Positions 1 through 40,019 of a stretch of 40,019 bases of DNA are shown piece by piece. Below the pieces are notes generated by a model. That model was not told the DNA's origin and made no database searches. It worked only from the letters and a program-made list of their open reading frames with translations. Position numbers and translations under genes: made by a program. Position 1 is the first letter of the stretch, and each line of letters opens with the position of its first letter. Source of the DNA: Octopus sinensis (Eukaryota); contig NW_021835433.1 in the NCBI RefSeq assembly GCF_006345805.1, forward strand, positions 1-40,019, read 5' to 3'.

Positions 1-181
1 CAGAATCTGGTCTACGTGGGTCCAAATACTTGAATGGATGCTGAAGATTGTCTCGGCCCGTTTGCCCCCAGACGGTTGTTTTCTATAGTTATTAACAGTG
101 TATTTTTGGCGATTTAAATAAGAGCTTTGACTGTTATTTCCAGCAGATAGACATACTTAGTATGCCCTTTGATTAATTTTA

Positions 182-183
<2 letters not shown>

Positions 184-221
<38 letters not shown>
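184..221. repeat. (CA)n microsatellite
   Basis: Direct reading. Confidence 0.95.
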
Positions 222-226
<5 letters not shown>

Positions 227-660
227 ATGATGAAGTAAATATATACATTTTTATAAGGATAAGATCATTATTTAAAATACCGATCATGGCCAGCATGGGA
301 ATAAAAACTTTATAGGTAATAATTATTATTAAAATTATAATTAAGGGTATCTGAAAGATATATTGTTGTGTCTGGGGAGAGTCATACTGCTTTACTGCCT
401 TAATATCTAATACACTCACTGGTTTAATTTCCACTCATTTCTCAATGTTTTTTGGGGGGTGGAGCTCTTGAAAATTTTCGTTGCTTTCGCAGCCTTGTCA
501 ATAATAAATAAGTGGAAATTGAATCGGTGAGTGTGTTAGATATTAAGTCATTATGACTCTTTCCAGACACAACAAAATTTGTTCCAACACACCACTTTAC
601 ATAAAGAATCTTGCAAACCAGATAAAGAAACGAAATATATATATATATATATATATATAG

Positions 661-1046
661 GCTTACCAACCACTTGGTTCCGGGTTCAGTCCCACTGCGT
701 GGCACCTTGAGCAATTTTCTTCTACTATAGCCCCGGGCCGACCAAAGCCTTGTGAGTGGATTTGGTAGACGGAAACTGAAAGAAGCCCGCCGCATATATG
801 TATATATGTATATATGTTTGTATGTGTGTGTGCATATGTTTATGTGTCCGTGTTTATCCCCCCAACATCGCTTGACAACCGATGCTGGTGTGTTTACGTC
901 CCCCGTAACGTAAGTGGTTCGGCAAAAGAGACTGAAAGTACTAGGCTTACAAAGAATAACACCTAGGGTCCATTTGCTCGACTAAAAGGCGGTGCTCCAG
1001 CATAGCCACAGTCAAATGACAGAAGCAAGTAAAAGAGATAGAAGAG
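661..1046 (+). mobile_element. tRNA-derived SINE, family A, 5'-truncated
   Basis: B-box-like GGGTTCAGTCCC, body GGCACCTTGAGCAA...GGAAACTGAAAGAAGCCCG, internal (TA)/(TG) tract, tail GCGGTGCTCCAGCATAGCCACAGTCAAATGAC; matches about 11 other copies in the window. Confidence 0.9.
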
Positions 1047-1344
1047 ATATGTGAGAGTGTGTGTGTGTGTGTATGTGTGTGTGTGTGTGAGAGAGAGAGG
1101 GACAGACAGACAGACAGACAGAGACAGAGACACTGCTCTCATTTAGTTCATTGATTCAGAGTTAGCTTGAAGAGACACCTTGAAGTCCCCTTAAATCAAT
1201 GAACTATATGTGTTATGAACACATATTCTGAAGACGGGATGAACCGTTGACTGCAAAGGAAATACAAGGATCAACATTTTCACGCTCGAATCTTCTGATC
1301 GTATTGAGAATTAAAAGACGCGTTATTGCATAATATACATTTTA

Positions 1345-1515
1345 TCTTTCACTTGTCCCACTCATTAGAATGCAACCATTCTAGGGCATCTCCTTGAAAA
1401 TGTTTTAATGGAATGAATTGCCCCAGCTACTTAGATTTGTTTTAAGCCGGTTAGGTTACGAGGACGTAAACACATCAGCACCGATTTTCAAGTATATGCG
1501 GGAAACGAACACAGA
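1345..1515 (-). mobile_element. Old degraded SINE family A 3' part
   Basis: GGACGTAAACACATCAGCACCGATTTTCAAG resembles the reverse complement of the CTTGACAACCGATGCTGGTGTGTTTACGTCC module. Confidence 0.6.
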
Positions 1516-1623
1516 CGCAGTGATACACGCATACATGCGCCCGTACATGCACACACACAATACACACACACTCACACACACACTCACAATACACACACAC
1601 ATATATATATGTCATATACATAT

Positions 1624-1663
<40 letters not shown>

Positions 1664-1677
1664 TGTGTTCTGATACT

Positions 1678-1885
1678 TATGTCAGTCATTTGATTGTGGC
1701 CATGATGGAGCACTGCCCTGAATGGCTTTAGTTGGACAAATCGACTTATTCTTTTAAAGTCTACTATTTATTCCATCGGTCTCTTTTGCCGAACCGCTAC
1801 GTTACGGAGCGGTAACACAACACCGTTAGTCTAGGGGCGATAGGGTGGGGGACAAATAGACACAAAGATACATATACACGTAGTT

Positions 1886-1976
<91 letters not shown>

Positions 1977-2136
1977 CGACAAGCTTCTTTCAGTGTCCGT
2001 ATACCAAATTCACCCACAAGTCTTTGGTTTGTCCGAGGTTACAGTAGAAGATACTTGACCAAGGTGTACGCAGTTGAATTGAACCCGGAACCATGCAGTT
2101 GGGAAGCAAGCTTCTTATTACACAGCCATGTCTGCA
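1678..2136 (-). mobile_element. SINE family A, diverged full-length copy with internal (TATC)n
   Basis: Tail CAGTCATTTGATTGTGGCCATG at left, head GAACCCGGAACCATG...ACACAGCC at right. Confidence 0.85.
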
Positions 2137-2669
2137 GCTATATGATATGTGTATGTGTGTGCATGTCTGTGTGTATGAATGTAAGTGTGTGTGTGTCTGT
2201 GTGCCTATGCACACAATACCTTCTTTCCGCCTGTATAAGTTTATTTGTATTTTTCCACAGAATTACCGCCCACACTGAAATCAACACCCCCAATACGTCT
2301 CTCTTTCCCTTAATTGAAACGTCGTAACTTTTCAGTGCTGGCTCTGAACTCTATAGAAAATCTGTAGATATAAATTAATCACTCGCTCATTCAACTTTCA
2401 CTTTCACTTCACTTTTCCACCTCTTTCTTTCTTTCTTTCTTTCTTTTTTTTCTTTCTTTCTTTCTTTCTTTCTCATTATATCTCTCCTCTTGCTTCATTC
2501 TTTTTAATAGACTTCTTTTCATACCTCAACGCTCACAAACATTAGTCCTTGCAGTTTCCTATTGTCTTACGGGTATACTCTAAAAAAAAACAACAAACAA
2601 AAATAACAAAACAAAACAACTGCTCACGTTTTCTTTATATATATATTTATATATATATAAATATGTATG

Positions 2670-2701
<32 letters not shown>

Positions 2702-2816
2702 ACACCATTCCCATCCCTTCTTATTCACACCCTAGCCTTATAACAATGTCTGTGTCGCCTCCTTTTCACCCTCCTCATCGGCCTCCTCTTCCTCCTTCTC
2801 CTCCACCTCCTAATCA

Positions 2817-2855
<39 letters not shown>
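2817..2855. repeat. (TAC)n microsatellite
   Basis: Direct reading. Confidence 0.9.
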
Positions 2856-2857
<2 letters not shown>

Positions 2858-3747
2858 TACTCTTTCTCTTTTCTTGATACATCGGTTCTTACGTTTCTGT
2901 ATTGTTCCACTGTTCCCCAAGTTTTTTTCATTCTGTCTAATACACTTATTTTCATTCCACACCACCTTCTTCCCAAATTCATTCATTCATGGATGTATTC
3001 ATTCATTCATTCATTCATTTATTCATTCATTCCTTCCTTTTGATTCATTAATGCATCGACTCATTTTTGTATCTATTTTTAATGAACACATACCCACACG
3101 CACGTGTCTACATATATATATATATATATATATACATACATGCACACATATGTACGTGTGTATATATGTTTACATATATGTATATATGTATATGTATATC
3201 TATATACACACATGCACGTGTGCGAGCATGCGTTTGTATGTACACACACACACGGAGACATACAAATATACAGACTTATAAATATAAACAAGACCCTCGT
3301 GGAAGCAATCAAGCATGAGATAATACAAATACACGCTGAACCACTCATATACGCGCACACAGAGCTACATAAACATCTCCATCTATATAACATACATAAA
3401 CACATGTATGTATATATGTATGTATGTATGCATGAACATATATATGTATAAAGATCACAATTATCTACCAATCGGAGTGAAAATATATACACAGGCACAC
3501 ATGTGTCCTGTATATATCCTACATTTACACTTGTTAACAAGCATACACTAGGCAAACACACACAACACATACATACATTTATAAGTATGCCATAAAACAG
3601 TAAAATACTTATAAATAAAAAGTAGACATGGTATAGATACAAACACCTAAAGAAGGCGGACATTGCCCACAAGCATATATTTGTTTTAGACTGGAAGTTG
3701 GACATAAATTCATTTCAATGAACAATATATAAAATATATTGATTTGT

Positions 3748-4655
3748 CCCATCGTCAGGGGGGACGCATATTTTCAAAGAACTGTAGTGTTACCGACATC
3801 GTCATAAGGGATTTCTTATTTGTAGAGAGTGGCAATGTCTACGACATTTCGATGACTACTTTAGATATTTGCAGGTAATAGGAATGGCTATCATATCATT
3901 ACAAAGACTCGGAAATAACAGTGTCAATCACAGCATTGCAAAGACACTCACATACTTAAACACGTTTAGGAGAATCAATTACACCATCGCAAGGACTCAC
4001 ATATATGCAGAAATTTGAAAAGCCCATAGACTTCATAACAAGGAGTCGCATATTTTGAGGCAATGGGAGAGTCAACAACATCATCGCAAGAACTCACATA
4101 TTTGAAGGCAGAGCGAAAGTCAATGATTTCATCGTAAGGAAACGTTTGCAGGCCCTAACAGAGTCAATGAATTCGTAGCAAGTACTCACATGAATACAGA
4201 AATTGGGAAAGGAGTTACATATTGTGAGGCAATGGGAGAGTCAATAATATCATCGCAAGAACTCACATACTTGAAGGCAGAGCGAAAATCAATGACTTGA
4301 TCGCAAGGAAACGTTTTGCTGGCGCTAACAGAGTCAATGAATTCGTTGCAAGGACTTGTGAGGCAATGGGTTAGTCGATGAAATCTTCATAACTGCTGAC
4401 ATGCATGCAGTGGGAGACCAAATAACATAATCGCAAGGAAACACATTGGCAGAATTGGGAGTATCAATAAGAGTATCACAGGGACATACATGCATGCAAT
4501 GGGAGGCTCGATGACATCATCATACGGACATACATTTGTCGGTAATGAAAACGTCAGTATCATCATATGGAATCACATAATTCCGGGTAGTGGAAGATTC
4601 AATGACATCTGCGGAAGGACATATACTTGCAAGAAATTGTATAATCAATAATAAT
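3748..4655. repeat. Degenerate ~48-bp minisatellite array with ~169-bp higher-order duplication
   Basis: Unit GGCAATGGGAGAGTCAACAACATCATCGCAAGAACTCACATATTTGAA recurs; block starting at 4041 is repeated from 4210. Confidence 0.85.
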
Positions 4656-5013
4656 AGTGCATCGATATAATAATATAAGTAGCGTCCGTATTACTGATTA
4701 CATCGAAGTCACCCAGAATGCATTAGAAACTAGATTTGAGAAATAATCCCTTGTTTTTGTTTCTTTCGCTATTAGTGCACAACATAATGTCTTATATTCT
4801 TTATATTTATGTCGTAACCTTTACTTTATTTAGATATAAATATAGAGTAAAGCTTATTTGTCAACGTAAAAAGGCAGTCTTGATTAAGACCAATATTGCT
4901 GTTATTTGGCCCCAGGAAAACATCATCTCCAGCTGGCTATCAACGTATTTACTGCGTTCTTATATTTTCGAACATGGGAGCTAGCATCTCCACTCAGTTC
5001 AAACTAATATCTA

Positions 5014-5053
5014 TGTAGCAATGGTTTCTGGGTTATTTCTCTTCATCAGTACA
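5014..5053 (-). ncRNA. Decayed minimal type I hammerhead motif (Penelope pLTR-like remnant)
   Basis: Minus strand TGTA-CTGATGA-agagaaataaccca-GAAA-ccattgc-TACA: core boxes and 4-bp stem I present, stem II and cleavage triplet damaged. Confidence 0.5.
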
Positions 5054-5214
5054 GAATAATCGCTGGGTTAGAGTTGGCGACACCAGTTCTTGTTGGAAGT
5101 ATATAGTTTTCAAAGTGACACACAGTTACTGATCGCATAAACAGAGAAGTTTAACGTTCAGGGATTTAGAACTAATAGTTTCTCTATATAAATACACACA
5201 CACACAACACACAT

Positions 5215-5302
<88 letters not shown>

Positions 5303-5305
5303 GAT

Positions 5306-5348
<43 letters not shown>

Positions 5349-5366
5349 TATATGTGTGTGTGTGTA

Positions 5367-5677
5367 TTCTTTTACTCTTCTGCTCGTTTCAGTCATTTGG
5401 CTGCGGCCATTCTGGGGTACCGCTTTGAAGTGCTTTAGTCGAACAAATGGATCCCAAGATTTCTTTCTTTCAAGCCTAGTACATATTCAATCGGTTTATT
5501 TTGCCGAAATACACACACATACACACATGCTCACACACATCCACGCACACATACACACATATTCAATTGATTGGACTGAGGCTATAGTAGAAGAGACTTT
5601 CCCAAGGTGGCACGCAATAGGACTGAGCCGTGAACCATGGGGTTGGGGAGCAAGCTTCTTACTGCATTGCTACGCCT
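5367..5677 (-). mobile_element. SINE family A, diverged, internally deleted
   Basis: GTTTCAGTCATTTGGCTGCGGCCAT tail and GCTATAGTAGAAGAGACTTTCCCAAGG body. Confidence 0.8.
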
Positions 5678-5960
5678 TTATCTCAGATTTAGTGTGGAAG
5701 GTGAAATAGTTACATATTACAAGAGTCATGTTACCAGATTACGTCACGGATGTGTAACGAAAGGTGCTTTTAAGGTTATCGCAGTAGATTTTCTATAAAA
5801 TACACGGCCAACTCAGTGACCTACGGCGTTTCTTTCCTTGAATTCTAAGGAAAATCTATAGAGATTACCTTAAAAATGAAATTAAGCTCTGCTAATACAT
5901 AGTAAGACACAGAAATGACTTACAAACCTATATAGCATACTTAGTAGCATAATATGTTAC

Positions 5961-6118
5961 AGGAGAGGCTGTGTGGTAAGTAGCTTGCTTACCAACCACA
6001 TGGTTCCGGGTTCAGTCCCACTGCGTGGCACCTTGTGCAAGTGTCTTCTACTATAGCCTCGGGCCGACCAAAGCTTTGTGAGTGGATTTGGTAGACGGAA
6101 CTTGCAAGAAGCCCGTCG

Positions 6119-6207
<89 letters not shown>

Positions 6208-6417
6208 ACGTGCGTGTGGTGTGTTTGTGTGTCTTTTTGTCTCCCCAACATCGCTTGACAACCGATGCTGGTGTGTTTACGTCCCCATAACTTAGCGGTT
6301 CGGCAAAAAGAGACCGATAGAATAAGTACTGGCTTACAAAGAATAAGTCCTGGAGTCGATTTACTCGACTAAAAGGCGGTGCTCCAGCATGGCCGCAGTC
6401 AAATGACTGAAATGAGT
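5961..6417 (+). mobile_element. SINE family A, full length
   Basis: A-box-like GGCTGTGTGGTAAG, B-box-like GGGTTCAGTCCC, internal (TA)n(TG)n, tail hairpin CAGTCA-AA-TGACTG. Confidence 0.93.
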
Positions 6418-6707
6418 AGTGGTAGTGGTGGTAGTCGTGGTGGCTGGCACTTCCGATGGTTGCAATTGTAGTAGTGCTTGTGTTCGGGATAGTGGTAGCT
6501 CCGAAATGGTAATTGCAGTAGTTGTGGTTGTGGTTGTGGTTATGGTTGCGGTGGTGGTAATTGTAGAAAACTGGTTGTAGTGGCCAGTGTTGCTGTTGTT
6601 ATGGTTGTAATGGTGATGGTTGTAGTACCGGTGAATGTAAAAGAAAATACAATTGGTAGCAGTTGTAGTCGTGGCAGGTGTTGGCGTCATTGTAGCTACG
6701 TTGGTAT

Positions 6708-6783
<76 letters not shown>

Positions 6784-6810
6784 TGTAGTAGTTGTAGTGG
6801 CGGTGGCGGC
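6415..6810. repeat. (GTA)n/(GTG)n low-complexity tract with pure (GTA)n at ~6707-6782
   Basis: Direct reading. Confidence 0.9.
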
Positions 6811-7042
6811 AGCGACAGCTAGGTCAGGTATTCGAAACGATCGTGAAAACACACATATACGCAAACGCATAGACACATAAATAATATTTCCTTATACATA
6901 CGTAGTCCATCACGCAAACACACATATACACACATTCTGATACACACATATACCTACATGCAGGTATACACATACGTATACATACATCATATAACCCATA
7001 TGCACTAACTTATATATACACATATAGAAACATGCATATGTG

Positions 7043-7109
<67 letters not shown>

Positions 7110-7216
7110 CATACATACCATATATATATATATATATATATTACATACACAGATACACACATACAAGCACAAAAAAATAAACACTATATACACATGATTC
7201 CATAATATATATATAA

Positions 7217-7275
<59 letters not shown>

Positions 7276-7456
7276 TAATAATATATACATATACATATAC
7301 AAACAACCCACGCACACACACAAATAGATTCATAGATGTCCATAAATGCACATTTACGCATACACATTTGTGCATACTCACATGCACTAGCCAAGGATAT
7401 ACATTGAAGCATTCACTTATACACTCATATACAAACGCAACACACACACACATACA

Positions 7457-7534
<78 letters not shown>

Positions 7535-7814
7535 GCATACGCGCACATATATTACGCAGATAAACATACAAACACACACAGATATATACATGCAGTCACA
7601 CATACATACATACATACACACAGACACGCGCGCCCCCCACTAATATAAATGAAGAAATAAAAATGAGAGTGTGTGTAAGCAAGCGTTACATGAGCGGTTT
7701 ATGTTCCGTCAAAATTACCCGGATGTACAATTGAACAAGTCTCAAACAATGGCGGATTAATGAAGACACTGTTCATTAATACAGGTTTTTTTTGAATTAC
7801 TGAAACTGGACTCT

Positions 7815-8870
7815 CTTCACCACCACCATCACTACCACCACCATTGCCACTAATACCGCCAACACCAATACCACCACCACTAGCACTGCCCGCAATAACA
7901 ACCCCGATCACCACTACCACCACGACAACTACCACCACTACAACAACAACAATACCAACAACTGCCACCACCACCACCTCCAACACCACAACTCCCACCT
8001 CCAACACTACCACCACCTCCAAGACCACCACCAACCTCCAAGACCACCACCAACCTCCAAGACCACCACCAACCTCCAAGACCACCACCAACCTCCAAGA
8101 CCACCACCAACCTCCAAGACCACCACCAACCTCCAAGACCACCACCACCACCACCACCTCCAACACCACCACCAACCTCCAACATTACCATCAGCACCTC
8201 GAACACGACCACCTCGACCAATACTGGCACCACCATTATCCATTATCCGCCCACCACCACAATAACCACCGACACCACTGTAACAACCATCACCATCACC
8301 ACCAACACCACCACCACCATTACCATTATCACTATCACTGCCACAGCAACAACAATACCCACAACCACTAATATCACGCTAACACAAACTGAACTACCAA
8401 TACTACGCCAACAACTACCTCCTAACTACCATACTACTACCGATACTATACACCTACTACTATAACAACAAACATAACAACAATTATGTTAACCAATATC
8501 GAATACCACTACAATCTCAACCACCACACCAGAACAAACGTCATCAGCGGTACTATTTCGGTTACCTCCAGAACTACAGAAACAAGCACCGCACCATCAA
8601 GCACCGCACCATCAAGCACCACCACCACTAATGCTATGCTTACCTCTGTCTAAACAACCAATTCGACCATAGCACTTACAACCAAAATACACCACGACAC
8701 CACCACTACCGCCATCGCCGCCACAAATACCACCACCACCACCACCAGCAATGGTATTATACCCACTGCTACCACCGCTGGTATTATAGCCACTGCTACC
8801 ACAAGCATCATTACCCCACCAGCGTCATCACTAGACCCCACGGCCTCCACCATCATCACCATCACCGTTA
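7815..8870. repeat. (ACC)n/(ACT)n low-complexity region containing a 19-bp tandem repeat (CCACCACCAACCTCCAAGA, ~6 copies, ~8024-8137)
   Basis: Direct reading. Confidence 0.9.
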
Positions 8871-9289
8871 TTACTTCTATTTAGCGCAATCTGTACTATT
8901 GTCCGTCTACCAGAATGTGGGTGTCCAATAGACTAAGCAACGTTACTATACTTAAATCACTGCACTTCTATTTTGGTTGTTGCCATCTCAACCATACCAC
9001 CATTACCACAGCCGTTACTACAATAGCAACACAATCACCCCTACTTAACCACTCACATCTCAACATGCCCTCAATATCAAAATGCTTAAGGGCGGCCATA
9101 ATATTTTGCATCACCTGCACTACTATCATAACCAACATGGCCAATAATGACGCCATCTACTAAGAAACGAACCAAGTTTCTAACATAAACCTCAAATACA
9201 CACACAGACATACACACGCGCACACACACACACTTACACCCGCTCACGCACACTGCCATACATGTAGTTGTGTCTGTATTGTTGGAAGC

Positions 9290-9930
9290 GGTGCGTAGCC
9301 CTCTCTATTTCGTCTTCTTTTAGGAGCTGAAGGGTTCCAGGTGGTAAGGATTACCACATATGTGACATATAAGATGTCTTCCCCCCATCATGACTTATAG
9401 TTATCTCCCATTCGGCAGTTAAAATTATATCCGGTATCTTTTTGTTTAAGGGTTCTAGTTTCAGTTGTGATAGGATTTCCAGTCCTATTCTGGACTCTTT
9501 CTTCTGTTTATATATTTTAACCGCCCAAAGAGTATCACTTCCCTCCAAAGCGATGCACATCCTTATCCACCAATTTAAGTCTCTAGTGCCATACAAGATA
9601 TCTTCACCCTCACTATCCATCTTTACACATACAAGTGTAAATGAAAACGAATTCCCTAGACGTACAAGAGAATAATGAATACTTCACTGCGTGCTTCCTT
9701 CAGGAAGGGTCGGAGCTTGGTGTTAAGTGTACGTCTATCCATATCCATATTCATCGCAAGCGCCTTTTTACTTGGACTTGTGTGGGCAGTTCAAAGCAAC
9801 GGGTTTTGACCGACACACACCTGCAAACTATTGTACCTCTAATAGTCTTTTCCAGTACTTCTGGAAGCATTTCTAATGCAATTATTTGTTCATCAAATTT
9901 TTTTTCAAATTTTATCTATAAAGAAGGAAC
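9290..9930 (-). mobile_element. Decayed non-LTR retrotransposon ORF1-like fragment with degenerate zinc knuckle
   Basis: Minus strand 9326-9367 encodes CHICGNPYHLEPFS (CX2CX4HX4C with last Cys as AGC); upstream frames read like protein (LEMLPEVLEKTIRGTIVCR, LNKKIPDIIL) but contain stops and frameshifts. Confidence 0.5.
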
Positions 9931-10064
9931 TAAGAGGATTAGTTATTACAAACACACAAACACACACACACATATTCATATATATATTTATGCATATACA
10001 TGCTTTTGTAAAAATTACTTGATACAGTCGCAATAATCGAAGATTTTTTAAAAGTGATTCAATA

Positions 10065-10105
10065 GTGAGTGGATTTGATAGACGGAAACTGAAAGAAGCC
10101 CGTCG

Positions 10106-10142
<37 letters not shown>

Positions 10143-10358
10143 CTGTGCTTGTCTCCCTAACATTGCTTGACAACCGATGCTGGTGTGTTTACGTCCCCGT
10201 CACTTAGCGGTTCGGCAAAAGAGACCGAAAGTATAAGTACTGGGCTTACAAAAGAATAAGTCCCGGGGTCGATTTGCTCGATTAAAAGGCGGTGCTCCAG
10301 CATGGCCACAGTCAAATGATTGAAACGAGTAAAAGAGTAAAAAAAGAGTAAAAGAGAG
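10065..10358 (+). mobile_element. SINE family A, 5'-truncated
   Basis: Starts at GTGAGTGGATTTG, ends in (GAGTAAAA)n tail. Confidence 0.9.
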
Positions 10359-10606
10359 ATGTCACTAACTTTCGTGGAAGAAATTTGCGTATAGAGTGTA
10401 TTTTGTATCTAGTGTGTATTTTGTGTGTAAGCGCTTTCGTAGTTCAACTTTTTTAACACTCGTTTTCAGTCTAATGCGCATAGAGTCAGTTAAATTAGTG
10501 GTGGTGTTGACTATTTTAGCCTTTATTTTGTAAAAAGAGAATATGGATTTCCATTTGCACAAATGTTTATATATGAAACATTTCTAAGAAATGAATCTAG
10601 TTTATA

Positions 10607-10735
10607 TGGGTGTCCCAAAAGTCGTAACATTTCGAAATTGAATTTTTACTCGCCAAGTACTAAAAAACACAAAAAAATTATTCCTCAAATAAAGACATTA
10701 TTTTCAAGACTTTCTACGAACTTTTGGACAACCTT
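10607..10735. mobile_element. Short Tc1/mariner-type MITE
   Basis: Imperfect TIRs GGGTGTCCCAAAAGTCGTA / TACGAACTTTTGGACAACC with TA flanks. Confidence 0.6.
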
Positions 10736-11522
10736 ATATTTTGGATAATCGCCACATCCTTCGTTTTTCGGCTTTGAAAGCAGGAGGTTTGGACATTTTT
10801 ACAGTTAGTACCAATTTGAAAATCACTATGTCTACACGTTTTAACATTTCTAAGAGATGAATCTTTAATTTGTTGTTAAGTCACGTTACATGACTGGTTA
10901 GTTTTGTTCCTGTTTCTCCAATGTAATTCTCATTGCATTGTGAGCATGTGGTGTGGTGTAGTAGATCAGACATTTTATTTTGCATTTCATGTTTGCATTC
11001 ACATTCAATTCCTTCTCATTCTTGAATCTTTTAGTTGTTTCTTCTTCAAGTACTCCACATTTTGTTACCTGGATTCTTTCTTTCTCCAAGGTGAATTTCG
11101 CTTTAGTTAGGGTTCTCTTGAGACTTGGCGGTTGTCTTCGACTGTTGATGATTTGTGATTTTAAAAATTATTTGTCGGAGATTTGTTGACTGATATAAAA
11201 TTGAGAGGTATCGTTGGCTGAATGTAGTATGTTGTGATTCCTGGGATTATGAGCGACAACAAATAGAACAGTTATATTTGTGTTTGTTTTCAAACGCAGT
11301 AGTTAGAGTGTTTCTCCGTAAAGCAGAAATCAGGATTTCTTTTGCTTTGATTATGGTTTAGGAAGCCCGTGATCTATGATGAAACACGGAAGCAATCTGC
11401 ACAACAGTTTTAAAATTTTGAAATGTAGCTCTTCACCAGTGTAGCAAAACTTATCTCCTTTCTGAGTGAAATAAAATTCACATCTTTTCGTCGGTCTAAA
11501 AGCAAATAAATAAAATTATCAA

Positions 11523-11890
11523 GCGCAGGAGTGGCTGTGTGGTAAGTAGCTTGTTTACCAACCACATGGTTCCGGGTTCAGTCCCACTGCGTGGCACCTT
11601 GGGCAAGTGTCTTCTACTATAGCCCGTTGTATATATGTATATATATATATGCGTGTGTGTTTGTGTATGTGTTTGTCCCCCTAGTATTGCTTGACAACCG
11701 ATGCTGGTGTGTTTATGTCCCCGTTACTTAGCGGTTCGGCAAAAGAGAACGATAGAATAAGTACTGGGCTTACAAAAAGAATAAGTCCCGGGGTCGAGTT
11801 GCTCGATTAAAGGCGGTGCTCCAGCATGGCCGCAGTCAAATGACTGAAACAAGTAAATGAGTAAATGAGTAAATGAGTAAATGAGTAAAT
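11523..11890 (+). mobile_element. SINE family A with internal deletion and (GTAAATGA)n tail
   Basis: Complete head GCGCAGGAGTGGCTGTGTGGTAAG; lacks the GACCAAAGCC...GAAAGAAG segment. Confidence 0.92.
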
Positions 11891-12579
11891 ATATTAAAGA
11901 TGCATGTATTTACTTAATTATTTTATTGCGCTAAAACTAGTTTGTATTGGGTGTGTTTTGAGGATAATGCCGCTACATCATTCATTTTTCGGCTTTGAAC
12001 GCAGGAGGTTTGGACATTTTTGCAGTTATTATTAATTAGAAAACCAGCATGTCTGCACGTTTTAAGAGACAAAATGCACCATTAACAAGACCATAGTTGA
12101 ATATGCATACCTTTAAAGTTTATTTGCTTTTATACAGTCCTTAGAAACCAGGACCATGTCATCAAACAGCTGATAAAGTGAAAATACAGATAATTTTGGA
12201 GAACGCTTTTTCTCACCCCGTAGTCACCAACTTTTTTCTATTGATTGTAAAGATAACACATCTAAAACTCAACTCGTTCTTCAAGCTGTGGACACTGCAG
12301 TAGAGTTGACATTGATAAACTACTTGTTGAGCGAGGCCTTCTTGAAACGTCTAAAATTGCAATGATGATCAAAGTGCAAAACAGCAGAGCATCATAGCTC
12401 TACAATCTCACAACGTAATAATAACAAGTTATCAGTTCTAACTCAACGCCCAAGTCCATAACATGAAGCTCATCTGTCATCTACAACAGATAAATAAAAT
12501 TATAAATATACAGCATTAACTTCTAATTTCTACATTGTAATATTAAATGACATTCTAAAATATATAATTCAGTTTTATA

Positions 12580-12957
12580 CAGTTACATGGAACCAGAGCC
12601 GTGATCTCTCATTACGGAGAAGTATCAGCTCTACCTGGACAGACTCTCTGATCGGCAAACTACGCACGTTCTAATCGCTTGCTCTGTACTAATGTCATGT
12701 GGTTTGAATACAAGAAAAAAGAATCGGAGATGGGTACATCAAGCAGAGCCGACCGACAGGAGACCTAGGGTTACAGCGAGAACAAGATGGTTGATTAATG
12801 TCCATCATCTCAGCTGGTCATAACTGGGAATCTAGCCAGAAAGTCTAATGATTGTTGCTTCTCATAAGACCCTCACAAGGAAGTGTTTGAGAATTCTATT
12901 TCCAAGACACCCCTAAGAATAGTGGGCGGGGAAGATGGATAGATAGATGGATGGATA
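12580..12957 (+). mobile_element. RTE-clade LINE 3' end (decayed RT C-terminus plus (GATG)n tail)
   Basis: Translates to ...HQAEPTDRRPRVTARTRWLINVHHLSWS*LGI*PESLMIVAS...LFPRHP*, resembling the RTE/Expander C-terminal RRPRGRPRTRW...W.RLGI.PE.L motif, followed by GATGGATAGATAGATGGATGGAT. Confidence 0.75.
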
Positions 12958-13029
12958 ATTTGTTATATGGTATTTTTAATATTTTCTTTAATTTCGTTTC
13001 GGTTTATCATGTTAAGTGTATATATTACC

Positions 13030-13260
13030 TATTTCTTTATTACCCACAAGGGGCTAAACATAGAGGGGACAAAGAAGGACAGACATAGGTATTAAGTCGA
13101 TTACATCTACCCCAGTGCGTAACTGGTACTTAATTTATCGACCCCGAAAGGATGAAAGGCAAAGTCGACCTCGGCGGAATTTGAACTCAGAACGTAGCGG
13201 CAGACGAAATACCGCTCAGCATTTCGTCCGGCGCGCTAACGTTTCTGCCAGCTCGCCGCC
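13030..13260 (-). mobile_element. tRNA-derived SINE family B (Meta-domain-like), full length with 18-bp TSD
   Basis: Head GGCGGCGAGCTGGCAGAAACGTTAG, B box GAGTTCAAATTCC, central GCCTTTCATCCTTTCGGGGTCGATAAATTAAGTACCAG; TSD TTAAGTGTATATATTACC at 13012-13029 and 13261-13278. Confidence 0.92.
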
Positions 13261-13369
13261 TTAAGTGTATATATTACCAACACCATATGGGAACTGTATA
13301 TTAAGTGCTACCATTCCCTAATTCAGACAATCGACTGCTCCCTATTTGAACAATTAAAGAAGTGATAGT

Positions 13370-13400
<31 letters not shown>

Positions 13401-13739
13401 ATATTTCTCTCTTTTTCTTTGCACATATTTAAATACAAATACATACGCACACACATTATCTATTTATCTATCTACCTATACATATATGTGTGTGTGTGTG
13501 TATGCATATACATACAGACACATACACACACATTTGTAAGAAAGAGAGAGAATGAAAGTGTGTGTTTGTGTCTCAGAGAGAGAGAGAGAGAAAGAGAGAG
13601 CAAACGGTGCTCCCTCTACTGGCAAAGGTGAAACTAGAAAACATTTTCGTAATGACTAACGTTCTCAAAAAAGTTTCTTACTGGGCAAATGAACACATTA
13701 TATATATACACATATATATATTCGCATATGTATATGTGT

Positions 13740-13943
13740 GTATGTATGTATGTATGTATGTATGTATGTATGTATGTATGTATGCATGTATGTATATATG
13801 TATGTATGTATCACCCCCCTCTCTCTCTCCTCTCTCTCTCTCTCTACAACACACACACACTCACACACATACTCACATATTCACCCACAAGCGTATCCGA
13901 TAGCAACTCACCCTCATTTACATTAATGGATGATTCACATCTG

Positions 13944-13975
<32 letters not shown>

Positions 13976-14139
13976 CGACAATCACGACAACAACAACAAC
14001 AACAACAACAGAAGAAGAAGAAACCGCAACAGCAGCAGCAGCAGCAACAGCGTAAAAGCAACAATAAACAAAGAGAATTACAAGAACAAGACAACAATCT
14101 GCTACCTTAAAAAAACAGAACGCTGTTGTTTCGTTGTTT

Positions 14140-14198
<59 letters not shown>
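13740..14198. repeat. Microsatellite cluster (TATG)n, (CT)n, (AAC)n, (AGC)n, (AGT)n
   Basis: Direct reading. Confidence 0.9.
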
Positions 14199-14199
<1 letters not shown>

Positions 14200-14319
14200 C
14201 TGGGGGGGGATGTGCTGTGGTTGGTGCGGTTGCTATTGTTTCTTTAAAGTTTTTCTGTTTGTTTAAACTGGCAGATTCTCTCTCTCTCACCTCAACACAC
14301 ACATTTGCCAAACAAGGCA

Positions 14320-14352
<33 letters not shown>

Positions 14353-14872
14353 TGAGTGTGTTTGGGCGAGTGTCCGTGCATGTGGGTGTTTGTAGGTGTA
14401 CGAAAGTGCATGTACTGATGCATGTGTGCTTTCTGAGTGTATGTATAGGCATATGAGTGCGTGTATGTGTGTGCTTATATCGTTAGGTGTATGCATGTAT
14501 ATTGGAATGTATGTATATATATATATATATATGTGTGTGTGTATGTGTGTGTGTATGCATGTGTGCATATGTATACCTTTATGTATATATAACGTATGTG
14601 TATGTGTATGTATATATAATATTTGTGTGTATGTATATATAAAGTTTGTGTGCATGTCTTTCTCTTTCCTTCTCCGTTGGTCTCCCATTTTCTCTATATA
14701 TACACACACACACTCATGTATAAATGTGTATATCAGTGTATATACGTGTGTGTGTGTGTGTGTGTGTGTGTGAGTGTGTGTGCTTGCCTTTGTGTGTGTG
14801 TGTAGAGTGTCGAGTGCCTGATATGCATATACATGTGTGTGTAAATCTGTGTGCGTTCGTGTGCATAAACGT

Positions 14873-14915
<43 letters not shown>

Positions 14916-15429
14916 TGTACTTTGGTTTTAGGTTACATTTCTGATTCAACTATTGCATGTGTTCATGATATTTTCTTGTTGTTGTACGTGTGTATAACGA
15001 CTTTTTAAAGGCGTATGTCTAGTTGCGTGTATACCTATATTTCAACGTTGTGTATGTGTATGTGTGCATATGTGCGTCTCTCGGCGTATATTCTTGTTTA
15101 TGTATGTATGTTTCTACGTACGTACGTACGTGTGTATGTCTCTATGTGTGTTCGTGTGTGGTACTTTGTTTTTTTTTTGTTTTGTTTCGTTTTGTTTTTA
15201 CCAAGGGTTTCGTAATCAATGTATTAGCTTTGCTGCTAATGAATATTTAAACAAAAATTCTGTTGAAACTCTGATTTATAACTTGTTTTTCTTACCTGTT
15301 ACTCATACATGCATGAAGCACACACACACACACACGCTCACACACACACACAAACATACACACACACACACACACGTTCTCGTCCTCTCTTTCCTTTCTT
15401 CTATATCGCAGTCAGTGCACGCTTATATA

Positions 15430-15475
<46 letters not shown>

Positions 15476-15539
15476 GTATAGACACACATATACACATATG
15501 CATACAAACAACATATGTGCATGCACATAAACATTCAAG

Positions 15540-15586
<47 letters not shown>

Positions 15587-16073
15587 TGTGTGTGAATATG
15601 CCGACGCGCACATGTATACAAACACATACATGTAGATGAAATAATTATTTTCTCGCTTTCCTCTAACTGAAGGTCTTCAATTTCATTCTCTTTCTGTACC
15701 CACTCATCAGTGTATCTGCGTATTTGTTTGTCTGCCTGCCTGTCTGTCTGTCTGTCTGTCTGTGTGTCCCTATTAATTCATGCACTCACATATATTCATT
15801 TCTAGATAAACACGTGTATGTGTGATTGTATCTGTATGTTTGTGAGCGCGTTTGTGTTTGCCTGAGTCTACGTATACACACACACGCACACATACGTATG
15901 TATGTATGTATATATATACATACCTACATACATGTGTGTGTATATACTCGCATGCGTATGTGTGTGTGCGTGTAATTTAATGAGAAAAGTATGAGACCGT
16001 AATATATATTTAAATTTTAATAATTAAAATATATCAATTACAATATATGAAGATATCAATTACATGAAAACCA

Positions 16074-16119
16074 TGTCTACATTTAATAATATTTCGAGTT
16101 AAAAACTCCTCATCGGACA
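16074..16119 (-). ncRNA. Type I hammerhead motif with single-base core deletion
   Basis: Minus strand TGTC-C(-)GATGA-g-GAGTT ttt AACTC-GAAA-TATT atta AATG-TA/GACA: all three stems pair and the triplet is GUA, but U4 is missing. Confidence 0.65.
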
Positions 16120-16289
16120 GAACTGGTATTTAGAATAAGGTGCTTAGTAATTAATGAATTCTCCTGAAATTAACACCCGTTTTCAGACGCTTTTTAGTGC
16201 AAGCTTTCACGGAATTCCGGTCGATCCAAGTGTTTACATCAATTTAGTAATTATTGTTTTATATTTCATCGAATGGTTATGTTATAATT

Positions 16290-16520
16290 CCGATAAGAGC
16301 CGATCCCATAATCATTTGTTTCATTACCCATAGCGGATGGTGCGTTGTGTTCTCGAGGAATACATTTCATTTTACATTGCTCCATTTCAATCAGCTGTAA
16401 ATAAGTAACTTTGTGATGGACTAGTTCCCCATTCAAGTGGAGTACGGTGATCTCAGTCACACATACGCCATAGAGTCTGAGTAACCGACTGTATGAGCAC
16501 TAACACTCGAGACAGTAATG
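16290..16520 (+). mobile_element. Ancient diverged SINE (V/CORE-type central domain)
   Basis: TGTGTTCTCGAGGAATACATTTCATTTACATTGCTCCA...CAGCTGTAAATAAGTAAC...GTGATGGACTAG.TCCCATTC resembles the conserved central SINE domain pattern TGTGTCCTTGAGCAAGACAC...GTAAATGAGTA...GCGATGGACTAG. Confidence 0.5.
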
Positions 16521-16866
16521 TCCAAGGGGACTAACTTGTTACTTTTGTCAAAAACATAGAAATAAACCATGATTCTGCATTCGTAATTTATGAAGCGTAA
16601 CCACGCAGAAATGCAAGTGTCTTATGATCCGGTGATTTTGCTCAATGTCCTCAGATGGGTTTTCACCCACATTTCCTACCAGACTTTTCTCTCCTGTGAC
16701 TGTGTAACGAGGCGAGATGTCTTCCCAAGTCGAAGTGTACACAAACATGTTAAATATAATTGTAGACAGATATATTTCACTCAACGCTTTTTTATGTGCT
16801 TCTCGTTAATTAAATGTAGTTTGTCAGAATTTTCTGTACCGCAACCAATGTAAGTTTCCTTTTCTT

Positions 16867-17148
16867 GGGCGTGGCTGTGTGGTAAGAAGCTTCCTTCTTA
16901 ACTTCATGATTCCGGTTCCAGTTCCACTGCGTAGTACCTTGGGCAAGTGTCTTCTACTATAGCCTCGGGCTGACCAAAGCCTTATGGGATGAATTTGGTA
17001 GACAGGGACTGAAAGAAGCTCATCGAAGCAGTTCGGAAAAATAGACCGATAGAATAAGTTCTGGGCTTACAAAGAATAAGCCCTGGAAGCGATTTCGTCG
17101 ACTAAAAGGCAGTGCTCCAGCATGGTTGAAGTCAAATTACTGAAACAA

Positions 17149-17150
<2 letters not shown>
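16867..17150 (+). mobile_element. SINE family A lacking the central microsatellite module
   Basis: Head GTGGCTGTGTGGTAAG; body joins directly to GTTCGGAAAA...tail. Confidence 0.88.
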
Positions 17151-17184
<34 letters not shown>

Positions 17185-17188
<4 letters not shown>

Positions 17189-18276
17189 ACGGTTTAGCTG
17201 GTGCATTTCCCGGTGACCCACATTGGAATTATGGTTCCGGCATGTCTAGTAGAAAAGTGACAGTCTTTTGTTTAATGGAGGACTAATGGGTTTTGGAATG
17301 ACCTGTGACCTTGTGCAGGTGAATTAGGGGTCGCTCTGGACACCCCTTGAATATGTCGTGAGAGAGGATGAGGGGGCAGAGAGGGACAGGCAGAGAGTAT
17401 GGTAGAGCTGTCAAGAGAGGGTAATAGGCAGCAGGTGATAGAGATAGGCAGTAAGATCAGAGAGCAGATAGAAAGGCTATAAGCAGTAAGGGACAGATTG
17501 AGGATATAGATAGAGTATAAGGACCAGGGCAGTTAGAGAGGGTGTGAGCGGTACAGAGGGAGATGAGGGAGTGGAAGCGAGGACAGAGACGAAGTGAGGT
17601 CTTGGCAGTCGTTGAGCGGTCGTCGAGGAGCACAGACGGATCTTGGAGTCGCTGGCCGGTCCTCGAAGAAGACAGACGGAACCTTGGATTTAAGGAGCAA
17701 GCGATTGGAATATGCACAGAGGGGAATTAGCAGAGTATTCAGAGGATTTGGCAGTATTCAGAGATGAGTGCAGAATGGGACACTGGCGATTCTATTGGGA
17801 ACTAAGGTATTTAATTGTATTGATTGTGTATTGATACGTGTCACGATGTAAAAGAAAAGAAGAGAGAAAAAGAAGGACTGTCGATGTGACGCTATCTGTG
17901 ATGTGTAGAAAAAGAGACTTTAAAGAACTGTTGTCTTGGGACGTGTACTCTTGAATTGTTACATGATGTTGTATTATGCTTTGAGTTGTACTCTTGAAAT
18001 GCTGTTGTATTATGTATTGAGTAGTCACGTGCATGCTTTGATGTATTTGATGTTGTTGTAACAATTGTAATGTCGTATAAACTGTTGTTTGAATATAAGC
18101 CAGTGTTGCCAGTTGTTGCCTTGCCTCTTTGGGTTGTATCTCGGGTTGTGCCTCTGTATCTCTGTGTTGAGGTTGTGGCAGTATCTATCTGTATCTCCTC
18201 TCTCCGCCTCTTTGGGTTCCGTGGCGGAACTTGTGTGAGCCGTTCGGGACGGGCGACGACGGGTGATTCCGTAACA
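17185..18276. mobile_element. Solo LTR (Gypsy-like), ~1.09 kb
   Basis: TG...CA ends with 8-bp inverted termini TGTTACGG / CCGTAACA, ATAT flanks on both sides, purine-rich interior, no coding region. Confidence 0.8.
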
Positions 18277-18425
18277 ATATATATATGTACATAAGTATAT
18301 TATCTACGTGCGTGTTTGTGTCTGTATTTGGCCCACACCATCACTTGACAACAGATGTTGGTGTGTTTACGTCCCTGTAACTTAGCGGTTCGGCGATGGA
18401 CACCGATAGAATAAGTATAAAGAAT

Positions 18426-18715
18426 AACATTATTTGCATTATTTACATTTGAAGGATGTGTGTCCTCATCTTGTTTGTTATTAACACAACCATTTCGGCT
18501 GATATACCCTCCAGCCTTCATCAGGTGTCTTGGGGAAATTTAGAACCTGGTTTCTCATTCCTAAGGTATTTTTTGATGTTGTTTTTGTTGTTGTTTTTGT
18601 TATTATCATTATATTATTATTATTATTATTATTATTCAGGTTACGGCCTGGAATCGAACTCGGAATCTTGGGCTTAGTGGCCCGCGCTCTTACCCACTCT
18701 GCCATATGCTCGTGG
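18426..18715 (-). mobile_element. tRNA-headed SINE-like element (family D) with hammerhead-containing 3' region
   Basis: A box TGGCAGAGTGG (18694-18704), B box GAGTTCGATTCC (18650-18661), (AAT)n linker, then a hammerhead motif. Confidence 0.8.
18484..18529 (-). ncRNA. Minimal type I hammerhead ribozyme motif
   Basis: Minus strand GACAC-CTGATGA-a-GGCTG gagggtatat CAGCC-GAAA-tg-GTT/GTGTT: canonical core, 5-bp stem II, 5-bp stem I, rudimentary stem III. Confidence 0.8.
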
Positions 18716-18879
18716 GCGTACAGAACTGTATTACAAAACTGTATTACAAGTCCTGTGGTTGGTTTCTGCGATTAAAACCCTTTAAGTCGATGCTTCAGTA
18801 TGGCCGCAGTCTAATGACTGAAACAAAGAACAAGGTTATAAGAAGAGCCGATCTTAAAGGGCTTCAATAAGTTCGGTAT

Positions 18880-18926
18880 TCGTAGATGCTGAAACGAAAT
18901 AGCATAGAAACGCACGCGTCCTGCGA
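18880..18926 (+). ncRNA. Hammerhead scaffold lacking the CUGANGA box
   Basis: TCGTAG-[no core]-ATGCT..AGCAT-a-GAAA-CGC ac GCG-TC/CTGCGA: stems I, II and III and a GUC triplet are present. Confidence 0.5.
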
Positions 18927-19105
18927 TCCCGAGATGTCATCCATACTGCAATGATAGGTTTCTGCATATATTGTGTAGGACCAGAATTTTTGCCTTAAAA
19001 TTTCTGCAGAGAAAATTTTTTCCTGGTTCAATGTCATTCAGCACTGCTGTCATTCAGCACTGCTTTCTACATCTCCATTTAATGTGTGTGTACGTGTAAG
19101 TGTGC

Positions 19106-19141
<36 letters not shown>

Positions 19142-19185
19142 GTATGTATACATATATAATTATATATATATATATATACATATAT

Positions 19186-19220
<35 letters not shown>

Positions 19221-19233
19221 TACACACACACAC

Positions 19234-19264
<31 letters not shown>

Positions 19265-19266
<2 letters not shown>

Positions 19267-19579
19267 GAGGCGCAATGGCCCAGTGGTTAGGGCAGCGGAC
19301 TCGCAGTTGTAGGATCGCGGTTTCGATTCCCAGACCGGGCATTGTGAGTGTTTATTGAGCGAAAACACCTAAAGCTCCACGAGTCTCCGGCAGTGGGGGG
19401 GGGCGATCCCTGCTGTACTCTTTCGCCACAACTTTCTCTCACTCTTTCTTCTGTTGGCCTGCTCGCTTAGCCAGCGGGGTGGCGTCATTTGAAGGCTAAA
19501 ACAATGCGAAGCACATTGTGACCAGCGATGTGTAGCAACATCTGATAGCCTGGTCGGTCCCGGTGATCACGGTGATCAC
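19265..19579 (+). mobile_element. tRNA-Arg-like SINE family C, tail type 1 (octopus OR1/OR2-like)
   Basis: A box TGGCCCAGTGG, B box GGTTTCGATTCCC, TCG at the anticodon position; first ~180 nt shared with the copy at 29944-30328. Confidence 0.88.
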
Positions 19580-20209
19580 AACACACACACACACACAACA
19601 TATATATATATATAATTAATAACATCAGGGTAATAAAGATTTTAAAAATATTTACTACCAGTGGACTAGCGTGTAGAAAAATTAGTCAATAAACTATATA
19701 TTATTCATTTAAATACAGTGTACGTTTAAAAATGCAAGAGGTGTCCGTCGTAGCGTGCCAGGAATCCTATGACGGATACCTCTTATGTGTTTAAATGTAC
19801 ACTGTATATATATGTGTTTAAATGTACACTGTATATATATATAAGAGGAAAAAATCATCTGATAAGAGGAAAAAACCTATCAGAAAGGAACTCTCTCTAT
19901 CTCTCTTAAAAAAACATCTTTTGATAAGCATAACAAATGCGCAACCGGTAAAAAGAACTTTCACCTAATTAAATTACTTAAATTATTTTGTCAGCATTTT
20001 CTTCATTTCCTTTTTTATATATCACAACTCGTGTTCCACATCTCCTTTTTTAAATATATATATATATACATACTTTTTTCTTTTAAGTGTTTCAATTTTA
20101 AAGCTGTGGTCATGCTGGAGCTCCAGAGAGACAGACAAACAAACAGATAGATAGATATAGATATATGCGTGTATATATGACACACACACATACACACACA
20201 TATATATAT

Positions 20210-20390
20210 AGGGGGAGAATTCACATAAAAAAACACAAAAGACGAAGACAGGTGGTGTAGACAACAAACAGATGTATTAGTTTAACGCTCGGGAAGTGAA
20301 GAAGTCTTTAACGTTTCGAGTATATGCTCTTCCACAGAAAGAAACAAGGGGAGAAAATAAAGAATATGTAGTGGTTAGCGAATTCTTCAC
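20210..20390 (-). mobile_element. Penelope pLTR-like fragment with variant hammerhead (20306-20341)
   Basis: Minus strand CTTT-CTGTGGA-a-GAG catata CTC-GAAA-c-GTT/AAAG; homologous to 34395-34545. Confidence 0.65.
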
Positions 20391-20584
20391 TAGAAATATT
20401 ATTTGTATCGTGAACCATGTACTTTTATTCCTACAATAAAGTGGTATGCACTGCATATATATATATATATAAATATATATATACTACATGCATATATTCA
20501 CACCTTCACACATTATAGGGATGATCATGCTGATACTGATGTAAATGATGAAGAGGTTGATATTTTGATAATAAGGAGGGATGG

Positions 20585-20905
20585 CAACAACGATGACGAC
20601 GACGGTGCTGATGTTAATAATGATGATGATGATGATGATGATGACGACGACGATGACGATGATGATGATGATAACGACGACAATGATGACATCGATGATG
20701 ATGATGTTGATCATAATACAGACGACGATGACGACAATGATGATGACGATGATGATGATGATGACGACGACGACGAACACGATCGCAACAATCACGATGA
20801 ACACGCCGATGATGATGATGATGGTGGCAATGACAGCGAGACAACGACGACGACAACATCGATGATGATGATGTTGATCATAATACAGACGACGATGACG
20901 ACGAC

Positions 20906-20981
<76 letters not shown>

Positions 20982-21250
20982 GTGATGATGGTGATGATGG
21001 TAATGATGATGACGATGATGATGACGATGACGACATCGATGATGATGATGTTGATCATAATACAGACGACGATGACGACGATGATCATGATGATGATCAT
21101 GATGATGACGACGACGACGAACACGATCGCAACAATCACGATGACCATGGTGACAATCACGATGAACACGCCGATGATGATGATGATGATGGTGACAAGG
21201 ACAGCGAGACAACGACGACGACGACGACCACAACACCAACGACGGTGGTG
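20585..21250. repeat. (GAT/GAC)n region with internal higher-order duplications
   Basis: ACATCGATGATGATGATGTTGATCATAATACAGACGACGATGACGAC occurs three times. Confidence 0.92.
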
Positions 21251-21713
21251 GCAATGATTCCTTTATGGCATGGAGAATAATAGAAAACTATTACTGCACA
21301 ATGCAAACCGGAAGCAAAATGCTTGTCGCTTTTTTTCTTAATATTTCGTGCTTTATTTCTCTGGTCAGTTCATTTTGCCATCGTTGTGATGCGCGACTGA
21401 ACTCATTCACTTTCGGAAAGCAACCGTGGTGTAATCTTGTGAAGGAAACAAACAACAAACAAGAATATCAAAAGTAAAACAAAACAAACATACCTTGTAG
21501 GTGCTGATGCATATATATAGACACACACACACACATACACATGTATGTATGTATATGTATGTTTACATGCATGTATGCATCTATGTATACATACATGCAT
21601 TCATATATATATATATATATATGTTGTTGTATATATATATTATATATATATATATATATATGATATATGAATATACATGCATACAAACATACACTTACAC
21701 ATTTATTTTATGA

Positions 21714-21745
<32 letters not shown>

Positions 21746-22933
21746 AGTATGTCTGTATTATTATGTATGTATATATATATATATATTATATATATATATA
21801 TATATAATACAATGTATGTGCGTGAGTGTGTGGTATGCATGTGTATGTATATGTGTGTGCGTATGTGCTTTTGTGTGCGTATATGTGTATATTGAAAGGA
21901 AGAATATAATTGAATGAAAGACGAAGATTAATATAACTCGAAGACAAAAGCGTGAGAATGGTGAGGGAAATGGGGTTGATTGCGGTATAAAATAGACAAA
22001 AAAAGTAAAAGACAGACCAAACAGAAGACGAAGAAGAAAAAATAAAAGAAGAACGATGTGGTGGAGGATGAGGAGGAGAAAGAGAAGGAGAAGGAAGAGA
22101 GGGTGAGGGGCGAGAAGAACTTGGCGAAGAGAAAGGGCGGGTGAGTTATGGCAGCCATCAGACTATATTCTACATAATTATATTCTTTCAGAATGATGTC
22201 TAGCACTTCTAACCACCAACCCGCCCCCTCAAAATCAAACTCCACTCAATAACTACACGCTTCTTCTCTTATTTCCTCTCCTTCTCTCCCATCTTTTCTT
22301 CCTGTTATGAAATCATCCAGTGGAACCAACCATTTCTTCCATGGACAATACATTTTGACCGCATTCAGTAAAGATTTGGGTGAAAAATGGTGATCGGTTT
22401 GCAATATTTTCGTGTTTTTGTTTTCTTCTTTACTTTTTCATTGTTTTGGCGCGTTATCAAAATTATCGTCTGCTCAGTCATTCATTTCTTTACTCGCCCT
22501 CTTTCTTTTCCCTCTACGCTTTTCACTTTCCTTTGCTGCTTTCTCGCTCTTCATGTAATTTTCTTCTCTCTACTTTCACTTTCATCCACTTGTGTGATTA
22601 AAATATTGTAGTATTATTTGTTGTAGCAAAGGTGTTGGAGTTAGTGAATAAGGTAAAAAGCCTGATTAAATAAACAAATTTATTTGTTTATTAGAAATTT
22701 ATTCGTATATTTCAATATGTGAAAAAAAGGTCGTTCGTGGAGGTTTGAAACGGATGAGCCAATGGTAGGTTCACTTTATGTAGGATAAAGGAAGTGAAAA
22801 AGGAGTGTCTATATCTCGGTCTTGAACAAAGATCAGAACATCAGCATGAACGTTGTTCGAAAAGCACCAACCCATTTTCGGTATGCTCAACGATGCTCGA
22901 AACACCAAAGAAATATACACAAGTTATGCCTAC

Positions 22934-23004
22934 TCCTAGGTTGTATTGTGGTAAGTATCCCCGCCTGTATGTGGGAGGGCAGAAGTCGATTCCCTGCCGG
23001 GCAG
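22934..23004 (+). pseudogene. tRNA-Asp(GTC)-derived pseudogene
   Basis: TCCTAGGTTGTATTGTGGTAAGTATCCCCGCCTGT-ATGTGGGAGGGCAGAAGTCGATTCCCTGCCGGGCAG aligns to the animal tRNA-Asp pattern TCCTCGTTAGTATAGTGGTAAGTATCCCCGCCTGTCACGCGGGAGACCGGGGTTCGATTCCCCGACGGGGAG; anticodon loop and T-arm damaged. Confidence 0.8.
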
Positions 23005-23019
23005 GCATTTCCGTTTCAC

Positions 23020-23411
23020 GGACGCAGGATTGGCTGTGTGGTAAGAAACTTGCTTCCCAACCACATCGTATAGGGATCAGTCCCTCTGTGCAGCAACTTC
23101 GGCAAGTGTCTTCTACTTTTGTCTCAAGCTTTGTGAGAGGATCTGATAGACGGAAACTGAAAGAAGTTCGACGTGTGTGTACGTGTGTGTATGTGTGTGT
23201 ATGTGTTTCTCCCCCATTACTGCTTGACAACCGATGTTGTGTTTATATGTCTACAACATAGCGGTTCGGCAAAAGGGGTGCAATCGAAGAAGTACCAGGC
23301 TTAAGAAATAAATAAGTACTGGTGCTGATTCATTCAACTAAAAATTCTTCAAGGCAGTGTCCCAACATGGCCATGCCACAGTCTAATATGTGAAACAAGT
23401 AAAAGGTAAAA
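23020..23411 (+). mobile_element. SINE family A, diverged
   Basis: GGCTGTGTGGTAAGAAACTTGCTTCCCAACCACAT head; GACGGAAACTGAAAGAAG; GAAACAAGTAAAAG tail. Confidence 0.85.
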
Positions 23412-23479
23412 CATACAAGATACATAAGAGATAAGATGTGAATTCATACATAAATACACACACAAGTAGAAGTACATAC

Positions 23480-23685
23480 TTGCGTACATACATACGTACG
23501 TACGTACATACATACGTACGTACGTACATACATACGTACGTACGTACATACATACATACATACATACATACATACATACATACATACATACATACACACA
23601 TACATACATACACACACACATACGTACATGCACCCATGCATACATACATGCATATATACAAGCATGCATACATACATACACACAT
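23480..23685. repeat. (TACA)n/(TACG)n compound microsatellite
   Basis: Direct reading. Confidence 0.92.
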
Positions 23686-23694
23686 TAGATAAAT

Positions 23695-23822
23695 CCCGGT
23701 GCTAATCTGATACTTATTTTATCGATCTAGAAAGGATTAAAGGCAAAGTCGACTTCGGCAGAAATCAAACTCAATAAGAATTTTGCACGGTATGCTAACG
23801 GTTCTGCCAGTCCACCACCTTA
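23695..23822 (-). mobile_element. SINE family B, degraded
   Basis: TACTTATTTTATCGATCTAGAAAGGATTAAAGGCAAAGTCGAC...CTAACGGTTCTGCCAG. Confidence 0.75.
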
Positions 23823-23849
23823 GAAGCCATCTGAATTTTTAGAAAGAGT

Positions 23850-24390
23850 TAAATGGATGATGATGATTCAGGCCGGGTATCACAATGCCGACCTCATGGA
23901 TGCTGCTGAATCTTCTGCCACCACTATAAAGGCCATAAGACAAAAAAATGGACATGAAAACCACATGCTGACACACATCCTTGGACAGGATCTTAGACTC
24001 TCTCCAGACAACTATGTGAAGCTGCTGGAGACTGCGGTCAGTCCCTGGCTAGAAGGGGTTGCTACTGGATGGCCATATGTGCGACTGCAGAATTCGGCTC
24101 CTTGCTAGATTTCCAGAAACAGCCATAAGTAGTTGTTGGAGAATTTCTGGACAGAGTCCTCTCGACTGTAATGCAATGAATTACTGTGGACTGGGCGTGG
24201 TTGACAAAGACAGCAACCGTTCTTCCTGCAACACCAAGGCCAACCTGTTGGCGAAGATCGAGGTGTTCGAAGTTCTCCCTTGGGACAGTGTGCGAAATGC
24301 ATGCACCGGGTTCCAGAGCCGTGTTGGAAGCTGAGTGACCTGTTATCTTCCAGCCATAATCTAGTTGATATTTTTAGACTTTTTAAAGAC
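23850..24390 (+). mobile_element. Decayed DD37D (maT)-like Tc1/mariner transposase fragment
   Basis: YVKLLETAVSPWLEGVATGWPYVRLQNSAPC (cf. QDSAPCH), SPLDCNAMNY (cf. SPDLNPLDY), VRNACTGFQSRV; frameshifts and deletions. Confidence 0.7.
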
Positions 24391-24399
24391 ATACTTCTA

Positions 24400-25312
24400 T
24401 TGGGTCGTCCCATAAATAATTAAGTTTTTTCAGTTGCATGAAATAAAAGTCGGACGTGGTCGGGATAAACAACCTGCATCAACTTGCTATAAAAGCAGGT
24501 AGTAATTTTACCGTGTCCTTATTCTTAGTGCAAGTTTTGAAGAATGCAGTTCGATTTTAACAGTTATTTTTTCAAAGCTGTAATGGAAGTGACAAAGGAG
24601 CATATTCGGCATATTTTGCTTTGTGAGTTCAAGAAAGGCAATAACACAATGGAAAGTGCGAGGAATATTAATGCAGTATGGGATGGGACAATAAACATAA
24701 GCCAGTGTCAACGGTGGTTCCAGAAATTCCGAGCCGGAAACTACAGCCTGGAAGACGAGCCTCGTCTTGGAAGATTTATAGAGCTCGACGAGGATGTCTT
24801 GCCACCCTGGTGGAACAAAATCCCATCGTAATTGTTCTGGAACTAGCAGAAGAGCTTGGGTTTGGTCATTCAACCCTTCATTCAAGTCAGCGCTGCAAGA
24901 AAAACGACCATCTTTGGTTTCAAGACAAAAGGTATTCTTCCATCAGGATAATGCTGGGCCACATATAACGAGGATGACAGTCCAAAGGCTGGAGCAGTTT
25001 TAATGGGAGACGGTGCCCCACCCACCATAAGCCGGACATTGTCCCATCTGATTATCATTTATTCTGCAGTCTTCAAAACCATTTCGATGGAAACAATATG
25101 AATTCTGTTGACGAGGTCAGAACAGTAGTGGAAGAGTATTTTCCGTCGCAGATAAGTGAATTTTGGAAGAGTGACCTTGCAAGTCTACCAGATAGATGGA
25201 AGAGCATTGTAGAAAATGAAGGAGAGTATATTTTACATTAAAAAGAACTTTGTTTATCTTAATTTTCAAAAATCTAAATATAAAAGAACCGCATTATTTA
25301 TGGGATAACCCA
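24400..25312 (+). mobile_element. Internally deleted mariner (DD34D) transposon
   Basis: TIRs TTGGGTCGTCCCATAAATAAT / ATTATTTATGGGATAACCCA, TA flank, transposase remnants inside. Confidence 0.92.
24583..25240 (+). pseudogene. mariner transposase pseudogene
   Basis: MEVTKEHIRHILLCEFKKG...CQRWFQKFRAGNYSLEDEPR (HTH region), FHQDNAGPH, PHPP*..PDIVPSDYHLF; WVPHEL and first catalytic Asp region deleted; stops and frameshifts. Confidence 0.9.
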
Positions 25313-25782
25313 TATTTTGGATGGGATATTGTGTTTCCTTTTCTTTTTATGCAAACTGTCAAATTTAATTTATAAAAGTCAATATATTAGTAATTGCTTA
25401 CTTACGTATTGTTTTGTTTATCCGTCTTCTGTCACCGTGTTTACGATTTATAGTATTGTGACTGGTATTCCGGGTACAAACACTTATGTTTGTATAAACA
25501 CAGATAGCATTACGTCATATTTTATAATTCTGTTTCACAACATTGAATTAGTGGTCCTGCCTTAAAGTAACAAAACTACGTAGGTACTCGACTGCTGGCT
25601 GACTAGAGAAGTTGTTTAGTTGATTTAAATATCTTTTTGGTCAGTATTTCGATTGCTCTGATTGTTTTTTTTTTTTTTTGGTTTGTTATGCATACCGAAT
25701 ACTGGTTCTTCCTTTCTTTTGTTGTTTCTCTATAGGATGCGTCTGCTTATATAACAGTTACGAAGCATATCACACACATAGG

Positions 25783-25842
<60 letters not shown>

Positions 25843-25870
25843 CCTACCTATCTATCTATCTATCTATCTA
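25783..25870. repeat. (TCTA)n microsatellite
   Basis: Direct reading. Confidence 0.95.
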
Positions 25871-25915
25871 TTTACATATAATCAATATCTCTAAATAGAT
25901 ATGTATATATTTATA

Positions 25916-27127
25916 CAGGGTCTTGCAGATAAATTGAGACCAATTTTAAGCAGTTGAATTAGTGGGTTTAATATTGCATTTTTTGACAAATCTTGTTTGC
26001 TTCAAAATCTAATCTTTCTCTATATTTTTCAGGTAAATAGCGAACTGATTCGACAACAGAAAGTCATGGAACAATAGAACGTTCCTCCATCGTTGTTTTG
26101 GCGCACACAGGGCACACTGTCAATAAGTTGACAAAACCTCCAAAAGTATCAGTTTATCGCGTGTATAAACAATTTAAAGAGAGAGAAAGGTTGATAGAAA
26201 TTAACACAAGACACTAATTGATTCCAAGTGCAATCCAAATTTTTCGCTGGCCTCAAACGCTTGATTGAAGCCAGACCATCCACAGCTCTTGCAACGAAAT
26301 ACAATGTATCCCTTTCTATTTTGTCCAAAGCTGTAAACAGGAACCTTGGCATAACTAGCTATGTTTGATTATGCCGTCACCGCCTAACAGCCAAAGCCAA
26401 AAGCAATCGAAGACTTGAAATGCCCAAAGTTTCTGTCATTTCTCAGCATCAAGGTGCAAGAAAAATTCACGTGTTTATGGACGAGAAGAAATTCACTGTG
26501 GACGATGAGGTGAAACGCAGAAATTCTCGAGTGATTGCATACACCCACTGTGTTTGAGACTAAGAATCGTGCTTCTGGAGCCGTAGTGAGTGATGGAAGT
26601 GTCATGGATCCACACTTCAATGAGTTTAGCTTGAAGACCGGCACAAAGGAATATCTTGACATCTTGAAGAGCTCTCTGTTACCTTGGATGGAGCAGAAGT
26701 TTGGGCTTGACAATGCGGTGCTTATCTGGGATTCTGCACCATGTCATTAGCCAAAAACAGCACAGGCCTTCCTTGCTGAGAAGGTGCTATTTTTTGTGAT
26801 CCTAGATCTCAACCTTCTCTGTTACTTTTTATGGGGTGTACCTCAAGCAAAGACTAATGCTTCACCACACTCGAGTGTCAACAATTTGAGGAACTGCATC
26901 GTGCCTGGGTCACACAAAGTCAAAAGGGGCGGAGCTGTGGCAGTAGCAAAAATATTTCGTTCTAATGTGGATGCAGTAGTTGCCCAAAAGGGCAGCCATA
27001 TTGAATGATAAATGTTTTTACTGTAATAAATATTACATTAAAATTATATATGCCTACTACCATTATTTTAGTATTTATAACCAGTTTTATGCATCGTAAA
27101 AATTGTCTCAGTTTACCTGCAAGACTG
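25916..27127 (+). mobile_element. Near full-length decayed DD37D (maT)-like transposon
   Basis: TIRs CAGGGTCTTGCAGATAAATTGAGAC / GTCTCAGTTTACCTGCAAGACTG with TA flanks; motifs VFMDEKKFTVD, YLDILKSSLLPW, IWDSAPCH, DLNLLCYFLWG. Confidence 0.88.
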
Positions 27128-27754
27128 TATACAAACACACACACATTTCTATATTCGTATATACGTTTACGCATACTATGTACACACACATATATACATA
27201 CATAAACATACATAAGCAAATATATGCGTGTTTGTGTGTGGGGATGTCTGTGTGTGAATGTTAAATCAATATAGGAAAATAACATCCTCCCTTGCAAACT
27301 GTGGTATTTGAAGTCTCTGAGCATTTCGCTTACTTTTCGCCTGATGCTCATTTGTAGGCTTTATAACAATTAAAGTGTGACACTTCTGTCGCACAAACGC
27401 ATGCTTCTAGTTTACGTCACAATATATAGATTCAAGTAATCCGGTAGTACTCGTAAAAAAAAAAGCTCCTTAATGTATCATTGTACAAAGCATATAGAAT
27501 ATATAATATGATACAAGAGAAAAGGATAAGGAGTATATAAAGTCATAAATGACAGAGAAATAGTTTCAGGAAATTTTTTTTAACAATAGCAAAATTCTAA
27601 TAACACGACAAATTGTTTCGTAACTTAAAAACTTGTGAATAATTTATATTATTATATTTAACGATAAATAAATTACTTACATGTTTGATGTCGTAGCTTA
27701 AATTATGCATTATTTTGGAGGATCTTTTGCATTTTCCATTAATGCAGACATTGA

Positions 27755-27861
27755 CACCGAAAGTCGACTAGGTGGAATTTGAACTCAGAACGTAAATTCT
27801 GACGATATGTTGCTAAGCTTTCTGTCCGGCGTGCTAACGATTCTATTAACGCGTCGCCTTA
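27755..27861 (-). mobile_element. SINE family B head, degraded
   Basis: AAAGTCGACTAGGTGGAATTTGAACTCAGAACGTA...GTGCTAACGATTCT. Confidence 0.75.
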
Positions 27862-27879
27862 GAATATACTGTAATATTG

Positions 27880-28055
27880 TTTGCTACGATAGGCACAAGG
27901 CCTGGAATTTGAAGGAGGGGATTAGTCGATTACATCGATCCTAGTGTACAAATGGCTCTTAATTTATTAACCACAAAAGGATGGAAGTCAATCTTGGCTT
28001 CGGCAGAATTTGAAATTGAAACGTATGACAGACGAAATACCGCAAACGATTCTTC
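27880..28055 (-). mobile_element. SINE family B, degraded
   Basis: ATAGGCACAAGGCCTG...AGTCGATTACATCGA...CAGACGAAATACCGC. Confidence 0.75.
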
Positions 28056-28270
28056 GAGAATATGCAGCAATATTACTGTGAAAAATTGCTGTGCTTATCA
28101 GAATTGGTAAAATACAGAGCAAATCAGCTTCGATATTTTGTTAGGTCCATTACATTCTGAGTTCAAATAGCACTGGTAGTCAACTTTACTGACTTTCGTT
28201 CTAATGATTGCAATGGGTGTTAAACTTGCTGTGGTAGTTTTTCGTTGATGGCATTATTACTGTTGTTGTA

Positions 28271-28474
28271 AAAGCGGCGAGCTGGTAGAATCATTAGCAC
28301 GTTGGACGAAATGCTGAGCGGTATTTCGCCTGTTGCTATGTTCAAATTCCGCGGTGGCCGACTTTATCTTTCATCCTTTCGAGGATCGATAAAATAAGTA
28401 CCAGTTGAGCACTGGGTTCGATGTAATCGACTTACACCCCTCCCCCAAATTTTAGGCCTTGTGCCTATAGCAGA

Positions 28475-28530
<56 letters not shown>
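28271..28530 (+). mobile_element. SINE family B with (ATT)n tail
   Basis: GCGGCGAGCTGGTAGAATCATTAG head, TTCATCCTTTCGAGGATCGATAAAATAAGTACCAG, GGCCTTGTGCCTATAG tail. Confidence 0.88.
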
Positions 28531-28531
<1 letters not shown>

Positions 28532-28692
28532 GGCGGCGAGTTGGCTCAATCGTTAGCACGCAGGGCGAAATGCTTAGTGGTATTTCGTCTGCCGCTACGT
28601 TCTGAGTTCAAATTCCGCCGAGGTCGACTTTGCCTTTCATCTTTCCGGGGTCGATAAATGAAGTACCGGTGAAACACTGGAGTCAATGTAAT
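28530..28692 (+). mobile_element. SINE family B, 3'-truncated, directly after the previous copy's tail
   Basis: AAGGCGGCGAGTTGG...GAGTTCAAATTCCGCCGAGGTCGAC. Confidence 0.88.
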
Positions 28693-29364
28693 CGTAATGA
28701 TTGTTTCCCAATTTCGAATCATGATCACCGTTATTCAGATTTCTGTCGGAAATTGTCTCCCTATAACAAATTCTAATATATTTGCATCCACCCATTTACA
28801 CCACCCAGAACTCATACACATTCCAAAATCTTCGGTTCTCTAATTACTTTGTCCACCTACGCGTACTCAATTCAGTCAACCGTGAAACCAGGTTTCTGAC
28901 TGATTCTCCATCGCTCTATTTGTCTGTCTGTTTATTTCTTTGTCTGTCTGTTGGTCTGTTTCTCTGTCTCTACAGTCACTCTCTCTTTTCCCCTCTGTCT
29001 GCTTGTTTGCCTGTCTCTGTTTGACTGTCTGTCTGTCAGTCTATCAGCCTGCCTGTCTGTCTGTCTCTCCTTCTCTCTCTCCTTCCCCTCTCTCTCTCAC
29101 AAACACACACATTCAAATACACATACATACAACCATGCACACGCATATACACACCCTCATTCATATTTATTTGTTCCCATTTTTTCTTACCCACATTTTA
29201 GCTCTGATACTTCCATTTTTCTGTTTACCTATCAGCCGTTCATCTCATCTCATCACTCTCTCTCTCTCTCCCTCTCTTTCTCCTTCTCTCTTTCTCTTTT
29301 TTCTCTCTCTCTTTCTCTCTCTCTCTCCATTTCTCTCTCTCTTTCCCTTTCTCTCTCTCTCTCT

Positions 29365-30585
29365 AACTTTCAAGCAGGATCTAAAAGCTGTCAGAGAAAA
29401 ACTCCAACATCAGAAGAGAATAACCGAGAGAAGAACAATAAAGAAAAAATTTAACCGGAACTGGGCAGCAGTATACAGAGACATGAGAGGAGGAGCAGTG
29501 AACATCACAGAAACTCCTTCACGAGAAGACAGACTCTTTCTGGAGGTAAATCTGGAGTGAAGAGGTGTTTAACCAAGATGCTCTGTGGCTGGAAGAAATC
29601 TGAAGAAGTTATTGCTTTTGCTTTACATCCAAGACATACAACATCGATGGTATTACCCTTGTAACTGTGATCCAGAAACTTCAGGGTGGAAAAGCACATG
29701 GAAAAGACTTGATTGTTGGATATTGGTACAAAAAGCTAACCTTCTACGGACCATATCTTATCAATCTGTACCAGCAAGCTCTCAATGGGAACAGTAGCAT
29801 ACCGTACTGGCTAGCTCTGGCAGAGTCAACATTGATGCCCAAATGCAGAACCACACAAATGGTAAAAAGCTACCGGCCAATTGCATGCGAGAACTTAATG
29901 TATAAGATATATACAGCGTGCTTAAACCTCTTTCTCCAGGACTTGGAAGCACTCCGTCAGTTACGACGACGAGGGTTCCGGTTGATCCGAATCAACGGAA
30001 CAGCCTGCTCGTGAAATTAACGTGTAAGTGGCTGAACATTCCACAGACACGTGTACCCTTAACGTAGTTCTTGGGGATATTCAGCGTGACACAGAGAGTG
30101 ACAAGGCCGGCCCTTTGAAATACAGGTACAACAGAAACAGGAAGTAAGAGTGAGAGAAAGTTGTGGTGAAAGAGTACAGCAGGGATCACCACCATCCCCT
30201 GCCGGAGCCTCGTGGAGCTTTAGGTGTTTTAGCTCAATAAACACTCTCAACGCCCGGTCTGGGAATCGAAACCGCGATCCTATGACCGCGAGTCCGCTGC
30301 CCTAACCACTGGGCCATTGCGCCTCCACTCTCCAGGACTATTGTGAAGCCAACATCATCACAACAGAACAAGCAGCTGGGGAGAAGGGAGATTGGGGATG
30401 TACCGAGAAATTGTGAATAAACAAAACTGTGATGCCAGAGGTGCGAGAGCATAGGAGGAACCTAGTTTCAATGTGGCTAGACTACAAGAAAGCCTTTGAC
30501 TCTGTTCCCAACTCACAGATGCTAGAAGCCCTTCAACTTGCTAAAGTTCCAGTGAGAATAGTCAAAGCCATAGTTCACCTGATTT
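29365..30585 (+). mobile_element. R4/Dong-clade non-LTR retrotransposon RT fragment, interrupted by a SINE
   Basis: AHGKDLIVGYWYKKL, YRPIACENLMYKIYT, EQAAGEKGDWGC, MWLDYKKAFDSVP; frame rejoins when the SINE and one TSD are removed. Confidence 0.85.
29944..30328 (-). mobile_element. tRNA-Arg-like SINE family C, tail type 2, with 11-bp TSD
   Basis: Head GGAGGCGCAATGGCCCAGTGGTTAGGGCAGCGGACTCGCGG; TSD TCTCCAGGACT at 29933-29943 and 30329-30339. Confidence 0.92.
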
Positions 30586-30693
30586 CCTCGTCGATATATA
30601 CAAATACATGTGTATATATGCATTCATGTGTGAATGTATGTATATATGAGTGTGTTTATATGTGTGTGTGTTTGTGTGTGTGTGTTTGTGTGT

Positions 30694-30730
<37 letters not shown>

Positions 30731-31159
30731 ATGAATTTTGAACTCGCACCGACGTCGAGCTGCCCTGGTATCACATAAAATTGTGCGCCTTTATCACAGA
30801 ACGGACAGAGTGAGAATAACAGAACAACTTAGTATTCTGACTAATAGGGGATTTAGTATTGATTTATGCCGCATGATGTGTCTATCTTTAGGCACATTAC
30901 CAAACTGACCTTTTAATGTAGAGTTCTCACAGGCCGAACCCCATGAAAATCTCTCCACAAGAGCACCAGTTGTTATAATGAATTTCTGGAATATAGTTGA
31001 GTCATCGATCTGTATCTACGAGAACTTGGTGAAGTTAAAGGAGCAGTAGAGTAGAAGAGGTAAAAAGAAATAAGCATTTGGAAGCTTAATGGCAAGCACG
31101 CTGGTCGAGTAGGCACGCTGCAGCCGTGCTAAGATGGTGCCTTAAAGATGAAGAACATA

Positions 31160-31671
31160 GGCGCAGGAGTGGCTGTGTGGTAAATAGCTTGCTTACCAAC
31201 CACATGATTCCGGGTTCAGTCCCACTGCGTGGCAACTTGGGCAAGTGTCTTCTACTATAGCCTCAGGCTGACCAAAGCCTTGTGAGTGGATTTGGTAGAC
31301 GGAAACTGAAAGAAGCCCGAATGTCTCTACCCTCATACTTTCTTGGGTTGAATTGAGCAAGCACTATATGAGAGAGGTTTTCTTTAAGTGTTAGAAATAG
31401 TTTTTTTAGCTGCTATTTCTAACGAGTTCAGTATGCGGCAAAGTAATTTAATTTAATTTATTTTACTAAGCCCTTTTATATAATGTAATAATTTGAATTT
31501 GCCTTAAATGGTCCCTTTGCATACTGAATACTTGGTGAAATTGATTAATTAATTAATTAATTTTACCCTCAATTGTTGAAATTATATATATATACATATA
31601 TATCTAAATATATACATATTAATATATATATATATATGTGTGTGTGTTGTGTGTGTGTGTGTGTGTTTTTG

Positions 31672-31702
<31 letters not shown>

Positions 31703-31908
31703 GTGGCTGTGTTTGTCCTCCCAACATCGCTTGACAAGCCGATGATGGTGTGTTTACGTCCCCGTCACCTAGCGGTTCGGCAAACAGAGACGGATAGAAT
31801 AAGTACTAGGCTTACAAATAATAAGTCCTGGGGTCGATTTACTCGACTAAAGGCGGTGCTCCAGCATGGCGGCTGCAGTGAAAATAACTGAAACAAGTAA
31901 AAGAGTAA
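31160..31908 (+). mobile_element. SINE family A with ~270-bp foreign insertion in its central slot
   Basis: Head 31160-31319, unrelated sequence ~31320-31590, (TA)/(TG), then tail to 31908. Confidence 0.85.
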
Positions 31909-32478
31909 CTAAATATCCAGCTAAATCAGAATTCCAGAAGAGTTCCAAAAGACAAGATAGTGGAACTCGCCCAATTTAATTGCATATAGCGTCCTAAGGC
32001 GCTATATGCAAAGCTCACTTTCTCAATCATTCTGTCTGTCTATCTTTCTATTCGGATCTCTTCTTTTTTTAGAATGCACTTCTCCTTCTTTTCCCACCCT
32101 GTTACATTTCTTTCTGTTTTGAGATCTCATCCAAGTTCTCAGTACTTTGTGTAACTGTCTGTTATTTCTCTCCTCTTACCGGAGCTATTGTTCGAACAAC
32201 TAACTTTCTGAAGCTACATTTTCTAGTGTTGCACGTGTGTAGTTATTTTGTGTTGTTTTCTTGTTTTATTTAGACTACAAAAGAAGACTTTTTTCTTCTC
32301 TTCGTCCCGTCTGCGAAAACTCTAGATATCATCTTCAGCGTAATATACCCTTATAAAACTTTCTAATGGTTGCCAGAACGGGCAACAGTTCTGTCAACAA
32401 GCGTCGAAAGTGTAGTGAGCCCACGTAGACAGTTGAGGAAGGCAATTTTCACATACATACATTCATACACATATACAT

Positions 32479-32535
<57 letters not shown>

Positions 32536-33091
32536 ACGGAGATGTACTCGCATAGCAAGTGACTTGATCTGAGATCGTGTGCTGAAACAAAAACAATTGC
32601 AGCGTGGAAGATGTTTGTAAGCCATTCCAGAACACACAAAGACCGTTAGATTCAAATCAACATTTAAATTTAATTTCTGCCAAAATATTTTCGTCGCGTT
32701 GAAACCGCGACCTGTTCACTGACAAAACGATGCAGCACGATGCTTTGTCAGTGAACAGGTTGCGCTTTGAAGGCGACGAAAATATTCTGACACAAATTAA
32801 ATATAAATGTTGAAGTGAAAGTTATGGTTTTTGTATTTTCCTAAATGACTTACAAAGATCTGCAATAGTTTATGTGTGTATATATATATATATATATACA
32901 GCACGGACTTTGTCAGTGAACAGGTCGCGGATTTTAGCGACGAAAATATTTTGACAAACTGAAATGTTGAAGTGAATCGAACGGCGTTTGTGTGTTTCTT
33001 AAATGGCTTATAAACACCTTCCACGCTGCAATTGTTTTCGTTTCAGCACACGATCTCAGATCAAATTACTTGCTATGCGAGTACATCTCCG

Positions 33092-33092
<1 letters not shown>
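32536..33092. mobile_element. Penelope pLTR-like inverted-repeat structure in (TA)n, with three hammerhead variants
   Basis: Arm 32536-32726 is an imperfect reverse complement of 32909-33092; an extra partial copy lies at 32744-32820. Confidence 0.8.
32909..32958 (+). ncRNA. Minimal type I hammerhead-like motif with G3-C8 core variant
   Basis: TTTGTCA-GTGAACA-g-GTCGC..GCGAC-GAAA-ATAT-TT/TGACAAA; sister copies at 32678-32726 (-) and 32744-32792 (+). Confidence 0.7.
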
Positions 33093-33146
<54 letters not shown>

Positions 33147-33300
33147 TATAATATATATATATATGTACACATAGATATGTATTCATAAATGTATGCATGT
33201 GTATGATTTTGTGTGTGTTCATATATGCACGTATATTTATTACGTTTATGTATATATGTATCTATACACATATATGAAAATGTATATGCACATTTCTGTT

Positions 33301-33342
<42 letters not shown>

Positions 33343-33455
33343 ATGAATGCGCGCGTGTGTAACATATATACAGGGTGGACCAAAATTCAAGCACAAAATA
33401 AGTTCAATATGGTCCGGCATTTAAGTTTTCTGAAATTTAATAAAAAAACCAAAGA

Positions 33456-33674
33456 CGAGTGGGTGTTAAAAAGTTCCTGACTTTAGGTAAAAGAAAATAC
33501 AGGAAGATGAGTTAATTATGACTTTATTCAACATGTTTCCTTCTCAGATTCACACGCATATTGCACCAGGCCTTCAGTTTTTTTTCTAAGTCCTGTGAAA
33601 GAACTCAGAAGGCTAGGCCTCTAACCAGGTATTTCACGATACTCTCGAAAGAAGGACCTTTTCAGCACTCCTCT
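33456..33674. mobile_element. mariner-type MITE (nested)
   Basis: Imperfect TIRs CGAGTGGGTGTTAAAAAGTTCCT / AGGACCTTTTCAGCACTCCTC. Confidence 0.7.
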
Positions 33675-33708
33675 TAAAATAACGAGGACTATTCAACGTA
33701 TTTGCAAA

Positions 33709-34222
33709 TATATATATATAAAACTGTAGTTGTGTGAGTGTCTGTCCCCTTCGAATTAGATTCCTAACTCCTCCCACATTTTGCGGTGCAGTTTAACCAA
33801 ACTCGGGTATCTTATAGTCGTGATTAATATCGAGCCCGTCTGGCTATTAGCGCGCGTCTACGATGAGTCTACGATTTAAAAAATAATTTAACATCATTTT
33901 TTATTCCATTTTAATGCATAATTTTTCGGTGTCGATGGCGGCGGAGTTGGCGTCCACGCTCAAACACCTGCACTGTGTTTGCTTTCCCCCTTCTTCCCTC
34001 CCTCGTGAAGCTGTGGGGAAGGGAGTTTAAGGAAATCAACGTCGTAAAGCGTTGTCAAGGAGACCAGCGTTCTTTTAGAACAACGACTTCATGGCTTGAA
34101 GACACCAAAACAGAAATGGCTAAGAAAGCCCGAATTGGTATCTATAAGGGAAGTAACTCTCTAAAAATGCTTATATAGTTATTTCCCTTACAAACCCGAG
34201 CAACGCCGGGCGATACTGCTAG
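33709..34222 (+). mobile_element. Non-autonomous Helitron (nested)
   Basis: 5' TATATATATAAAACTGTAGTTGTGTG..; 3' GC hairpin CCCGAGCAACGCCGGG followed 8 nt later by CTAG|T; canonical 5' TC not visible. Confidence 0.85.
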
Positions 34223-34394
34223 TGATGAATAAAATGAGTAATAATGATTATAAATAAAATGATAAATGTTTCGGTGCGTGAATTTTTGCCCACCCAGTAC
34301 TTTGCTACGCATTTATACGAATGTAAATGACACACACACTCTCACACACACTCACTAACACGCACAAATTCCCACATACGCACTTACATATATA

Positions 34395-34545
34395 TAGTTG
34401 AAAATTATAGAAAAGCATAAGACCAAGTCAGGTGTATAGACAACAATTAAGTGTATTAATTTCATGCTCGCGAAGGTGAGAAAGTCTTTTACGGTTCGAG
34501 CCCACGCTCTTCAGCAGAAAGGAACACGATGAAATAAATAGAGAG
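34395..34545 (-). mobile_element. Penelope pLTR-like fragment with variant hammerhead (34486-34521)
   Basis: Minus strand CTTT-CTGCTGA-a-GAGC gtgg GCTC-GAAC-c-GTA/AAAG; homologous to 20210-20390. Confidence 0.65.
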
Positions 34546-34633
34546 AGACACACACACGCGTACACATACTATAATCCAGTAGTTGCAAACGTTTATGTAA
34601 AAATCTATACTACACATTGTTATTATCGGTAAT

Positions 34634-34643
34634 TATGATGGTA

Positions 34644-34674
<31 letters not shown>

Positions 34675-34696
34675 CGACGACGACGACGACGACGAC

Positions 34697-34740
<44 letters not shown>

Positions 34741-34897
34741 CGACGACGACGATGATGATGATGATGATGATGATGACAGTGAAGAGGATGGAGAGAATGA
34801 TGACGATGAAAATGCGAGGAGAGTTATATTAATAATAAAAATGATGGTGACGATGATGATGATGATGACGACGACGACGACGATGATGATGATGATA

Positions 34898-34928
<31 letters not shown>

Positions 34929-34960
34929 CGACGACGACGACGATGATGATGATGATGATA

Positions 34961-35008
<48 letters not shown>

Positions 35009-35620
35009 ATGGTGATGATCATGATGATCATGATGATGTTGATGACGATGACAATGATGATGATGTTGGTGGGGTTGGTTTTTGTTGGGGTGATGGTGGT
35101 GATTGTGACGTTAATAGAGGCGGCGGTGGCGGCGGCGACAATGGTGAAGATGACAATGAAAATAACGAAAATGGAGAGGAAGGAGAGGATGGAAACAATG
35201 AAAATATAAAGGAGTCATATTAATAATGATGATGATGATGATGGTGACGATGATGACGATGAGCACGACGGTGATGACGATGATGATAATGATGACGATG
35301 ACGACGACGACGACGATGATGACAATGTGAGGTGGGGGAGGAGGAGAGTGGATGATGATGATGATGATGATGATTGCGATGACGACCACGGCGACGATTA
35401 TGAGGACGACGAAGATGACGACAATGTTGATGTGGAGTAGGAGGGGAGGGGGATGATGATGATGATGATGATGATGATGACGGCGATGACGACTATGTTG
35501 AGGACGAGGAGGAGGATATGGAGGGGAACACTGATGATGATAATGATGATGATGATGAAGACAACACTGACGACGATGAGGAAGACGATGACGACGACGA
35601 CGATGACACGACGATAATGA
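34634..35620. repeat. (GAT/GAC)n low-complexity region
   Basis: Direct reading. Confidence 0.92.
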
Positions 35621-36080
35621 TATACATGTATGTCCTTTCATTGTTATTGTGTGTCAGAGTGAGGAAACGAATCAGCTACTCGGACCATCAGCGGCACGAA
35701 AATCCCCACGTCCAAATCATTACGGAGGCACCAACATACACACACACTCTCGCAACACCCACGCACACACTCGCGTGCACGCACACACATACGCACGCAT
35801 AGGCACAACGTGTCACAAATGAAGAGAGCGTGGTAAATAATTGATTGACCACTGGTCAAATAAATTAAGGCAAACGTTGATTACTACATTACGACAATTA
35901 ATATTATTTGGTGTTTTGTTTTCGATTTTTTTTTGTGTGTATGAGTATGTGAGTGTGTGTCATTAAGACCGCTTGCATCAAATGATATGACATTGTTAAT
36001 GTGTGTGTGTGTGTGTGTATTATATAATCTATAGATGAATATGCTCAAAATGTTTGAATTGTATTAATGAAAACACACCG

Positions 36081-36082
<2 letters not shown>

Positions 36083-36121
<39 letters not shown>

Positions 36122-36681
36122 GTATGTATGTATATTATATAAATATTATATATATATATACATATACATATATTTTATATATAAAATATTGTATATGTAT
36201 ATATATGCATATATATATATGTGTATATATATATATATACACACATACGTATACAACCATTGTCATTATTATGTACGTTATAATATACATTGATATATTA
36301 CGTATATACGCACACATATTTATACTTATAATGAATAATTAAATGAATGTATAATTATAAATATATACTACATATAAATATGTGAGTGAATTAATATATA
36401 TATACAAATGCGTAAATATATATGCGTGCGTGCGTGTGTGTGCGTGTGTGTGTGTGTATGTGATTCGGTAATGAGCAGAACCATTTACAGCTTAGTAGAT
36501 GAAACCAATTCTTTAAAATATTAAACAAAAGTATAAAAGAACGCAATGGTTTTCCTTTTGTGTCTTCTATGAAAACATCCTCGATTCCAGTTGATTTCAC
36601 TTTGCGCCAATTGACAGTTTAATCACGACTAAAGAACAAGCAACCACATATACATACATACGTACATACATACACACACAG

Positions 36682-36715
<34 letters not shown>

Positions 36716-36761
36716 TATGTATATATAGTATGATGTATATATATATATATATCTATATATA

Positions 36762-36807
<46 letters not shown>

Positions 36808-36863
36808 ATATATATACATATATGTATAATATATATATATATACATATATATACAAATAATAA

Positions 36864-36897
<34 letters not shown>

Positions 36898-36925
36898 TAT
36901 GTATATGTATATATATTTATATATG
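36083..36925. repeat. (TA)n-rich tracts (36083-36400, 36680-36925) flanking a unique island
   Basis: Direct reading. Confidence 0.85.
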
Positions 36926-37389
36926 CTACATTGTCCTTAATATTATTAGCTCTTATTAACTAGTTAGTCTTCGCCAAGTAATAGTGTATTCACGAATATA
37001 ACGGAGAGAAAAACAGTTAAGTAGTGTTTTTGTTTTGTTTTGTATGTTTTAGGCTGGTTTGTTTGTTCATTTGTTTTTATTTATTTGCTTGTTTTGCCTG
37101 TTTGTTTGTTTGTTTGTTTGTTTCTGCGATATAAGCTAATATGATGTTTTCATAATGGGATATAAATTTTCTGCGACCATTCAATCAGGTCACGTGATCT
37201 GCAGCGCAAAACGATTCACCACAAAGAAAACGAACGCGTAAATAAACATAAATGGAAAAACATTCTCCTAATTTGGCTTCAATGGAGTACATTTATGACC
37301 AGAAACATTGATATTTCGGCAGGTTTTTCCCAGAATTAATACCTAATCTTGTATGTTGAAACCAACCCATTGACTATTATGCTATATAT

Positions 37390-37451
<62 letters not shown>

Positions 37452-37461
37452 CTTATACATA

Positions 37462-37509
<48 letters not shown>

Positions 37510-37926
37510 ATATAGATATATGTATGTATGTATGTATCTACATAGGCACCTACCAATTCGCGTATAAATAGCCGTGTAAAGAATAGCAGAGATTAGATCC
37601 ACATCATTTACGAGTTAATAAGGTCAACATCGACTAAATTTGGTAGCCGCTTATGGACTGACATTAAATACTAATATTAAATATAGCTAATTATCGTTTG
37701 ACTAAATGCAATTAATTTTTTGCTGCCATTTATTTAGCTTTATACCGGAGAAATGCAAGAACAGCGAAAAAAAAAAAAAAACAAAAGTAAAATGGTGTGC
37801 GCCCAGTTGTACATATTACGCATGCGCAAAGTTATTTCGTAACGCCTTTTCTTAATTTCTGATTACCTTTTTCTATACAAGTATATCAGTTGAATACGCT
37901 TCCCCACCTCCTATTTACATCTGTAT

Positions 37927-38238
37927 ATGTATGTATGCATATTTCTACGTATGTATGTATGTATGCATGTATGTATGTATGTATGTACGTATGTATGTAT
38001 GTATGTATGCATTAATGTATGTATGTATGTACGTATGTATGTATGTATATACGTACGTATGTATGTATGTATTTATGTATGTATGTATGTACATATGTAT
38101 GCATGTTTGTTGGCATCTATGTATGTGTGTTTGTATACATGCATGTTTGCATTTATGAATATGTCATGTTCTTATGTATATGAATATATGTGCATATACT
38201 CACATATACTTGTATGTGTATGTAGGTATGTATGTAGG

Positions 38239-38281
<43 letters not shown>

Positions 38282-38383
38282 CATATGCCTGTGTGTGTAT
38301 ATATGCATATACATATATATACTTGTATATATATATATATATATACACATACATATAGGCTGACAGATATCTATCTATCTAAC

Positions 38384-38443
<60 letters not shown>

Positions 38444-38472
38444 GCAGACAGACAGACAGACAGATAGCTTGT

Positions 38473-38555
<83 letters not shown>
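37927..38555. repeat. (TATG)n, (TA)n, (GA)n, (GATA)n microsatellite cluster
   Basis: Direct reading. Confidence 0.92.
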
Positions 38556-38556
<1 letters not shown>

Positions 38557-39427
38557 GAAGGAGAGGCAGAAAAACGGTGAGAGAGGGAGATAAACAGAAT
38601 TGTAGATATATAGATATTTACAAACACACATGCGTACATATATTTAACATACGCACACGCATATGTTACTTTTTGCCGTTACATCAGGAAAAAGTACGAA
38701 CATTCGTGTGTACCCCGTATAGAAGCTTGATAGTCTCTTTCGTAAACTTCTACTGAATAAAATATATTGAACACGATAAAACGATGTACGCAATTGAACA
38801 GTATTTAGTTTAAAATTGCTATTTGTGTGCCATACTAAATGTGTCATACTAACTATGTCATATCTGCTTGAAGATATAATTGTGTGAAACTGTTTCGAGA
38901 AGGCTCAAGAAATGCGAAATGCTTCCGCTGTTCTTGTGAGACAATGCAACGACAATGGTCGTTTTGTTGTGATATACATGTTGTTTGTAACATAACAAGC
39001 CGATGAAGAGATTTTCATCTCATACTATTGCACAGTATCGTGCCTTGTAATGGTGTGTATGTATGTCATATGAAACATAACTGGCGAATAAAAAAGCACT
39101 ATATACACATGTGTCTTGCCCTGTTTATTCCACTAAACCTGTACGTATATACTTACATACATAGGTGCATGCATGCATGTACGTACGTATAAAGATACAT
39201 ACACACACACATACACATATGTATAAAAATACGTGTTTTTGAAAATACTTTACGAAAGCGTTCACATATTAGAAAAAAAAATGCTTCCCCCAAAAAGGTT
39301 AATGATATCCTCATAAAATATTTCAAAGCATTTTTAAAAAAACAAAACAAAAAAAAATCACCTTTGTACATCAAAAACTGTATCAAGTCATACTCATAGA
39401 CTTTCAGATATGTGTGTATATATATAT

Positions 39428-39841
39428 GCTCTTTTTTACTCTTTTACTTGTTTCAGTCATTTGACTGCGGCCATGCTGGAGCACCGCCTTTAGTCGAGCA
39501 ACTCGACCCCGGGACTTATTCTTTTTGTAAGCCCAGTACTTATTCTATCGGTCTCTTTCGCCGAACCGCCAAGTGACGGGGACGCAAACACACCAGCATC
39601 GGTTGTCAAGCAATGCTAGGGGAACAAACACAGACACATAAACACACACACATACATATATATATATATACATATATACGACAGGCTTCTTTCAGTTTCC
39701 GTCTACCAAATCCACTCACAAGGCATTGGTCGGCCCGGGGCTATAGCAGAAGACACTTGCCCAAGATGCCACGCAGTGGGACTGAACCCGGAACCATGTG
39801 GTTGGTTAGCAAGCTACTTACCACACAGCCACTCCTGCGCC
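39428..39841 (-). mobile_element. SINE family A, young full-length copy flanked by ~120-bp direct repeats
   Basis: Complete head to tail; 39306-39427 is repeated at 39842-39960. Confidence 0.93.
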
Positions 39842-39943
39842 TATCCTCATAAAATATTTCAAAGCATTTTTAAAAAAGCAAAACAAAAAAAAATCACCTT
39901 TGTACATCAAAAACTGTATCAAGTCATCCTCATAGACTTTCAA

Positions 39944-39988
<45 letters not shown>

Positions 39989-40019
39989 ATATATATATGT
40001 ATATGCATATATGCGTACA

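Follow-up and report, generated by a model that had tools for sequence, protein, structure and literature searches.

A natural G3-C8 variant of the minimal type I hammerhead motif in the pLTRs of an octopus Penelope-like element

Three hammerhead motifs found close together in the genome of Octopus sinensis have G3-C8 at the position of the catalytic 3-8 pair. They are probably pLTR copies of a young autonomous Penelope-like element (PLE) and represent a G3-C8 hammerhead that is likely to cleave itself slowly, aided by dimerization or by the protein of the element. The stretch of DNA analyzed, here called the window, comprises 40,019 nucleotides (contig NW_021835433.1, positions 1 to 40,019). 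The observations that bear on this reading concern the motifs and their surroundings, the repeat family to which they belong, the parent element, the state of the 3-8 pair in related elements and the ends of the genomic copies.

Hammerhead motifs at the locus

The motifs lie within positions 32536-33095 and, as described in the initial annotation, each consists of stem I, GTGAACA, a single G, stem II, GAAA, ATAT, T(T/C) and stem I' (Table 1). All three are minimal type I hammerheads with a G3-C8 core. U4-G5-A6, A9 and G12-A13-A14-A15.1/U16.1 are in register around stems I and II, and positions 3 and 8 form a Watson-Crick pair, although the C3 and G8 identities of the canonical CUGANGA are absent. 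Loop III has the palindrome A-ATAT-T (AATATT) that had been claimed for it, and a NUH site with U17 is present. Stems I and II occur in the minimum-energy folds, with z-scores relative to shuffled sequences of -2.6, -0.9 and -2.8 for copies 1, 2 and 3, respectively; at -0.9, the fold of copy 2 is no better than those of its shuffles. Scans with the Rfam covariance models returned no hammerhead match. This blank is uninformative, because the canonical C3-G8 minimal motif of locus L194 is missed by the same scans.

Table 1. Features of the hammerhead locus and its flanks (window coordinates)
Feature	Position	Strand	Details
Hammerhead motif 1	32676..32727	-	G3 32719, C8 32714; sequence and fold
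Motif 1, elements	stem I 32727-32720; GTGAACA 32719-32713; GAAA 32692-32689; N17 (T) 32683	-	
Motif 1, predicted cut	32683/32682	-	
Hammerhead motif 2	32744..32794	+	core 32751-32757, G3 32751, C8 32756, rare C17 at 32787
Hammerhead motif 3	32909..32958	+	core 32916-32922, G3 32916, C8 32921
Motif 3, elements	G12-A15.1 32942-32945; U16.1 32950; U17 32951	+	loop III ATAT; predicted cut 32951/32952
Copy 1 arm	32533..32735	-	older subfamily of the Penelope-like element, pLTR end with the 'tail' (ORF start); start codon 32625
Copy 2 arm	32733..32870	+	inverted tail-less pLTR copy abutting copy 1, likely same insertion
(TG)n(TA)n microsatellite	32872..32898	.	separates the two insertions; copy 3 likely inserted here; sequence
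Copy 3 arm	32899..33095	+	younger insertion, 99% identical to pLTR and tail of ORF-bearing copies
ORF start	33003..33095	+	codons 1-31 of the RT-endonuclease ORF of the element; 'tail' formed by the last ~55 nt
(TA)n flank	33094..33137	.	sequence
(CA)n(TA)n flank	32481-32535		opposite side; sequence

Insertion history

The locus had been regarded as an inverted-repeat remnant with three copies. The inverted repeat, flanked by (TA)n, is indeed there, but the three copies likely stem from two insertions, because identity to the ORF-bearing subfamily of the parent element is 99% for copy 3 but 91% and 84% for copies 1 and 2. The sequences suggest that copies 1 and 2 likely arrived together and that copy 3 was inserted later into the adjoining (TA)n. 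The combination of a tailed copy 1 with an inverted, tail-less copy 2 is the commonest insertion form of the family, and such a form has been described for PLEs (PMC8557442). Among 96 tail-anchored copies, drawn from the first 100 listed of 3,257, an inverted arm is found in 56, mostly ending 89-91 nt past the cut site. Of 91 copies scored, 62 have TA-rich DNA after the tail.

A read-through transcript of the locus, from either strand, is computed to fold into a long hairpin in which copy 1 pairs with copy 2 (about -307 kcal/mol). A stem III formed between copies, which the palindrome had been expected to allow, is therefore unlikely here. The inverted pair would bury both of its ribozymes in this hairpin, so that the locus is likely inert and the copies in the window are likely to be inert passengers.

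The repeat family in the genome

The exact pattern has 3,299 matches in the animal's own genome (2.72 Gb) and none in a reversed control, which shows that the motif did not arise by chance. When positions 3, 7 and 8 are left free, 3,619 matches are found and 91% of them are G3/A7/C8; canonical CTGANGA in the same stem context has no match in the genome. Among the rows listed from four sequencing runs with four organism labels, no core position differs at a level of at least 4%. The genome counts and the sequencing rows together indicate that the swap is the state of the family and not a private mutation. These counts agree with two earlier proposals, that a repeat family has the G3/C8 double swap as its fixed state and that searches restricted to CUGANGA would miss it. 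When the genome was searched generically for G3-C8 families whose loop III differs, 257 matches were obtained, compared with 332 in the control, which argues against a second large family of this kind. Four of the matches were fetched, and two of them are decayed older relatives.

Position 17 is U in 117 of 120 copies and C in two. All positions are about equally conserved in the 116-120 copies compared, N7 as strongly as the core, and no signal of selection on the hammerhead within the family is seen in them. The differences between copies that preserve pairing through G-U had been noted earlier, yet they are not a sign of selection, because CpG-type decay both keeps and breaks pairs: among 116 copies, the C>T change at 10.3, which keeps its pair, occurs eight times and the G>A change at 10.4, which breaks it, nine times.

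Tandem arrays of 4 and 6 units, with (TA)n of variable length between the units, are present at L002:1696-2340 and L006:1501-2569. It is possible that they represent an early stage of a retrozyme-like satellite.

The parent element

Seven of the hammerhead copies among 40 fetched loci continue into common upstream DNA, and a walk upstream from one of them (L080) reaches the end of a GIY-YIG-type ORF. A G3-C8 motif lies downstream on the same strand in 27 of 30 ORF loci, mostly about 1 kb after the stop codon; one of the misses is due to a contig end. Locus L135 contains the complete pLTR-ORF-pLTR unit, its frame being broken once; in L131, L132 and L133 the frames are open over 839, 793 and 722 amino acids. 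The start codon of the ORF is located inside the pLTR, and the 'tail' is the beginning of the ORF. In the window, all 31 amino acids encoded by 33003-33095 are identical to the N-terminus of the L135 ORF, and the 30 amino acids encoded by 32625-32536 match the ORF N-terminus at 93%.

The single ORF combines an RT with an endonuclease of the GIY-YIG type at the C terminus, as read from the motifs YVDD and VYQIKC..YIGET..R..EH and from homologues (139 proteins) named as RT-domain proteins. A Pfam search with the parent ORF gave no match. A 219-amino acid stretch of an Octopus vulgaris protein matches here at up to 99%. Judged by its sequence, the parent is a young autonomous EN+ Penelope-like element with an RT, a C-terminal GIY-YIG, pLTRs, a tail and an inverted adjacent copy; the earlier assignment to PLEs, with its advice to look for RT/GIY-YIG ORFs nearby, is borne out by the ORF loci. 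A GIY-YIG Pfam search of the genome was rejected as a route to the parent, as it returned other PLE clades and none of its 30 loci matched the arm; five of these loci carry a U3-A8 motif.

The C-terminal GIY-YIG with internal cysteines, the CX2-5CxxC linker, the (TA)n targets, the inverted copy and the tail are shared with the Nematis and Neptune EN+ PLEs, as far as these are described in the available parts of Craig 2021 (PMC8557442). The linker of the octopus element is short (CX3CXXC) and resembles by eye that of the Nematis rows in Figure S2 of the supplement, while the DKG motif reads DKS. The parent is likely Nematis-like by these features, the protein tree of family B and the parent being one that contains no named Nematis reference. 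The motifs of the octopus family were not encountered in the supplement of Craig 2021, although a match could be concealed by its line breaks, and Repbase or Dfam may already contain the element. At a point about 800 nt upstream of the motif in L090, an endonuclease fragment from another PLE family directly adjoins the 3' UTR of the element; the sequence would fit either a nested insertion or a template switch.

The 3-8 pair in related elements

A sister family, here called family B, is about 54% identical in amino acid sequence to the G3-C8 family and has C3-G8 at the homologous place. Its core reads CTGATGC in 40 of 43 matches, and of 2,290 matches in all, the first 100 listed include 97 with C3-G8. 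In a quick tree of 27 proteins the two families group together (SH-aLRT 98), nested among C-G and U-A lineages, and because of this nesting the G3-C8 state is likely derived, as far as the sequences tell. Family B (L171:5364-5410) has C instead of A at position 9 in 96 of the first 100 listed matches, and its loop III is non-palindromic. Another PLE clade of the same genome (L038, L047 and L051-L053) carries a U3-A8 minimal hammerhead, so that one genome holds all three natural states of the pair.

Forty related loci were found in metagenomes, and the 20 whose match reached or nearly reached the ORF end were examined, using scans that did not require pairing of positions 3 and 8. Seven of the 20 have a clear motif (C3-G8 in three, U3-A8 in four), five have an atypical C3-G8 motif recognized by eye (L193, L200 with the near-identical L201, L202 and L204) and eight, some of which have short flanks, have none. 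Odd cores also occur in the clade: C9 in family B and L192, GAAU in L193 and AAAA in L200. These may reflect relaxed selection on catalysis.

An alignment of 15 hand-chosen rows has U4-G5-A6, G10.1, GAAA and U16.1 invariant, and its 3-8 pair is a standard one in every row (G-C in seven, C-G in four, U-A in four). The seven G-C rows belong to one lineage and hence count as one evolutionary event. The covariation score of the pair in these 15 rows is 0.64, compared with 0.19 after shuffling and at most 0.18 in slid controls, and 84% of the cells are paired compared with 58% after shuffling, both being counts that relatedness inflates. Stem II is 93% paired across the lineages, and four of its five pairs have changed on both sides; stem I is 69% paired, with three rows out of register. 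In older relatives found with positions 3, 7 and 8 free, G3 and C8 are kept in six of six matches, one of which is a copy of the main family, while N7 is A, C, T or G and the loops have changed. A clean loop III palindrome is absent from all five older relatives parsed besides L181. Between lineages, then, the motif appears to be under selection as a hammerhead.

Ends of the copies

The 5' ends of the 96 tail-anchored copies lie 43-58 nt upstream of the cut site in 51 cases and are thus uncut, some of the ends at -43 possibly being subfamily indels rather than true ends. A further 14 ends lie farther upstream and 31 farther downstream. Three of the latter coincide with the predicted cut to the nucleotide (p about 0.003 if the position is set beforehand), one of them ambiguous by microhomology with stem I; none of the 56 inverted arms begins there. 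With three of 96 ends at the predicted site, the genomic signs of cleavage in vivo are weak.

An untemplated G precedes AGATG in 27 of 33 rows that stop at that point, a set in which one locus occurs twice and one row is really run-on. None of the 23 run-on rows has a G at that place, where the element itself has C or T in all 23. An additional G at the 5' end marks, in other retrotransposons, a cap that was copied with its mRNA. For Penelope, an internal promoter has been described in this region (PMC2377424), and RT initiation of the Anolis element takes place internally at the tail in vitro (PMC11167929). Taken together, these observations suggest that many of the short copies represent uncut 5' ends of capped mRNA.

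Two sequencing runs guessed to be RNA often show A>G and T>C differences at L135:2609, 2630, 2635 and 2655 (for example 20-25% of the depth at 2635), whereas two large runs show almost none (<0.2%). A-to-I editing of inverted-repeat hairpins is a possible cause, alleles of different individuals being the alternative.

Predicted catalysis and alternative explanations

In the hammerhead ribozyme, G8 acts as the general acid through its 2'-OH. It had been stated that swapping the 3-8 pair restores activity in vitro; rescue does occur, but it is only partial. The G8C change alone is reported to lower the rate 100,000-fold and to be partially rescued by C3G (PMC8495972), and combining C3G with G8C brings back part of the activity of a PLE hammerhead that requires the protein of its element (PMC11167929). 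The computed monomer has G3 paired with N17 at 0.67 with U17, which extends stem I, and at 0.98 with C17. The UUC triplet pointed out in copy 2 is real in that C17 is present, but it is rare in the family and its C17 is likely inhibitory in the model through G3-C17, a trap that the prevalence of U17 avoids. A G3-C8 variant has been described as less active with C17 than with G17, the data not being shown there (PMC3884650).

By combining these predictions with the ends of the copies, a possible course of events can be described. The A of AGATG, 22 nt ahead of G3, would be the first transcribed nucleotide. The ribozyme would then belong to the 5' UTR of a capped mRNA, 22-58 nt downstream of the cap and some 50 nt short of the start codon; read-through transcripts would carry it a second time at their 3' end. 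Reverse transcription would start internally, at the tail or at the pLTR end, and run to the cap, giving copies of about 200 nt in (TA)n that often have an inverted second arm. As the monomer lacks a stem III and has G3 paired with N17, a dimer joined through AAUAUU or the protein of the element would be needed for cleavage; the loop III self-duplex is computed to be weak (-0.2 kcal/mol). Two ribozymes paired through AAUAUU could then be cleaved after U17, with loss of a 58-nt capped leader, or tandem transcripts could be cut into RNA of unit length. Such cleavage would be rare or late, most templates having been copied in uncut form. A point against this course is that insertion in vitro was unchanged in hammerhead mutants (PMC11167929). 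A bolder version, to be held tentatively, is that no natural G3-C8 hammerhead both active and fixed in a genome has been seen before this one, that a near-inactive valley was crossed to reach it, with rescue taking place in nature, and that its site between cap and start codon makes it an mRNA-uncapping switch.

It is also conceivable, though rather unlikely, that the motif descends from the PLE hammerhead but is itself catalytically dead. Its fold or its DNA sequence would then have been kept for protein binding, as a structure of the RT template or as an internal promoter shortly downstream of the start site, the G3-C8 pair having hitch-hiked with a successful element. The uncut origin of most copies, the ability of G3 to pair with N17, the C9, GAAU and AAAA tolerated by sister lineages, the uniform conservation within the family and the location of the Penelope promoter would all agree with such a relic. 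Against it, positions 3 and 8 have both changed and still form a Watson-Crick pair, and three forms of the pair exist across lineages in which N7 and the loops vary. The 3-8 pair would be dispensable for any job but the active-site fold, which disfavors the relic.

Far less probable is a non-autonomous non-LTR retrozyme that propagates as circular RNA in tandem units of about 167 nt, the window then holding a dimer and an inverted copy. The spacing of 166-170 nt in the arrays of L002 and L006 and the 165 nt between copies 2 and 3 fit this, and the non-LTR retrozymes (PMC7229834; bioRxiv 10.64898/2026.07.22.740005) are likewise short repeats with type I hammerheads from PLE pLTRs. Unlike them, the octopus family has an autonomous parent matching at 99% and carries ORF codons, and true tandem units are exceptional, arrays not being the rule in 40 hammerhead-anchored loci. 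The variable (TA)n between units is target DNA. Assignment to the retrozyme class was rejected, as (TA)n spacers and ORF codons were found where that class has non-coding, ORF-less units arranged head to tail.

An accidental likeness, in which a MITE-like hairpin-rich repeat happens to contain TGA..GAAA, has next to no probability: the missing Rfam match agrees with it, but Rfam also misses L194, and the homologous position in PLE lineages, the parent linkage, the quick tree and the 3-8 covariation largely refute it.

Comparison with known hammerheads

The octopus motif agrees with the hammerheads of the minimal type I found in metazoan PLEs (Cervera and De la Pena 2014, PMC4209133) in the pLTR site, the bulged nucleotide after position 9, G10.1-C11.1, the palindromic stem/loop III, the short stem I and the presence of thousands of mostly single or inverted copies. 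The bulge is G in the octopus family as opposed to the consensus H. The cores published there have C3-G8 or U3-A8: G3-C8 does not occur among the 56 motifs of Figure S3 in that paper, whose available parts list no cephalopod. The natural U3-A8 variants (Perreault 2011, PMC3088659; Cervera 2014, PMC4209133) likewise represent a compensatory change of the pair. U3-A8 requires two transitions and could pass through U-G, whereas G3-C8 would arise from C3-G8 by two transversions or another path with mismatched intermediates.

Anolis Poseidon PAc (PMC11167929) resembles the octopus element in having a ribozyme near the ORF start, a tail between two RT start sites, AT-rich targets and uncut RNA as the main template. 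Its G3-C8 is engineered and its cut site lies inside the ORF, whereas the octopus G3-C8 is natural and the predicted cut is about 50 nt before the start codon. In the accessible parts of the publications, which also include Cervera 2020, Li 2026, Kalweit 2013, PMC6765202, PMC10085705 and PMC6962438, G3-C8 appears only as an engineered mutant. Full-text searches revealed no natural G3-C8, their scope extending neither to Lunse 2017 (RNA Biol 14:1499), where an example would be most expected, nor to the 3-8-exchange papers of the Hammann laboratory and the 2012 review. The high-copy G3-C8 core variant appears to be new; the type of ribozyme and the type of retroelement are known.

Thousands of copies with the double swap would amount to a natural confirmation of the 3-8 pair, and one retrotransposon clade would, if this is true, show three Watson-Crick states of a catalytic pair. 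Censuses built on CUGANGA or UUGANAA would undercount ribozymes, and some PLEs scored as ribozyme-less may carry such variants. The function of PLE hammerheads has been called unclear (PMC8557442); the family offers a ready test of whether they are kept for catalysis, and the role of the ribozyme can be tested directly, since the cap-G signature assigns it to the 5' UTR.

Other features of the window

Two further traces of retroelements were seen. Positions 10887-11263 on the minus strand hold a decayed fragment that resembles a PLE protein of another clade (27% identity). On the plus strand, the ORF pieces at 29604-30580 resemble, as judged by eye, a decayed non-LTR reverse transcriptase.
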